From an uncultured Acidimicrobiaceae bacterium (GTDB taxonomy: Bacteria > Actinomycetota > Acidimicrobiia > Acidimicrobiales > RAAP-2): 64,000 nt of DNA. The position numbers were made by a program, and so were the translations under genes. The notes under the pieces are model-generated. The model was given only the letters and a program-made list of their open reading frames with translations. It was not told where the DNA came from and searched no databases. Below are positions 1-64,000 of this stretch, one piece after another (the first letter of the stretch is position 1; each line of letters opens with the position of its first letter). The stretch lies in assembly GCA_963769095.1 (NCBI GenBank), contig CAVYKO010000009.1, forward strand, positions 15,510 through 79,509, read 5' to 3'.

Positions 1-1644
1 GCGACCTTGGGCACCGTGGTGCTGAAGGCACCCGGACCGTTGGTGTTCGAGTTCGAGATGATGATGTCGGCGCTGATCGCGTTGTCGATGCTCTGCGTCG
101 CCGACCGCGACAAGCGACGCACCGAACACGGCGATGGCCGAGACGAGCGCAAGGCCCACCATCAAGGCGGAGGCCGTCTGGGCCGTGCGGCGGGGGCTCC
201 GCATGGAGTTCTCCCGACCCAACCGGCCCGACATGCCCAGCAGCCGGCTCAGAGGTCGCCCGATCACGCTCGACATCGGGCGCGCCACGGCCGGCGCCAG
301 GCGGGCCACGCCGACGAAGATCAGCACCGCGCCCAACCCGACCAGCGCGATCGCCGGCACGATGAGCCCGGCCGCCAGGGCGGCGATCCCGCCCAGGGTG
401 ATGCCCGACCCCCAGGTGAAGCGCCGGCGCAGGGGGATCTCGTACTCCACCTGCTGCTCCGAGACGGCCTCGACCGGCGCGATCCGCACGGCGCGCCGGG
501 CCGGGCCGATGGCCGAGACCATCGTGACCCCGACCCCGACCACCAGGCAGACGATCACCGTGCGCGCCTCGAAGGCGATCGGGCCGGACGGCAACGTGAC
601 CCCGAACCCGCTCAAGAGCGCCTCGAGGCCGAGCGCGGCCAGGACGCCGAGTCCCAAGCCGATCAGCGACGACACGAGGCCGACGATCGCGGCCTCCAGC
701 AACACCGACCGGAAGATCTGCCGCCGGCTGGCCCCGACGATGCGCAGCAGTGCCAGCTCCTTGGTGCGCTGGCCGACGATGATCGAGAAGGTGTTCAGGA
801 TGGTGAAGCCGCCCACGAACAGCGCGATGAAGGCGAACACCAGCAGCGCGGTGTTGAAGAACCCCAAGGCCGAGCTGATTGCGCCCGTCTGCTCGTTGAT
901 GACGGTCTGACCCGTCACCACCTCGACGCCATGGGGCAGCGCCGCCGCGATGGTGCGCTGCACGGCAGCCTTGTCAGCACCGGGCCGCGCCACGACATTG
1001 ATGGCGTCGAACTGCCCCACCTCCCCCATGACGGCCTGCGCGGTCGGCACGTCGAAGGCCGCCAGCGTCGCCCCCGCCAGGTTGTCGGCCGTTCCGAATT
1101 TCGCCAGGCCCGTGATGGTGAACGTACGCGTCGGTCCCTGCAGCAGGATCCGTACCCGGTCGCCGACCGCGAACCCGTTCTTCTGGGCCGTGCCCAGGTC
1201 CATGACGACGTCGTGCGACGTCGTCGGCGCCCGGCCCTGCACCAGCCGCAGGGGGGATATCTGCTCGTTGGGGTCGAAGGCCAGCCCGATCGTCGGTGCC
1301 GCGCCCGAGGTGATGGCCTTGCCGTCGTGGCCGATGTACTGGGCGTAGCCGTTGACCATCCCGGCCGCCGACTCCACCCCGGGCGCCGCCTCCACCTTTG
1401 CGAGAAGGGACTCGGGCACCGTGTTGCGTGTCGCGTTGCCGCCGCTCCCGAACTCTGCAACGCCGCGTACCTGGAAGTCGACGTTCTGGTAGATGTTGCC
1501 GAACAGGGTGTCGAACGTGTTGTGGAGTGTGTCGGTCAGCACGAAGGTGCCAGCGATGAACGTCACCCCGAGCACGATGGCCAGGGCCGTCAGTGCCAGG
1601 CGCAGCTTGTGCGCCAGTAGGCCCTTGATCGTGACCTTCCACAT
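1..1644 (-). CDS. ABC transporter permease, MacB/FtsX-type (partial, 3' end outside window)
   Basis: Absent from the ORF track because it leaves the window. My translation of the minus strand from ATG 1644 gives MWKVTIKGLLAHKLRLALTALAIVLGVTFIAGTFVLTDTLHNTF, a long extracytoplasmic loop, then FtsX-type helices (QRTKELALLRIVGASRRQIFRSVLLEAAIVGL). The start lies 2 nt below the stop of the upstream ATPase. The best frame changes near 105-115 (apparent frameshift). Confidence 0.8.
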   Translation of the reverse strand, partial: MWKVTIKGLLAHKLRLALTALAIVLGVTFIAGTFVLTDTLHNTFDTLFGNIYQNVDFQVRGVAEFGSGGNATRNTVPESLLAKVEAAPGVESAAGMVNGYAQYIGHDGKAITSGAAPTIGLAFDPNEQISPLRLVQGRAPTTSHDVVMDLGTAQKNGFAVGDRVRILLQGPTRTFTITGLAKFGTADNLAGATLAAFDVPTAQAVMGEVGQFDAINVVARPGADKAAVQRTIAAALPHGVEVVTGQTVINEQTGAISSALGFFNTALLVFAFIALFVGGFTILNTFSIIVGQRTKELALLRIVGASRRQIFRSVLLEAAIVGLVSSLIGLGLGVLAALGLEALLSGFGVTLPSGPIAFEARTVIVCLVVGVGVTMVSAIGPARRAVRIAPVEAVSEQQVEYEIPLRRRFTWGSGITLGGIAALAAGLIVPAIALVGLGAVLIFVGVARLAPAVARPMSSVIGRPLSRLLGMSGRLGRENSMRSPRRTAQTASALMVGLALVSAIAVFGASLVAVGDAEHRQRDQRRHHHLELEHQRSGCLQHHGAQGR

Positions 1645-1645
1645 G

Positions 1646-2410
1646 TCAGGCGCCCAGGTTCCGCACCCGCTCGAGCACCGTGTCGGCGGTCGGGTCGGTC
1701 AGCTCGTCGACGACCTGGCCGTCAGCCAGGAACACCACCCGGTCGGCAAAGGCGGCCCCGTGCGGGTCGTGGGTCACCATCACGATCGACTGGCCGAACT
1801 CGGTCACCGACCGCCGCATGAAACCCAGCATCTCCGCCGAGGAGTTCGAGTCGAGATTCCCCGTCGGTTCGTCCGCGAAGATCAGGTCGGGCCGGTTGAT
1901 GAGTGCCCGGGCGCAGGCGCACCGCTGCTGCTGGCCGCCGGACATCTCGGTGGGCCGGTGGTGCAACCGGTCGGTGATGCCGAGCTGTTGCACCAGGTAA
2001 TCGAACCAGTCCTTGTCCACCTTCCTGCCCGCCAGGTCGGCCGGCAGCGTGATGTTCTCGCCCGCCGTCAGCGTCGGGACGAGGTTGAACGACTGGAACA
2101 CGAAGCCGATGCGATCGCGTCGCATCTGGGTCAGGCCCGTGTCGTCGAGTCCCCCGAGGTCGAGATCGCCGACGAAGGCCTGCCCCGACGTCGGCCGGTC
2201 CAGCCCCGCCATGCAGTGCATCAGCGTGGACTTGCCCGAGCCGGACGGCCCCATCACCGCCGTGAAGCGGCCACGCTGGAACGTCACGTTGATGCCGGCC
2301 AGCGCGTGCACGGTGGCGTCGCCCGTGCCGTAGGTCTTGCGGAGCTCGACCGAGTACGCCGCGGGGGTGGCGTCGCGCTGGCCGGTCGATGCCTCGTCGG
2401 TGAGCGTCAC
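1646..2410 (-). CDS. ABC transporter ATP-binding protein (MacB/LolD-like)
   Basis: ORF 1646..2491(-). Walker A GPSGSGKST, signature MSGGQQQR, Walker B LIFADEPTGNLD, H-loop VTHD. I prefer GTG 2410 (GAGG 5 nt upstream) to the track start 2491. The start is uncertain. Confidence 0.9.
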   Translation of the reverse strand: MTLTDEASTGQRDATPAAYSVELRKTYGTGDATVHALAGINVTFQRGRFTAVMGPSGSGKSTLMHCMAGLDRPTSGQAFVGDLDLGGLDDTGLTQMRRDRIGFVFQSFNLVPTLTAGENITLPADLAGRKVDKDWFDYLVQQLGITDRLHHRPTEMSGGQQQRCACARALINRPDLIFADEPTGNLDSNSSAEMLGFMRRSVTEFGQSIVMVTHDPHGAAFADRVVFLADGQVVDELTDPTADTVLERVRNLGA

Positions 2411-2511
2411 GGTGCCTCGATTTCGTCGGGGGGAACGGGCGGGTCGGATGGCGGCCGATCGTTCCCACTCTGACCTGGCACACCGCCCCACACAACCCGG
2501 GACCTCCCTTA

Positions 2512-4615
2512 GTGATCCCGGACCGCTACCCTGAGCCGCACCATCGGACCGACCCGGGGGGCCACGTTCGTGATGAAGGGCGTCAGGCGCTGAACATCGG
2601 CATTGGCCCGGGCGGCGGCAGAACCGCGGTGGCAGGCGTGGTGTCGGTCGCCGCCGTTCTCGTGCTGCAGCTCGCGTTGTTCCCGGTCCCGCTCGGGGTG
2701 TGGGTGCAGGGCCTCATCATCGGCCTCCTCGGCTCTCTCATGGCGGTCGGCCTCGGTCTCACCTATCGGATGAACAAGGTCGTCAACTTCTCCCAGGGGG
2801 ACCTCGGCACCGCGCCGGCGGTGCTCGCCGTCGGCCTCATCGGCTTCTCCGGCGTCAACTACTTCCTCGGTCTCGCCACCGGACTCGTCGCCTCGGTCAT
2901 CCTCACCGCCACCGTCGAGATCCTGGTCGTCCGCCGCTTCCGTCGGTCGCCCCGTCTCATCCTCACCGTCGCGACCATCGGGCTCGCCCAGCTCCTGGTC
3001 GTGATCGCGCTGCTCATCCCGCGCATCTGGGGCCAGGCGCCGATCTCGACCGCAGTCGTCAGCTTCCCCTGGCACTTCACCTGGCACATTGCGCCCGTCG
3101 TCTTCAACAGCGACGATCTTGTCGCCGTCATCGTCTCCGTGGGCTGCCTTGTCGCGGTGTCGCTCTGGTTCACCAAGACCGACATCGGGATCGCCGTGCA
3201 GGCGGCGGGAGACCGCCGCGACCGCGCCTCGATGCTCGGCATCCCCGTCGGCCGCCTGCAGTCCATCACCTGGGTGGTCGCGGGCGTCCTGTCGTTCGTC
3301 ACCATCTTCTTCCAGGCGGCCATCCTCGGCCTGCCCCTCGATCCGACCTACGGCCTCACCGCGCTCGTCACCGCGCTCGCCGCCCTGGCGCTCGGCAACT
3401 TCACCGAGCTGCCGGTCATCGCCGCGTCCGCCGTCGTATTGGGCGTGCTCCAGCAGGGCGTCGCGTGGAACGACCCGGCCGATCCCGCCCTCGGGCTCGC
3501 GGTCCTCGCCGCGGTCGTCTTCGGTGCCATCCTCGTCCGGCAACTGTTCGCATCCCGTCGCGACCGCGAGGTGGAGGCGACGCTGTCGCTCGCCGGCAGC
3601 GTGCGCGATCTGCCGGCCGCGGCCCGCGACCTCACCGAGGTCAAGGTGGCGAGGCCCACGGGCGCCGCCATCGCCTTCGCCGCCGCGTGCACCCTCCCGC
3701 TCTGGATGGGTCAAGGCGAGCTCATCCGCGCCTCGGCCCTCGTCGCGCTCGCCGTCGTCGGCTGCTCGATCGTCGTCCTCACCGGCTGGTCCGGACAGGT
3801 CAGCCTCGGCCAGATGTCGTTCGCCGCCCTCGGCGGCGTCATGGGCGCCGTCGCGCTCATCGACTGGCACTGGGACCTGAGCCTCGCCTTCCTCCTCGCC
3901 GGTGCGACCGCCGCCGTCGTCGCGGTCGTCGTGGGTCTCCCGACATTGCGCCTCGACGGCATGTTCGCCGCGGTCACGACGCTCGCCTTCGCCCTCGCCG
4001 CTTCGGGTTACTTGCTCGTTCCTGCCGAGTTCTCGTGGATCCCGCAGGGCCAGCTCGGCACCCCGTACCTCTTCGGCGTCTCCATCACGTCGCAGGCCTC
4101 GACCTTCGAGCTGAGCCTCGGCGTGCTCGTGCTCGTGCTCGCCGCGATCCAGGGCCTGCGCCACAGCCGTGTCGGCCGCGTCCTGCGCGCGCTGCCGGCG
4201 AACCAACGTGCCGCGTCGGGCTACGGCGTCAGCATCGTGTGGGCCAAGCTGACGGCGTTCGCGATCTCCGGCTTCATCGCGGGCCTGGCCGGGGTCCTGC
4301 TGCTCCTGGCCACCCAGTCGTATCAGGAAACGTCGTTCTTGGCCTCGGCCAGCCTCGTCGTCTTCACGTCCACCGCCGTCGGAGGGCTCTCGTCGTCCCT
4401 CGGCGCCGTCCTCGGCGCGGCCATCGTCGAGGGCAGCGTCGTCTACCTGCCGCCCAGCTGGCAGCTCTTCCCTGCCCGCGCTCGGCGTGATCATCGTGCT
4501 CATCCTCTTTCCCCGGGGGCTGGCCGGCCTCTGCTACGACCTGCGCGACTGGGCGGTCGGCGCGCTCGAGCGCCGCCACACCGCCGCGCCCATCACCCCG
4601 GCGGTCGCGCCGTGA
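2512..4615 (+). CDS. Branched-chain-amino-acid-type ABC permease, fused LivH-like and LivM-like halves (apparent frameshift near 4470)
   Basis: First part of ORF 2512..5280. LivH-like half: NFSQGDLGTAPAVL, DRASMLGIPVGRLQSITWVVAGVL. LivM-like half: TGWSGQVSLGQMSFAALGG, NQRAASGYGVSIVWAKLTAFAISGFIAGLAG. After ...YLPPSWQLF the natural C-terminus LPALGVIIVLILFPRGLAGLCYDL...PAVAP-stop is in the +1 frame and ends at TGA 4613-4615. The exact start is uncertain. Confidence 0.8.
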
Positions 4616-7562
4616 GCCCCGGCCGACTTGCCACCATCCGCCAGCTCGGCGGTGGCGTGTCGTTGTTCCCCCTGGGCGTGCTCGCGGCGATCCAGTTGCT
4701 CGACCAAGCAACGCAGAGCGCCTTCAACGTGCTGACGCCGAACATCCGCGACGCCTTCGGGCTGACCAACGCCGGGATCCTTCTCATCGTCGCCGTCGCC
4801 GGCGCCGCCGGGCTGGCGTGCACCCTCCCGGTCGCCGTGCTCGCCGACCGCATGAACCGTGTGCGCATCGCCCTCATCGGCGCCCTCATCGGCGCCGCCT
4901 TCTCCATCGGCGTCGGCCTGGCCAACTCGGTGGTGCTGGTCACCGTCATGCTCGTCGGTGTCTACATGGGACAGGCCGTCATCTTCCCCACCCACAACTC
5001 CCTGCTGGCCGACTACTACCCGGTGCCCGCCCGTCCACGCGTCTACTCGACGCACCGGGCGGGATACAGCATCGGCGTCATCGCCGGCGTCCTGATCGGC
5101 GCCGGGTCTCGCCACCCTCTTTTCGTGGCGCGCACCGTTCCTGATCTTCGCGGTGCCCATCATCATCGTCGTCATCATCGGGACCCGCCTGCACGAGCCG
5201 CCGCGGGGCCGGCACGAACAACTCGAGCTCTCGGAACAGATGGTGGCGTCCGAGCTCGGTCAGCCCGCGCCCCTCGGTGACGCGCCGGTCGTCGACGCAC
5301 CGGTGGAACCGCCGCCATCGTTGGGCGAAGCCTGGCGCACGGTCTGGAAGGTCAGCGCCCTGCGCCGCATCTTCATCGCCCTGCCCTTCCTCGCCGCCTC
5401 GATCGCCGGCTTCGCCTCGTTGGCCTCGTTGCAGTACCAGCAGACCTTCCACCTCGATGCACTCCAGCGCGCGTACCTCACGGCACCGGTCGAAGTCTTC
5501 GACCTCCTCGGCCTCGCTGTGGGTGCAACGATCGCGACCCGCCTCGCCAAGCGCGAGGTCGGGCTCGTGTTCCGCATGCTCGCCGTCGCCTCGCTCATTG
5601 CGGCGGGGTTCGCTGTGCTCTTCGCACTGGCTCCGAACGTCCCCGTCGCGTTCATCGGGAACGCCGGCATCGTCGCCTGCCTCGCCGTGGTCGGTCCCGG
5701 CGTCCTGTCGTCCCTGTCGCTCGCCATCCCGGCCCGTGTCCGTTCCGTCGGGTTTTCCATCGGCGCGCTGTTCGTGCTGCCGGGGCTCCTCGTGCTCCCC
5801 ATCGTCGGGGGCATCGGCGACGCGATCGGGTTCCGCTACGGCCTCTTGCTGCTCGTGCCCGTGTTCACCGTCGGCGGGTTGATCGTGGCGAGCGCCGGGA
5901 GCCTCATCGGAGATGACGTCCGCGACGTCTGGACCTCCATGCGTACGAGGACGCAGATGTTGGCCGACCGTCGCGACGGCAAGCTGCCCCTGCTCGCCGT
6001 GCGCGACCTGCGCGTGGGCTACGACGGCGTCCCGGTGCTCTCCGACGTGGCGATCGAGATCGGCGAGGGCGAGATCGTCGCCATCGTCGGGACGAATGGA
6101 GCCGGCAAGTCGACGCTGCTGCGGGCGATCGGCGGAGTCGTCGAGGCGGACAACGGCGCCATCGTCTTCGACGGGCGCGACATCACGCACCTGCCGCCGG
6201 ACGAGATCGCCCGCCTGGGCGTGGCCCAGGTGCCCGGCGGGGAGGGGACGTTCCCGAGCCTGCGCATCGAGGAGAACCTGCGGGCCGCCGCCTGGCAGGG
6301 CCGCCGGCGTGGTGAGAGCGACACCCAGATGATCGAGGACGCCTTCGCCGCCTTCCCGACCCTCGCCGAGCGCCGCGGCGAGCGGGCCGCCAACCTCTCG
6401 GGTGGGCAGCAGCAGATGCTCGCGCTCGCCATGGCGACCATCACCCGGCCCAAGCTGTTCCTCATCGACGAGCTCTCGCTCGGGCTCTCGCCGATCGTGG
6501 TCGAGCAGCTGCTCGGGGCGATCGAGTCGATGCGCGCAGGCCGGCACGGCCATCCTGCTCGTCGAGCAGTCGATGAACGTCGCCGTCGCGGTGGCGGACC
6601 GCGTCTACGTCATGGACACCGGCGTCGTGCGGTTCACCGGTACGGCCGCCGAGCTGGCCGCCCATCCCGAGCTGCTGTGGTCGGTCTACCTGCAGAAGGC
6701 GTCCGACTCGCTCGCGGCCCAACCCGCCGGGCCCCGTCCCGGACGCGACGGCCACGAACTCGAGGTGCGCGGGCTGGCGCTCAGGTTCGGGGGCAACGCC
6801 GCCCTCGACGACGTGTCGCTGCACGCCGGCCACGGCGAGCTGGTCGGGATCATCGGCCCCAACGGCGCCGGGAAGACGACGCTGTTCGACGTCGTCTCGG
6901 GTTTCTTGCGGCCCGACGAAGGCAAGGTCGAGCTCTGCGGCGTCGATGTCACCGATCGCACGGCCGCCAGCCGGGCTCGGCTCGGGCTCGGCCGCTCCTT
7001 CCAGGACTCGCGCCTATTCTCCGCTCTCACCGTCCGGGACGCCCTGGCCGTCTCCCTCGAGCGGTTCACCGACGTCGCCGACCCCTTCAACGCGATGCTC
7101 CGCCTGCCCGTGCTGGTGCGCACGGAAGCGGCGGTCCGGCGGCGGGTGGACGAGCTCATGGAGATGTTCGGGCTCGAACGCTTCGCCGACAATCTCGTCA
7201 GCGAGCTGTCGACGGGGTCGCGGCGGCTCGTCGACCTGGCCGCCGTCGTCGCGCACCAGCCCACTGTGGTGCTCCTCGACGAGCCTTCGTCGGGAGTGGC
7301 GCAGCGCGAGGTGGAGGCGATGCTGGGGTTGCTCCGCAACGTCCGCGACCAGCTGGACGCCACGATGCTGATCGTCGAGCACGACATCGCCTTCATCGCG
7401 GAGCTGGCCGACCGCCTTGTGGCGATGGACCGGGGCGCGGTCATCGCCAGCGGCCCGCCGGCCGACGTCCTGCAGTCGCCCATGGTGGGCGAGGCCTTCC
7501 TCGGATCCGACCCGCTCGCGCTCTCGCGGACGGGTCCTGTTGCGGGCGCCGGAAGCGAGTGA
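4612..7562 (+). CDS. MFS-like 12-TM domain fused to two Liv-type ABC ATPase domains (LivF-like then LivG-like); two apparent frameshifts
   Basis: GTG 4612 overlaps the permease stop (GTGA). The N-terminal ~430 aa are two six-helix halves with a central loop. The first ATPase shows VRDLRVGYDG, GTNGAGKSTLL, LSGGQQQMLALA, LIDELSLGLSP. The second shows LEVRGLALRFGG, GPNGAGKTTLF, LSTGSRRLVDLA, LLDEPSSGV. The frame changes at ~5105 (GGG run) and ~6536. The pieces are ORFs 2512..5280, 5153..7567 and 6402..7562. Confidence 0.75.
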
Positions 7563-7563
7563 C

Positions 7564-9333
7564 ATGACCGAGCCCGAAACGACCGAGACGCCAGCCCCTG
7601 CGCCGGCGTCGCTCACGGAACGGCCGTGGCCGCGGGTCAGCCGGGTCCGCATGGCGGTGCCCGTGATCCTCATCATCGGGGCGCTCGTCGCCGCCGGCAT
7701 CGTCGCCACGGTGAACGAGTCGAACCACTCGATGCCGGCGGCGACACCGACAACGAACCCGCACGCCACGACGTCGTCGTCGGTCCCGATCACCTACGCC
7801 GCAGCCGCCAAGGAGGGCAAGGTGTCGTCCTACGACTGGGGACCCCAGTGCGACCACCACACCGGCCGCCTCAAGATGCCGACCGTGTACTCGCCGCCCT
7901 GCGTGCCGGTGCCGACCGGGTCCAACGGGGGCGCCACCTGGGCCGGCGTGACCGCCACGGCTATCAACGTCGTCTACTACTACGCCCAGCCCGGAGGCCT
8001 GGCCTCGACGATCTCGGGCGCGGCAGGGACGCCCGCCCAGGCGCTGGCCACCGTCCAGGCCTACGTCGCCATGCTCAACAAGATCTACGTGATGTACGGC
8101 CGCCACGTGAATCTCATCCCGTTCGAGGCCAGCGGCGCCGACACCGACCCGGTGGCGGCACACGCCGACGCCGTCACCGTGGCGGACCAGGACCATGCCT
8201 TCGCCTCCATCGGCGGCCCGGGCGAGACCACGGCCTACGAGACGGAGCTCGCCCGCCTGCACGTGCTCTGCGTCGGCTGCGGCGACTCGTCCCTCAACGC
8301 CTTGATCCAACAGGACGCGCCCTACCAATGGGCCAACCTGCCCACTGCGGACACTTCGTTGAACGAGACCGTCGACTACCTCGTCGCCAAGCTGAACGGG
8401 AAGGACGCGATCTGGGCCGGCGACCCGTCGCTGCACTCGCACAAACGGTCGTTCATCGTCGTGAGCGAGACATCGCAGCCACCGGCACCGGGATTCAACG
8501 AGTTGACCGCGCAGCTCGAGAAGAAGCTCCGGGACGGACACGTCGACGTGGCGTCGCCCGCCGACCTCACCTACACGCTCAACCTGACGACCCTGCCCAC
8601 CCAGGCCGCCACGCTGGCCGAGAAGCTGAAGACGTCCGGCGCGACGAGCGTCGTGTTCGCCGGCGACCCGATCATGCCGATCTACCTCACCAAGGCCTGC
8701 GCCACCATCGGCTACTTCCCCGAGTGGATCATCACTGGCATCGTCCTCACCGACACCTCAGCGCTGGGCCGCTACTACGACCCGAGCGAATGGTCGCATG
8801 CATTCGGCGTGTCCAGCCTGGCGGTCCCGGTCCCCGTGGCGACCAGCGACTCGTACCACCTCTACCGGTGGTGGTACGGCGCCAACACCAGCCCCGCCTC
8901 GCTCGCCGCGCCGGCCATCCTCCCCGCGTACCAGCAGTTCTTCACCGGTGTGCAGCTCGCCGGCCCGCACCTGACGCCCCAGACCTATCACCGAGGGCCT
9001 GTTCCGGGCCCCGCCCACCGGCGGCGGCCCGACCACCCCGCTCAGGCCTACGGCTACCAGGGGGCGGCACCGCACCCGAGCTACTCCTCGCCGGCCGACT
9101 ACACGTTCCTCTGGTACGACGCCACCGCCAAGGGGCCCGACGAGGAAGGCACGGTCGGCACCGGCCTCATGCAGCACGTCAACGGCGGGGCGCGCTACAA
9201 GGCCGGCACCGTGCCCACCGGATCCGTGCCGATGTTCTCGACCGCCGGCGCGGTGACGACGTACGCGACGCCACCCGACAGGGCGCCGTCGTACCCGGCG
9301 TGGCCGGGGTCACCCGCCGCCTCCGGGCACTAG
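7564..9333 (+). CDS. Membrane-anchored ABC substrate-binding protein candidate (Leu/Ile/Val-binding type by context)
   Basis: ATG 7564 lies 2 nt after the ATPase stop, inside ORF 7417..9333. It has a hydrophobic anchor VPVILIIGALVAAGIVATV, a Thr/Ser-rich linker and a ~550-aa exported domain. The family call rests on operon context only. A 60-nt stretch (8988-9045) reads better in another frame. Confidence 0.6.
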   Translation: MTEPETTETPAPAPASLTERPWPRVSRVRMAVPVILIIGALVAAGIVATVNESNHSMPAATPTTNPHATTSSSVPITYAAAAKEGKVSSYDWGPQCDHHTGRLKMPTVYSPPCVPVPTGSNGGATWAGVTATAINVVYYYAQPGGLASTISGAAGTPAQALATVQAYVAMLNKIYVMYGRHVNLIPFEASGADTDPVAAHADAVTVADQDHAFASIGGPGETTAYETELARLHVLCVGCGDSSLNALIQQDAPYQWANLPTADTSLNETVDYLVAKLNGKDAIWAGDPSLHSHKRSFIVVSETSQPPAPGFNELTAQLEKKLRDGHVDVASPADLTYTLNLTTLPTQAATLAEKLKTSGATSVVFAGDPIMPIYLTKACATIGYFPEWIITGIVLTDTSALGRYYDPSEWSHAFGVSSLAVPVPVATSDSYHLYRWWYGANTSPASLAAPAILPAYQQFFTGVQLAGPHLTPQTYHRGPVPGPAHRRRPDHPAQAYGYQGAAPHPSYSSPADYTFLWYDATAKGPDEEGTVGTGLMQHVNGGARYKAGTVPTGSVPMFSTAGAVTTYATPPDRAPSYPAWPGSPAASGH

Positions 9334-9358
9334 CCACCCGGTCGAAAAGGGGGGCTAG
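9330..9358 (+). terminator. Possible stem-loop terminator after the binding-protein gene
   Basis: CTAGCCACCC-GGTCGAAAA-GGGGGGCTAG: 10-nt arms with one mismatch, overlapping the TAG stop. There is no U tract. Confidence 0.25.
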
Positions 9359-9465
9359 CCCCAGGGCGAGACGCCCGGTAGCGGCATTCTCCCTGCGAGT
9401 CAGACCCTTCATTCTTTGAGGGCGGAGCCCGGCAACCCCGACCGGAGCACCGAAAAGGAGCCCTC

Positions 9466-10411
9466 ATGATCGTCACCCGCGGACTGACGAAGCGCTACGG
9501 CAAGACCGTGGCCGTCGACGGACTGAGCTTCACCGTGACCCCAGGCGTCGTCACCGGATTCCTCGGTCCGAACGGTTCGGGCAAGTCCACGACCATGCGC
9601 ATGATCATGGGCCTCGACCTCCCCGACGCGGGTGCCGCCACGGTCAACGGCCTGCTCTACGAGGAGCTGCGGTGGCCGTTGCGCGAGGTCGGCGCCCTCC
9701 TCGACGCCAAGGCGTTCCATCCCGGACGCACGGCGCGCCAGCACCTGCGCTACTTGGCCAAGTCGAGCGAGATCCCCGAGGCGCGCATCGACGAGGTGCT
9801 CGACGTCGTGGGTCTCACTTCGGTGGCGGACCAGCGGGCGGGCAAGTTCTCCCTCGGGATGGGTCAGCGGCTCGGCATTGCCGGTGCGCTGCTCGGCGAC
9901 CCGGGCGTCCTGTTCTTCGACGAGCCGGTCAACGGGCTCGACCCCGAGGGCATCCGCTGGGCGCGCCACCTCCTGCGCAGCCTGGCCGCCGAGGGCCGCA
10001 CCGTCCTTGTATCCAGCCACCTCATCAGCGAGATGGCGCTCACCGCCGAGCGCCTCGTGGTCATCGGGCGGGGCACCCTCATCGCCGAGACCAGCGTCGA
10101 GGAGTTCGCCGCGCAGCATCAGGCCGAGGCGGTGCGCGTCGTCACGCCGACCCCCCAACTCCTGGTTTCCGCGTTGTCGTCGGGCCGGCGTGCGTCCCAC
10201 CGTCGCGGAAGACGGCGGCATCGTCGTGACCGGCTTGCAGTCCGCCCAGATCGGCGAGATCGCCGCCGGCTCCTCACTGACCCTGCACGAGCTGACTCCG
10301 ATCCGCGCCTCGTTGGAAGACGCCTTCATGGAACTCACGTCCGACTCGGTCGAATACCGCTCGCGCGACGTGGGGGATCATCCCGAACTCGTCTCGGCCT
10401 CCCCACGTTGA
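9466..10411 (+). CDS. ABC-2 type transporter ATP-binding protein (apparent frameshift near 10183)
   Basis: ORF 9466..10443 shows GPNGSGKSTTM, FSLGMGQRLGIAGAL, LFFDEPVNGLDP, SSHLISE. The natural C-terminus (VRPTVAEDGGIVVTGLQSAQIGEIAAGSSLTLHELTPIRASLEDAFMELT) continues in ORF 9632..10411 after a GGG run. Confidence 0.85.
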
Positions 10412-10439
10412 CCGCCCAGCCAGAAAGAAAGGACTCGTT

Positions 10440-11255
10440 GTGACCATCGCCCTTCCCCTGCCGACGACGACCCCTGCCGCTCGTTCGGATCGCGCCGGCT
10501 TCCGCCAGGCCGTTTCCGCCGAGGTGAGCAAGCTCGCCTCCTTGCGCTCGACGAAGTTGTTACTCGGCATCACGGTGCTGGGCACAATGCTCGTGACCTT
10601 CCTCTCGACGAACGGCGCGGCGCATCATCCGCGCCAGTGGTACCAAGGTTTCGGCTGGGACCCGACGAACCAGGCCATGGCCGGGCTCGCCATCGGGTCG
10701 CTCGCGCTGGGTGTCCTCGGAGTACTGGCCATCTGCGGCGAGTACGGGTCGGGGACGATGCGCTCGTCCCTCGCCGCCGTCCCGCGGCGCGAGACGCTGT
10801 TCGCCGCCAAAGCCACGGTCGTCGGCCTCGTCACCCTCGTGGTCGGCGAGATCATGAGCTTCGGCGCCTTCTTCTTCGGCCAGGCCATACTCTCGACCGG
10901 CGTTGCCCCCACGGCGCACCTCGGGCAGCCCGGCGTGCTGCGGGCCGTCGTCCTCACGGGCGCCTTCCTGAGCCTCTTTTCGCTCCTCGGGCTCGGGCTC
11001 GGCCTGATCATCCGTCACACGGCCGGTGCGATCGCCACCTTCGCCGGCGTGACCCTGCTGGCCCCGATCCTCCTCCACACTCTCTCCGGGCACCCCGACA
11101 AGTACACGCCGGCCATCATGTTCGCCCAATCGGTCGCCGCCGTCGTGCCGCAGGGCAACCAGGTTTCGGCAACAATCGGGTTCATGCTGATGGTGCTGTA
11201 TACCGTCGCTGCCCTCGCCGTCGGAGCGGTGGTGCTGATCAAGCGGGACGCATGA
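10440..11255 (+). CDS. ABC-2 family transporter permease
   Basis: ORF 10440..11255. Six hydrophobic helices and the CGEYGSGTMRSSLAAVPRR motif typical of ABC-2 permeases. It follows the ATPase directly. Confidence 0.85.
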   Translation: MTIALPLPTTTPAARSDRAGFRQAVSAEVSKLASLRSTKLLLGITVLGTMLVTFLSTNGAAHHPRQWYQGFGWDPTNQAMAGLAIGSLALGVLGVLAICGEYGSGTMRSSLAAVPRRETLFAAKATVVGLVTLVVGEIMSFGAFFFGQAILSTGVAPTAHLGQPGVLRAVVLTGAFLSLFSLLGLGLGLIIRHTAGAIATFAGVTLLAPILLHTLSGHPDKYTPAIMFAQSVAAVVPQGNQVSATIGFMLMVLYTVAALAVGAVVLIKRDA

Positions 11256-12662
11256 CGTTGGTCACCGAGGACGGCGAAACGCCGGCGCACCCGGAGGACG
11301 AGCCCAGGCACAAGACGGTTTCGCTGGGGGTCACGGACGAACAGGTCGCCAATTTGAAGGATCTCGGACGCCGGGTTCTCCGCGAGCCCTTCACCAAGCG
11401 TCCCTGGATGGAGCTTGCGTTCTTTCTCGTGAGCGGCGGTCTGGCCATCGTGGGCCTCGCCTTCGTCGGCGCCACGATGATCGCGGGCGTCGTGCTGGCG
11501 ATCACCTTCTTCGGGTTGGCCGTGCTCGCGCTGTCACTGCGCAGCGCGCGCGGCATCGGCCGCTGGCAACGCGACCTGGCGCACAACCTGCTGGGCGAGT
11601 CCATCGACGACCCGGGGCCCGTTCATCAGCCGCCCGGGGTTCTTCGGCTGGCTCCAGTCGGCCTTGCGCGATCGCGTCGGCTGGCGGTCCGTCGGGTACC
11701 TCTGCGTCAAGGTGCCCTGGGCGGGCCTCGGCGTGTACGTGGCGTTCAGCCTGTGGTGGGACGCCATCTTCTGCCTGCTCAACCCTCTCTTCGGCAACGG
11801 CGGCAATCCCCCCGTCTGGGGATTTGTGCAGAACGTCTTCCTGCCCGACGCCCTGACCCAGGCACCGCGCGACTTCTTCCACACCGTCGGGACGTTCGTT
11901 CTCGGGGCCATCCTTCTCTTCGCCGCCCCGTGGGTCATGCGCGGCTTCGTCGCCGTGGACAAGCTCCTCATCCGCGCGCTGCTCGGCCCGGACCCCATCG
12001 CCACCCGCGTCCGCTCGCTCGAGAAGGCGAGGACCCACACGGTCGACGCGTCGGCCGCGACGTTGCGACGCATCGAGCGCGACCTGCACGACGGCACGCA
12101 GGCGCAGCTGGTCGCCCTGGCCATGCGGCTCGGCATGGCGAAGGAGAAGCTCGAAGAACCCGACCCCGACAGCATCGACCTCGACCGCGTCCGCAGGCTG
12201 GTCGACGAGGCGCACCGGGGCGCCAAGGAGGCCATCGCCGAGCTCCGCGACATCGCCCGGGGCATCCACCCCCCGGCGCTCGATATCGGTCTGGAGGGCG
12301 CCCTGGCCACGCTGGCCTCACGCAGCGCGATCCCGACCGAGCTCAGCTTCGACGTGCACGCGCGGCCGACCGCCGCCATCGAGGCCATCGCCTACTACTG
12401 CGTCGCCGAATTGCTGGCCAACGTGGCGCAGCACGCGCACGCGTCGCGGGCCACGGTGTCCTGCGCACAGCAGGGCATGTGGCTGCGCCTGGTGGTGCGC
12501 GACGACGGGCGGGGCGGAGCGCGCCTGTCCACCGTGGGGTCGACATCGAGCGGCCTGACCGGGTTGACCGATCGGGTGCGCACCGTCGACGGCCGCCTCG
12601 ACCTGGTGAGCCCGGCCGGCGGCCCCACCGTGGTGACCGTCGACCTCCCGCTCTCGGTCTGA
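11252..12662 (+). CDS. Sensor histidine kinase, HisKA_3 (NarL-partner) class (apparent frameshift near 11617)
   Basis: ATG 11252 overlaps the permease stop (ATGA). The N-terminal TM region lies inside ORF 10637..13318 and the rest is ORF 11664..12662. H-box RIERDLHDGTQAQLVAL, HATPase part YYCVAELLANVAQHA and GLTGLTDRV. The shift sits in a CCGGGGCCC run. Confidence 0.85.
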
Positions 12663-13318
12663 TGGTCGGCGCACTGCGGGTCGCCATCGCCGAGGACTCG
12701 GCCATCCTCCGCGACGGCCTCGTGCAGCTTCTCGTCGATCGCGGGTTCGTGATCACCGGCGCCGTCGGCGAGCCGGTCGCGCTGCGCAGCTCCATCGCGC
12801 AGAATCCACCCGACGTCGCGGTGATCGACATTCGGATGCCCCCGACCTTCACCGACGAAGGGCTGCGGCTCGCCCTCGAGCTCCGGGCTAAGCACGAGGG
12901 CCTCGGCATCCTGCTCTTCTCCCAGTACATCGAGACCCGCTACGCCGCTGACCTGCTGGCCGACGATGCCGCGGGCATCGGCTACCTGCTCAAGGACCGG
13001 GTGGCCGACGTCAGCGACTTCGTCGAGGCGCTCGAGCGCGTCGCCATAGGAGGTACCGCCTTGGATCCCGAAGTGGTCACCCAGCTCATCGGCGCCACAC
13101 GGCGCTCCGACACCTTGTCGGTGTTGACGGCCCGCGAGCGCGAGGTGCTCGCGCTCATGGCGGAGGGCCGCTCCAACGCGGCGATCGCCCACGCGCTGGT
13201 CATCAGCGAAGGCGCCGTCGAGAAGCACGTCGCGAACATCTTCGCCAAGCTCGATCTCCCTGTCTCGGACAAGGATCACCGGCGGGTGCTGGCCGTCCTC
13301 CGCTTCCTCGAGTCCTGA
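12662..13318 (+). CDS. Response regulator, NarL/LuxR family
   Basis: ATG 12662 overlaps the kinase stop (TGATG). Receiver domain (VAIAEDSAILRDGL, DVAVIDIRMP) plus LuxR HTH (LTAREREVLALMAEGRSNAAIAHALVISEGAVEKHVANIFAKL). It is the tail of ORF 10637..13318. Confidence 0.92.
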   Translation: MVGALRVAIAEDSAILRDGLVQLLVDRGFVITGAVGEPVALRSSIAQNPPDVAVIDIRMPPTFTDEGLRLALELRAKHEGLGILLFSQYIETRYAADLLADDAAGIGYLLKDRVADVSDFVEALERVAIGGTALDPEVVTQLIGATRRSDTLSVLTAREREVLALMAEGRSNAAIAHALVISEGAVEKHVANIFAKLDLPVSDKDHRRVLAVLRFLES

Positions 13319-13320
13319 CG

Positions 13321-14485
13321 TCAGGGCGCGACGGAGGCGCCATGCGCGTCGTAGGTCCGTCCCTGCACGACGGCCAGCTCGCGACCGGCGTTTAGCTGGA
13401 AGGGGCTGATGCCACCCTGCTGCCACGGGCCGACCGACCCCGCCGCCAGCGCCTCGGACGACTTGGGCACCAGGTGGAACCGTCTCCGCAGCTCCGCGCA
13501 GGACTGGTGCGCCACAGAGAACCAGTCCATCTTCAGGAAGTCGATGCTGTCCGAGCCGGTGACGTCGTCGTGGCACAGCGCGCCGCGCCGCATGGCGTCG
13601 GACAGCCGCTCGGCCATGTGCGGGCTCGACGAGAAGTGGCCGGGGGACGACTGGAAGAGGCCCGCCCCCGTGGCCAGGTAGCCGGTCTCGAACAAAGAGA
13701 TCACCATGGCCAGCAACGAGAAGGCATGTAGGTCGTCGTTGGCCCGCGCGATCAAGCCGAACACCTCGACTTCGCACTCGACGGTCGTGCCGTACTCGCC
13801 GAGTACGTGCACCCAGTCGTGCTGGGCCAGGAGCGGCGGCGCCGACCCGGCGGTGCCCGGGAAGGTGAAGCCGCGTGACTGGTACATCTCCCACACGCCG
13901 CGTCCGATCGAGTCTGCGGGCAGGTGCTCGAGCGCAGCCCACCGGGCGGCCAGCTCCGGGTCGTTGACCGAGAACTCCCAGGCGTCGTGGAGGACGCGCG
14001 TCGAGTGCAGCGACGGTCGCCGAATCCTCCTCGTGCCAGGTGCCCTCGTAGCCGCTCCGGATGAAGTCGTGCGCCGCCAGACCCAACGACCCGTGGGCGA
14101 ATTCCCGCGCCACCTCGACCATGCCCTCCTCGACGCCGAGCTCGCACGCAAAGGCCGCAACGTTCTCGGCCACGTCGTCGGGGATCGGGTGCCGCACCAG
14201 CGCGCACAGCAGCATGACCTGCACCGCATGCGCCCGGAACCCCTGGTCGCGCCGCGCCAGCGCGGCGGCGAACTCGGCGGGCGTCAGCGTCGGACGGTCG
14301 TCCAGCGTCACGTGGTGGCCCGTCATTGCGTAAAACAGCGCCTCGATCAGGGCCCGCTGAATCGGGACCAGCCCCTGCGCTCCGGCCACGGCCGAGGCGG
14401 TCCCGTCCGCGAACGTCTGCGCCTCGGCTGCATCGGGCGGCTGCAGGTTCACCGTCTCGGCCGTGGGCAGGGGGACCGGAGTCAC
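13321..14485 (-). CDS. Hypothetical protein with HDxxH-x11-E motif (Coq4-like metal site?), apparent frameshift near 14010
   Basis: The C-terminal part is ORF 13321..14229(-). The N-terminal part (VTPVPLPTAETVNLQ...IRSGYEGTWHEEDS) lies inside ORF 12395..14803(-). GTG 14485 overlaps the upstream stop (GTGA). The motif HDWVHVLGEYGTTVECEVEVFG resembles the Coq4 zinc motif. The family call is tentative. Confidence 0.6.
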
Positions 14486-15180
14486 GACCGGCTGAGCCGT
14501 TCGAGGCCGGTGCGGATGAACGCGGCGCAGTCCGCCGCGTCCCGCACGTCCGACCGGGCCAACGCGGCGCCGAACGGCGCGTTCCAATAGCCGTCGTCGC
14601 CGGGCCGGGCCGGCCCTTGCGGCCCCACATACAGGTAGGGCTCGTCGGAGAACGCATCGCCCGCGGAGAACCCGAGGTTCACCGGGTCGCCGGCCCCGAG
14701 GTCGAGCGCGGTCCCGACGTCGAAGTGCTCGGGCCACAGCTGCACCGTGGTCTGGGCGCACGGTCCCGGCCGCTCGGCGGCCACCTGGTCGAGGACCCGC
14801 CACCCGAGGTCGAACCAGGAGAAGAGGTCGTCCAGCTCCCCGGCGTCGAGTTCGAGCGGCTCGTCGGTCGGGCCCAGGGCCGGCATGCCCGCGCCGGCGG
14901 AGAACGTCGCGCCGAGGTCGGCCCCCGCGAAGTCGGCCAGCGTCGCCAGCGTCGCGCCGGCCAGCGCCAGGCCGCTCGACTCGGAGCCCACCTCGCGGAC
15001 CAGGCAGGCCGACGTCACCCGCAGGACCTCGGGCTCGGGCCCGTAGGCGGGCGTCGCGATGCCGCCCGGGCTCGCCCGCAACCCGAAGTGCCCGCTGACG
15101 GCGTTGCGGCGGCGCCCGAGCACGTGCGCCGCCAGGCGGTGCAGGTCGCTGCGCGTCCGCGTCCTCCCCATATCAGTCAC
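14482..15180 (-). CDS. Conserved hypothetical protein
   Basis: ORF 14482..15180(-). Codon usage is protein-like. Its GTG start overlaps the upstream stop and its stop overlaps the downstream start (GTGA both times). I recognised no motif. Confidence 0.65.
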   Translation of the reverse strand: MTDMGRTRTRSDLHRLAAHVLGRRRNAVSGHFGLRASPGGIATPAYGPEPEVLRVTSACLVREVGSESSGLALAGATLATLADFAGADLGATFSAGAGMPALGPTDEPLELDAGELDDLFSWFDLGWRVLDQVAAERPGPCAQTTVQLWPEHFDVGTALDLGAGDPVNLGFSAGDAFSDEPYLYVGPQGPARPGDDGYWNAPFGAALARSDVRDAADCAAFIRTGLERLSRS

Positions 15181-16303
15181 GGAGAGTAACGGCGGCGGCG
15201 CGTCGAGCGCGACAGTGCCTTTCTCCTGGCCTCGTTCACCTCTTCGGCCACGGTCTCCTCGGCCGAGTGACCCCAGAACCCGTGCGGTGCCGCGAGGAAG
15301 TCGATGAGGACGCTCGAGCTCGTCGCCGTACGTCGACGCGCAGCGCCTGCAGGTCGGCCCACGCCTGCGCCTTGTCCCGCAGCGGCAGTCCCGTCGCCAC
15401 GAGTTGCGCCCAGGCCAGGTCGAAGTTGGCCTCGTTGAGCCACGAGACCGACGGCGGCCCCGTCGGGACGTGCAGGCGGGCCGAGATCTCGATCACCGCC
15501 CGCCGTCCCCTCCGGTACAGGAAGTACGGCTCCCGGATCGCCGCCCCCTCGATGCAGGCCGAGGTCAGCGTCGCCGCGTCCGTCACCACGCCCAGCGCGG
15601 TGATCCACGACTGGCCGGCGTGCTGGGAGCGGAACAGCGCGAGCATCGGGTGGGACACATGGCTCTCGAGGACGTCGGCCGTCCACAGCTCCCACTCCGA
15701 GAACGACCGATACAGCAGTTCGACGTCGCCGCCCGGCGCATTGAGCGCGATGACCCGCACCGGCGTGATCCGCCCGCCCAGGGGGTCGTCGAGCGTGAGC
15801 AGCCGGGACTCCCGCCGCGAGTACGAGCCGTACAGCGCGGGCAGGTACGAGATCATCAACGCAATCGTCACCACGCCCGTGAGCGTCTCGAGCAGCGTCA
15901 GCAGCCGGACCAGCCCGCCGTGGGCCGAGCCGAACACCGGGGTGACCAACGACGTGCCGGCGTAGTAGACGAGCGCGCCGAACTCCCGGGTCCCGCCGAG
16001 CGTCTGGTCGAGGCCCCAGTAGACCAACGACCAGCCGACCATGAGGCCGGCCAGCCACAGCACCAACAACCCCAGCAGCGACAGCGCTGGATACACGTTG
16101 AGCACGTACTCGCCGGCCCGGTCCGGGAGCCGGGCCGCCACCGCCCGGGTCCCTCGCCACGTCAGGGCGTAGAAGATCCTGGTCGGGCGCCACGGCCCGC
16201 TGCTGCCCTGGGTGACGATCAGGGTGGCGACCGCGTCGCTGAGCATCCCGACGATGAGGACCACGCCGCCCACCGCGGCCAGGACCCTGAGGAACTCCGT
16301 CAT
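15177..16303 (-). CDS. Integral membrane protein with pore-loop-like segment (ion-channel-like?), apparent frameshift near 15320
   Basis: ORF 15236..16429(-) read from internal ATG 16303 (MTEFLRVLAAVGGVVLIVG). It has several TM helices and a YYAGTSLVTPVFGS segment. The C-terminus (SSVLIDFLAAPHGFWGHSAEE...) continues in ORF 15177..16313(-), whose stop overlaps the next start. Confidence 0.6.
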
Positions 16304-16479
16304 GTACGGGCACACTTTAGGGAGCCCCGAGCGCCGCCCGATCGCTCTATTGTCCGAGGGTGCATCGGGGTTGCTTGCCAAATCCGTCGCGAAATGGTCT
16401 AACTCTGTTCGAGCGCTCGTCGAATTCACATTGGCGTCACATCACCGTCGTCGGGCGCGAAGGCGGGTAAGAAGAGGGG

Positions 16480-17490
16480 GTGATGAGGGTGATCCGTGGG
16501 GGGGTCGTACAGCCGTCCATCGGCCTGGTGCTCGGCGCCGGCGGTGTGGTCGGGCAGGCCTACCAGGCCGGCGTCCTCGCCGCCCTCGAACGGGAGATCG
16601 GCTGGGACCCCCGTTCCGCCACCGTGATCGTCGGCACCTCGGCCGGGTCGGTCACCGGGGCCGCCCTGCGCGTCGGCGTCCCGGCCACGGATCTGGCCGC
16701 CTCGCTCTACGGCGTCCCTACTTCCCGGAGGGGTGGCGCCATCCTCCGCCAGATCCTCCCGTCCGACTCCGGCCCGCTGCCGACGCCGACGGTCCGCTCG
16801 ATCTTGCGGCCGTGGAACCTGCCGTCGCCCGCGCTCCTCACCCGGGCGGCCCGACGCCCGCTCGCGTTCCGGCCCGACGTCGCCGCTATGACCCTCGTCC
16901 CGCGCGGACGCCTCGACATCTCCGAGCGCGCCCGCGGCCTCGATGACCTCATCGGCGAGCGCTGGCCCGACGGCCTGCGTATCTGCGCCGTGCGCCGTTC
17001 CGACGGCGCCCGTGTCGTCTTCGGGCGCCCCGCCTCCCCTCCGACCCGCCTCGCCCCGGCCGTCCTCGCCTCGTGTGCGATCCCGGGCTACTTCCAGCCC
17101 GTCACGATCAACGGGACCGAGTACATCGACGGCGGCGTGCACTCGGTCACCAATGCCGACGCGCTGCGGTCCGACGAGCTCGACCTGGTCGTCGTCGTGT
17201 CCTCGATGTCGGCCGCCCATGGCAGCGCCAACGGAGCCGACGGCTGGCTGCGGCGCACCGTGCACCGCCGGATGGAGCGCGAGATCGCCCGGCTCGAGCT
17301 CGCCGGCACCGCCGTCATCAGCCTGGAGCCGGGGGGCGAGTCCCGCCGCGTCATGGGGCTGCGGGCCATGGCCGAGGACCGTGCGCCCCGGGTGATCGAG
17401 GCGGCCTACGAGGAGACGCGCCAGCGGGTGCTCGCGTCGCCGTTCCTGGCCACCCTGGGCGAGCCGGCGCCGGCCGCCTCCGCGGGCTGA
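16480..17490 (+). CDS. Patatin-like phospholipase
   Basis: ORF 16480..17490. Oxyanion GLVLGAGGVVG, nucleophile elbow GTSAG, catalytic DGG (YIDGGVHS). Confidence 0.88.
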   Translation: MMRVIRGGVVQPSIGLVLGAGGVVGQAYQAGVLAALEREIGWDPRSATVIVGTSAGSVTGAALRVGVPATDLAASLYGVPTSRRGGAILRQILPSDSGPLPTPTVRSILRPWNLPSPALLTRAARRPLAFRPDVAAMTLVPRGRLDISERARGLDDLIGERWPDGLRICAVRRSDGARVVFGRPASPPTRLAPAVLASCAIPGYFQPVTINGTEYIDGGVHSVTNADALRSDELDLVVVVSSMSAAHGSANGADGWLRRTVHRRMEREIARLELAGTAVISLEPGGESRRVMGLRAMAEDRAPRVIEAAYEETRQRVLASPFLATLGEPAPAASAG

Positions 17491-17536
17491 CCCCGACACC
17501 CGGTAGTAGCTTCGGGGCCGAGACGAAGGAGGGCCC

Positions 17537-18932
17537 ATGGGTCCTGACCGCTTGAGCCCGCTGGACGCATCGTTCCTGCACATCGAGGACGGCGTGTCGC
17601 ACATGCACATCGCGTCGGTCGCCATCTTCGAGGGCCCGGTGCCGCCGTTCGCCGACATCGTCGAGATGGTCGACGCCAAGCTCGACCTGGTGCCGCGGTA
17701 CCGCCAGAAGGTGAAGTTCGTCCCGTTCGAGCTGGGGCGTCCGGTGTGGGTCGACGACCCGCACTTCAACATCGAGTACCACCTGCGGCACACGGCGCTG
17801 CCTGCGCCCGGGGGCGAGACCGAGCTGCGCAAGCTCGTCGGCCGGGTCATGTCCCAGCAGCTCGACCGCTCCAAGCCGCTGTGGGAGATCTGGGTCGTCG
17901 ACGGGCTCGAGGACGGGCGCTGGGCCATGTTGTCCAAGACGCACCACGCGCTCGTCGACGGGGTGGCGGGCACCGACCTGCTCGCGGTGATCATGGACCT
18001 CAGTCCCGACGCGACCCGTCCCGAGCATGCGTCGGAGTGGGCGCCGCACGCGGAGCCGTCGGGCGTCGACCTGATGGTCGAGGCGCTCGAGAACATGGTG
18101 CGCTCCCCCTACGAGCAGCTGCGGGCGGCCCGGGCGCAGACCCGTCTCGTGCGCCAGGTCGCGGCGTACGTCGGCGAGGTGGCGAGCGGCGTATTCGCGC
18201 TGAGCGGCCTGGTGCGGCCGACGCCCCTCTCCAGCCTCAACGGCCCGCTGGGGCCGCATCGCCGCTACGCCTGGGCGACGACGTCGGTCGAGGACATCAA
18301 GTCGGTCCGCAAGGAGCTGGGGGGCACGTTCAACGACGTCGTACTGGCCTGTATCACCAACGGCTTCCGCGAGCTGCTGTTGGCCCGGGACGAGGACGTC
18401 GAGCGCGTCGTGCGCACACTGGTGCCGGTGTCGGTGCGCCCCCGCGACGACGTCGGGCAAGGCGGTCGGCGACGGCACCTTCGAGAACAAGGTGTCGGCG
18501 ATGTTCGCCGAGCTGCCGGTGGAGATCGACGACCCCGTCATGCGCCTGGCCGCCATCACCGACCAGATGAAGGACCTCAAGGAATCGAAGCAGGCGATGG
18601 CCGGCGAGGCGCTGACGTCCATGTCGGGCTTCGCGCCGCCGATGTTGCTCGCCCTCGGGATGCGCCTCGCGACCCGGGCCGGGCAACGCAACGTCAACAC
18701 CGTCACGACGAACGTCCCGGGGCCGCAGTTCCCGCTGTACGCAGCGGGTCGGCGCATGCTGCGGGCGTTCCCCTACGTGCCGCTCGGCGGGCAGATCCGC
18801 CTCGGCATCGCCATCTTCTCCTACGACGGCGAGGTCAACTTCGGGATCACCGGCGACTACGACACGACGCCCGACATCGACGTGCTGGCGCACGGGATCG
18901 AGGACGGGATGGCGCAGCTGCTCAAGGCTTGA
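17537..18932 (+). CDS. Wax ester synthase/diacylglycerol acyltransferase (WS/DGAT) (apparent frameshift near 18457)
   Basis: ORF 17537..18973 shows the HHALVDG active-site motif and the conserved LNGPLGPHRRY segment. The C-terminal part (VSAMFAELPVEIDDP...NVPGPQFPLY...) is ORF 18492..18932. The shift sits in a GGG run. Confidence 0.88.
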
Positions 18933-19414
18933 CGTCGAGGTCGGGGATCGTCAGCACCTCGGCCGCGAAGTAGTTGCGCAGGCCCGACACGATCACCTTC
19001 TCGACCGAACGGCCCAGCACGGGCACGTGCACCTTGAGCTCGCCCTCGATCCCCACGACCGCACCGTCGCCGCCCCGGCTCGAAGCGGTACACGCCGCTG
19101 GCGCTCAGCCGGTCGGGGTAGTGGTCCGGCAGGACCCGCCAGTCGCCCCGGGCCTCGTCGGGCTTGAGCTCGTTGCGGGTGATCCACGTCATCTTGTTGT
19201 GGTCGATCAGCTTCTGGACGGCGGGGGAGATGGGGCCCCGGAACGCGAACCGGATCTCCATCAGGACCCGGGACCCGGTGTCCTCGTGGCGCACCAGCTC
19301 CAGGACCTCGATGTGGTCCCGCACCGGCCGGCCCTCGTAGAACGCCGGCGAGCCGTAGGCGGCCATGGCCCGCGCCGGCGAGACCGCGACGGCCTGTTGG
19401 TTGGTGAACTTCAC
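18922..19414 (-). CDS. SRPBCC-fold / DUF2505-like protein (apparent frameshift near 19073)
   Basis: GTG 19414 overlaps the upstream stop (GTGA). VKFTNQQAVAVSPARAMAAYGSPAFYEG... lies inside ORF 18857..19912(-). After ...VYRFEPG the frame changes and reads GDGAVVVGIEGELKVHVPVLGRSVEKVIVSGLRNYF...DVKP-stop at 18922. Confidence 0.6.
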
Positions 19415-19905
19415 GCCGGTCTGGTGGGCGGCAGCCCGAGCTTGCGGTGGTCCCAGCTGACCGTCCGCGCCACGTGCAGCTTCACCGCAACCCGCTTGTG
19501 CAGCATCGTCTCGAGGAACGGCTTGAGGTCGTCGGAGTAGGCGCCGTAGTAGCGCTCGAAGACGCTGACGCCGAGCTGCCACAGCCGGTCCGGGTCGTCG
19601 ATCACCTCCGCCTGGCCGACCAACTCGACGCCGCGCAATTCCTCGTAGTAGTCGCCGTCCTCGAACAACAGCGTCAAGCGCGGGTCGCGCCGCAGGTTCT
19701 GCACCTTCTGCGACTTCGCCTTCGTCTCGACCGCGATCGCGCCTTCCAAGAAGCCGTACCACATCGCCACCGCGTGGATGGAGCCGTCGGGCGCGAGAGA
19801 GCACATCGTCATCGGCCGACGCTCGGCGAGGAACGCGTCCACCTCGTCGGGCGTCATCGCTATGGCCTTGCGCTGGTTCACCCCGTGGCCCATGGCCTCG
19901 GTCAT
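19411..19905 (-). CDS. Pyridoxamine-phosphate-oxidase-family (split beta-barrel, likely F420/FMN-binding) protein
   Basis: ORF 19411..19968(-) read from internal ATG 19905. MTPDEVDAFLAERRPMTMCSLAPDGSIHAVAMWY and KSQKVQNLRRDPRLTLL are typical of the PPOX class. Confidence 0.75.
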   Translation of the reverse strand: MTEAMGHGVNQRKAIAMTPDEVDAFLAERRPMTMCSLAPDGSIHAVAMWYGFLEGAIAVETKAKSQKVQNLRRDPRLTLLFEDGDYYEELRGVELVGQAEVIDDPDRLWQLGVSVFERYYGAYSDDLKPFLETMLHKRVAVKLHVARTVSWDHRKLGLPPTRPA

Positions 19906-20321
19906 CGGGCACCTCCCGGCTCGGACTCGTCGTGTCCGGCGAGCGTAATGCTGGGCGCGGGAACGCAACGAGAAGAGTTCATCTGGAGAACACTTTTCGG
20001 TTGCGCCCGTTTCACAGCCCGTTCACCTCGGCTTTCTAGCGTGACCCCTGATGGCGACCGTGGATCAGCACATGGACCACGCCGGCGGGGCTCGCCCCGG
20101 GACCGGACGCCGTCACGGCCGGGACACCCTGGCCGAGGTCATCATGATCCGACCGGCACGTTCCGGGCTCCTCGGGTCGTTGGTCACCATGGCGCGGGGC
20201 TTCGCCTCCCCGCGTGTCCAGGCGACGCCGGTGCGATCTACCCCCCGTCGGCCGTCGTCGCCTGCCCTTCGTCCGTTCGAACCCCAGTTCCCCCACGACG
20301 CTGCCTGACACGGAGCACAGC

Positions 20322-21068
20322 GTGGCGATCGCGAACGCACCGGCCACCTCCAGCCGGCCCCCACTCACCGGGCCCTCACGGGACAACCGGCCCCTGGTCC
20401 TGGTGGTCGACGACGAGGAGTCGTATCGACAAGCTCTCGCGTCGGGCCTGACCCGGGAGGGCTTCACCGTCGAGGCGGCGGGCGACGGGCACGAGGCGCT
20501 CCGCCTCTTCCACCGGGTGCACCCCGACCTCGTCCTCCTGGACGTCATGCTGCCCGACCAGTCCGGGATCGAGATCTGCCAGCAGATGCGCGCCCTCAAG
20601 CCGGTGCCGATCATCATGGTCACGGCCCGCGACTCCGAGGTCGACATCGTCCTCGGCCTCGAGCTCGGCGCCAGCGACTACGTCGCCAAGCCGTTTCGCC
20701 TGCGCGAGCTGGTGGCGCGGATGCGGGCGGTGCTGCGGCGGGGCGTCGCCGTGGCCGAGCACCACGAAGAGGTGCTCGCCGTGGGCCCGGTCCGCCTCGA
20801 TGCGGGTCGCCGTGAGGTCACCGTCGACGAGACCGCCGTCGACCTGTCCCGCAAGGAGTTCGACCTCCTGGCGCTCCTCATGTCGCACAGCGGCCAGGTC
20901 GTGACCCGCGACTGGTGCATCGACCGGCTCTGGTGGGACCAGGAGCTGACCGACACCCGCACGCTGGACACCCACATCAAGCGGCTGCGCCGCAAGATCG
21001 AGCCCGACCCGGCCAATCCCCGCCACCTCGTCACGGTCCGGGGCGTGGGCTTCCGCTTCGAGGCCTGA
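20322..21068 (+). CDS. Response regulator, OmpR/PhoB family (no kinase gene adjacent)
   Basis: ORF 20214..21068. Receiver domain (LVLVVDDEES, DLVLLDVMLPDQSG, DYVAKPF) and winged helix (LSRKEFDLLALL, TLDTHIKRLRRKIE, TVRGVGFRF). The start is uncertain; GTG 20322 is preferred over 20214. Confidence 0.88.
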   Translation: MAIANAPATSSRPPLTGPSRDNRPLVLVVDDEESYRQALASGLTREGFTVEAAGDGHEALRLFHRVHPDLVLLDVMLPDQSGIEICQQMRALKPVPIIMVTARDSEVDIVLGLELGASDYVAKPFRLRELVARMRAVLRRGVAVAEHHEEVLAVGPVRLDAGRREVTVDETAVDLSRKEFDLLALLMSHSGQVVTRDWCIDRLWWDQELTDTRTLDTHIKRLRRKIEPDPANPRHLVTVRGVGFRFEA

Positions 21069-21113
21069 CCCCCGCCGGGCACGACCAACCGCCGTTCGCT
21101 CTACATTGAGCGG

Positions 21114-21566
21114 ATGCGCACCGGCGAAACCGTCCCCGACTTCGAGCTCCCCGATCAGACGGGCACGCCCCGCAAGCTGAGCGAGTTCCTCGCCAGCGGA
21201 CCGGTCGTGCTGTTCTTCTACCCGGCGGCCATGACGTACGGCTGCACGAAGGAGAGCTGCCACTTCCGCGACCTGCAGGCCGAGTTCGCCGCCGTCGGCG
21301 CGCAACCCGTCGGCATCAGCGCCGACAAAGTCGAGAAGCAGAAGCAGTTCGACGAGAAGGAGTCGCTCGGCCTCCCGCTGCTGTCCGACTCCGACCGCAC
21401 CGTCGCCACCGAGCTCGGCGTCAAGCGCGGCTTCGGGCCGAACAAGCGCACCACGTTCGTCATCGACACCGACCGCACGGTCCTCGACGTGATCCACAGC
21501 GAGATCTCCATGAACTCGCACGCCGACAAGGCGCTCGCCGTCCTCAAGGCGCGCCCCGCTGCCTGA
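21114..21566 (+). CDS. bcp: Peroxiredoxin, Bcp/PrxQ type
   Basis: ORF 21114..21566. FYPAAMTYGCTKESC peroxidatic Cys context and AhpC/TSA-fold length. Confidence 0.85.
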   Translation: MRTGETVPDFELPDQTGTPRKLSEFLASGPVVLFFYPAAMTYGCTKESCHFRDLQAEFAAVGAQPVGISADKVEKQKQFDEKESLGLPLLSDSDRTVATELGVKRGFGPNKRTTFVIDTDRTVLDVIHSEISMNSHADKALAVLKARPAA

Positions 21567-22386
21567 CGCCAAGGTCGCCGTCGTCACCGGCGCCGCCTCT
21601 GGCATCGGCCGCGCCACCGCCGCCAGACTCGGCGCGGCGGGCTTCCGCGTCATCGGCATCGACCGGACGGACACCGTCGACGTCACCGCCGACCTCGCCT
21701 CCCCGTCGGAGCGCCGGCGCGCCGTGGACGAGGCGAAGGGTCTGGCGGACGGGCCGCTGGCCGCCGTGGTGACCTGCGCCGGCCTGGCGGGGTCGCCCGA
21801 CAGGGTGGGCTCCCTCTTGTCGTCGGTGAACTACTTCGGCACGGTCGAGGTGCTCGAGGGCCTGCGCCCGCTGCTCCGACCGGGCAGCGCGGCGGTCGCC
21901 ATCAGCTCGAACTCGACGACGGTGCAGCCGGACATCCCGCTCGCGCTGACGCAGGCCTGTCTCGAGGGCGACGAGGCCCGGGCCGCCACCGTGGCCGACG
22001 AGGGCACCTCAATGGGCGCGTACGCCGCCACGAAGATCGCCGTCGCCCACTGGGTGCGCGCGCACGCCACCCGGCCGGAATGGGCCGGCGCCGGCGTGCG
22101 GCTCAACGCGGTGGCGCCGGGGTTGATCGAGACGCCGATGGTCGCGGCGATGCGGGCCGACGAGCGCACCGGGCCCATGCTCGACATGCTGCCGATCCCG
22201 CTCGGGCGGGGGGGACGGCCCGAGGAGATCGCCGCGCTGGTCGAGTTCCTCGTCGGCCCCGACAGCACGTTCTTCTGCGGTTCGGTCGTCTTCTGCGACG
22301 GCGGCAGCGACGCGTTGCTGCGCACGCGGGACTGGCCGGCGGCCTGGGACATCTCGGGGCGCGACTTCACCCGTCACGCCGACTGA
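21559..22386 (+). CDS. Short-chain dehydrogenase/reductase
   Basis: ORF 21724..22386 extended upstream in frame. The Rossmann motif KVAVVTGAASGIGRA (21571 onward) lies upstream of the first ATG/GTG. YAATK is the catalytic YxxxK. Only a CTG (21559) is available as a start, so an undetected indel is possible. Confidence 0.75.
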   Translation: MPDAKVAVVTGAASGIGRATAARLGAAGFRVIGIDRTDTVDVTADLASPSERRRAVDEAKGLADGPLAAVVTCAGLAGSPDRVGSLLSSVNYFGTVEVLEGLRPLLRPGSAAVAISSNSTTVQPDIPLALTQACLEGDEARAATVADEGTSMGAYAATKIAVAHWVRAHATRPEWAGAGVRLNAVAPGLIETPMVAAMRADERTGPMLDMLPIPLGRGGRPEEIAALVEFLVGPDSTFFCGSVVFCDGGSDALLRTRDWPAAWDISGRDFTRHAD

Positions 22387-22409
22387 CGACGCCTTTCTAG
22401 GCTGCGGGG

Positions 22410-23659
22410 ATGCCGGGTCGGATCCTCGTCGACACGACCCCGCTGCGGGAGAGCCGCGACTTCCGGCTCCTCTTCAGCGGCCAGCTCGTCTCCATGCTGG
22501 GACGCAGCTCACGGTCGTCGCCATCCCGTACCAGGTCTATTCGATGACGCACTCGTCGCTGCAGGTCGGCGCCATCAGCCTGGCGCAGCTGTTCCCCTTC
22601 CTCGCCGGCGCGCTGTCGGCCGGTCCCATCGGCGACGCGGTGGACCGCCGGCCCATCCTGATCTGGACCGGCGTCGCCGGGGCGGTGACGAGCGCCGCGC
22701 TGGCGGTCAACGCCGCGGTGCCCCACCCCTCTCTCGTGGCGCTCTATCTGATCAGCGCGCTGGCGGCGGGGTTCTACGGCTTCTCCAGCACGGCCCGTTC
22801 GGCCTCGGTCCCCGGCATGGTCGAGCGGCGACTGCTGCCGGCGGCCTTCGCCATGTTGCAGATCGAATTCCAGATCGGGACGATCGTCGGTCCCGCGCTG
22901 TCGGGCATCTTGCTGCTGATCGGGCTCCGGCTCGTCTACGCGCTCGACGCGGTCTCCTTCGTCGCCGCCGTGATCATGACCGTGATGCTCCATCCGATCC
23001 CGCCCGCCCACGACGCCGGCGGCATGTCGATCTGGCAGTCGACCAAGGAGGGCTTGCACTATCTGCGGTCACGCCAGGCCCTGCAGGGCGTCTACCTCAT
23101 CGACATCAACGCGATGGTGTTCGGCATGCCCCGGGCCCTGTTCCCCGCCATGGCGGCGACGATCTTCCACGGAGGGACCGTCGCGTTGGGGTTCCTCTAC
23201 GCGGCGCCGGGGGTCGGCGCGCTGCTCGGGGCGTTGACCACCGGGTGGGTCACGCACCTGCGACGACAGGGCTGGACGGTGATCATCGCGGTGACCTTCT
23301 GGGGCGTGGCGATCGCGCTGTTCGGGTTCACCGACACGCTGTGGGTCGCGCTGGCGCTGCTGGCGGTGGCGGGTTGGGCCGATGTGATCTCGGCCGTGGT
23401 GCGCAACACGATCTTGCAGACGTCGATCCCCGAACGCTTCCGGAGCCGCATGTCGTCGATCCAGATGGCCGTCGTCCAGGGTGGCCCACGACTGGGTGAC
23501 CTGGAGTCCGGGGTGGTGGCGACGGCGACCAGCGTCGAGTTCGCCGTGGTCTCCGGTGGCCTGGCCTGCATCGCCGGCGCCGCGATCATCGGCGCGCTGA
23601 TGCCGGTGTTCCGACGACACGTCGCGGTCGCGGGTGAGGTCGACGACCTCCCCGTATGA
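22410..23659 (+). CDS. MFS transporter (apparent frameshift near 22500)
   Basis: ATG 22410 gives MPGRILVDTTPLRESRDFRLLFSGQLVSMLG. One base then appears to be missing, and TQLTVVAIPYQVYSMTHSSLQVG... continues as ORF 22544..23659. It has 12 predicted helices. Confidence 0.8.
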
Positions 23660-23668
23660 TCCGACGGC

Positions 23669-24442
23669 GTGACCGGCACCTCGTATGACGAACCTACGTG
23701 GGGCGAGGTGGAGGCGGGCGTGCTCTCCCGGATCGTCGTCGTCTCGCCGCACTTCGACGACGCGGCCATGGGCGCCGGCCACCTGATCGCCAGCTACGAC
23801 GACACGACGGTGGTCACCGTGTTGGGGGGCCGCCCTCCGGCCTATCCGGACGAGCCGAGCGAGTGGGACGCGCTCGGCGGGTTCGTGGCCGGCGACGACG
23901 TGGTGGCGGTGCGGCGGCAGGAGGACGTCGCCGCGATGGCCGTCCTGGAGTCGGCGTACCGGTGGCTGGACTTCGCCGACCATCAGTATCTGGCCGTCGA
24001 GGAGCGTCCGACGGCGGCCGACGTCGCTCCCGTCCTCGGCGCCGCCATCGCGGACATCGATCCGACCGCGGTCTTCTTCCCGATGGGCCTGGCCAACCCC
24101 GATCACGACATGACGCACGACGCGTGCCTGCTCGTGCAGGCGGAGCAGCCGTCGCGGACGTGGTTCTGCTACGAGGACCACGGCTACAAGCATCTGCCCG
24201 GGCTCTTGGCGTGGCGGGTTGCCAAGCTGTTGCGCTCGCCGTTGTGGCCGACCCCGGCCATCGTCCCCCACGAACCGGACGAGGCGCGCAAGCGCCGGGC
24301 CATCTGGTGCTACACGTCCCAGATCGCTCCGCTGGAGCGTGACCACGCCCTGACGGCGCGCATGGAGGGGCGGGTGCCCGAGCAGTTCTGGCGTTTGGCG
24401 CCGCCGCCCCAGGGCTGGGAGGCGCTGGCCGACCTCATCTGA
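23669..24442 (+). CDS. PIG-L/LmbE-family deacetylase
   Basis: ORF 23669..24442. VVVSPHFDDAAMGAG (PHxDD metal motif) and NPDHDMTHDA as the second His motif. Confidence 0.75.
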   Translation: MTGTSYDEPTWGEVEAGVLSRIVVVSPHFDDAAMGAGHLIASYDDTTVVTVLGGRPPAYPDEPSEWDALGGFVAGDDVVAVRRQEDVAAMAVLESAYRWLDFADHQYLAVEERPTAADVAPVLGAAIADIDPTAVFFPMGLANPDHDMTHDACLLVQAEQPSRTWFCYEDHGYKHLPGLLAWRVAKLLRSPLWPTPAIVPHEPDEARKRRAIWCYTSQIAPLERDHALTARMEGRVPEQFWRLAPPPQGWEALADLI

Positions 24443-24755
24443 CGACGTCGGTCGGTGGCAATCCCCGCTGCACCCGGCGTCCGCCCCGAGGAGAGGTCCT
24501 TCTGCCCTACCGCCTGCGGCGTCCGCGACGTCACGATCGTGGAGTGGTCATGTACACCGACCCTCTTCACGGGCCCTTGGCAAGGAACGTGCCAGACCTG
24601 CTTCTGGCCGACCTCGTACACTCCCGGGCCAGGCTTTGCGCAGCGGAAGACACCGCAACTCCCTGCTGACGAATCCTGGCCCGGGAGCTGTCGTTCCGGT
24701 CACGACCGGGCCCACCCTCGGGTCGCCCAACCGCACCGTCGCTAGAGTCGACCAC

Positions 24756-25772
24756 GTGCCCGGGGACGACGAGCGCATCGTGCAGGTCGACGGGCGCGAG
24801 GTGCGCGTCAGCCGGCCCGACAAGGTGTACTTCCCCGCCCTCGAGGCGACGAAGTTCGACCTCGTCTCGTACTACCTCGATATCGGTGAGCATCTGCTCA
24901 ACACCGCGGGCGGACGGCCGGCCCTGTTGCAACGCTTCCCCGACGGCGCCACGGGCAAGTCGTTCTTCCAAAAGCGGATCCCGTCGGGCGCGCCCGACTG
25001 GCTGGAGTCGACGATCGTCTCGACACCCAACGGCACGACGTCCAATGCGCTGGTCGTCGCCGACGTGTCCCACGTCGTGTGGGCGGTCAACTTCGGCTGC
25101 CTGGGGCTGCACCTGTGGCCGTATCTGGCCGCCGACCCCGAGCACGCCGACGAGCTCCGCATCGACCTCGACCCCGTCAAGGGGATCGGCTTCGACGAGG
25201 TCCGTGAGGCCTCGTTGAAGGTCAAGGCGCTCCTCGACGAGTTGGGCCTGCGCAGCTACCCGAAGACGACCGGCAACAACGGGCTGCACGTCTACGTGCG
25301 GCTCGAGCCGCGCTGGGACTCGATCGCCGTGCGGGCCGCCGCGGTCGCCCTGGCCCGAGAGCTCGAGCGCCGGCACCCCGACGAGATCACCGCCAAATGG
25401 TGGAAGGAGGAGCGCGGCACCCGCGTCTTCGTCGACTTCAACCAGAACGCGCCCCACAAGACGGTGTTCGGTGCCTGGTTCGCCCGGCCGCGCACCGGGG
25501 GCCAGGTGTCCACCCCGCTCGCCTGGGACGAGGTCGAGACGGTGGCCCCCGACGACCTGACCATCCGCTCGGTCCCCGAGCTCGTGGCGCAGCGGGGCGA
25601 TCCCTGGGCGGACATCGCCGCGTCACCCCAGTCCCTCGAGCCGCTCCTCGCCCTGGCCGAGCGGGACAGAGAGGCCGGACTGCACGACGCGCCCTGGCCC
25701 CCGCAGTACCCCAAGATGCCCGACGAACCGCCCCGGGTCGCGCCGAGCCGGGCCAAGAAGGAAAAGGCGTAG
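24756..25772 (+). CDS. Stand-alone LigD-type polymerase/primase domain protein (PolDom / Prim-Pol)
   Basis: ORF 24636..25772 read from GTG 24756. VSRPDKVYFP, LQRFPDGATGKSFFQKR, ELRIDLDP, KTTGNNGLHVYV and VFVDFNQNA match the archaeo-eukaryotic-primase-like LigD Pol domain as I remember it. Confidence 0.85.
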   Translation: MPGDDERIVQVDGREVRVSRPDKVYFPALEATKFDLVSYYLDIGEHLLNTAGGRPALLQRFPDGATGKSFFQKRIPSGAPDWLESTIVSTPNGTTSNALVVADVSHVVWAVNFGCLGLHLWPYLAADPEHADELRIDLDPVKGIGFDEVREASLKVKALLDELGLRSYPKTTGNNGLHVYVRLEPRWDSIAVRAAAVALARELERRHPDEITAKWWKEERGTRVFVDFNQNAPHKTVFGAWFARPRTGGQVSTPLAWDEVETVAPDDLTIRSVPELVAQRGDPWADIAASPQSLEPLLALAERDREAGLHDAPWPPQYPKMPDEPPRVAPSRAKKEKA

Positions 25773-25779
25773 TGCGTAC

Positions 25780-26811
25780 GTGAAGCCCCTCGATGCGCTG
25801 AACCAGATCGCGTTCCGTCTCGAACGCAACGGGGCCGACACCTACAAGGTGCGGGCCTTTCGCCATGCCGCTCGGGCCATCAAGGAGATGCCCGACGACG
25901 AGCTCGAGGCGCTGGCCCAGGCGGGCCGGCTCCAGACGATCGAAGGCGTCGGCAAGTCGACGGCCCAGGCCATCGCCGAGGCGCTCGACGGCAAGGTCCC
26001 CGCGTACCTGACGAAGATCGACAAGGACCTGACGAAGGACGACCTCGTCGTCGACGGTGCCGCGGCCGAGCTCCTCCAGTCGCTCAAGGGCGACTGCCAC
26101 TCCCACTCCGACTGGTCCGACGGCGGCAGCCCCATCCTCGAAATGGCCGAGGCGGCCCGCGACCTCGGACGCGAGTACCTCGTCCTGACCGACCACAGCG
26201 CACGCCTGACCGTCGCCCACGGGCTCAACGAGGAGCGGCTGAGCGAGCAGCTCGACATCGTCCGCGACCTGAACGGGCAACTGGCCCCGTTCCGCATCCT
26301 CACGGGAATGGAGGTCGACATCTTGGAGGACGGCGCCCTCGACCTCGACCTGGACCTCCTGGGCGAACTCGACGTCGTCGTCGCCAGCGTCCACTCCAAG
26401 CTCCGCATGGACGAGCGGCAGATGACGGCACGCATGCTCGCCGCGATCGAGAGCCCGCACACGGACATCCTCGGTCATTGCACCGGCCGCCTCATCGTCG
26501 GACGCGGCCGGCCGCAGTCGACCTTCGACGCCGACGCCGTGTTCGGCGCGTGTGCCCGCACCGGGACCGCCGTCGAGATCAACTCACGCCCCGAGCGCCA
26601 GGACCCGCCGCCGGACCTGCTGCGCCTCGCCGTGGAGCTCGGATGCAGCTTCGCCATCGACACCGACGCCCACGCACCCGGGCAGCTCGAGTGGCTCGGT
26701 CGTGGCTGTCGCAACGCCGTCGCGGCCGACGTGCCGTTTGACCGCGTCGTCAACCGCTCGACGGCCGACGACCTGGTGGCGTGGGCGTCTTCGCACGTAG
26801 AGGCGGCATGA
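25780..26811 (+). CDS. PolX-like HhH N-terminal domain fused to a PHP phosphoesterase domain (no polymerase palm)
   Basis: ORF 25780..26811. The N-terminus IAFRLERNGADTYKVRAFRHAARAI...IEGVGKSTAQAI resembles the PolX 8-kDa/HhH part. The PHP motifs are GDCHSHSDWSDG, LTDHS, GMEVDI, SVHS, GHCTG and DTDAH. It lies 7 nt after PolDom and 4 nt before the ligase. Confidence 0.8.
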   Translation: MKPLDALNQIAFRLERNGADTYKVRAFRHAARAIKEMPDDELEALAQAGRLQTIEGVGKSTAQAIAEALDGKVPAYLTKIDKDLTKDDLVVDGAAAELLQSLKGDCHSHSDWSDGGSPILEMAEAARDLGREYLVLTDHSARLTVAHGLNEERLSEQLDIVRDLNGQLAPFRILTGMEVDILEDGALDLDLDLLGELDVVVASVHSKLRMDERQMTARMLAAIESPHTDILGHCTGRLIVGRGRPQSTFDADAVFGACARTGTAVEINSRPERQDPPPDLLRLAVELGCSFAIDTDAHAPGQLEWLGRGCRNAVAADVPFDRVVNRSTADDLVAWASSHVEAA

Positions 26812-26815
26812 CCCC

Positions 26816-27886
26816 ATGAAGCTCCCCGTCACGCCCCCGGTCTCGCCCATGCTGGCCAAGCTCACCCGGGATCTTCCCCGGGACCCGGGGTTGTACTACG
26901 AACCCAAATGGGACGGGTTCCGCTGCATCGTGTTCCACGACGGCGACGACGTGGAGCTCGGCAGCCGCAACGAGAAGCCGCTGACTCGATACTTTCCCGA
27001 GCTCGTCGACGCGCTCCGCCGCGAGCTCCCGGACCGGTGCGTCCTCGACGGCGAGATCGTCATCGCCGGCCCGACCGGCCTCGATTTCGACTCGTTGTCC
27101 CAGCGCATCCACCCGGCGGCCAAGCGGATCAACCAGCTCGCCGAGGCCACCCCGGCGTCGTTCGTCGCCTTCGACCTCCTCGCCCACGACGAGACCTCGT
27201 ATATGGAGACGCCCTATGCGCAGCGGCGCAAGGTGCTCGAGAAGCTGCTGAAGAAGGCCAAGCCGCCCATCCACCTGACCCCCGCCACCCAGGACCCCGA
27301 CGTGGCGTCCGATTGGTTCTCCCGCTTCGAGGGCGCCGGCCTCGATGGCGTCGTGGCCAAACCCGCGGACCTCCACTACCTGCCCGACAAGCGCGTCATG
27401 CTCAAGGTGAAGCACCAGCGCACGGCCGACTGCGTCGTGGCCGGCTTTCGCACCCACAAGGACGGCGAGGGTGTGGGCTCTCTTCTCCTCGGCCTGTTCG
27501 ATGACGCCGGCACGCTGCACCACGTCGGTGTCGCGTCGGGCTTCAGCGTCGCCCGCCGCCGCGAGCTCGTCGACGAGGTCAGGGCGTACCAAAAGAACGC
27601 CCTCAAGGACCACCCGTGGGCGGGCTGGGCCGAGGCCCAGGCGGAGGGCCGTGCCCCGGGCGCCATGAACCGGTGGAACGCCGGCAAGGACATGACCTGG
27701 GAGCCGCTGCGGCCCGAAGCGGTCTGCGAGGTGTCCTACGACCACCTGCAGGGAAACCGCTTCCGGCACGCCACGTCGCTCGTCCGCTGGCGTCCCGACC
27801 GCGAGCCCTCGTCGTGCACCTACGACCAGCTCGACTCGCCGGTGCCGATGGAGCTACGCGACGTCTTCGGAACGGCCCGCCACTGA
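26816..27886 (+). CDS. ligC: ATP-dependent DNA ligase (LigC-type, ligase domain only)
   Basis: ORF 26816..27886. Adenylation motif I EPKWDGFR, plus LDGEIV, FVAFDLL, GLDGVVAK and MLKVKHQRTAD, followed by an OB-fold part. Confidence 0.88.
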   Translation: MKLPVTPPVSPMLAKLTRDLPRDPGLYYEPKWDGFRCIVFHDGDDVELGSRNEKPLTRYFPELVDALRRELPDRCVLDGEIVIAGPTGLDFDSLSQRIHPAAKRINQLAEATPASFVAFDLLAHDETSYMETPYAQRRKVLEKLLKKAKPPIHLTPATQDPDVASDWFSRFEGAGLDGVVAKPADLHYLPDKRVMLKVKHQRTADCVVAGFRTHKDGEGVGSLLLGLFDDAGTLHHVGVASGFSVARRRELVDEVRAYQKNALKDHPWAGWAEAQAEGRAPGAMNRWNAGKDMTWEPLRPEAVCEVSYDHLQGNRFRHATSLVRWRPDREPSSCTYDQLDSPVPMELRDVFGTARH

Positions 27887-27990
27887 CCAGACAAAATTCG
27901 CGCCCGACCTACGGGCGGCGACCGTTCTCCGGCGTGCCCGCATCCGACCCCACACCCACTGTGCCGCCGCAGCTCAGCGACGTGGCCAAG

Positions 27991-29097
27991 ATGTCGAACC
28001 ACGAGATCATGGAGCTGGCCGCCGAGTCGGCTGGCCGCATGGCCTCCTTTGCGGGCCTCATCCTCCTGCTCACCGGCGAACTCGACCGCCGCGAAGGCTG
28101 GCGAGACGAGGGTGCCACCTCACTCGAAGCCTGGATGGTCGAGCGCCTCGGCGTGTCCGTTCCGACGGCCCGGTCGTTCGCCCACGTCGGCGAGCGCCTC
28201 TTCGACCTTCCTCGCTTGGCTGCCGGCCTTTCCTCGGGCCACCTCAGCTTCGACAAGGTCCGGGCGGTGGTCGACGCCGCCACGCCCGAGACAGACGGCG
28301 AGCTCAGGGAGCAGGCCGAGGCACACACCGTGCGCGAGCTGACCCACCTGGCCCGCTCTCGCAGGGAGGCCTCGGCCAACACGGCGCGTGCGGACTACGA
28401 GGCGCGGTCCCTGCGTTTCAACGAGACGTTTCGGACCGTGACGGCGCAACTCCCTGCCGAGACCTTCGCCGAAGTACGCGGGACCCTCGAGGCAACGGCT
28501 CGCCAGCTTCCCTCAGACGGCGAGACGCCTTGGGACCAACGACTGTGCGACGCCTTTGTCGGTGTGGTGCGCGGTTCTCGCGACTCCGGGGGCGCGGGGC
28601 CGGCGTTCACGGTCGTGGCGCACACGCCGCTGAACACGCTTCTCGACGAGACGTCCGATCTCCCGGGTGAGCTCGAGCGGGACGGCTTGATCAGCGCCGA
28701 CACCGTCCGGCGCCTCGCCTGTGACGCCACCGTCATTCTCGCCGTCGACGACGAGGTCGGTCACACCATGTACGAGGGCCGGGCGCAGCGGTACCCGACC
28801 CAGACCCAACGTCGTGAGCTCATGCGGCGCGACCGCCACTGCCGGTTCCCCGGTTGCGCCCATGCGACCTTCGTCAACCCCCACCACATCAAATGGTGGA
28901 AACCTCACGCCGGAACGACCGACTTACCGAATCTGGCCATGCTCTGTGAGCACCATCATCACCTCGTGCACTCCAAACAATGGACACTCTCGGGGAATGC
29001 CAACGAGGAGATCACGTTCATCGGACCGAGCGGCCGGGTCATGACCTCGCGCCCGTCGCCACTGTGGACGAACGTGACGCCACCCCCGCCCCACTAG
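27991..29097 (+). CDS. DUF222 / HNH endonuclease (REP13E12-like actinobacterial family)
   Basis: In-frame ATG 27991 inside ORF 27616..29097 (GTG 27961 is also possible). The N-terminal domain has the LEAWMVERLGVS and GLSSGHLSFDKVRAV signatures. The HNH part reads RRDRHCRFPGCAHATFVNPHHIKWW...LCEHHHHLVH. Confidence 0.85.
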   Translation: MSNHEIMELAAESAGRMASFAGLILLLTGELDRREGWRDEGATSLEAWMVERLGVSVPTARSFAHVGERLFDLPRLAAGLSSGHLSFDKVRAVVDAATPETDGELREQAEAHTVRELTHLARSRREASANTARADYEARSLRFNETFRTVTAQLPAETFAEVRGTLEATARQLPSDGETPWDQRLCDAFVGVVRGSRDSGGAGPAFTVVAHTPLNTLLDETSDLPGELERDGLISADTVRRLACDATVILAVDDEVGHTMYEGRAQRYPTQTQRRELMRRDRHCRFPGCAHATFVNPHHIKWWKPHAGTTDLPNLAMLCEHHHHLVHSKQWTLSGNANEEITFIGPSGRVMTSRPSPLWTNVTPPPPH

Positions 29098-29828
29098 TCG
29101 TCGAGCATCCCCGGATCCGCCGCCAGCTCGGCGCGGACGGCAGCCTCCCAAAAGCCGATGAAGCCTTCGCCGTCACTCTGCCCCACCAAGTCGATGAACG
29201 ACTGCGGGACGCGTGAGCTGTCACTGCCGCCGGCCGCCCGCGCATACCAGGCGTGCTGGCATCGCTGCTCGAGCGCAACCGCCCGTTGATGGACCGCCCT
29301 GGCTGAGCCGCCGACGACAAAGACCCCGTGCCCGGCTAACAGCGCCATCGACGCATCGCCCATCTGCTCGACGGCGCGGCGCGCACTGCTTGCGTCGTTG
29401 ACCGGGCCCTCGTACTCGTCGACCAGCGTCAACGTGCCGCCGCCGAGGGCCGAGCTCTGGTCGAGGATCGGCGGAACCTCGGCCAAGTCAGCCCACACGG
29501 TGCCGAAGAGCGGGTGGTTGTGCACCGCCCATCCAATGCCGGGACGTGCCCGGTGCAGCTCCAAATGCAGGGGGATCCCAAGAGGAGCCGGCCAGTCGCC
29601 CTCCAGGACGCGTCCATCCAGGTCGATTCGCAATACGTGGGACGGTCGCAGTTCGGCCCACGTCAGCAGCCAGGGATTGCAGAGCAGGGTGTCGTCGCCG
29701 AGATTGACCGTGATGTGCCCCGCCAGGTGGTCGTTGTAGCCCTCGCGCCACAGCGCCCGGGCGAGCACGACCAGCTCCTCGCGTGGTGTGAGATCTGGCA
29801 TCAGCTTCTCGGCCGTGGGCGTGAACAC
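29094..29828 (-). CDS. Class II aldolase/adducin-family protein
   Basis: ORF 29094..29828(-). GHITVN, His-rich metal ligands (LHLELHRARPGIGWAVHNHP) and LLAGHGVFVVG. Confidence 0.78.
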   Translation of the reverse strand: MFTPTAEKLMPDLTPREELVVLARALWREGYNDHLAGHITVNLGDDTLLCNPWLLTWAELRPSHVLRIDLDGRVLEGDWPAPLGIPLHLELHRARPGIGWAVHNHPLFGTVWADLAEVPPILDQSSALGGGTLTLVDEYEGPVNDASSARRAVEQMGDASMALLAGHGVFVVGGSARAVHQRAVALEQRCQHAWYARAAGGSDSSRVPQSFIDLVGQSDGEGFIGFWEAAVRAELAADPGMLDD

Positions 29829-29840
29829 GAGCAGTTCCTC

Positions 29841-31031
29841 TCAGCGCGGCAACACCAGGTCCGGCAAAGGATGCCGGTACAGCGCGGCGGCGTTCTCGCA
29901 ACACATCGCCCGGAGCTCGTCGTTCGGGATGTGCCCCCAGCACTCCTCAATCACGCGCTGGGTGTCGGGCCACGTCCCGTCACCATGCGGATAATCGGTT
30001 TCCACCATGATGTTTTCGACCCCGATGGCATGCCGTGTGTCAATGGTGGAGGGGTCGTCGATGCTGCAGAACCAGAAGTTGCGGCGCATCACCTCTGCGG
30101 GGCGTATCGGCCAGCCGCGGCCGTATCCCGAGCGGTCGACCATGTTGTCCAAGCGGTCCAGCAGCATCGCAACCCAACCGATGCCCCCTTCGCTCATGGC
30201 GATTTTCAGGGCGGGGTGGCGCAAGGGGTACTCGGACCACAGCCATTCCGCGCACGCCGTGAGGGACCGCTGGCCGAACAAGGTGGCTCCGATCTGGAGC
30301 GGCGCGCCACCCGGCGGACCGATCTCTATGCCAGAACTCCCGACGTGCAACGAGACCACCGTGTCCGTCTCGACGACGGCCGCCATGATCGGATCCCAGT
30401 GCTCACGGTCCCACAACGACGGCAGACCGATTTCGTGAGGTCGCTCAGGGAACGTCACCGACGTGAAACCCCGTTCGGCATTCCGGCGGATTTCGTCTGC
30501 GGCGACCTCGGGATCGGCCAGGTACGTGATCCCCAGCGGCACGATTCGGTCCGGATGGCGCAGGTACCACTCCTCGAAGAGCCAGTCGTTCCAGGCGCGG
30601 ACGCACCCGAGCCCGAGTTCCCGATCCGGGCATGCGAAAAAGACCCGGCCGCAGAAGCCGGTGATCTGCGACGGGAAGTTCACCGACGCCCACACCCCGT
30701 TGATGTCCATGTCACGGACCCGAGCGTCGACGTCGTAACAACCCGGCCGCATCTGGTCGAAGCGGAAGGGCTCCAGTCCGTAGGTCTCGCGACGGCGTCC
30801 GGCCACCGCGTTCATCCCGACCTGGGTGTAGCGCTCGCCCTCGAATTCCCAGACCTGATGCCCTTGCGGGGTTTCGACGATCCGGGGAGCTCGGGCCTGG
30901 ATGGCCGCGGGCAGCCGGCCCTCGAACGTGTGGGAGGGCTCGACCACGTGGTCATCGACTGAGATCACGGTGTAGCGCTGCGCCCGCGTCTCGGGTTCGG
31001 GCAGAAACAGCTCAATATCGAGGGCGGTCAT
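29841..31031 (-). CDS. Amidohydrolase-2 family (ACMSD-like metal-dependent hydrolase/decarboxylase)
   Basis: ORF 29841..31301(-) read from internal ATG 31031 (MTALDIELFLPE). ISVDDHVVEP as the N-terminal metal motif, SLHVGSSG, and VETDYPHGDGTWPD as the C-terminal Asp/His motif. Confidence 0.78.
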   Translation of the reverse strand: MTALDIELFLPEPETRAQRYTVISVDDHVVEPSHTFEGRLPAAIQARAPRIVETPQGHQVWEFEGERYTQVGMNAVAGRRRETYGLEPFRFDQMRPGCYDVDARVRDMDINGVWASVNFPSQITGFCGRVFFACPDRELGLGCVRAWNDWLFEEWYLRHPDRIVPLGITYLADPEVAADEIRRNAERGFTSVTFPERPHEIGLPSLWDREHWDPIMAAVVETDTVVSLHVGSSGIEIGPPGGAPLQIGATLFGQRSLTACAEWLWSEYPLRHPALKIAMSEGGIGWVAMLLDRLDNMVDRSGYGRGWPIRPAEVMRRNFWFCSIDDPSTIDTRHAIGVENIMVETDYPHGDGTWPDTQRVIEECWGHIPNDELRAMCCENAAALYRHPLPDLVLPR

Positions 31032-31215
31032 CACCAAATCCCCGTTGTCAGTCCGGTTGCAGGTCAAGGATACGCATCTCGCTTCGCCCTGTCGGCGGTC
31101 CGTCCTGCACCAGAGCCCGCCAGGGCCAGAGCGCCTCCGCGGAGCGGCGGACATATCCCTTTCACCAGCCCCTCGCCGTTGGATACTGGAGCGCCGACGA
31201 GGAGAAGGAGGCGCG

Positions 31216-31914
31216 ATGGTTGCTCTGGTTGTGGTGGTGACGTTCGTGGTGTTGGTACTCAGCCTCCTCGTCGCGGGGCTACTGCGGAGCCACGCTGACA
31301 TCCTCCGATCACTTCACGAGCTCGGCGCAGGCGTGGGCGACCCGGCTGTCGCAGAGGATGTGGCTCCGGCACCAGGCGGCACTCCCGGCCCTCTGACGTC
31401 GTCGACGAACCAAACGGAACTCGTCGAAGCCCACACGGTTGCCGGACTCACTCCTTCCGGAGACGCGCGTGCCATTGCGATGAACAACAGCGACGGCTTC
31501 ACCCTTCTCGGCTTTCTTTCGTCCGGGTGCGCAACCTGTTCGGGGTTCTGGGAGGCGCTCCAAAGTCCCGACGGTTTGGAGCTGCCCGATGACACCCGCG
31601 TCGTTATCGTCACCAAAGGACCGGACCGGGAGATACCGGCCGAGGTGGCTGCAATGACAACCGGGCATGTCCCGGTGGTGATGTCCACCGAAGCTTGGCT
31701 CGACTACCAGGTCCCCGGATCACCCTTCTTCGTCCTCGTCGACGGCAGCACTGGTCTTACCGTCGGTCAGGGAGTGGCCGCACACGTCGGCCAGCTCCTC
31801 GATCTCATTCGACGCGCCGAGCATGACCGTGCGCCGCGTCAGCGCCGACGAGGCCGACGTCGAGCAACCGCAACGGGCCGGCCCGCGAGGCCGATGCCGA
31901 CGAGGTGCTCATGA
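31216..31914 (+). CDS. Membrane-anchored thioredoxin-fold protein with CxxC (MauD/TlpA-like)
   Basis: ATG 31216 (GGAGAAGGAGG just upstream) inside ORF 31045..31914. TM anchor MVALVVVVTFVVLVLSLLVAGLL, then LLRSHADILRSLHELG, then a redoxin-like core GFTLLGFLSSGCATCSGFW. The last ~30 codons are Arg-rich with poor codon usage, so the C-terminus is uncertain. Confidence 0.7.
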   Translation: MVALVVVVTFVVLVLSLLVAGLLRSHADILRSLHELGAGVGDPAVAEDVAPAPGGTPGPLTSSTNQTELVEAHTVAGLTPSGDARAIAMNNSDGFTLLGFLSSGCATCSGFWEALQSPDGLELPDDTRVVIVTKGPDREIPAEVAAMTTGHVPVVMSTEAWLDYQVPGSPFFVLVDGSTGLTVGQGVAAHVGQLLDLIRRAEHDRAPRQRRRGRRRATATGRPARPMPTRCS

Positions 31915-32042
31915 TGGCGGGCATCCGTCCCGGTGACCCCAGCCTGTATCCCCAATCCCTCGACGACGTCTTTCCACTCGGCGGTGGGACCGCCACGCCA
32001 ACGAGGCATTTCAACGGCACCGCTCCGGAGCGGGCTGAATAA
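31911..32042 (+). CDS. Possible 43-aa coupled ORF
   Basis: ATG 31911 overlaps the upstream TGA (ATGA), and its TAA 32040-32042 overlaps the next ATG (TAATG). It reads MMAGIRPGDPSLYPQSLDDVFPLGGGTATPTRHFNGTAPERAE. Alternatively it is part of a longer frameshifted ORF starting at ATG 31823. It is too short for the track. Confidence 0.3.
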   Translation: MMAGIRPGDPSLYPQSLDDVFPLGGGTATPTRHFNGTAPERAE

Positions 32043-32530
32043 TGGCAATGATCCGTGCCCACGGGATCGTGGCGCGTCTCCCTAGCGGCTTCGAAGGGCG
32101 GATCTTCGTACGTCCACCGACGGTGGGCACGAGCTATCCGGTCGGGCAGTTCTCGACCTTCCCCCTCCCCGATGACATCGGGGACTTCGGCAGCGGCGCG
32201 GTCAACCTCATGGGTGTCGACGATGTCTTTGCCACCCTGTTCGAATTCGGGCCGGAAAGCCTCGGAACTGCGCTGTTCAGCCATCAAGGACGGCCGACCG
32301 CGTTCACTCCGGGGGACTTCTCACCGGTTCGGCTACGCCGTGGACTCCCGGGCCAGTCAGGTACACAGTGGTTCTTCACCGAGGCCGGGCGGCCCTTCTC
32401 GTTCTACGCCGTTCTCGGGAGCCACCTCAGACGCGACGTGCTCGTCCCGGGCGTCAATGCACTCTTCTCGTCACTCGTCATCAGTCCGTCAGGGTCGACG
32501 ACCCAAGCCCCCGCGCCGCTATGGAACTGA
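32042..32530 (+). CDS. Hypothetical cytoplasmic protein (162 aa)
   Basis: ORF 32042..32530. Codon usage is good, there is no signal peptide or TM helix, and I recognised no motif. It is coupled on both sides (TAATG upstream, 10-nt overlap downstream). Confidence 0.6.
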   Translation: MAMIRAHGIVARLPSGFEGRIFVRPPTVGTSYPVGQFSTFPLPDDIGDFGSGAVNLMGVDDVFATLFEFGPESLGTALFSHQGRPTAFTPGDFSPVRLRRGLPGQSGTQWFFTEAGRPFSFYAVLGSHLRRDVLVPGVNALFSSLVISPSGSTTQAPAPLWN

Positions 32531-33095
32531 TCGGCGTCTTCTTCGTGGCCTGCGGCCTCCTCGTCGCCGCCGGGGCCGCCAAGGCGCTCCGGCCCGAAGA
32601 CACCGCTCGCGCGACTCGTCCTCCTCAACCCGCATGGGAATGCATTCGCACCGTCGTTCCGTCTGACTCGACTCGCGGTGAGGATTGGGGCCTTCCTCGA
32701 AGCGGCACTTGGTGTGGCCGCGTTGGTCTTTCCGCGGCCGCTCACCGCCGCGTTGGTGGCCGTCTCGTACGCGCTGTTCGTCGTCGTGGTGGCCTTCGCC
32801 AGAAGCCGTGGCGGAGCACTGTCCACCTGTGGCTGCTTCGGGCGCCCCGATACTCCCGCCACGATGGTGCACCTCGCGATGAACGTCCTCCTCTGTGCGG
32901 CGGCGATCGTTGTTGCGCTCCGCCCGCCCGATGCGACCTCGCTCTTCGTGCTACTCGAGCACCAGTCCTGGCTCGGCCTTCCGCTGCTCTTCGTAAGTGC
33001 CGTCGGCGTGTGGGTGACCTATCTGGCCCTTTCGCCTTTGGCCACCCTGGAGGCCGCCCGCCGTCTCGTCTCAGAAGGCGGCGACGAGCTCGTGA
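32521..33095 (+). CDS. MauE/DoxX-like redox-associated membrane protein (apparent frameshift near 32612; own stop not evident)
   Basis: ATG 32521 gives MELIGVFFVACGLLVAAGAAKALRPEDTARA (frame of ORF 32368..33492). It continues as LVLLNPHG...RIGAFLEAALGVAALVFP...GGALSTCGCFGRPDTP... (frame of ORF 32678..34465). The CGCFG motif and 4-5 helices are as in MauE. As sequenced it runs on into the next gene. A TGA at 33093-33095 in the +1 frame would form a GTGA overlap with GTG 33092. Confidence 0.65.
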
Positions 33096-33112
33096 GCCTG
33101 ACGACGGCGCTG

Positions 33113-34465
33113 ATGGAGCGGACGTCGGCCTTTCTCGACAGTCGGCTGTCCCGTCGCAGTCTGATCAACCGGTCGGCGTTCGTCGGCAGCGCTGTTGCCA
33201 TCGGCTCCGGGGTGGATCTCGCCCTCAAGCCCGGAACCGCCTATGGGCAGATCTGCGAGTGCGGGAATGCCGGGTGTGGCTGTGGCAGCACCTGTTGTTC
33301 GGGGTTTTCCGAGTTCTGTTGCTCGGTCAGCGGTTACAACTACTGCCCCGCGAACACCGTGATGGGTGGATGGTGGCTCGCCGACAACTCGTCGTACTGC
33401 GGCGGACCGCGCTACTACATGGACTGCAACGCCACCTGTTCCTGCGGTACCGGATGCAGCAGCGGGTTTCCCTTCTGCGAGCCCGGTTGTGACGCGACGA
33501 ACTGCGGCTGCGGGCCCCAGGGGTGCGACTCGTTCCTTACCGGATGTCTGCAATTTCGATACGGCCAGTGCAACCAGAACATCGCCTGTCTGGGTCGGAT
33601 CGTCTGCCGGGTGGTCGCCTGTGTCCCGCCGTGGCAGGTGGACCCTTCGTGTACGACCGCAGTGGCCGTCGACAACGGCACGGCCGAGCAGAACGAGCCG
33701 TGTTGGACGCCGGCGCCACCCTCGGTTCCCGTCGTCGCCATGGCCTCGAGCGTCAGCGGCCACGGCTACGGGGTCCTCACGATCTTCGGGAAGCTGTTCG
33801 CTTACGGGGACTTCCCTGCTGCCGGCGACGCGTCCGGACTGCAACTCGAAGCGCCGATGGTCGCCTTGGCGAGCTGCCCCACCGGCGGTTACTTCATGGC
33901 GGCGTCCGACGGCGGCATCTTCGACTACGGAGGTGCACCGTTCTACGGTTCGATGGGCGGACAGCACCTGAACGCCCGGATCGTCGGAATGGCCACGACT
34001 CGCACCGGCCGGGGGTACTGGCTGGTCGCGGCCGACGGAGGGATCTTCGCCTACGGCGACGCGCTGTTCTTCGGTTCCATGGGCGGGCGGCACCTCAATT
34101 CCCCGGTCGTCGGCATGGCGCCGACCCCGACGGGGAAGGGCTACTGGCTCGTCGCGGCCGACGGCGGGATCTTCGCCTACGGCGACGCGCTGTTCTTCGG
34201 TTCCATGGGCGGACGACCGCTCAACTCCCCGGTCGTCGGCATGGCGCCCACCACGACGGGCAAGGGGTACTGGCTCGTCGCGGCCGACGGCGGGATCTTC
34301 GCCTACGGCGACGCGCTCTTCGATGGGTCAGCGGGCTCCATTCACCTGAACCAGCCCGTGGTCGGGATGGCCCCCTTTGGCAAAAACGCCGGCTACTGGC
34401 TGGTCGCAGCCGATGGCGGGATCTTCACCTACGGCGGCGCCCCGTTCCTCGGGTCACCCGCATGA
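33113..34465 (+). CDS. Tat-signal protein: 26-Cys MauA-like domain fused to ~42-aa beta-propeller-type repeats
   Basis: Part of ORF 32678..34465, from ATG 33113 (or GTG 33092). MERTSAFLDSRLSRRSLINRSAFVGSAVAIGSG is a twin-arginine signal. There are 26 Cys between 33248 and 33712, including CCSVSGYNYCPANTVMGGWWLADNSSYCGGPRYYMDCN. Five full repeats plus a short final one of GYWLVAADGGIFAYGDALFFGSMGG-x-LN-x-PVVGMA follow. Confidence 0.75.
   Translation: MERTSAFLDSRLSRRSLINRSAFVGSAVAIGSGVDLALKPGTAYGQICECGNAGCGCGSTCCSGFSEFCCSVSGYNYCPANTVMGGWWLADNSSYCGGPRYYMDCNATCSCGTGCSSGFPFCEPGCDATNCGCGPQGCDSFLTGCLQFRYGQCNQNIACLGRIVCRVVACVPPWQVDPSCTTAVAVDNGTAEQNEPCWTPAPPSVPVVAMASSVSGHGYGVLTIFGKLFAYGDFPAAGDASGLQLEAPMVALASCPTGGYFMAASDGGIFDYGGAPFYGSMGGQHLNARIVGMATTRTGRGYWLVAADGGIFAYGDALFFGSMGGRHLNSPVVGMAPTPTGKGYWLVAADGGIFAYGDALFFGSMGGRPLNSPVVGMAPTTTGKGYWLVAADGGIFAYGDALFDGSAGSIHLNQPVVGMAPFGKNAGYWLVAADGGIFTYGGAPFLGSPA
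33764..34462 (+). repeat. 126-bp (42-codon) tandem coding repeats; three near-identical copies at ~34013-34330
   Basis: TACTGGCT(G/C)GTCGCGGCCGACGG(A/C)GGGATCTTCGCCTACGGCGACGCGCT recurs at 34016, 34142 and 34268. More diverged units lie on both sides. Confidence 0.9.
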
Positions 34466-35289
34466 CCAACTCCAAGAAGGGACGCGCAATGACCATCGCG
34501 CTCGCCGTTGCCGCCTGCACCATCGCTCTCGTCGCCGCGCTCCGGTCGACCTGGTCGCCCTGTGGGCTGTCCATGTTGGCCACCATCACCCCCCTGGCCG
34601 AACAAGGTCGCGGTCACCGGTATCGGACGACCGCCTGGTGGTTCGTCACGGGGAGCATCATCGGTGGTGCCTGTCTCGGGGGGGTCATGGCCCTCTTGGC
34701 GGCCGGAGTCGCGACAACCCACGTCTCGGCTTCTGCCACCGCGGCCATTGCGGCGGTCGCGTTCCTCGTCACCCTGGCCGCCGATGCGCGTGTCGGAGGT
34801 TTCCGCCTTCCCGTCCATCACCGTCAGGTCAATGAGCGCTGGCTCGATCAGTTTCGTCCCTGGGTGTACGGAGCGGGGTTTGGGTGGCAGATCGGCTCCG
34901 GCCTGGCGACGTACATCAAGACCTGTGCCGTGTACCTGATGATCCTGCTGGGGGCGCTGACCGGGAGCCCCACAACGGCGGTCGTCGTTGGCGTCGTCTT
35001 CGGCCTCGGGCGCGGCCTGGCCGTCTTCTTGGGTCGGCGCATCACCAGCACCGCCGCACTCGCCGACTTCCATCGACGGTTCATGGCCGCCGATCCGATT
35101 GCCCTGACCGTGGTGGTGGCCTGTGAGGCGGTTGGGGCAGTGATGTTCTCGGTCGTCGCCGCGCCATGGCTTGGCGCCACCGTCACCGCGCTCTTCGGCC
35201 TCACGATTGTCGCCTGGAGTGTCCGCCGACGTCACCGGAATGCCCTTCGCCCCATGGCAACCGACGCTCGCTCCGTGACGGTCCCGTGA
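34462..35289 (+). CDS. Polytopic membrane protein with Cys inside TM helices (CcdA/DsbD-like thiol-disulfide transporter candidate)
   Basis: ATG 34462 overlaps the upstream TGA (ATGA). It is the tail of ORF 33523..35289. It has about 6 helices, with STWSPCGLSMLATITPL and YIKTCAVYLMILLG Cys-in-helix motifs. The family call is tentative. Confidence 0.6.
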   Translation: MTNSKKGRAMTIALAVAACTIALVAALRSTWSPCGLSMLATITPLAEQGRGHRYRTTAWWFVTGSIIGGACLGGVMALLAAGVATTHVSASATAAIAAVAFLVTLAADARVGGFRLPVHHRQVNERWLDQFRPWVYGAGFGWQIGSGLATYIKTCAVYLMILLGALTGSPTTAVVVGVVFGLGRGLAVFLGRRITSTAALADFHRRFMAADPIALTVVVACEAVGAVMFSVVAAPWLGATVTALFGLTIVAWSVRRRHRNALRPMATDARSVTVP

Positions 35290-35382
35290 TCGTTCGGGAT
35301 TGACCGGCTGCCCGACCGCTACCATCGACTGATCGCGGCCATCCCGGATCAGCATCGCAGCGGCAAAGCGATCCGCCTCCTG

Positions 35383-36184
35383 TTGGCGGACGTGGATGGC
35401 ACGCTCGTCACCCAGGACAAGGTGCTCACCGACGCGGCAGCGGACGCGGTACGCCGTCTGGACGATGCGGGGGTTCGTTTCGCCATCACCAGCGGTCGTC
35501 CGCCTCGGGGCATGCAGATGCTCATCGACCCGCTCGACCTGCGCACGCCGATTGCCGCCTTCAACGGGGGCATCGTGGTCGATCGGGACATGAACACCAT
35601 CGAACAGCGATCCCTCCCCGAAGACCTCGTAGGACCAGTGATCGCACTGATGAAGTCCTTCGAACTCGACGTCTGGCTCTACCGGGGCGCCGACTGGTAC
35701 GTGACGGACCCCAAAGGTCCCCACGTCGACCGCGAGGCATGGACGGTCAAGTTCGACCCCAGCGTCGTCGACGACTACGCGGCATCTGACCGACAACGTC
35801 GCCAAGCTCGTCGGCGTGAGCGACGACCACGACGCCGTCCTCAAGGCCAGCGAAGCGGCGCACGAACAGTTCGGCGACCACCTCACGGCTGCCACGTCCC
35901 AGCCGTACTACCTGGACGTGACGCACCCCGACGCCAACAAGGGCTTCGTCGCCCGCTACCTCGCCCAGAAGTACGGACTCGAGGAAGCCGAGATCGCCAC
36001 CATCGGCGACATGCCCAACGACATCCTGATGTTCGCCCACTCCGGGCTGAGCATCGCGATGGGCAACGCCGACCCTCAGGTCAAGCGCGCCGCGCGCCGC
36101 GTCACGGCGAGCAACGAGGATGAGGGCTTCGCCATGGCCGTTGAGCGCTTCGTGCTACCGGCCGGCGCACCCCAGACGGCCTGA
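35383..36184 (+). CDS. HAD-superfamily Cof-type phosphatase (apparent frameshift near 35783; start unclear)
   Basis: ORF 35383..36123 (TTG start) has motif I DVDGTLV and motif II TSGR. The C-terminal part is ORF 35816..36184, with KG (ANKGFVA) and GDMPNDILMF. The beta-strand AIRLLLA preceding motif I lies upstream of any canonical start. Confidence 0.8.
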
Positions 36185-36259
36185 ACCCCGGACGGGGACA
36201 CTCGAGGCCAACGGGTGAGCAGATCTGGTGCACGCCCGCGGCGGGTCAAGAATAAGGCA

Positions 36260-37298
36260 GTGAGCGATCGTCCCCCGTCCGGCATCCGCATCCGCCGAGT
36301 CGGGTTCCGCTCCGGCACCGATGCCGAGCTGGCCGCCATGCACCTCGTAGAGACGGACATCGAGGCTGAACGACACCCGGGGTCGGCGCCGCAGCCCCTC
36401 GGGGCGTACCTGTCCTTCGCTCGCAGCCTGCCCTCCCAGTTCGACGACCACACGTGGATCGCCGAGGAGCCGGACGGCAGTCCGGTCGGCTGTGCAGCCT
36501 GCTGGTCGAACGCTGCGGGCGACCCCCTGGTCATGGAGGGCTACGTCTACGTCCTCGGACCGTGGCGCCGTCGGCGGGTCGCGTCCGAGCTCGCCAGAGC
36601 TGTCGTGCACGAGGCTGTCGAGGAACGACGGCGGACCCTCGTATGGTCGACCTACGACTCCGTGCCCGCGGGTGCAGCGTTCTCCCGCCGCATCGGCGGC
36701 TCGGATCGGGCGGGTGAACCGGACCAGCGAGCTGCGCCTCGAGGACGTGGACCGGGGGGAGGTGCAGTCGTGGGCCGAGCAGGGCGCCGGCCGGGGCGCC
36801 GGCTACCGTGTCGAGTTCTGGGAGGGTCCCTTGCCCGAACACCTCGTCGAGGACGGGGCGCGGTTCAATCGCCTGATGAACACGCAGCCCCGCGACGACC
36901 TCCGAAGTGGGCGACGTGGTCCTCGCACGCAGCGCACATCGCCGAGTTGGACCACCACCTCACCCAGTCAGGACGGCTCCGCTGGACCCTCTTCGTCCGT
37001 GACCCGGCCGGCCACTGCGTCGGGGGCACCGAGATCACCTTCGAGGAGTGGGACCCGACGACCGCCTGGCAACAGAACACGGCCATCGACCCGGACCATC
37101 GCGGCCGAGGGTTGGCCAAGTGGGCGAAGGCCGCCATGCTCATGCGGCTATCGCCAAGAACGCCCCGACGTCGCCCGGGTCCGGACCAGCAACGCGTTTT
37201 CGAACGAGGCCATGCTGGCGATCAACACGGCGCTCGGTTTCACCATCACCGAAGTCCGTACCGAGTGGCAGGTATCGGTCGCCGACGTCGCGACCTAG
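36260..37298 (+). CDS. Two-domain GNAT-family N-acetyltransferase (at least 3-4 apparent frameshifts)
   Basis: GTG 36260 inside ORF 36215..38722. GNAT A-motif-like GYVYVLGPWRRRRVASELARAV and IDPDHRGRGLAKWAKAAM. The reading alternates between the frames of ORFs 36215.. and 36492..37298 at ~36700, ~36900-36925 and ~37150. It ends SNEAMLAINTALGFTITEVRTEWQVSVADVAT-stop. Confidence 0.7.
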
Positions 37299-37300
37299 CG

Positions 37301-38683
37301 TCAGACCCCCCGGTGGTTCTCGAACCGGGCGTACTGCTTCAAGAACAGCAGGTTCGCCTTCCCGGTCGGACCGTTCCGGTGCTTGGCCACGTCGATCAAC
37401 GCATCGTCCGCCCGGTCGATCGGCACCTCGTCGTTGTATTCGGACTCTCGATAGATGAACATCACCACGTCCGCGTCCTGCTCCAGCGACCCCGATTCGC
37501 GCAGGTCCGACAGCTGCGGCGTCTTGTCCGTCCGCGTTTCGAGGTTCCGGGACAGCTGCGACAGCGCCACCACCGGGACCTCCAGCTCGCGGGCCAGGAT
37601 CTTCAGGCCTCGGCTGATCTCGGCCACCTCGTTCTGACGGTTCTCGGCCCGCCCCCGACCGGTCATCAGCTGCAGGTAGTCGATGACCACCAGCCCGAGG
37701 TCCCCCGCCGACTTCTTCAGCCGCCGGGCCCGGGCCCGGATGTCCATCACCGTCACGGCCGGGTTGTCGTCGATGTAGATCGGCGCGTTCGACAGCCGGG
37801 TCACCGCCGTCCCGATCTTCGCCCAGTCCTGGGTGCGGATCCGCCCGTTCTGCAGGTTCTGCCCGTTCACCTCGGCCTCCGACGCCAGCAGGCGCTGCGT
37901 CAGCTCCAGGTGGCCCATCTCGAGCGAGAACAGCAACGCCGGCCGCTGCACCACCATGCCGACGTGCGCCAGGATCCCCAAAGCGAACGACGTCTTGCCC
38001 ATGCCGGGCCGCGCCCCCACGATGTTGAGCGTCGAGGGCTGGAGCCCCAGCAGCAGGCGGTCCAGGTCGTGGTAGCCGGTCGGCACTCCGGTGATCTCCG
38101 ACCCCCGCTGCCCCAGCTCCTCGATCCGGTCCAGGCCCTGCATCAAAAGGTCGTGCAGCTGGTGCATCGTGTCGGCGCCCCGCCGCTCGGCCACGTTGAA
38201 CACCATCTGCTCGGCGTCGTCGACGGCGGCCTTCACGTCCTCGGGCACCGAGTACCCGATGTCGGCGATCTCGCCGGCCACGCCGATCAGCTTGCGCAGC
38301 AACGAGTGCTCTTCGACGATGGCGGCGTAGTGACGGGCGTTGGCGATCGACGGCGTGTTCGCCTGCAGCGAGATGAAGATCGACGGGTCCCCCACCTGCT
38401 CGAGCACCCCCGAGCGCTTGAGCTCGTCCGTCACCGTCACGGCGTCGATCGCCTCGCCCCGCTCCATCAGGGCCACGATCGCCCCGAAGATGTGCCCGTG
38501 CGCCGGCTTGTAGAAGTCGCCCGACGAGCACTTCTCGATCCCGACCGACGCCGCGTCGTTGGACAGCAGCATCGCCCCGAGCAAGGACTCCTCCGCCTCG
38601 AGGTCGTGGGGCGGCACCCGCGCCCCGGCCACGGGGGCGGGGCGGAGCGGTCGGGGGCGGGTGTCGTCGAAGGCTTGAACCAC
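37301..38683 (-). CDS. dnaB: Replicative DNA helicase DnaB
   Basis: ORF 37301..38749(-). PPHDLEAEESLLGAML, Walker A GARPGMGKTSFALG, Walker B VVIDYLQLM, ALSQLSR, RESGSLEQDAD. The protein is contiguous with no intein. I prefer GTG 38683 (GGGGAG upstream); the track start is GTG 38749. Confidence 0.95.
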   Translation of the reverse strand: MVQAFDDTRPRPLRPAPVAGARVPPHDLEAEESLLGAMLLSNDAASVGIEKCSSGDFYKPAHGHIFGAIVALMERGEAIDAVTVTDELKRSGVLEQVGDPSIFISLQANTPSIANARHYAAIVEEHSLLRKLIGVAGEIADIGYSVPEDVKAAVDDAEQMVFNVAERRGADTMHQLHDLLMQGLDRIEELGQRGSEITGVPTGYHDLDRLLLGLQPSTLNIVGARPGMGKTSFALGILAHVGMVVQRPALLFSLEMGHLELTQRLLASEAEVNGQNLQNGRIRTQDWAKIGTAVTRLSNAPIYIDDNPAVTVMDIRARARRLKKSAGDLGLVVIDYLQLMTGRGRAENRQNEVAEISRGLKILARELEVPVVALSQLSRNLETRTDKTPQLSDLRESGSLEQDADVVMFIYRESEYNDEVPIDRADDALIDVAKHRNGPTGKANLLFLKQYARFENHRGV

Positions 38684-38734
38684 GGCTCCCCTACTCTGAC
38701 GGCCGCACGCTGGGGAACGTAAGGACGAACTTGC

Positions 38735-38797
38735 TGTGGGTAACCGCACGCGACATGTGGGTAACCGGGGGCGTAAGCACGCCCGCCATGTGGATAA
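38735..38797 (-). promoter_or_regulatory. Three same-orientation DnaA-box-like 9-mers upstream of dnaB
   Basis: TGTGGGTAA at 38735-38743 and 38756-38764, and TGTGGATAA at 38789-38797. On the dnaB strand these read TTACCCACA x2 and TTATCCACA, the exact E. coli-type consensus. Confidence 0.55.
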
Positions 38798-38885
38798 GCC
38801 GTGTACGAACGACCGCGCTCACCCCGAAATCATGAGCACACTGCTGCGACACATTCGGGGATCCACCGCCCCGAGCCGCCGGGAC

Positions 38886-39335
38886 CTAGCCGGCGGCCGT
38901 GACCTCCACCGTGACGACGGTCGAGACGCCCGAGAACAGCTCGACCGTCACCTCGAAGGTGCCGGTCTCCTTGATGTGGTCGGGCAGCACCACGTGCTTG
39001 CGGTCCACCTCGACCCCCTTGGCCGCCCGGATCGCGTCGACGACGTCGGCGGGGCCGATGGAGCCGAAGAGGCGTCCACCCGCCGCGGCCCGGGCGCTGA
39101 TCGGGATCACGGCGCCGGCCAGCAGGCCCGCCTGCCCCTCGGCCGCGGTCCGGTCCTGGGCCTCGCGCAGGTCGCGCCCCCGCCGCATCTGGGAGGACTG
39201 CCCCTCGAGCCCCTCGGTGGCCACGATGGCCCGCCCCTCGGGCAGCAGGAAGTTGCGGGCGAAGCCGCCGGCCACCTTCACGATGTCGCCCCGCCGCCCC
39301 ACGCCGGCGACGTCGTCACGCAGGAGGACCTTCAC
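38886..39335 (-). CDS. rplI: 50S ribosomal protein L9
   Basis: ORF 38886..39335(-). [32 protein letters not shown] is the canonical L9 N-terminus. It belongs to the rpsF-ssb-rpsR-rplI operon. Confidence 0.95.
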
Positions 39336-39824
39336 GCGTCACCCCCGCCGGCAGGGGCCTCGGCCGCCGCGGCGTCCTCGGCCATCTCCTCGACCAGCTC
39401 CTCGACCACGGCGACCTCCGCCGCCTCGACCTCGGCGTCACCCTGCGCGTCGGTCTCGTCGGTCACCTCGACGGCCACCTGGACCCACGGCGGCGCGTCG
39501 CTCAGCGTCCCGCCGCGGTCGCCCCGCCGCCCACCGGGACGCTCGGTCACGGTGCGCTGCGTGTAGGGCAGCAGGACCAGCTCACGGGCGGTCTTGATCG
39601 CCTGGGCCAGCGCCCGCTGGTGCTGCGCGCAGTTCCCGGTCACCCGGCGCGAGCGGATCTTGCCCCGGTCGCTCATGTACTTGCGCAGCATGGGCACGTC
39701 CTTGTAGTCGACCCAGGTGACCCTGGTCGCGGCACAGCGCGCACGGCTTCTTCTTCACCCGGCGGCCGAGATCCTTGGGGGCCCGGCGTGCCGCCGACCC
39801 ACCTCGTTGGTTGTTCCGTGCCAT
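39332..39824 (-). CDS. rpsR: 30S ribosomal protein S18 (apparent frameshift near 39720; long acidic C-terminal tail)
   Basis: ATG 39824 overlaps the ssb stop (TGATG). [31 protein letters not shown] lies in the frame of ORF 39582..40235(-). [53 protein letters not shown] continues as ORF 39332..39697(-). Confidence 0.9.
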
Positions 39825-40348
39825 CAGAAGGGCTCCTCGTCGAATCCGTATCCGCCAGCCACCGCCAGCCCCGAGTCGGACGCCGGCTGGGGCTGCGACT
39901 GGGGTGCCCCGCCACCGCCGCCACCACCGCCGCCGCCGCCGGACCGGGAGCCGCCACCGCGACCCGAGCCCTCGCCGGCGCCCCGCCGCTCGTTCTTGGT
40001 GATCTGCGCCGTCGCCCACCGCAGCGACGGGCCGATCTCGTCGGCCACCACTTCGACCTTGGAGCGGCGGTCGCCCTCCTGGGTCTCCCAGCTGCGCTGT
40101 TCGAGCCGCCCGGCCACCATGACCCGGGCGCCGCGGGTGATCGTCTCGCTCACGTTCTCCGCCATCTCGCGCCAGCAGACCACGTCGAAGAACGACGTCG
40201 CCTCCTCCCACTCCTGGGTCTGGCGGTTCTGCCACCGCCGGTTCACGGCCAGGCCGAAGGTCACGTTGGCCTGGCCGGTGTTGGTGAAGCGCAGCTCGGG
40301 GTCGCGGGTCACGTTGCCCACGAGCGTCACGCTGTTGTCCGTCGCCAT
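39824..40348 (-). CDS. ssb: Single-stranded DNA-binding protein
   Basis: ORF 39824..40348(-). OB-fold N-terminus (VTLVGNVTRDPELRFT), Gly-rich linker and acidic tip DEEPF. Confidence 0.95.
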   Translation of the reverse strand: MATDNSVTLVGNVTRDPELRFTNTGQANVTFGLAVNRRWQNRQTQEWEEATSFFDVVCWREMAENVSETITRGARVMVAGRLEQRSWETQEGDRRSKVEVVADEIGPSLRWATAQITKNERRGAGEGSGRGGGSRSGGGGGGGGGGGAPQSQPQPASDSGLAVAGGYGFDEEPF

Positions 40349-40683
40349 GTCTGCTCCTCTCGTCCTCTCGTCAGCTCGCGGCCGTCGCCGCGCCCTGCGT
40401 CCGGCAGGCGCACGACCTTGTGGCGCACCACGGTGTCGGCCAGGCCGAGCATGCGGTCCAGCGCGGCCACGGTCTCGGGCTCGCCGGTGAATTCGACCAC
40501 GACGTAGTAGCCCTCGCGCTTGTGGTTGACCTCGTAGGCGAAGGAGCGCTTGCCCCAGCGGTCGATCGCCCCGGGGTTGCCGCCGTTGCTGCGGATGACG
40601 TCCAGCGCGCGGTCGAGCTCGCCCTGGATCACGGTGGGTTCCGTGGTGGCCTCGAAGATGGCCATGACTTCGTAAGGCCGCAT
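40327..40683 (-). CDS. rpsF: 30S ribosomal protein S6
   Basis: ORF 40327..40683(-). MRPYEVMAIFE...IDRWGKRSFAYEVNHKREGYYVVVEF. The tail overlaps the ssb start by 22 nt and reads through the ssb RBS, so the exact end is uncertain. Confidence 0.9.
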   Translation of the reverse strand: MRPYEVMAIFEATTEPTVIQGELDRALDVIRSNGGNPGAIDRWGKRSFAYEVNHKREGYYVVVEFTGEPETVAALDRMLGLADTVVRHKVVRLPDAGRGDGRELTRGREEQTWRRTTA

Positions 40684-40786
40684 AGGCGGCGTACCTCCCT
40701 CTGGACCGGGTGTGCCGGGCCCCTGACGGTCAGGAGCAGGGTGTGTTGTGGCGCGTCATGCTAGCCGAGGCGCCCGACGGCGCCGG

Positions 40787-41644
40787 TCAGGTGGTGAGGG
40801 CGTCCCCCAGGCCGGCGGGCCCGTGATACGTCTCCGCCTCCCCGGGAAAGCTCCCGTCCCGCACGTCATCCGCGAACGCCGCCACCGCCTCGGTGGCCAG
40901 CCGACCCAGCTCGGCGTACTGGCGCACGAACTTCGGTGGCTTCCGATCCGCCGGCCCCAGGCCCAGCAGGTCGTGGAAGACCAGCACCTGGCCGTCGCAG
41001 TCCGGCCCGGCGCCGATGCCGATCGTCGGCACGTCCAGGGACTCGGTCACCGCCGCCCCGACGACGTCGGGCACGCCTTCGATGACGAAGCCGAAGCATC
41101 CCGCCGCCGCCAGCGCCTTGGCCGCATCGAGGAGCGCCGTCGCCGCGTCCACGCTCTTGCCCTGGACCCGGAAGCCGCCCATGGCGAGCACCGACTGCGG
41201 CGTCAGCCCCAGGTGGCCCATGACCGGGATCTCGGCCCGGATGATCGCCTCGACGACGCCGAGGCGGGCCCGGCCGCCCTCGAGCTTGACCGCCTGCGCC
41301 CCCGCCCGGATCAGCGTGGCCGCGTTGCGCACCGCGTCCTCGGGGGAGGTGTGGTAGCTCATCCACGGCATGTCGCCCAGGATCAGCGACCGGGGCTTGG
41401 CGCGGGCCACCGCCGCCGTGTGGTGCGCCATCACCTCGATGTCGACGTGCAGCGTGTCCTCGTAGCCGAGCACGGTGTTGGCCACCGAGTCCCCGACCAA
41501 GATGATGTCGGCGCCCGCCTCGGACACGATCCGCGCCCCCGGCTCGTCGTACGCGGTCACCATCACGATCGGGACGCCACCGTCGCGCCGCTTGCGCGCC
41601 CGCAGGTTGGGCACGGTCGGCTTCGGCACGCCGGCCTCGGTCAT
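40787..41644 (-). CDS. panB: 3-methyl-2-oxobutanoate hydroxymethyltransferase
   Basis: ORF 40787..41959(-) read from internal ATG 41644. VMVTAYD, ILVGDSVANTVLGY, GDMPWMSY, AVKLEGG, VMGHLGLTPQS, VIEGVP. Confidence 0.92.
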   Translation of the reverse strand: MTEAGVPKPTVPNLRARKRRDGGVPIVMVTAYDEPGARIVSEAGADIILVGDSVANTVLGYEDTLHVDIEVMAHHTAAVARAKPRSLILGDMPWMSYHTSPEDAVRNAATLIRAGAQAVKLEGGRARLGVVEAIIRAEIPVMGHLGLTPQSVLAMGGFRVQGKSVDAATALLDAAKALAAAGCFGFVIEGVPDVVGAAVTESLDVPTIGIGAGPDCDGQVLVFHDLLGLGPADRKPPKFVRQYAELGRLATEAVAAFADDVRDGSFPGEAETYHGPAGLGDALTT

Positions 41645-42129
41645 GTCGTGGTCTTCGCCTTTGGTGGTGTCCGCCGCGCCTTTCCGCCGGACTCTCCGCC
41701 GGCGGGGTACTTCTTCATGAGGTGATGCCAGGCGCACGACGGGCACACCTCGACCTCGAAACAGAGGACGGGCTCGGGCCGGCGGCACAGAGCCTTGAGC
41801 TCGGCGACCGTTCCCGGGCATCGACCACCGGGAGGCAGCTTGGCCCCGAACACGAACGTCACCGTCACCAGTCGCCCGTCGTCGCAGATCGGGCAGACCT
41901 CCTTGGTGGGCCGACCGACGTTGCGGGCCGCCCGCAGGAGCTCGGGGTGGGCGTCGCACACGTCGACCTTCTGGACGCGCCCCCGTTCGACCTCACGGAC
42001 GAGGCCGTTCCGCACGATCCGGTACTCCACCTGGGCCGTGACGTCAGGGCTCACGGCCCGGGAGGACGACCTCGGCTCCGAGGTGACTGACACGGCGGCC
42101 AGGCTACCCCTCACGCCTCGATTCTCCAT
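41641..42129 (-). CDS. Small zinc-ribbon protein (DUF5318-like)
   Basis: ORF 41641..42432(-) read from internal ATG 42129. VCDAHPELLRAA, CPICDDG and VEVCPSCAWHHL are paired Cys motifs. Its stop overlaps the panB start (ATGA). It is divergent from PadR/ino1, as I recall for this family. Confidence 0.65.
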   Translation of the reverse strand: MENRGVRGSLAAVSVTSEPRSSSRAVSPDVTAQVEYRIVRNGLVREVERGRVQKVDVCDAHPELLRAARNVGRPTKEVCPICDDGRLVTVTFVFGAKLPPGGRCPGTVAELKALCRRPEPVLCFEVEVCPSCAWHHLMKKYPAGGESGGKARRTPPKAKTTT

Positions 42130-42191
42130 CCATTTCAGGCACGATCCGGGCATCGGGGTGACAGAACCGTGACCAACTTTCTGTACTTCGC

Positions 42192-42210
42192 TATATCGAT
42201 TCGATATAAT
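42192..42210. promoter_or_regulatory. 17-bp perfect palindrome overlapping a TATAAT box immediately upstream of padR (operator plus leaderless promoter candidate)
   Basis: TATATCGA-T-TCGATATA at 42192-42208. TATAAT at 42205-42210 lies only 8 nt before ATG 42219. No Shine-Dalgarno sequence is present. Confidence 0.55.
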
Positions 42211-42218
42211 GGTCCGCA

Positions 42219-42845
42219 ATGTTGGACATGGCCATTCTCGGCCTCCTCGAAGAGCGCGACCTCCACGGCTACGAAATCCGCCGTCAGCTGCGGGATCACC
42301 TGGGGCTGTTGGCCAACGTGTCGTTCGGTTCCATCTACCCGGCCCTGACCCGGCTCGAGAAGTCCGGCGCCGTCGTGGCCACCGAAGGAGGGGCGGCCGA
42401 CGCCGGCCCCGGCACCACGGCTGCGGCGCCACCGACGGGGTCGTTGTCCGGAGAATTCGCCGTCCTGCGGGCTCGCCGGCACGCGGGGACCCGCTCGCGC
42501 CGGGGCAAGAAGGTGTACCGGATCACCGACGCCGGCCGGCAGCTGTTCGCCGAGCTGTTGACCGACGCCAGCGCCACCGACGACGCCCGCAGCTTCTCGT
42601 TGCGCCTGGCCTTTGCCCGGCATCTGGCGCCCCAGGCCCGGCTCTCGCTGCTCGAACGCCGGCGGGCGCTGCTCGTCCAGCGGCTGGGTGAGACCGAGTC
42701 GGCCCGGCCGGATCTCGACCCCTACGCCCGCTCCGTCGTCCAGCACACCGCGGACGGCGTCGCCCACGACATCAGTTGGCTCGACTCTCTCATCGCCTCC
42801 GAGCGTGCCGCCCTGGCCGGCGCACGCACCGAGCCGGTGGGCTGA
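42219..42845 (+). CDS. PadR-family transcriptional regulator
   Basis: ORF 42219..42845. [20 protein letters not shown]...[16 protein letters not shown] is a winged helix of PadR type, followed by a C-terminal dimerisation part. Confidence 0.88.
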
Positions 42846-42868
42846 CCGAAACCGAAGGAGAAAGACAG

Positions 42869-43972
42869 ATGCACAGCCCCATCCGCCTCGCGATCGCCGG
42901 CGTCGGCAACTGCGCCAGCTCGCTGATCCAGGGCCTCACCTACTACGACGACGCGGACCCGACCGACACGGTGCCGGGGCTGATGCACGTCGAGCTCGGC
43001 GGCTACCACGTCCGTGACCTCGTGCCGGTGGTGGCCTTCGACGTGGACCAGGCCAAGGTCGGCACGGACCTGGGCAAGGCGATCCACGCCGGGCACAACA
43101 ACACCATCCGCTTCGCCGAGGTGGGCGAGGTCGGCATCACGGTGCTGCGCGGCCCCACGCTCGACGGGTTGGGCAAGTACTACAAGGAGATCGTCGAGGA
43201 GTCCCCGGCCGAGCCGGTCGACGTCGCCCAGGCCCTGCGCGACGCCAACGCCGACGTGCTCGTCTCGTACCTGCCGGTCGGGTCCGAACAGGCGCAGCGC
43301 CACTACGCCCAGGCCTGCATCGACGCCGGCGTGGCCTTCGTCAACGCCATCCCCGTGTTCATCGCGTCGGACCCCGAGTGGGCGGCCAAGTTCCGCGACG
43401 CCGGCGTGCCGATCGTGGGCGACGACATCAAGTCACAGGTCGGATCGACGATCGTCCACCGCATCCTGACGCGGCTGTTCGAGGACCGGGGGCTGGCGCT
43501 GGACCACACGTACCAGCTCAACTTCGGCGGCAACATGGACTTCAAGAACATGCTCGAGCGGGAGCGGCTGGAGTCGAAGAAGATCTCGAAGACCCAGGCC
43601 GTGACGAGCCAGATCGAGGACAACGTGCTCGACGCCGACGACGTCCACGTGGGGCCGTCCGACCACGTCCCGTGGCTCAAGGACCGCAAGTGGGCCTACA
43701 TCCGCATGGAGGGCCGCAACTTCGGCGACGTGCCGTTGAACCTGGAGCTCAAGCTCGAGGTGTGGGACTCACCGAACTCGGCGGGCGTCATCATCGACGC
43801 GGTGCGCTGCGCCAAGCTGGCGCTCGACCGCGGCATCGGCGGCCCGCTGCTGGGGCCGTCGGCCTACTTCATGAAGTCGCCGCCGGTGCAGTACCACGAC
43901 GACGTGGCGCACGCCATGGTCGAGGGGTTCGCCGCCGGCGAGGCGCAGGAGACCTGGCCGCCCGCCGACTGA
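42869..43972 (+). CDS. ino1: myo-inositol-1-phosphate synthase
   Basis: ORF 42776..43972 read from ATG 42869 (GGAG 9 nt upstream). [61 protein letters not shown]. Confidence 0.93.
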
Positions 43973-43983
43973 CCGTCCGTCGC

Positions 43984-44469
43984 TCAGACGAGGATGCGCT
44001 CGTCGGGGGCGCGGACGCCGACGACGGCCAGGGCGCGGCCCATGCCGAGGAAGCACCCGCAGCAGATCGTGAGGTCGGCCAGCTCCTCGTCGGAGAAGGC
44101 GGCGTGGAGCCGCCCCCACAGGTCGTCGCCCATGGCCAGGTGGTCGACGGCGAAACGCTCGGCGAACTCGGCGGCCAGGCGCTCCCGGTCGCTCAGGCCG
44201 GTGGCGGCCCGCCAGTCGGTGACCTCGACGTAGAACGGCTCGGTGGCGCCGGCCTCGCCGCCGTCCTTGGCCCTCGTGTCCCGACAGACGGCGCAATCGT
44301 TGATGAGGGCGATGGTCCAGCGGGCCGCCTCACGCTCGCGTACCGACAGCTGCGAGTTGCCGTAGACCGCCGCCGAGAGCTTGCCCATGCCGGCCGCCAT
44401 GTCGGGCCGCAGGAGCGCCCAGTCGATGTGCTCGCCGAGCCCGCTCTCCGGTGCCGCAATCCGTGTCAT
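43984..44469 (-). CDS. Carboxymuconolactone decarboxylase/AhpD-like family protein
   Basis: ORF 43984..44526(-) read from internal ATG 44469. NDCAVCRD is a CxxC context. The protein is all-helical with a size typical of the family. Confidence 0.6.
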   Translation of the reverse strand: MTRIAAPESGLGEHIDWALLRPDMAAGMGKLSAAVYGNSQLSVREREAARWTIALINDCAVCRDTRAKDGGEAGATEPFYVEVTDWRAATGLSDRERLAAEFAERFAVDHLAMGDDLWGRLHAAFSDEELADLTICCGCFLGMGRALAVVGVRAPDERILV

Positions 44470-44492
44470 GACGACGACGGTACTCCGGTCCC

Positions 44493-45896
44493 CTACTGGG
44501 CGCCGCCGCCGCTCCGCTCGGCCCACCAGGCCCGCAGCCGCTTGGCCGCCTCCTCGGCGCCGAGCGGTCCCTCATCGAGGCGCAGCTCCATGAGGAAGTC
44601 CCGGGCCTCGCCGACGGCTCGTCCGGGCTTGAGGTCGAGGACCTCCATGATCTGGTTGCCGTCGAGGTCGGGACGGAGCGAGTCGAGCTCCTCTTGGGCC
44701 CGCAGCTCGGTGATGCGCGCCTCGAGCTCGTCCATACGACGGGCCAGCGCCCGGGCCTTGGACGCGTTGCGCGTCGTGCAGTCACACCGGGTCAGCTCGT
44801 TGAGCAGGTCGAGGAACGGGCCGGCGTCGCGGACGTAGCGGCGCACCGCCTTGTCGGTCCAGCCCAGCCGGTACGTGTGGAAGCGCAGGTGCAGCTCGAC
44901 CAGCCGCACCACCGTGTCCACGTCGCTGCTCGGGTACCGGAGGGCCTCCATGCGCGACCTCGTCATACGAGCTCCGACGACCTCGTGGTGGTGAAAGCTC
45001 ACCCCGCCGTCGGTGATCGCCCTCGTCCGCGGCTTGCCGATGTCGTGGAACAACGCCGCCAGCCGAAGCAGGCGGTGCCTCGACGTCTTGTCCACCACGG
45101 CGAAGGTGTGCGCGAGCACGTCCTTGTGGCGGTGGATCGGATCTTGCTCGAGCGCCATGGCCGGCAGCTCGGGCAGGAACTCGTCGGCCAGCCCGTTGCG
45201 GACGATGAACCAGAGCGCCTTCGACGGCACCTCGAGCATCAGCATCTTGTCGAGCTCGTCGCGGATGCGCTCGGCCGACACGATGGCCAAGCGGCCGTGC
45301 ATGTGGCGCACCGCCTCGATGAGGGCCGGATCGGGCTCCAGTGAGAACCGGGCGGCGAACCGCGCCGCCCGGAGCATGCGCAACGGATCGTCGCCGAAGG
45401 AGATCTCGGGGTCGAGCGGCGTCCGCAACCGGCCGGCGGCCAGGTCGCCGAGGCCGTCGAAGGGGTCGATCAGCTCCATGTCGGGCAGCCGCAGCGCGAG
45501 CGCGTTGATGGTGAAATCGCGCCGCGACAGGTCGACCGCGATGTCGTCGCCGAACGTCACCTCCGGCTTGCGGGACTCGGGGACGTACGCCTCCGCCCGG
45601 TGCGTGGTGATCTCGTAGACCCGCGAGCCCTTGCGGCACCCGATCGTGCCGAAACGCGCCCCCTGGGTCCACACGTCGTCGGCCCAGCCGCGCACCAGCC
45701 GCTCGATCTCGTCTGGGCGGGCATCGGTCGTGAGATCGAAGTCCGACCCCTCGGCGCCTGCCCCCGGGAACAGTGCGTCACGCACCGATCCCCCCACCAG
45801 ATAGAGCGCTCTTCCGGCCGCGGCAAACCGCTGCGCCAGCTCTTCGGTGGCGTCGACGTAGGGGCGGAACCGTTCGGGAACCGACATGGACTGCAC
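44493..45896 (-). CDS. cca: CCA-adding tRNA nucleotidyltransferase / poly(A) polymerase family with HD domain
   Basis: ORF 44493..45896(-). LYLVGGSVRDAL, DFDLTT, RRDFTINALA, DDPLRMLRAARF, HD part HRHKDVLAHT...LFHDIGKP. The start may be ATG 45887. Confidence 0.92.
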   Translation of the reverse strand: MQSMSVPERFRPYVDATEELAQRFAAAGRALYLVGGSVRDALFPGAGAEGSDFDLTTDARPDEIERLVRGWADDVWTQGARFGTIGCRKGSRVYEITTHRAEAYVPESRKPEVTFGDDIAVDLSRRDFTINALALRLPDMELIDPFDGLGDLAAGRLRTPLDPEISFGDDPLRMLRAARFAARFSLEPDPALIEAVRHMHGRLAIVSAERIRDELDKMLMLEVPSKALWFIVRNGLADEFLPELPAMALEQDPIHRHKDVLAHTFAVVDKTSRHRLLRLAALFHDIGKPRTRAITDGGVSFHHHEVVGARMTRSRMEALRYPSSDVDTVVRLVELHLRFHTYRLGWTDKAVRRYVRDAGPFLDLLNELTRCDCTTRNASKARALARRMDELEARITELRAQEELDSLRPDLDGNQIMEVLDLKPGRAVGEARDFLMELRLDEGPLGAEEAAKRLRAWWAERSGGGAQ

Positions 45897-45930
45897 CCGC
45901 CCACGGTAGTGCGCCCTCTAGCCTCTCCCT

Positions 45931-47990
45931 GTGTCGATGCGATGGGGCAGGACTGCCCTCTGCTCGCTCGCCGTGGTGGCAACCGCACTCCTCGGCACCG
46001 CACCCGCGGCCGCCGCCGGTCACTCCGGTGGCGCCTCGGCGGCTCGTCGCGCGCGCCGCGGCGGACGCTCCCCCGCTCACGCTGCTCAGCCAGACGCCGT
46101 GGGTCACCCCGACCCAGCCGTGGTTCAACGCGTCGTTCGGGGTCGGCGCTGTCCGAGGGGTCGGCATCCGGGCTCCACGTGAGCATGACGTTCTATTCAC
46201 GGCTCGATAACTCGTCGCAACTGCAGCAGGCCATCGGGGGACGCCCGACAGCACGTGCTCCTACGCCAGCCCAACATCCCGGTCACGAGTGCCGGCGGTG
46301 GCCTCACCGCATCGTCGTGTGTGACGGTGCTCCCCAATCAGCGAGCCACCCCTCCCGCGAGCGGCGACGGGGTGTGTGCACCCGGCAGCCCGGCGCTCAC
46401 GATGGACTGCACGCCGCTCACGGGCACGTGCGGTGACGTCTATCCCGTGACCGTCGCCCTGCTGCGTGACGGGTCGAGCACACCCATTTCGTCGGCTTCA
46501 CGACCTTCTTGACCTATCAAGAAGCCGGGCCGGCGCGATCAGGCGAGGGTGGGCCGTTGCGGGTCGGCATGGTGTTGCCCGTCGTCGAACCAGAGCGCCG
46601 GGACCAGTCGCGACCGCGCTGTCCGAATCACCGCGACGTGCCGTCGACGCTCGCCGTCACCCCCGCGGGGTGGAGACCCTCGGCTCGGCGGCGCCTCGGG
46701 AAGGGGCAAGGGTCGTCGAACAACTGGGTTCGCTCGAGCGCGAGCAGATGCTCGACCAGCCCTACGTGCCTATCGACATGGCTGCCCTGTCGGAGGCCGG
46801 CATTTCGGGCGAGATCGGCGCCCAGCTCGCTCCGAGGCGACGAGGTCCTCCACGCGGCGGGGCTCAAGCCGACCGGCGGGCCGTGGGTCGACACGACCTC
46901 CTCCTTCTCCCAGGGGACGCCAGCGACCTCGCCTCGGGCCTCCAGCAGGCCGGGACGTCGCAACTCGTCCTGAACGACGGCGACCTCGCGTCGGGTGGCC
47001 TGAGCAACTACACCTTCGCCCAACCCTTCACGCTCGACCTGGGTCACGGCTCGAGCGTCACTGCCGTCGCCTCCGACTCCACGCTCGACGCCCGTTTCAC
47101 GGCCAACCCGATCAACCCCAGGCTCGCGGCCGAACAGCTGCTGGCCGGGCTCTTCTTCGTCCACTTCGAAAATGCGTTCCTCGCACAACACTCGCGGCGT
47201 CGTGGTCACCCCCCCGTCGGGTTGGCAGGCCTCGGGCCGTTCCTCGAGACGCTGCTCGGCGGCCTCAGGGGCAACCCGGCGCTCACGCCCGGTCACGCTC
47301 GGCCAGCTGTTCGCACAGGTCCCGATCGGCGGCAACCGAGAGCCGACGACCCGCACGCTGCAGGCGGGGCCGGCGACGCGTGGCATCTCGCATGCGGCCG
47401 CCATCAAGATCGCCCAGGCGCGCCAGCAGCTCTCGTCGTACACGCGGCCATCAACGGTCACCCGCCCGAGATGGTCACGCTGGCTGACGCGCTCCTCACG
47501 ACCGAGGCCAAGGGACTAGCCTGCAGCGGGCCGCACCGCCGCGCTGACCTCGTACCAGCACGCCTTCGCGGCCGAGACGGGCAAGGTCAGCCTCGCCGGC
47601 GAAGAAACGGTGACCTTCACGGCCCAACAGGCGTCGATCCCCATCACGGTCCTGTCGGCCGCCCCCTATCCCGTCAACGTCGTCGTGACGTTGACCAGCG
47701 ACAAGTTCACCTTCCCCGGCGGGAACACCCGCCGATTGCATCTGGACCGCCCGACCACCTCGGTGCGGGTGACGGCGCAGGCCCGCACGTCGGGCGACCG
47801 ACTGCCCATCGACGTCACCCTGCACACCCAGAACGGGCAGCTCCTGCTCGGCCGCACCGTGCTGACGGTCCACTCGACGGCCATTTCGTTCGTCGGGGTG
47901 GCGCTCACCGTGCTGGCCGGCGCCGTCCTCATCGTCTGGTGGGCACGCACCTGGCGGCGGGCCCGCCGCCGGCGCCCCCGGGCCCACTGA
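45931..47990 (+). pseudogene. DUF6049-like secreted/C-terminally anchored protein (Rv3909-position homologue), about 12 frame changes as sequenced
   Basis: The signal peptide MSMRWGRTALCSLAVVATALLGTAPAAAA starts at 45931. Protein-like segments then hop between all three frames at ~46020, 46150, 46245, 46485, 46670, 46840, 46915, 47190, 47235, 47290, 47445 and 47520. The C-terminal TM anchor FVGVALTVLAGAVLIVWWARTWRRARRRR ends at 47990. The position between cca and murJ matches mycobacterial synteny. Confidence 0.6.
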
Positions 47991-47991
47991 C

Positions 47992-49700
47992 GTGGCCGCA
48001 GCCCGCCGGGCCCGCACCCTTCCGCTGCGCACGGCCGCGGCGTACGTCGCCGTCGGCACCGGCGTGTCCCGGGTCACCGGCCTGCTCCGCTTCGTCGCGC
48101 TGGCCTGGGCCCTGGGTCAGACGCCCCTCGCCGACTCCTACAACCTGGCCAACACGACGCCCAACATGCTCTACGACGTCGTGCTCGGCGGGGTCCTCTC
48201 GGCGACGTTCATCCCCGTCTTCGTCGAGCGGCTGGCCAAACGCAGCGAGGAGGAGGCCTTCGAATCCATCTCGGCGGTGATCACGGTCTCGGTGGTCGTC
48301 CTCCTGGCCACCACGATCGCCGCGCTCGTGGCGGCGCCGTACCTCATCGACGCCCTGACCGCGCTCGACACCCACGGCCACCCGAACCAGCTGCACCGCG
48401 TCGCGCTGGAGCGGGAGGTCGCCACGACGTTCCTGCGCTGGTTCGTCATCCAGATCGCCGCGTACGGGCTCTTCGCGCTCGGTGCGGCACTGCTCAATAC
48501 CGCGCCGCCGTTTCGTCGCCGTGGCGTGGGCGCCGATCGTCAACAACATCGTGTGCATCGGCATCCTGGTGTGGTTCGGGCTCTGGGCCGGCCACGGCGC
48601 CTCCCTCGCCTCCGTCGAGCAACACCGCGGCCAGCTGGTCCTGCTCGGCCTCGGGACCTCGCTCGGTGTCGTGTTCCAGGGCGTCTCCCTCATCCCGAGC
48701 CTGCGCCAGGCCAACCTGCGGCTGTTGCGCTGGCGCTGGAACCTGCACGACGACGCACTGCACGACGTCGCCCGCCTCGGCGCCTGGACCTTCGGCTTCG
48801 TCGTGGCCAACCAGATCGCCCTGTTCATCGTCACCGTGCTCGCAGGCTCGGTCGACGGGACCCGACCCCGTCTCCTCGTACACGTACGCCTACGCCTTCT
48901 TCCAGCTGCCTTACGGGATCATCGCCGTCACCGTCATGTCCGTCGTGGCACCCGATCTGGCGGAGAAGTGGTCGACCAACCAGACCGCGGCGTTCCTGCA
49001 TCGCATGAGCGGAGGGCTCCGTGCCGTGCTCGCCCTCGTCATCCCCTCGGCCGTCGGCATGCTGCTGTTGGCCAAACCGGCGGTGGCGCTCCTCCTCGGC
49101 ATCGGCCACAGCACTCCGGCGGAGACGGCCACGACGGGCGCCGCACTCGCCATGTTCGCCCTCGGGCTGCCCGGCTTCTGCGCCTACCTCTACTTCGTCC
49201 GGGTGCTCCAGGCCATGCAGCGGACCAAGGTGGCCTTCTTCCTCTACCTGGTGGAGAACGCGCTCAACATCGTCCTGGCGCTCGCCCTCGTGCACCCGCT
49301 CGGCGTGCGGGGTCTCGCGCTCTCCCTCTCCATCGCCTACACCGTCGCCGCGCTGTTGGCTCTTGCCGTGTTCCACCAGTGGTTCGGCCGCCTCGCGCCG
49401 TCCGAAGCATGGGCGCCGCTGTGGCGGGTCGTCATCGCGTCCATCCCGATGGGGATCGTCGTGCTCGTGGTCTCCAACCTGTCGGCGTCGACCACCACTG
49501 CCGGGTTGCTCGCTCGCGTCCTCGGGTCGGTCGTCGCCGGCGGCGCGACCTTCGCCGCCGTGGTGATCTGGCTGGGCCGCCGACACGACGCCGCCCGCCG
49601 CCGGCCCCCGCCGCCACCACCATCGGCGCCCCCGCCACCGCCGCTGCGATCCTTCGGCGAGTCCAGCCCCCGCGCCCGCATCGTCCCCTATCGCCCCTGA
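47992..49700 (+). CDS. murJ: Lipid II flippase MurJ/MviN (two apparent frameshifts, ~48500 and ~48860)
   Basis: Three pieces: ORF 47992..49008 (VSRVTGLLRFVALAWALGQTPLADSYNLANTTPNMLYDVVLGGVLSATFIPVF), ORF 48482..49786 (FVAVAWAPIVNNIVCIG...) and ORF 48666..49700 (YTYAYAFFQLPYGIIAVTV...RVLQAMQRTKVAFFLYLVENALNI). It has a Pro-rich tail and no pseudokinase domain. Confidence 0.88.
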
Positions 49701-49764
49701 TCAACCGGGCCGTGGGCGCTGTCTCGCCTGCTCGCGTCCGCTCCTCCGTGGCAGACTCCCTCCC

Positions 49765-50625
49765 ATGCCCGGCGTCCACATCGTGACCGACAGTGCCTGC
49801 GACCTGACCGACCAGCTCGTCAAGGAACACGGCGTGATCGTCGTGCCGCTGACCATCCGCTTCGGCACCGAGGAGTTCGAGGACCGCCGTCAGCTCAGCC
49901 CAGCAGAGTTCTGGGAGCGTTGCCACGGCAAGGGCGATCTGCCCGAGACGGCCGCGCCGTCGCCCGGCGCCTTTCAGGGGGCGTTCCAACAGGCCGTCGA
50001 CGAGGGGGCCGACGCCGTCCTGTGCCTCACCATCTCGTCGAAGGTCTCGGGCACGTTCGCCTCGGCGAAGACCGCGGCCGACTCCTTCTCCGCCGCGCCC
50101 GTCCGCGTCGTCGATACGTACTCCCTCACCATGGGCCAGGGCCTGCTCGTCATCGCGGCCGCCGAAGATGCCGCCGCCGGAGCGAGCATCGACGACATCG
50201 TGGCGTCGACCGAGGACCGCATCCCCCGCACCAGGATCTACGGGGTGTTGGGCGGGCTCGAACACCTCCACCGCGGCGGCCGGATCGGTGGTGCACGCGC
50301 CCTGCTCGGTTCGCTCCTCAACATCAAGCCGGTCATCCAGCTCAAGGACGGCGAGGTGGCCGAGGAGTCCAAGCAACGCACCCGGGCCCGGGCGATCGCG
50401 TACCTCATCGACAAGGTCAAGGCCGACGCCCCGCTCGAGCGGGTCGCCCTGGCCGAGGGCGGCTGCGACGACCTCGCCGACGTCACGGCCAGGCTCGAGG
50501 GCCTCGCGACCGAGCACCCGCTGCTCAGCGTCGACCTGGGCCCGGTCGTCGGGACCCACGCCGGGCCCAACACGGTGGGCGTCTGCTACATCATCCCAGC
50601 CAGCGGCGCCCGAACCGGCGAGTAA
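49765..50625 (+). CDS. DegV-family fatty-acid-binding protein
   Basis: ORF 49765..50625. HIVTDSACDL, ETAAPSPGAF, ISSKVSGTF and GGRIGGARALLGSLLNIKPV are typical DegV signatures. Confidence 0.85.
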   Translation: MPGVHIVTDSACDLTDQLVKEHGVIVVPLTIRFGTEEFEDRRQLSPAEFWERCHGKGDLPETAAPSPGAFQGAFQQAVDEGADAVLCLTISSKVSGTFASAKTAADSFSAAPVRVVDTYSLTMGQGLLVIAAAEDAAAGASIDDIVASTEDRIPRTRIYGVLGGLEHLHRGGRIGGARALLGSLLNIKPVIQLKDGEVAEESKQRTRARAIAYLIDKVKADAPLERVALAEGGCDDLADVTARLEGLATEHPLLSVDLGPVVGTHAGPNTVGVCYIIPASGARTGE

Positions 50626-50653
50626 CCCGGGGTCCGGCGGGTAGTCTCAGCCC

Positions 50654-50956
50654 GTGGCAGAGAACGATATTTCCGACGCGCTGTCCGGCCGTGCCCTCGA
50701 CACGATCGACTCGGTGGTGGCCACGGTCAACGACCGTGCGGTCCGCCCGGCCATCGTGGCCGCCCGTGGCATCGTCTTCGGCGTCATCATCGCCGTCGTC
50801 GGCATCACCGTCATCATCATGTTCTGCATCGGGTTCATCCGGCTGACGACGATCGCCGGCCACCGGATCTGGGCCTCCTACCTCGTCCTCGGACTCATCT
50901 TCAGCGCCGTCGGCGCCATCCTCTACTCCCGAAGGGGCGTTCCGCCCAGTGCCTGA
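50654..50956 (+). CDS. Small membrane protein (two TM helices)
   Basis: ORF 50654..50956. The helices are [23 protein letters not shown] and [18 protein letters not shown]. It overlaps the trxB start by 8 nt. Confidence 0.55.
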
Positions 50957-51911
50957 GCGCCGCAAGGTCGTCATCATCGGGAGCGGGCCGGCCGGTCTCA
51001 CCGCCGCGCTGTACTCGGCGCGCGCCCAGCTCGAACCGCTCGTCTACGAGGGCGAGCCCTCGTCGACCAGCGACCAGCCCGGCGGCCAGCTGATGCTCAC
51101 GACCGAGGTCGAGAACTACCCCGGCTTCGTCGACGGGATCATGGGCCCCGAGCTCATGGGCGTCATGCGGGCGCAGGCCAAGCGGTTCGACGCCGAGATC
51201 CGCACGGAGAGGGTCAGCCGCATCGAGGTCTCCCCCTGGCCGTTCGAGGTCTGGGTCGGTGACCCCAATGCCGACGAGCCCACCGCGCTCGCCGACACGC
51301 TGATCATCGCCACCGGCGCCCGCTCCCTCATGCTCGGCCTCCCCAACGAGGAGCGACTGCTCGGCTACGGCGTCTCCACCTGCGCCACCTGCGACGGGTT
51401 CTTCTTCCGCGACCAGCACATCGCGGTCGTCGGCGGCGGGGACTCGGCCATGGAAGAGGCGCTCTTCCTGTCCCGGTTCGGCTCCAAGGTCTCCCTGGTC
51501 CACCGGCGCGACGAGCTCAGGGCCTCCAAGATCATGCAGGACCGCGCCCGGGCCAATCCCAAGATCGACTTCAAGTGGAACAGCACGGTCATCGACATCG
51601 AGGGCGACACCAAGGTGAGCGGCCTCAGGCTCAGGGACACGGTCACCGGCGAGGAGTCCGAGCTCGATGCGACCGGCCTCTTCGTCGCCATCGGCCACGA
51701 GCCCAACACCGCCCTGCTCAAGGGTCAGATCGAATTCGACGACATGGGTTACGTCAAGACCTTCGACGGCACCACCCGGACCAACGTGAACGGGGTGTTC
51801 GCCTGCGGCGACGTCCAGGACCACTACTACCGCCAGGCGGTCACCTCGGCCGGGTCCGGCTGCATGGCGGCGATCGACGCCGAGCGCTGGCTCGAGGAGA
51901 TGGGCGAGTAA
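50949..51911 (+). CDS. trxB: Thioredoxin reductase
   Basis: ORF 50949..51911. [12 protein letters not shown], redox centre [24 protein letters not shown]. Confidence 0.95.
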
Positions 51912-51980
51912 GGACCCCCAGGTCCTGGTCGGGAACAGAACCAGGGGTCACGACGTTGCACCCCGTGACAAGGAGATGGA

Positions 51981-52307
51981 ATGAGCGAGAAGATTGAGAC
52001 CCTCACCGACGCTACCTTTGACGAGAATGTCAAGGGTTCCGACGTGCCCGTCCTGGTGGACTTCTGGGCCGAATGGTGTGGCCCGTGCAAGATGATCACC
52101 CCGGTGTTGGAGGAGATCGCGGAGGAGCAGGCGGGCAAGGTTCGGATCGCGAAGCTCAACATCGACGACAACCTCGACGTGACGCGACGCTTCGACGTGA
52201 TGAGCATCCCGACGCTGATCTTGTTCAAGGACGGCGAGCCGGCGGCCCGCCTGATCGGGGCCAAGCCCAAGGCGGCGCTGCTCGAGGAGATCTCGGCCCA
52301 CCTGTAG
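51981..52307 (+). CDS. trxA: Thioredoxin
   Basis: ORF 51981..52307. WAEWCGPCK active site, 108 aa. Confidence 0.96.
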   Translation: MSEKIETLTDATFDENVKGSDVPVLVDFWAEWCGPCKMITPVLEEIAEEQAGKVRIAKLNIDDNLDVTRRFDVMSIPTLILFKDGEPAARLIGAKPKAALLEEISAHL

Positions 52308-52309
52308 GC

Positions 52310-53282
52310 CTGCCGCTCGCGGTCGGCGACCGCGGCCCAGCTGTCTCCGACGTCCAGCACCGCCTTACCGCCATCCTCCCGGGCGCGCCCGTCGATGCGG
52401 ACGGCATCTTCGGCCCGGCCACCCGCGCCGCCGTGCAGGCCTTCCAACGCCTGCCGCGGCCTGCGCGTCGACGGCGTCTGCGGCGCGCAGACATGGAACA
52501 CGCTGGTCGAGGCCGGTTTTCGGCTCGGCGACCGCTTCGTGTACCGCCGGACTCCGATGCTGCGGGGTGACGACGTGGCCGAGCTCCAACAGCGCCTGTG
52601 CACGCTCGGGTTCGACACGGGCCGCATCGACGGCATCTTCGGTGACGAGACGGTGCGGGCACTCGGCGAGTTCCAGCGCAATGCCGGCGTGCCCGCCGAC
52701 GGCATCGTCGGCGGGGCGACGTTGCGGGAACTGCTGCGACTCGAGAGCCGTCACGACGACCCCGCCCTGGTCTCGCTGGTCCGTGAGCGCGCCGCCCTGC
52801 GCGACGCCCCACCCACTCTCCGCGGCCGTCACGTGGCGATCGGCGAGAGCGGCGGGCTCGGCAGCGTCACCGGTGCCCTGCGCCGGCGCCTCACTCTCGC
52901 CGGCACTCGGGTGACCGAGCTCCACCACCCCGACGCGTCCGTCCAGGCCAAGGAGGCCAACGAGCTGGCCGTCGACGTGTTCATCGGGCTGCGCCTCAAC
53001 CCGTCGATCCCGTCGTGCCGCACCGCGTTCTGGTCCGGAACCCACGACGAGTCCCCCGGCGGCCGCGCCTTGGCCGAGTTCGTCCAGGGTGCGGTGCCCA
53101 AGGCACTCGGCGTGGAGGACGGTGGTGTGCACGGCATGTCGGTGCCGCTCCTGCGCGAGACCCGGATGCCCGCGGTGCTCGTCGAGGTCGGCCCGGCGAG
53201 CACCGTCGTGGAGCAGGCCCCGGCCCTCGCCAGCGCCCTTTCGGCGGCGCTGGGCCACTGGGCCGACGCTTCCTGGGACTGA
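52310..53282 (+). CDS. cwlM: CwlM-like N-acetylmuramoyl-L-alanine amidase with two peptidoglycan-binding domains (apparent frameshift ~52445; start unclear)
   Basis: The first PG-binding repeat (GDRGPAVSDVQHRL...DADGIFGPATRAAVQAFQ) is in the frame of ORF 52073..52570. The remainder is ORF 52395..53282 (GLRVDGVCGAQTW; second repeat IDGIFGDETVRALGEFQ; amidase_3 part VDVFIGLRLN...PLLRETRMPAVLVEVG). There is no ATG/GTG/TTG start after the trxA stop. Confidence 0.8.
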
Positions 53283-53294
53283 CTTGCCTCAGTA

Positions 53295-54413
53295 TTACTG
53301 GTAATCGCTACCCAGCTCACACGGCCGTGTGAAGGTACCGCGGCCCAAGCGACCGTTCTGTGACCAACGGCTCCATCGGGTGAACCAAGTGACAATCCAC
53401 AACATCATGCACAGGTTGTGGATGAAGCTGAACCGACCCTTGACAGTTGCGCGAACTACCGCGACGCCTCCGTCACCAACCATGGCGCGATAGATGCGCT
53501 CGAGGTCCTCGAGCGTGGCGAACTCCACGACCAGGCGCCCACGCCGGTTCTGAATGTCGACCTTGACTCGGGTGTTGAGATAGGTGGACAGCAGGTCCTC
53601 GAGCTCGAGGACGCCCGGCTCGGGCAGCCTCTTGATCGACGCCCGGCGCGAGCCCTGGTCGGTAGTACTTGAGGTATCACCTTTTGCATCTGCCGTTTCG
53701 TCGGCCGGCTCATCCGGGACCGGCGGCACGACCCGCAGGTCGGCGCCCCCGCTGCGCACGAGGTCTTCGACCGCCCGAACCGTCAAGCCCTCGTCGACGA
53801 TGCGCTCGACGAGGCGCTCCTGGAGCGCTCGGTCCGGCGTGCCCAGAAGGGCGCGGGCATGGCCCGCCGAGATCGTCCGTTCGGCGAGTGCGCGCTGGGC
53901 GCCGGCCGGCAGCTGCAGCAACCGCAGGGTGTTGGTGATGGTGGCCCTGCCCTTGCCCATGCGGGTCGCCACCTGCTCGTGGGTGAGGCCAAACTCGTCG
54001 ATGAGCTGCTGGTAGGCCGCCGCCTCCTCGAGTGCGTTGAGGTCGACCCGGTGCAGGTTCTCGACCAGCGCCTGCTCCAGGCTCGCCACGTCGTCGGCAC
54101 GCTGCACGAGCACCGGAATGGTCTGGAGCCCGGCCCGTCGGGCCGCACGCCAGCGCCGCTCCCCCGCGATCAGCTCGTAGGTCTCCGCCTCGTCGTGCAG
54201 CTCGCGCACCAGGACCGGCTGCAGCAGGCCTACGGCCTTGATCGAGGCGGCCAGTGAGGCCATCGACTCCTCGTCGAAGTGGCTCCGGGGTTGAAAGGCG
54301 TTCGGGCGGATGTGCGAGATCGGCACCACCCGGAGGACGGAGTCAGAGTCCCCGACCGCCTCACTGGGGATGAGGGCGCTGAGCCCCTTACCGAGTCCGC
54401 TGCGGCGCGCCAT
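53295..54413 (-). CDS. parB: Chromosome partitioning protein ParB (C-terminal ~60 codons probably read-through)
   Basis: ORF 53295..54413(-). GLGKGLSALIP, IRPNAFQPR, GLLQPVLVR, LIAGERRWRAA and HTH LTHEQVATRMGKGRATITNTLRLL. The conserved end is ...VVEFATLEDLERIYRAM (~53485). Beyond it the ORF runs through 56%-GC palindromic DNA. Confidence 0.9.
   Translation of the reverse strand: MARRSGLGKGLSALIPSEAVGDSDSVLRVVPISHIRPNAFQPRSHFDEESMASLAASIKAVGLLQPVLVRELHDEAETYELIAGERRWRAARRAGLQTIPVLVQRADDVASLEQALVENLHRVDLNALEEAAAYQQLIDEFGLTHEQVATRMGKGRATITNTLRLLQLPAGAQRALAERTISAGHARALLGTPDRALQERLVERIVDEGLTVRAVEDLVRSGGADLRVVPPVPDEPADETADAKGDTSSTTDQGSRRASIKRLPEPGVLELEDLLSTYLNTRVKVDIQNRRGRLVVEFATLEDLERIYRAMVGDGGVAVVRATVKGRFSFIHNLCMMLWIVTWFTRWSRWSQNGRLGRGTFTRPCELGSDYQ
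53317..53332. promoter_or_regulatory. Perfect 16-bp palindrome TCACACGGCCGTGTGA
   Basis: Read directly at 53317-53332 in the lower-GC spacer between cwlM and the conserved end of parB. Its function is unknown. Confidence 0.4.
53393..53426. promoter_or_regulatory. Inverted pair of DnaA-box-like 9-mers (CAATCCACA / TGTGGATGA)
   Basis: ATCCACAAC (53395-53403) and GTTGTGGAT (53415-53423) are perfect 9-bp inverted repeats with an 11-nt spacer. The two 9-mers CAATCCACA and TCATCCACA (reverse strand) are identical to the two adjacent boxes at 61732-61747 in the dnaA-dnaN spacer. Confidence 0.5.
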
Positions 54414-55440
54414 CGCTTACCTCCTTCGCCAACTCGCGGTAGGCCACTGCGCCCCGCGAGGCCGGGTCGAACGTCGTAATCGGTTGCCCGAAGGACGGGG
54501 CCTCGGACAGGCGGACCGTCCGGGGGATCACGACCCGGCAGACCCGCTCGGAGAAGTGCTCGCGCACCTCGTTGGCCACGTCGACGGAGAGCCGGGTCCT
54601 GGCGTCGTACATCGTCAGGACGATCGTGGTGACCTCCAGCGTCTCGTTCAGGTTGGTCGAGACCAGGTTCACGTTGCGCAGGAGCTGACTCAGGCCCTCC
54701 AGGGCGTAGTACTCGCACTGGATCGGCACCAGGACCTCGTGGGCGGCCGCAAGGCCGTTGACGGTGATCAGACCCAACGAGGGTGGGCAGTCGATCAGAA
54801 CGAAGTCGAAATCGTCAACCACGCTCTCGATGGCCCGCCGCAGCTTGAGCTCACGGCTGAAGGCGGGGACCAACTCGATCTCTACGCCCGCCAGGTCGAT
54901 CGTGGCAGGGGCGACGAAGAGATTCTTGACGCTGGTGGGCTCGATGCAGTCCTCCAGAGGCTGGTCCCGCATGATGACGTCGTACATCGACATCTCGAAG
55001 TTTCGGGCCTCGACGCCGAGACCGGTGGTTGCGTTGCCCTGGGGATCGAGGTCTACGACCAGCACCCGATAGCCCTGCTCGGCGAGCGCCGCTCCGAGGT
55101 TCACCGTGGTCGTGGTCTTGCCGACGCCCCCCTTCTGGTTGGCGATGGCGATGACCCGGGGCAACTCACGGGCGGCCGGCTTGGACCCGTTGAGAAGCTC
55201 GTCGGCCTCGTCCCGGATGGTGGGCGGGCGCATGATCGGCTCCTCCCTCGCGGGCGGACCGGTCGTCTTCGACTTCTTTTCCGCCTTCTGCTGCTTCTTG
55301 GGCATCTCCGCCTCGGGCTCGGACTCCTCGACTGGTGTCGGGGGCGAAATTACATCCTCGGTCGGGGCCTCCCCGTGGACCGTTTCGGGCTGTGCCACTG
55401 GCTCTTCTGCGTCCTTCACCGTCTCTTCCAGGACTTCCAC
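54388..55440 (-). CDS. parA: Chromosome partitioning ATPase ParA/Soj (Pro/Ala-rich N-terminal extension may reach ~55796)
   Basis: ORF 54388..55440(-). Deviant Walker A ANQKGGVGKTTTT, VLVVDLDPQGN and VLIDCPPSLG. The same frame stays open upstream without a start codon. It joins ORF 55551..55820(-) across a G7 run (55636-55642), suggesting a frameshifted longer N-terminus. Confidence 0.9.
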   Translation of the reverse strand: MEVLEETVKDAEEPVAQPETVHGEAPTEDVISPPTPVEESEPEAEMPKKQQKAEKKSKTTGPPAREEPIMRPPTIRDEADELLNGSKPAARELPRVIAIANQKGGVGKTTTTVNLGAALAEQGYRVLVVDLDPQGNATTGLGVEARNFEMSMYDVIMRDQPLEDCIEPTSVKNLFVAPATIDLAGVEIELVPAFSRELKLRRAIESVVDDFDFVLIDCPPSLGLITVNGLAAAHEVLVPIQCEYYALEGLSQLLRNVNLVSTNLNETLEVTTIVLTMYDARTRLSVDVANEVREHFSERVCRVVIPRTVRLSEAPSFGQPITTFDPASRGAVAYRELAKEVSDGAPQRTR

Positions 55441-55540
55441 GGGTTGGGGTGGCCCCGCAGAAAAGTCCGGGCTGACGGCCGCCGCTGGGGCCGGATCCGC
55501 CGGAGCGGCGGGCTGCTCGGACGACGGCGGTGAGGGCGCT

Positions 55541-55657
55541 GGGGCGGGTGCTAGGGGAGGCGGCCGCGGCGGCGCTGGGGCTCGGAGCGGCTGGGGCAGG
55601 GGCAGGGGAGGCGGCTGGGGCCGGGGCTGGGCGTAGGGGGGGCGGCCGGGGCCGGGG
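55541..55657 (+). repeat. Cluster of 11 runs of four or more G (G-quadruplex-prone, plus strand)
   Basis: I counted GGGG or longer runs by hand at 55541, 55554, 55577, 55593, 55599, 55605, 55617, 55623, 55636 (G7), 55648 and 55654. On the minus strand this segment encodes the Pro-rich ParA N-terminal region. Confidence 0.7.
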
Positions 55658-55873
55658 CACCATTGGCGGTCTCGTCAACGTCGGAGATCAGGCTCTTCAC
55701 CGGGTCCATAGACGTCGGCCCCGGCGGAGTGACGGGATTCTGCGGCGTCTCGGTTGGGGCTGGTGTCGGTGTCTTGTCCCTGCGCCGGATGCGCATCAGG
55801 CGGGAACTCCGAATCGCCACGGCACGGCGCCTATCCTGGCGTCCCGCAGCCTGCCGGTCAAGACTTGAGCCTT

Positions 55874-55889
55874 TGTTTCACGTGGAACA
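55874..55889. promoter_or_regulatory. parS: parS site (TGTTTCACGTGGAACA)
   Basis: One mismatch to the canonical tGTTTCACGTGAAACa. It lies upstream of parA. Confidence 0.85.
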
Positions 55890-55922
55890 TGACCCTAGGG
55901 ATCGCCGGCGGGGGCAAGCTTC

Positions 55923-55938
55923 GGTTCCACGTGAAACC
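55923..55938. promoter_or_regulatory. parS: parS site (GGTTCCACGTGAAACC)
   Basis: The core GTTCCACGTGAAAC is the reverse complement of the first site's core. It lies 49 bp away from that site. Confidence 0.8.
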
Positions 55939-56028
55939 TCTCCCAGGGGGTCTCCTTGCCCCAACGACCGGGCGCTGTGTCCCCCATCTGCGGATGATCC
56001 GGGGCCCAGGGAGTCCCGGCCGGGGGAG

Positions 56029-56781
56029 TCAGAACAGGGGCCGCTTGGCCGGCATCCCGTCTCGGCGGGGGAACCGCTCGGGGCAGGGCTCGGCCTGCCG
56101 GAGCGTCTGATAGTCGAACTCCTCGTGCAGTACCTGGACCGGCTCCAGGCCGAGCTGGGCCAGCGGCTCGGGCGGCCAGCGACCCGGGGCCGGAGCCGGG
56201 GCCGGGGAGGCGCCCCCGGTGGGGGCCTCGCTGGCCTCGCCGTGGGGGTCACGCCCGCCTGGGGGCTCCGAGACGACCAGCCAGCCCCCTCGCCGCAGGA
56301 GGGGCGCAGCGCATTCCGCCACGACGGCGGGGCGGCCGAAGGACCGGGCCAGAACGCCGTCGAAGTGGCCCCGGAGGTCCGGGTCTCGCCCCGCCACCTC
56401 CGCCCGGGCCTGCAGCACGGACACCCGATCCTCGAGGCCGAGCCGGCGCACGGCATCGCTGAGAAAGGCCGTGCGGCGCCGGTTGGCATCGAGGAGAGCG
56501 AGGGAGGCGTCGGGCCAACCCAAGGCCACCACGAGGCCGGGAAGTCCGCCCCCCGATCCGAGGTCCAGCAGAACCGGCGGGGTCGGGCCGTCAGGCCAGA
56601 GGCGACGGCAGACAGCGCCAAAGCCCGCGGCGTGGCGCAGGTGGACGTCGAGGGGGCCTGGGCCCAAGAATCCGGCGGCCCGCGCCTCGTCGAGGATCTG
56701 GCGGACGAGGGGGGTGTCGGTGGTGGGGGCGCGGGCGCCCGCCGGGGTGGGGGAGGGGTCGCCGGGGTCGGTGCTCGGCAC
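56029..56781 (-). CDS. rsmG: 16S rRNA (guanine527-N7)-methyltransferase RsmG/GidB
   Basis: ORF 56029..56781(-). SAM motif LLDLGSGGGLPGLVVAL, plus LLDANRRRTAFL and ARSFG. It sits in the conserved position between jag and parA. Confidence 0.9.
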   Translation of the reverse strand: MPSTDPGDPSPTPAGARAPTTDTPLVRQILDEARAAGFLGPGPLDVHLRHAAGFGAVCRRLWPDGPTPPVLLDLGSGGGLPGLVVALGWPDASLALLDANRRRTAFLSDAVRRLGLEDRVSVLQARAEVAGRDPDLRGHFDGVLARSFGRPAVVAECAAPLLRRGGWLVVSEPPGGRDPHGEASEAPTGGASPAPAPAPGRWPPEPLAQLGLEPVQVLHEEFDYQTLRQAEPCPERFPRRDGMPAKRPLF

Positions 56782-56790
56782 CGACGGTCG

Positions 56791-57899
56791 TCAGGTCGCC
56801 GGGGCGATGACGATGTAGCGGTTGGGGTCTTCGCCCTCGGAGCGGGTGACGACGCCGGTCATCTCGTTGATGGCGTCGTGGACCGACTTGCGGTCGGCGG
56901 GGCTCATCGCCTCGAGCGCCTTCTCCTGACCCGAGGCGAGCACCTCTTCGGCGATCTGGACGCTGAACCGCTTGAGGGCCGCCGAGCGGCGCTCGCGGTA
57001 GCCGGCGACATCGACCAGGATGCGGTCGGTCCTCGACGGGCACTGGCGCTGCACCACGGCCCGGGTGAGGTCCTGCAGCGCGGCCAGGGTCGAGCCACGG
57101 GGCCCGACGAGCATGCCGAGGTCCTCGCCGTTGGCGGCGATCTCGACCGTCTCCTCATCGAGCAGGCGGGTCTCCACGGAGGCCTCCACGCCGTACTCGG
57201 CCAACAGGCCGGTCAGGAACGCCCGACCGATCTCGCCTTGCTCTTCGAGCGTCATGCCCTCGGCCATGTCCAACGTCTCCTTCGGTTCCTTCTCTTCGTT
57301 GCTCCCCTGCGGAGCGTTCGCGCCGGGCTGACGCCCGCTGGAGCCATTCCGCGATCCTTCACGCGCCGTGTCCCCGGAGGCGGCCGACGCTGCGCCGGTG
57401 CCGGCCGCGGCGGCCTTGCTCCGGTTGCGGCGCCGGCGAGCCGAGCGGCTGGTGCCCGTTCCCGAGCCGGCCGTCGCCGGCCCCGTCTTCCGCGCTCCGA
57501 CGGCGGACGCTCGGCCGTGTCGGTGGCGGCGCCGGCGCGGCTGCGGCCGCTGTCGGCACCCGTCGCCGCTGTCGCCTGCACTCGAGGCGGCTGCTGCCGG
57601 CGGACGCACGACCGCCGGACCTCGAGCCCGACGAGCCGCCCCGCTGTCCGCCGCCCTGGCGACTGCCCTGCCCGGACCCGGACCGTCCGCCCCGGCGGGA
57701 GCGCTCCCGCTTGGGCCGCGCCCCGACCGGGCGTACCCGGGCCCGCACCCGGGCCTCGACCCGGACGCGGCCGAAGAGGCCCATCTTGGGCTCGTTGACC
57801 ACAATGACCTCGGCATCAGCCTGGGCCGACCCCGAGCTGATCGAGCGCTTGCTCGGTCGCCTCTGCCACGGTCTTGCCTGCGACCTCAACCCACTCCAC
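56791..57899 (-). CDS. jag: Jag/KhpB-like RNA-binding protein (KH + R3H), at least two apparent frameshifts
   Basis: GTG 57899 gives VEWVEVAGKTVAEATEQALDQLGVG. A frame change at ~57825 leads to QADAEVIVVNEPKMGLFGRVRVEARV. An Arg/Gly/Ser-rich linker of unresolved frame follows. The KH/R3H part is the end of ORF 56791..57816(-) (EIAANGEDLGMLVGPRGSTLAALQ...SPADRKSVHDAI...TRSEGEDPNRYIVI). Confidence 0.85.
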
Positions 57900-57902
57900 G
57901 TC

Positions 57903-59063
57903 CTAGCGCGCCTTTCTGGCCCGCTTCGCACGCGAGCGGTTCGTGGGCTTGGGGGCCGGCGGCTCCTCCGCCGGCTCGCCCTTCCCGTTGGCGGGCCGCT
58001 TGCCCGCCGGCTTCCGCCCGTTCGCGTTCGTGCTGGGCCGTCCGTTGGTGCCCGCACTCCGCTTGGGCGGCACCGTGCCCTTGGCCAGCGCCGTCCCGTC
58101 GGTCGCGGTCGAGCGCTTCGCCGGCGGGGCAGCCGGCTTCGGAGGAGGTTTCTCCTTCTCCTCCTTGGCCGAGCCGATTTCTCGCTCGGCCGCGACGGGT
58201 TTCACCATTCCCGTCCGGAACATCACCTCTTGGGTGCCGATCCGCATGGCCGATGAAACAACCATGTAAATGGTTGCTCCTGCCGGCACCTTTAGGTAAA
58301 TGACACCGAAAATAATAGGGAAAAACTTCTGCATGGTTTGCATCTGCGGATTGGCAGCTGCAGCCTGCGGATTGCGACTGTTCATCTGCTTCATTTGGTA
58401 GAACTGCAAGAACATTGCAGCCCCAATGAGCAACAGGTAGGGGATGACCAGAACCGCTTGGCTCGTGCTCGTGGTCACGGCATGCGTAAAGGGGTCCGTC
58501 GTGTGATTCGAGAATGGATACGACGACAGATCCATGCCAAACCACCAGTGCATTTGGCCCTGGCTGAGGACCAAATCGTGGTGCATTTGGGAATTCGTCG
58601 GGATGTACTTTGGCGCTCCGACGGTGATCTTGTGACCGTTGATCGTCTTGGTCGCCGTCGTTGAAAGACCCCGAATCAGGGAGTAGAGCACGATCAGGAA
58701 CGGCATCTGCAGGAGGCTCGGCAGGCAGGCGCCGAACGGGCTGGTCCCGTTGTCCTTGTAGAGCCGCATCATCTCGGCGTTCAGCTGTTCCCGGTTCTCC
58801 GCGCCCTTGTACTTGGCCTGGAGCTTCTTCATCTCGGGCTGCAGCCGCTGCATGGCGATCATCGACTTGGTGCTCTTCACCGTCACCGGGGTGAGGGCCA
58901 GCATGATCAGGATGGTCAGGCCGGCGATGGCGAAGCCGTAGTTGGGCCAGATGGCGTAGAGGCCGGCCAGGATCAGGCCGAAGAACTCGAAGATCGGGTG
59001 GAAGATCTCGCCGATCAGGTGGAACAACGCGTTCTCGGCGCCGAGGAAGGGGTGCGTCAACAC
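57903..59063 (-). CDS. yidC: Membrane protein insertase YidC
   Basis: ORF 57903..59063(-). LTPVTVKSTKSMIAMQRLQPEMKKLQAKYK, GACLPSLLQMPFLIVLY, PIIFGVIYLKVPAGATIYMVVSS and a basic C-terminal tail. Confidence 0.93.
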   Translation of the reverse strand: MLTHPFLGAENALFHLIGEIFHPIFEFFGLILAGLYAIWPNYGFAIAGLTILIMLALTPVTVKSTKSMIAMQRLQPEMKKLQAKYKGAENREQLNAEMMRLYKDNGTSPFGACLPSLLQMPFLIVLYSLIRGLSTTATKTINGHKITVGAPKYIPTNSQMHHDLVLSQGQMHWWFGMDLSSYPFSNHTTDPFTHAVTTSTSQAVLVIPYLLLIGAAMFLQFYQMKQMNSRNPQAAAANPQMQTMQKFFPIIFGVIYLKVPAGATIYMVVSSAMRIGTQEVMFRTGMVKPVAAEREIGSAKEEKEKPPPKPAAPPAKRSTATDGTALAKGTVPPKRSAGTNGRPSTNANGRKPAGKRPANGKGEPAEEPPAPKPTNRSRAKRARKAR

Positions 59064-59338
59064 GGGCGCCCCGCCTCACGGGAGTGGGCGTGGACCGGGA
59101 CGGGGACCAGGTCGACGCCGTGGGGCCCGAAGGGCCGGCAGCGGAGCAGGCGCCGGCTGGTGAGGGAGAGTCCCCGCCAGAAGCCGTGCTCCGTGAAGGC
59201 CTCCATCGCGTAATTCGAGCAGCTCGGGTAGAAGCGGCACGGCGACACGCGTCCCGACGCCGCGCCCTGGTAGGCCCGCAGCACGGCCACGGCGGCGCGG
59301 GACGCCGGGCCCGGACGGTTCGGTGCGGTGCTGGTCAT
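59057..59338 (-). CDS. yidD: Membrane protein insertion efficiency factor YidD
   Basis: ORF 59057..59530(-) read from internal ATG 59338, which overlaps the rnpA stop (ATGA). The core motif is CRFYPSCSNYAMEAFTEHG...RRLLRCRPF. Confidence 0.88.
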   Translation of the reverse strand: MTSTAPNRPGPASRAAVAVLRAYQGAASGRVSPCRFYPSCSNYAMEAFTEHGFWRGLSLTSRRLLRCRPFGPHGVDLVPVPVHAHSREAGRPC

Positions 59339-59694
59339 GATCGGTTCGCCGCCTCGCCGGCGCGGTGCAACGCCCGCGCCAGGTCGTGGCGGAACTCGGC
59401 CGGGCTCAGGCCCGCGGCACCCGGCTCGAGGCGCACCAGGAACGAGCCGCGGGGGAGGGACGGCGCTTCCTCCCGGACCACGGCCCGGGCCCGCCGACGG
59501 AGCCGGTTGCGCACGACGGCCGAACCACAACGGCGCCCGATTGCGTAGCCGACCTGGGGAAACAGGCCTGGGGCGGTCTCGTCGGCCGGCGTGAAGGCGG
59601 CGCGGACGGGGCCGCTGGCGCCGCGGGCGCGGGCGCGCTGCACCTCGGCAAAGGCAGCGCGGCTGGTGATCCGTCCGACCGTCAGGGCTGGCAC
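59335..59694 (-). CDS. rnpA: Ribonuclease P protein component
   Basis: ORF 59335..59694(-). GYAIGRRCGSAVVRNRLRRRAR is the RNR motif. It lies directly downstream of rpmH. Confidence 0.9.
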   Translation of the reverse strand: MPALTVGRITSRAAFAEVQRARARGASGPVRAAFTPADETAPGLFPQVGYAIGRRCGSAVVRNRLRRRARAVVREEAPSLPRGSFLVRLEPGAAGLSPAEFRHDLARALHRAGEAANRS

Positions 59695-59705
59695 GAGGTC
59701 CGCCC

Positions 59706-59840
59706 TCAGACGGTGAGGCGATGGCGTCCCTTGAGGCGCCGTGACTTCAAGATGGCCCGGCCCGCCCGCGTGGACATGCGCTTGCGGAACCCGTGGGTCC
59801 GAGCCCGCTTGCGGGTGTTGGGTTGGTAGGTGCGCTTCAC
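59706..59840 (-). CDS. rpmH: 50S ribosomal protein L34
   Basis: Too short for the ORF track. My translation from GTG 59840 is [44 protein letters not shown]-stop (TGA 59706-59708). Confidence 0.95.
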
Positions 59841-60092
59841 GTCATTCAGCCTTTCGCGACGCCCGGACGGCATCGGGAAACCGGTCCGTCGCTCGGTTCA
59901 TGCCTCGGCCCTCGGAAGGAATCTGGCCGGCGGCGGCGAGTCCTCCCATGTTAGGCGCGATTTGACGACCGCCTCTAGTCGCATCGGCCGTCGGGGTGTA
60001 CGTTCATCCAATTACCCGTACCGAGGATCGTTCCCGACATCTGGCCGGACGCCGAGGGGGGAGAAGGGTCGTCCGGGAGAAGCGGTGAATCG

Positions 60093-61523
60093 GTGAATCA
60101 AGCAGGAGATCTGTGGACAAGGTGCACCGGGTCACTGCGCGACCAGGTGTCGGAGAGCACGTGGCAACTGTGGCTCTCGGGGATCGAGCCGGTGGACTAT
60201 GCCAACGGCGTCTTCGTGCTGGCGGTGCCCAACGGGCTCATCCGCGAGCGGGTGGAGTCGCGCTACCTCCCCATGATCGAGGACACGCTGGCCAATGAGG
60301 TCGGCGTGCCGGTGCGCGGCCGCCTCGAGGTGCACGAGCAGGCTTCGCCGGCGGCCCCGATCGATGGGGGATTCGCCGGGTCGGCGCCGTCGATCCCCGG
60401 GCTCGACGAGGTGTTCGGCCTGCCGGCCGACCCCGAGCCGGTGCCGGCGGCGGCGCCCGAGCCGGCCGCCCGGGCGGGCCGCGAGTCGCCGGCGGTGCAG
60501 CTCGACTCGAAGTTCACCTTCGAGACCTTCGTGGCGGCGTCCTCCAACCGCCTGGCCCACGCGGCGGCCCAGGCCGTGGCCGAAACCCCTGGTCGTTCGT
60601 ACAATCCGCTGTTCATCTACGGGGACTCGGGCCTCGGCAAGACCCATCTCCTCCACGCCATCGGCAACTACGTCACCGAGAACTACGCCCGGCGCAAGGT
60701 CCTCTACGTCACGACCGAAACCTTCATGAACGACTTCGTCGACTCCCTGCGGACGTCAACCACGCTGGCCTTCAAGCGGCGCTACCGCGACTGCGACGTC
60801 CTCCTCATCGACGACGTGCAGTTCATGGAGCGCAAAGAGGGCCTCCAAGAAGAGTTCTTCCACACCTACAACGACCTCAAGGGCGCCTCGAAGCAGATGG
60901 TGCTCACCTCGGACCGGCCGCCCAAGTCGATCGAGACGCTGGAGGACCGCCTACGCAGCCGCTTCCTCTCCGGGCTCATCACCGAGATCGACCCGCCCGA
61001 CCTCGAGACCCGCCTCGCCATCCTGCGCTCCAAGTGCCTGAGCGAGGGCCAAGACGTCCCCGACGACGTCCTCGAATTCATCGCCTCCCACGTAAAGGAC
61101 AACATCCGTGAGCTCGAGGGCGCGCTCACCCGCATCTGCGCCTTCGCCAAACTCAACAAGGAGCCGATCTCGCTGGGCCAGGCCGAGCAGGTGCTCTCCG
61201 ACCTGGTGCTCGCCGGCGAGCCGCGGCGGATCTCGCCCCAATTCATCCTCGAGGCCACTTCGGCGAGTTACGGGTTCTCCGTCGAGGCCATCTGCGGCCC
61301 CAGCCGCACCCGTCCCCTCGTCACCGCTCGCCAGGTCGCCATGTACCTGACCCGCGAGCTCACGGACTACAGCTATCCCGCCATCGGCCGGGTCTTCGGC
61401 AAACGGGACCACACGACGGTCATCCACGCCGTCGACAAGATCGCCGGTCAAATGCAGGAACGCCGGCAAATCTACGAACAGGTCACCGAGTTGATCCAGA
61501 AGATCCGTGCCGGCACCGGCTGA
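60093..61523 (+). CDS. dnaA: Chromosomal replication initiator protein DnaA
   Basis: ORF 60093..61523 (GTG start). AAA+ Walker A GDSGLGKTHLL, Walker B LLIDDVQF, sensor LTSDRPP, and the domain IV DnaA signature HTTVIHAVDKI. Confidence 0.96.
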   Translation: MNQAGDLWTRCTGSLRDQVSESTWQLWLSGIEPVDYANGVFVLAVPNGLIRERVESRYLPMIEDTLANEVGVPVRGRLEVHEQASPAAPIDGGFAGSAPSIPGLDEVFGLPADPEPVPAAAPEPAARAGRESPAVQLDSKFTFETFVAASSNRLAHAAAQAVAETPGRSYNPLFIYGDSGLGKTHLLHAIGNYVTENYARRKVLYVTTETFMNDFVDSLRTSTTLAFKRRYRDCDVLLIDDVQFMERKEGLQEEFFHTYNDLKGASKQMVLTSDRPPKSIETLEDRLRSRFLSGLITEIDPPDLETRLAILRSKCLSEGQDVPDDVLEFIASHVKDNIRELEGALTRICAFAKLNKEPISLGQAEQVLSDLVLAGEPRRISPQFILEATSASYGFSVEAICGPSRTRPLVTARQVAMYLTRELTDYSYPAIGRVFGKRDHTTVIHAVDKIAGQMQERRQIYEQVTELIQKIRAGTG

Positions 61524-61829
61524 CGTCACCCCGGCCACCGAGGACCAGCTTGTGGTTTGCCGGGGGCAAAGGCTGTGGACCGTCAGGCCTGAGACTGGGG
61601 ATCAAGGGCACCGCCGTCCCCAGACAGCCCCGGTCATCCTCAGGGCACCCGGCCCGGACGGCCGAACGCCCCGATCCACCCACACCGGCATGGGGACAGC
61701 AATGTCACCGCCACGCTGGCATCCCCCGATGTCATCCACAATCCACAGCCCTTACTACCTTTATCTCCCCCATGTACCTTTCCCTCTCGAAATGACAAGC
61801 AGGCCCTGTTCCCGAAAGGACCTTCGTCC
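61524..61829. other. oriC: oriC candidate: DnaA-box cluster plus AT-rich stretch in the dnaA-dnaN spacer
   Basis: TCATCCACA (61732-61740) overlaps CAATCCACA (61739-47). Weaker boxes are TTGTGGTTT (61550-58), TGTGGAC (61574-80) and GATCCACC (61673-80). The AT-richer run CTTACTACCTTTATCTCCCCCATGTACCTTTCCCTCTCGAAATGAC spans 61751-61796. Confidence 0.6.
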
Positions 61830-62948
61830 GTGAAGTTCAGATCCGAGCGCGACCAACTCGCTGACATGTTGGCCACCGCCGGCCGCGCCGTGGGCGGGCG
61901 AGGTGGCTCCTCCCCGGTTCTCCTCGGCCTGTTGTTGTCGTGCGAAGGCAACACACTCAGCGTCACCGGAACCGACCTCGATCTCACGATCCAGGTGACC
62001 GACGAGGTGATCGGCATCGACGACGGAAGTTGTGTCATTCCCTCCCGCTTGTCGACCGATATCGTGCGCCGGCTCGAGCCCGGCGCGGTGACTATCGAGG
62101 ACGAAGGCGACCAAGTCACAATCTCGGCGGCCCGCTCGACGTTCCGGTTGCACACGTATCCCGTCGTGGAGTTCCCCCCCGTCGGCAAGACGAGTGAGCC
62201 CACCACCCACCTCTCGGAATCGTCGCTCAGCGAGTCCGTACGCCAGGTGGTCCGGGCGGCGTCCCACGACGACGGACGTCCACTGCTGACCGGCGTCCTC
62301 CTGGCGCACGTCGACGGGTACATCCGCATGGTGGCGACCGACTCGTACCGGATGGCCATGCGCGACCTCTCCGACACCGACACCATCCCCGGCGAGGAAG
62401 ACCTGCTCGTGCCGGCGCGCGCCCTGTCGGAACTGCAGCGCCTGCCGACCGGGACGATCTCGGACCAGGCCGAGACGAACCGTGTCGGAGTCGCCGCGAG
62501 CAGCAACGAAATCACCTTCTGGCAGGGCAAGGTCCAGATCAGCACTCGCCTGCTCGAAGGCCGGTATCCGGATTACAAGCAATTGATCCCCGACTCGTAC
62601 CCGAACCGCCTGCATCTCGGCAAGGAGAGCTTCCTCGCTTCATTGCGGCGGGTGCAGCTGCTCGTCCGCGACAACACGACGCCGGTCCGACTGGCCATGC
62701 GCCAAGGCGGCGTCGACCTGAGCGTGCAGAGCCAGGACGTCGGCGACGCGGCCGAAACCGTGGACGGCGACTACAGCGGAGAGGAACTGGTCATCGCGTT
62801 CAACCCCTCGTATCTCATCGACGGGGTCGAGGCGGTCACCGGCGACGAGGTGATCGTGGAGACGGCGGACGCGTCGCGCGCGGCGACGGTACGCGGCGCC
62901 GAGGACGACCAGTTCCGCTATTTGCTGATGCCGGTGCGGGTGTCCTGA
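61830..62948 (+). CDS. dnaN: DNA polymerase III beta sliding clamp
   Basis: ORF 61830..62948 (GTG start). MKFRSERDQLADML..., TDLDLTI, ATDSYRMA and LLMPVRVS end. 372 aa, in the conserved position. Confidence 0.95.
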   Translation: MKFRSERDQLADMLATAGRAVGGRGGSSPVLLGLLLSCEGNTLSVTGTDLDLTIQVTDEVIGIDDGSCVIPSRLSTDIVRRLEPGAVTIEDEGDQVTISAARSTFRLHTYPVVEFPPVGKTSEPTTHLSESSLSESVRQVVRAASHDDGRPLLTGVLLAHVDGYIRMVATDSYRMAMRDLSDTDTIPGEEDLLVPARALSELQRLPTGTISDQAETNRVGVAASSNEITFWQGKVQISTRLLEGRYPDYKQLIPDSYPNRLHLGKESFLASLRRVQLLVRDNTTPVRLAMRQGGVDLSVQSQDVGDAAETVDGDYSGEELVIAFNPSYLIDGVEAVTGDEVIVETADASRAATVRGAEDDQFRYLLMPVRVS

Positions 62949-62964
62949 GAGAGCCGCAGGCGCG

Positions 62965-64000
62965 GTGAGCCTCCGGGACCTCGAACTGACCGATTTCCGG
63001 ACGTTCCGCACCGCACGGCTCTCGCCCGAGCCCGAGGGCACGACGGCTATCACGGGCGCCAACGGCACCGGCAAGACGAGCGTGCTCGAGGCGATCGCCT
63101 ATCTGGGTACGCGCCGCTCCTTCGCGGCGCGCCGCTCGAGTCCATGGTGCGCACCGGCGCACAGAGCGCGATCGTGCGGGCCACGTTCGACACGCCGGAG
63201 ACCAGTGTGCTCGTGGAGGCGGAGATCGGGTCGGCCGGGCGCAACCGCACCCGGGTCAACCGCAAGGACGCGAGCGGGCGCAAGGTGCTGGCTGCGGCGG
63301 CGCCGTGCACCGTGTTCTCGCCCGACGACCTCGCGCTCATCAGCGGGGGACCGAGCGGGCGCCGCGACCTCCTCGACGACGCGCTGGCGCTGCTCGATGC
63401 CGAGGGGGCCCGCGCGGCGGACGAGACCGACCGGGTGCTGCGCCAACGGGCCGCGCTGTTGCGCCAGGCCGGGGGACGGGCCACGGAGGACGTGGCGACG
63501 ACGCTCGAGGTGTGGGACCAGCGACTGGCGGACGCAGGGACGGTGCTCGTCGCGGCACGCGAGCGGCTGGTCGCCGACCTCGAGCCGCTCGTCGGTGGCG
63601 CGTACAGCCGACTGGCCGGCGCGGCCGGCCAGTCCATGGTCGAGCAGCGCTACCGGCGGAGCTGGGACGGGGACCTGTTGGACGCGCTCGAGGGGTCGAG
63701 GAAGGACGACCTGCGGCGCGGCCTCAACACCGTGGGGCCCCATCGCGACGAACTCGTGATCGTGCTCGACGGGCGTGAGGCCCGGTCCCACGCGTCCCAA
63801 GGCGAACAACGCTGCCTGGCCCTGGCCCTGCGGCTCGGGCTCCACGAGCTGGTGCGGGCCCGGACCACCGTGGCGCCCACGCTGCTGCTCGACGACGTCT
63901 TCTCCGAGCTCGACCCGGCGCGCAGCCGGGCCCTGGTGGAGGAGCTCCCGGCGGGTCAGTCGATCCTCACCACTGCGTCGCCGCTGCCCGAGGGGATCGC
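62965..64000 (+). CDS. recF: DNA replication/repair protein RecF (partial, runs off window; apparent frameshift ~63125)
   Basis: ORF 62965..63759 gives MSLRDLELTDFRTFRTARL...ITGANGTGKTSVLEAIAYLGTRRSF. The real continuation (GAPLESMVRTGAQSAIVRATF...GPHRDELVIVLDGREARSHASQGEQRCLALALRLG...LLLDDVFSELD) is in the next frame. It is missing from the track because it leaves the window. Confidence 0.9.

Follow-up and report, generated by a model that had tools for sequence, protein, structure and literature searches.

A Mau-type gene module without methylamine dehydrogenase and its probable client, an exported Cys-rich surface protein of soil Acidimicrobiia

Introduction

The three helper proteins of methylamine dehydrogenase (MADH), MauD, MauE and MauF, are poorly understood; the locus described here has relatives of all three, while the dehydrogenase itself is missing. 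The window, a 64 kb stretch of DNA (64,000 nucleotides), contains an operon of soil Acidimicrobiia with five co-directional genes (g1–g5, 31216–35289, + strand). A preliminary description had recognised a cluster of Mau-like maturation genes centred on a Cys-rich protein with a Tat signal, a reading that our analysis upholds more strongly than it was proposed. We consider it probable, at roughly 60%, that this one operon is a self-contained maturation module of Mau type, used without any methylamine dehydrogenase, whose client is a cell-surface protein that is exported and disulfide-knotted.

Results

Gene content and the membrane-associated redox proteins

The locus was previously described as six chained ORFs, but the 43-aa ORF among them (31911–32042) is the tail of g1. 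It encodes the conserved C-terminal AGI-PGDPSLYP of this protein and aligns to positions 199–242 of the gene-1 HMM (E = 1e-17). In the relatives L001, L002 and L003, a single gene of 264–275 aa spans the window's ORF1 and the 43-aa ORF, while in the window the first frame stops at TGA 31912–14 and a different frame encodes the tail. The overlaps ATGA 31911–14, TAATG 32040–44 and ATGA 34462–65 are all present, as is the one of 10 nt at 32521–30 (ATG 32521, TGA 32528–30); the “coupling” at 31911, however, is an artefact because the 43-aa ORF is the frame-shifted end of g1.

The g1 product (31216–32042, about 275 aa) is identified by HMM and its CATC motif (TGC 31528–30, TGT 31537–39) as a membrane-anchored thioredoxin-fold protein and distant MauD relative, with a TM helix at the N-terminus and the invariant motif FLSSGC-x-x-C-x-x-FW. 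The MauD/TlpA-like character suggested earlier is retained in part: MauD is the sole NCBIfam match, yet the match (E = 1.5e-4, 21 bits) falls far under the cutoff of 188.6 bits. Canonical MauD matches the g1 HMM with E = 1e-6 (16.9 bits), and the PDB match, DsbC-like 4fyb (E = 0.022), takes in the CxxC and the cis-Pro region. The profile comparisons thus suggest a sub-threshold but specific likeness to MauD.

The g3 product (32521–33095) is a MauE family membrane protein; the stitched protein matches Pfam PF07291 with E = 6e-12, and the CGCFG reported before is encoded at TGT 32828–30 and TGC 32834–36. Invariant in the family are K21, E60 and C103-G-C105-F106. According to a recent preprint (10.64898/2026.03.05.709764), the experimentally defined CXC-F-G site and the conserved Lys and Glu of MauE are linked to DsbB-like activity, MauE complements dsbB and substitutes for DsbB in E. 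coli, and MauE is argued to be a generalist DsbB replacement across many phyla. All of the reported active-site features, CXC-F-G, the conserved Lys and the conserved Glu, are found in g3. In a single case, L085, an apparent MauE-g1 fusion was seen, probably a frameshift artefact.

The g5 product (34462–35289) is a polytopic membrane protein of the MauF family, starting either at ATG 34462, which overlaps the g4 stop, or at ATG 34489 as in relatives. Its invariant motif is RSTWSPCGLSML. Methylobacterium MauF matches the g5 HMM with E = 3.9e-16 (hhalign 97.3%), Hyphomicrobium MauF with E = 1.9e-15 and the same motif, and a tblastn search of the window with MauF gives E = 1e-8; STWSPCG is common to g5 and MauF. 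By these comparisons, g5 is a clear MauF homologue. The likeness to CcdA/DsbD proposed earlier was not borne out, with no Pfam DsbD or DsbD_2 match among 23 members and one conserved Cys only (TGT 34561–63), so that a CcdA/DsbD-type action is impossible. Of the two Cys motifs assigned to helices, only SPCGL is conserved; at TCAVY the family consensus reads TAAVY. In the distant relatives L085–L087, and in 120 or more metagenome stretches, the codon of the invariant Cys is an in-frame TGA, followed on the 3' side by a SECIS-like hairpin with compensatory changes in 8 of 8 pairs; none of 500 shuffles reached the observed values. The Cys/UGA exchange and the covarying hairpin therefore mark the Cys of g5 as a redox-active residue. 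Actinospongicola, the only cultured relative examined, has no g5 less than 7 kb from its cluster.

Between these genes lies g2 (32042–32530), an ORF for a soluble protein of 162 aa with neither Cys nor signal peptide, and no Pfam match, PDB match or recognisable family. Co-occurrence identifies it as a constant member of the module, and in Sec-type metagenome loci it is found directly 3' of g1 and g5.

The probable client, a Cys-rich protein

The client g4 (33092–34465) was analysed by sequence, AlphaFold2 and profile comparison. It has 457 aa when read from GTG 33092, ATG 33113 being an alternative start, and consists of a leader, a Cys-rich domain and a propeller. The twin-arginine leader LSRRSLINRSAFVGSAVAIGSG, already noticed in the preliminary description, occupies residues 1–52 (33092–33247); it is long and of MauA type, and a Tat motif is found in 117 of 122 family representatives. 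Comparison with MauA leaders (hhalign 96.7%, P = 4e-10) yields an alignment that begins ~14 residues before RR, and nine control Tat signals score 12–24 versus 29–35 for single MauA leaders. The resemblance to the MauA leader thus extends beyond the Tat motif itself.

The Cys-rich domain follows at residues ~53–212 (about 33248–33727). The earlier count of 26 Cys is confirmed, in a stretch of 167 aa. Across the family the total ranges from 16 to 28 and is even in 114 of 123 members, as expected of a fully disulfide-bonded domain; variable Cys come and go as pairs whose presence is correlated (r up to 0.97). Judged from this pattern, the domain of g4 probably holds 13 disulfide bonds. Invariant non-Cys residues are GWW, RYY-DC, FRYGQC and CR. 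Foldseek with the confidently predicted model (pLDDT 85) gave no PDB match and a best match of any kind at E = 4.4. The domain is regarded as new.

The C-terminal part (residues ~214–457, about 33731–34462) is predicted to form a propeller of six 42-aa blades. The about six 42-aa repeats reported earlier are evident also from a 126-nt period at 33902–34321 (TRF), and AlphaFold2 returns the anticipated six-blade propeller with pLDDT >90. A light chain and a heavy-chain propeller joined in one polypeptide, as had been suggested, is not what the family points to: the propeller is one of many C-terminal partners, the others being SLH, LGFP, CWB2, Ig-like repeats, or none, and even at the orthologous locus it is swapped or missing. 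The fusion of the Cys domain to SLH, CWB2 and LGFP modules elsewhere suggests that the client is a surface protein.

Conservation of the module

The genes travel together across related genomes, a check that had been proposed for the cluster. Five genes in the same order were found in 80 of 80 genome loci from Acidimicrobiaceae MAGs, with variable flanks. In distant loci the gene orders differ; g1–g4 are present in 5 of 5 and g5 in 4 of 5. All five families occur in each of the 15 metagenome loci flanked by 2.5 kb or more on both sides, in at least three gene orders, and one MAG has two complete five-gene sets (L065, L066). Within the 64 kb window, mauJ, mauL, mauM and mauN were not found, nor were mauB, mauG and amicyanin, as observed before; none of the latter three is listed in the related loci examined.

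Frame breaks in the window

Compared with three independent syntenic relatives, g1 lacks 1 nt near 31851, which breaks its reading frame. In g3, residues 1–31 (from 32521) are separated from the rest by an additional base near 32615, and g3 is therefore not a single ORF in the window. An 11-nt deficit near 33074 removes the g3 stop and brings g3 and g4 into the same frame, so that no stop remains between MauE and the Cys-rich protein; among 81 relatives, 79 have a separate MauE stop codon where the following gene begins. The ancestral GTGA overlap of g3 and g4 (33092–95), with the ancestral stop TGA at 33093–95, persists in the window. If the breaks in g1 and g3 were true mutations, the module would be impaired in the source organism, and three frame-disrupting indels inside 1.3 kb, judged against three independent relatives, could indeed be read as a decaying operon that no longer functions in the source genome. 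Still, a fourth break of the same kind lies at ~35779 in an unrelated downstream Cof-type hydrolase, and further genes are probably affected. Moreover, g2, g4 and g5 are intact, protein-level conservation is high on either side of every break, and long-read MAG projects include a few relatives with similarly truncated MauE matches. Decay is thus unlikely, and the indels are probably assembly errors.

Discussion

In the proposed mechanism, g4 would be made with its long MauA-type leader and exported via the Tat pathway, and outside the membrane, oxidation of the 26 Cys in its N-terminal domain would give about 13 disulfides. For the direction of electron flow we infer that g3 may act as a quinone-linked DsbB analogue with oxidising equivalents arising at its CGC loop, and the membrane-anchored g1 may hand disulfides to the client or shuffle them via CATC. 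The single catalytic Cys supplied by g5, selenocysteine in other lineages, would most likely serve as a thiol/selenol relay, which corrects mispaired Cys by reduction or isomerisation, or re-sets g1. As obligatory soluble partner, g2 perhaps escorts the leader in the cytoplasm or partners g5, and the propeller would be an interchangeable surface module outside the redox chemistry. Tat export of a client that needs oxidation outside the cell is unusual and speaks against this scheme; Tat clients normally fold in the cytoplasm, often with cofactors. MauD-type (TlpA/DsbE-like) thioredoxins are usually reductants, and g1 and g3 could therefore form two opposing branches instead of a DsbA/DsbB-like pair.

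The Cys-rich domain could also be a diverged MADH light chain with a Trp-derived quinone that forms, with the fused propeller, a self-contained quinoprotein enzyme. Homologues of MauD, MauE and MauF and a MauA-type leader surround the domain, and a local profile match reads DG-x-x-C-x-CC..G..CPPGT (P = 0.005). A relaxed alignment places the invariant second Trp of GWW on MauA Trp57 and the invariant Asp-Cys of RYY-x-DC on MauA Asp76-Cys77. The model predicts a beta-hairpin directly after CP-x-x-T, where MauA has a similar run of residues, and the many invariant non-Cys residues would fit an active or binding site. Conversely, the light-chain assignment of the core made earlier is backed neither by PF02975, which even at E ≤ 10 matches none of 40 diverse members nor the window's own protein, nor by fold: a PDB profile search remained without result, and Foldseek finds neither an MADH nor an AADH chain. 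The mature domain reaches an hhalign probability of 1.5–7%, its similarity being confined to ~22 columns at CPPGT. No counterpart exists for the second TTQ Trp, the partner Trp108, which aligns to a non-Trp position, and PPW reads PPY in part of the family. Together with the lack of mauG, mauB and amicyanin, the inconstant propeller, and the even Cys parity, which argues against a CTQ-type Cys-Trp cross-link, this renders a quinoprotein improbable.

Cytoplasmic binding of metal or of metal-sulfur clusters by the Cys-rich domain would account for the Tat leader; the neighbours would then load the cofactor rather than form disulfides. Tat signals typically mark cofactor-containing proteins, the N-terminal Cys 10, 12, 19 and 24 are gained or lost as a foursome, and genes for a P-type ATPase and CopC are found no more than a few kb from the Actinospongicola cluster. 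These metal genes are non-conserved neighbours, however, and parity is strictly even across 16–28 Cys with pairwise, not four-fold, correlations elsewhere. No ferredoxin-like or metallothionein-like family is matched, and the accessory genes encode the disulfide-generating MauE and thioredoxin-fold proteins instead of Fe-S or Cu chaperones, which makes metal binding very unlikely. Doubtful to a similar degree as the quinoprotein is a general extracytoplasmic disulfide system (g1, g3, g5) to which the Cys-rich protein is a mere neighbour or one client among many. It would agree with the generalist MauE of the preprint (10.64898/2026.03.05.709764) and with the adjoining housekeeping genes dnaB, rplI, ssb and rpsF in this lineage, but that flank is gone in about a quarter of loci. 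The association of the Cys-domain gene with MauE, g1, g2 and g5, by contrast, has survived at least three gene-order rearrangements and ~50% sequence divergence; the duplicated five-gene set and the client's MauA-type leader, which suggests specific recognition, likewise favour a dedicated module.

Comparison of the proposed module with known systems

In methylotrophs the mau cluster is mauFBEDACJGLMN, in which MauF, MauE and MauD are accessory proteins required for MauA, the small subunit of MADH. The present operon shares with it the tight packing of co-directional genes, homologues of MauF (E ~ 1e-16, STWSPCG) and MauE (PF07291, CGC-F-G), a distant MauD homologue with CxxC and N-terminal anchor, and a client that joins a long twin-arginine leader of MauA type to a small mature domain very rich in Cys. 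It differs in that the window lacks mauB (heavy chain), mauG, amicyanin, mauJ, mauL, mauM and mauN, that g2 is an extra obligatory gene, that the client carries fused modules of surface or cell-wall type and that the host belongs to Acidimicrobiia, not Proteobacteria. Neither HMM nor fold comparison recognises the client's mature domain as a light chain of MADH, and the domain is larger, with about 160 aa and 16–28 Cys versus 12.

As in DsbA/DsbB and VKOR/thioredoxin-like pairs, a disulfide-generating membrane protein is combined with an extracytoplasmic thioredoxin-fold CxxC protein. Here, however, the pair is genetically tied to a single client family and to g5 and g2, MauE has a CXC motif and not two Cys pairs, and g1 is TlpA/MauD-like, unlike DsbA. 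A functional analogy of g5 and g1 to CcdA/DsbD with ResA/TlpA is possible, given a Pro-Cys motif in the first hydrophobic region of the polytopic protein and a membrane-anchored TlpA-like thioredoxin beside it; g5 is nevertheless a MauF homologue with one conserved Cys (or Sec) in place of the defining two, and matches neither DsbD nor DsbD_2. Lastly, candidate RiPP clusters of Streptomyces (decRiPPter; PMC7794033) combine mauE/mauD homologues with Cys-rich precursors, and like the present operon they place MauE/MauD beside a Cys-rich presumed substrate in Actinomycetota, with the remaining mau cluster missing. No MauF or g2 homologues are reported for them, and their substrates are short peptides containing 8 or more Cys (PMC7794033), whereas the client here is a multidomain surface protein of 270–740 aa, probably Tat-exported.

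Gene content of the operon

A preliminary description had assigned six coupled ORFs to the operon at 31216-35289 (+) of the window. All motifs quoted for this region were found, including four overlapping stop/start junctions, CATC, CGCFG and a twin-arginine leader. The 26 Cys were also located (in a 167-residue stretch), together with six repeats of about 42 aa. The gene model, in turn, is wrong in three places by comparison with the related loci L001, L002 and L003, which hold five genes each (g1 to g5, about 264-275, 162, 193-194, 455-457 and 262-267 aa). Of these, L001 and the JGI contig L002 are fully syntenic, and L003 is a genome locus. Near 31851 the window is 1 nt short relative to all three, and the conserved C-terminal tail of g1 is consequently split off as a "43-aa ORF". 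Rather than being a gene of its own, this ORF aligns with the final 44 positions of the g1 HMM (E=1e-17). Near 32615 the window carries 1 surplus nt against the same loci, so that residues 1-31 of MauE (g3) are out of frame with the remainder. Near 33074, 11 nt are missing in the same comparison, and MauE, now lacking a stop, reads on into g4. In 79 of 81 relatives MauE ends on a separate stop where g4 begins, and at 33092-95 the window retains the ancestral GTGA overlap.

A fourth break at ~35779 (compared with L002 and L003) leaves an unrelated HAD hydrolase of the Cof type as two ORFs, 35383-36123 and 35816-36184. Further candidate frame breaks are seen downstream at 38552, 39721, 40135, 41131 and 41312. 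Since the unrelated hydrolase is broken too and more candidates follow, the breaks are tentatively attributed to assembly indels and not to biology; the source of the window is probably an error-prone long-read assembly. The GC content of the window is high, about 66-70%, and MAGs with the label Acidimicrobiaceae or Acidimicrobiales supply the nearest relatives of the operon region.

Co-occurrence of the five gene families

Among 185,579 species-representative genomes scanned, relatives were found in 245 stretches. The best 80 of these 245 carry, as far as their contigs extend, all five genes in one constant order; in nearly every case their titles name an Acidimicrobiaceae or Acidimicrobiales MAG. 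Between a quarter and one half of the same 80 loci have lost the flanking amidohydrolase, hydrolase and dnaB genes. Five more distant loci, with Cys-rich domains of ~50% identity, gave HMM matches for g1-g4 in all five cases and for g5 in four. Here the order varies, from MauE-Cys-g1-g2 in the cultured Actinospongicola halichondriae to g1-g5-g2-MauE-Cys and others elsewhere. Of the metagenome loci flanked on either side by 2.5 kb or more, 15 out of 15 contain the five families, in at least three orders and with g1-g5-g2 always consecutive. Retention of the gene set through such rearrangement is strong evidence of one functional module. Co-occurrence in related genomes, which the preliminary description had named as a check on its cluster, is borne out in genome and metagenome loci alike, across several gene orders.

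The A. halichondriae locus (L083; CP171622.1, 2061434-2076306) is the only cultured relative seen. No MauF-like gene occurs within 7 kb of its module; P-type ATPase and CopC genes are close by, and the gene directly upstream encodes an FG-GAP-like repeat protein of 382 aa. Two complete five-gene copies, L065 and L066, lie on separate contigs of MAG MFD01716.bin.2.94, which could reflect true paralogy or strain mixing. An apparent MauE-g1 fusion at L085:3400-4800, considered as Rosetta-stone evidence, was discarded as a probable assembly artefact: its MauE part is frame-broken between TM1 and TM2, and the linker is seemingly out of frame. In the window, the operon is bordered on one side by DUF222/HNH-endonuclease-like, aldolase II and amidohydrolase genes and on the other by a dnaB-rplI(-rpsR-ssb-rpsF) housekeeping block (flanks at 27616-29097 and 37301-39335). 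Some three quarters of the close relatives share this synteny.

MauE, the MauD-like protein and g2

When all ORFs were scanned against Pfam and NCBIfam, only MauE passed, MauD was found below threshold, and no others were returned. The frame-corrected g3 protein matches PF07291 with E=6e-12 and 46.4 bits (cutoff 27), and the same family is already annotated on g3 relatives. Among 33 family members K21, E60 and C103-G-C105-F106 are invariant and G107 nearly so; the CGCFG motif is encoded at 32828-32842 of the window. MauE proteins have been described as having a CXC active site followed by Phe-Gly, with a conserved TM1 Lys and TM2 Glu as putative quinone-binding residues, and those studied functionally substitute for DsbB in E. 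coli; the DsbB-like role is proposed solely in this 2026 preprint (10.64898/2026.03.05.709764). As the Pfam cutoff is passed and the CXC-F-G, Lys and Glu features are all kept, the previous reading of a MauE-like membrane protein can be sharpened: g3 is assigned as MauE, with a putative disulfide-generating role.

The case of g1 is less clear-cut. MauD is its sole match among 18,950 NCBIfam models, albeit with TIGR02661 scores of 21.3 bits (window) and 17.8 bits (L002), far below the cutoff of 188.6 and the 372.9 bits scored by canonical MauD. In the reverse direction, canonical MauD is matched by the g1 HMM with E=1e-6 (16.9 bits). The protein has an N-terminal TM helix (residues 1-27) and the invariant motif FLSSGC-x-x-C-x-x-FW, which includes C105-x-x-C108. 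In the PDB, the best match to g1 is a thiol:disulfide interchange protein of the DsbC-like type (E=0.022), aligned over the CxxC and the cis-Pro region V-P-x-S-P. Of the suggested MauD/TlpA-like identity, the membrane anchor, the CxxC and the affinity to MauD hold, and equivalence to MauD does not; g1 is classified as a distant MauD-like thioredoxin-fold protein.

The second gene, g2, encodes a soluble protein of 162 aa without Cys. Searches in Pfam, NCBIfam and PDB profiles gave no match, per-member Pfam scans at loose thresholds returned noise, and comparison with MauJ revealed no similarity. Equivalent per-member Pfam scans of the g1, g4 and g5 families likewise gave noise only.

A MauF homologue with Cys and probable selenocysteine forms

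The last gene of the operon, g5, had been compared with CcdA/DsbD electron conduits on account of six helices with Cys inside them. This relation was rejected: neither DsbD (PF02683) nor DsbD_2 (PF13386) is matched in 23 members at E<=5, the Cys of TCAVY is not conserved, and a single invariant Cys remains, C25, which sits in RSTWSPCGLSML. Direct comparison with the Methylobacterium MauF protein of the canonical mauFBEDACJG cluster gave E=3.9e-16 for the g5 HMM and a probability of 97.3% in hhalign. Hyphomicrobium MauF, with an identical motif, was matched at E=1.9e-15. The motif common to g5 and MauF is (L)STWSPCG(Y/L)S, in the form LLSTWSPCGYS in Methylobacterium, and tblastn places MauF on the window at 34501-34980 (E=1e-8). 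On this evidence g5 is identified as a MauF homologue. Neither Pfam nor NCBIfam has a model that matches MauF, which explains why g5 seemed unannotatable; a PDB profile search for g5 gave no match either. In the literature we found no assigned function for MauF, and there is no curated family model.

In the distant loci, g5 ORFs apparently begin one residue past the position of the invariant Cys. Translation of the preceding DNA revealed an in-frame TGA at exactly this position, in the context WSP-TGA-GESML, in three of these loci (L085:4860-4919, L086:8796-8855 and L087:4357-4416). A 24-nt pattern scan of metagenomes added at least 120 stretches with the same WSP-TGA-GESML arrangement (L088-L207). 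Two hairpins are found 3' of the UGA in 109 distinct sequences. The second, about 26-47 nt past the UGA, has a GGN loop, is 93% paired and shows compensatory changes in all eight of its pairs; its alignment columns lay outside the 24-nt search pattern, its values were reached by none of 500 shuffles, and slid controls were far lower. The layout agrees with that of bacterial SECIS elements. Selenocysteine use has been reported in another order of the class Acidimicrobiia (preprint 10.64898/2026.04.03.716425). Conversely, TGC or TGT is used by each of the 82 close relatives whose site can be read, the window having TGT at 34561-34563. The TGA-bearing relatives probably represent MauF-family selenoproteins, and their genes are cut off at the UGA by gene callers.

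The exchange of Cys and Sec at the only invariant Cys marks this residue as the putative redox-catalytic nucleophile of the MauF family. Our literature search returned no description of a selenocysteine-containing MauF or of Cys/Sec exchange in the family. The exchange points at the catalytic residue of MauF and yields a concrete, testable hypothesis on its function.

Leader of the g4 client

The client g4 comprises 457 aa from the GTG at 33092. Its leader (33092-33247), LSRRSLINRSAFVGSAVAIGSG...TAYG, contains a Tat motif of the S/T-R-R-x-F-L type, a mildly hydrophobic h-region and a site that agrees with A-x-A rules. An RR-x-[FLIV] motif precedes the Cys-rich domain in 117 of 122 representatives, and some relatives carry the NCBI name 'twin-arginine translocation signal domain-containing protein'. 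By motif, g4 is a predicted Tat substrate.

Profile-profile comparison was performed with a MauA query identical to 1mg2_B and 116 gathered MauA homologues. Full precursors of g4 and MauA aligned with an hhalign probability of 96.8% (E=2.7e-10), and the two leaders alone with one of 96.7% (P=4e-10), the alignment beginning about 14 residues ahead of the RR motif. Comparison of the mature parts gave one ~22-column block, DG-x-x-C-x-CC..G..CPPGT, with a probability of 7% (P=0.005), and a second alignment at 1.5% (P=0.03). The split alignments show that the similarity of the precursors stems from their leaders, with the consensus LV[DE]R.S..L..RTSRRGFL.R in g4 and LVEKLTRRVAQRTSRRSFLGR in MauA. 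Nine E. coli Tat signals, used as controls, scored 12-24 and aligned only from the RR motif on, compared with 29-35 for single MauA leaders. The likeness of the g4 leader to that of MauA is, as far as these alignments tell, specific and goes beyond a generic Tat signal; common descent and shared recognition by the Mau machinery would both be compatible with it.

The Cys-rich domain

The Cys-rich core had been likened to the MADH light chain, with the propeller in the place of the heavy chain. Little of this likeness withstands comparison. PF02975 is matched neither by window g4 (E<=0.1) nor by 40 diverse family members (E<=10), and PDB profile searches with g4 returned no light chain. An AlphaFold2 model of the domain from a trimmed, diverse 40-sequence alignment reached pLDDT 84.9 and pTM 0.80, compared with a pLDDT of only 25-35 for the domain in the full-length prediction with 64 close homologues. 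When the domain model was compared with the PDB by Foldseek, a method poorly suited to small, irregular folds rich in disulfides, nothing was returned at E<=0.001; the best match had E=4.4, and MADH or AADH chains were absent from the list. Under relaxed alignment, MauA Trp57 is paired with the second Trp of the invariant GWW, and Asp76-Cys77 with an invariant Asp-Cys; the g4 position aligned with Trp108, the partner Trp of TTQ, is not Trp. The reported absence of mauB, mauG and amicyanin was confirmed across the 64-kb window, and MauG is also unlisted in the related loci examined; a weak tblastn match of MauG at 6834-7201 proved to be an ABC-transporter ATPase. Taken together, the failed HMM, profile, fold, Trp108 and mauB/mauG/amicyanin comparisons speak against membership of the MauA family, and the idea of a quinoprotein is not supported. 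From sequence and model, the domain looks like a new family without a solved relative.

The Cys pattern points the same way. Their number ranges from 16 to 28 and is even in 114 of 123 family representatives, the odd cases including two visibly frame-shifted rows (P0131 and P0136) left out of the A2 alignment. Gain and loss of Cys is correlated for the pairs 10-19 and 12-24 (r=0.97), 84-88 (r=0.86) and 91-106 (r=0.85). Even parity and paired gain and loss are the signature expected of a fully disulfide-bonded domain and argue against metal clusters as well as a Cys-Trp cross-link. A more daring reading would see the head as a very diverged MauA-type catalytic domain, with a Trp-derived quinone or other post-translational cofactor at the invariant GWW/RYY-x-DC, made without MauG and wall-displayed via interchangeable anchors. 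We consider this improbable. If true, it would define a new class of MauG-independent surface quinoproteins in Actinomycetota, matured by MauD/E/F with a MauF component that uses Cys or selenocysteine.

Close g4 homologues are hypothetical proteins of 455-470 aa from sources labelled Acidimicrobiales. Searched alone against 1.84 billion representative proteins, the Cys-rich part retrieved 398 clusters at E<=1e-3, and a profile search found 1143 clusters at 90% identity. In the family the domain lies some 46 residues into the protein. Its C-terminal partner is a propeller as in the window, SLH repeats (E=3e-27), CWB2 (E=6e-45), LGFP repeats (E=4e-51), Ig-like repeats, a different propeller type, or a 60-100-aa tail alone. 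The orthologue at the syntenic locus L084 has 277 aa, too short for a propeller. The variable partners and this short protein identify the Cys domain as the constant head and the C-terminus as an exchangeable surface or cell-wall module. With no constant propeller partner, a fusion of light chain and heavy-chain propeller is not supported.

The propeller of g4 itself was predicted by AlphaFold2 with six blades (pLDDT >90) and resembles generic WD40-like propellers; the sole PDB profile result for g4 was a weak RCC1-like match to the repeats (E=0.2). The repeats have a 126-nt period at the DNA level, and at this level blades 3-5 (33902-34321) are 86% identical, which suggests recent duplication or homogenisation. 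We found no description of the client family in the literature. A fold-level new family with no Pfam or PDB match and up to 14 predicted disulfides, yet with a Tat leader, makes g4 a useful test case for heavily disulfide-bonded proteins in Tat and non-DsbAB oxidative folding systems.

Proposed function and comparison with the mau cluster

In the proposed mechanism, the client would be exported via Tat under its MauA-type leader. By homology with experimentally tested MauE proteins, MauE would oxidise thiols at its CGC loop and pass electrons to quinone, with g1 carrying or shuffling disulfides. The single Cys or Sec of g5 would most likely serve to reduce or isomerise wrong pairings or to re-set g1, a step that a domain with 13 disulfides would need; g2 may act as an obligatory soluble partner. 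Alternatively, MauE may form the oxidising branch and g5 to g1 a reducing branch akin to CcdA-to-ResA. This wiring agrees equally well with a TlpA-like MauD and with g1 and g5 always being neighbours.

The system-level claim of a Mau-like maturation cluster was right and is strengthened by the MauF homology and the MauA-like leader. The module is known from at least 245 species-level genomes and from many soil metagenomes. Its main value is that it opens MauF, and MauD, MauE and MauF as a functional unit, to experiment: the module shows these three proteins working together in a setting other than methylamine metabolism, accompanied by a client of their own with a leader of the MauA type. Compared with the part of the mau cluster concerned with small-subunit maturation, the five-gene system would work alike and is evolutionarily related; unlike the mau cluster, it comes without a dehydrogenase and serves a different, previously undescribed client.
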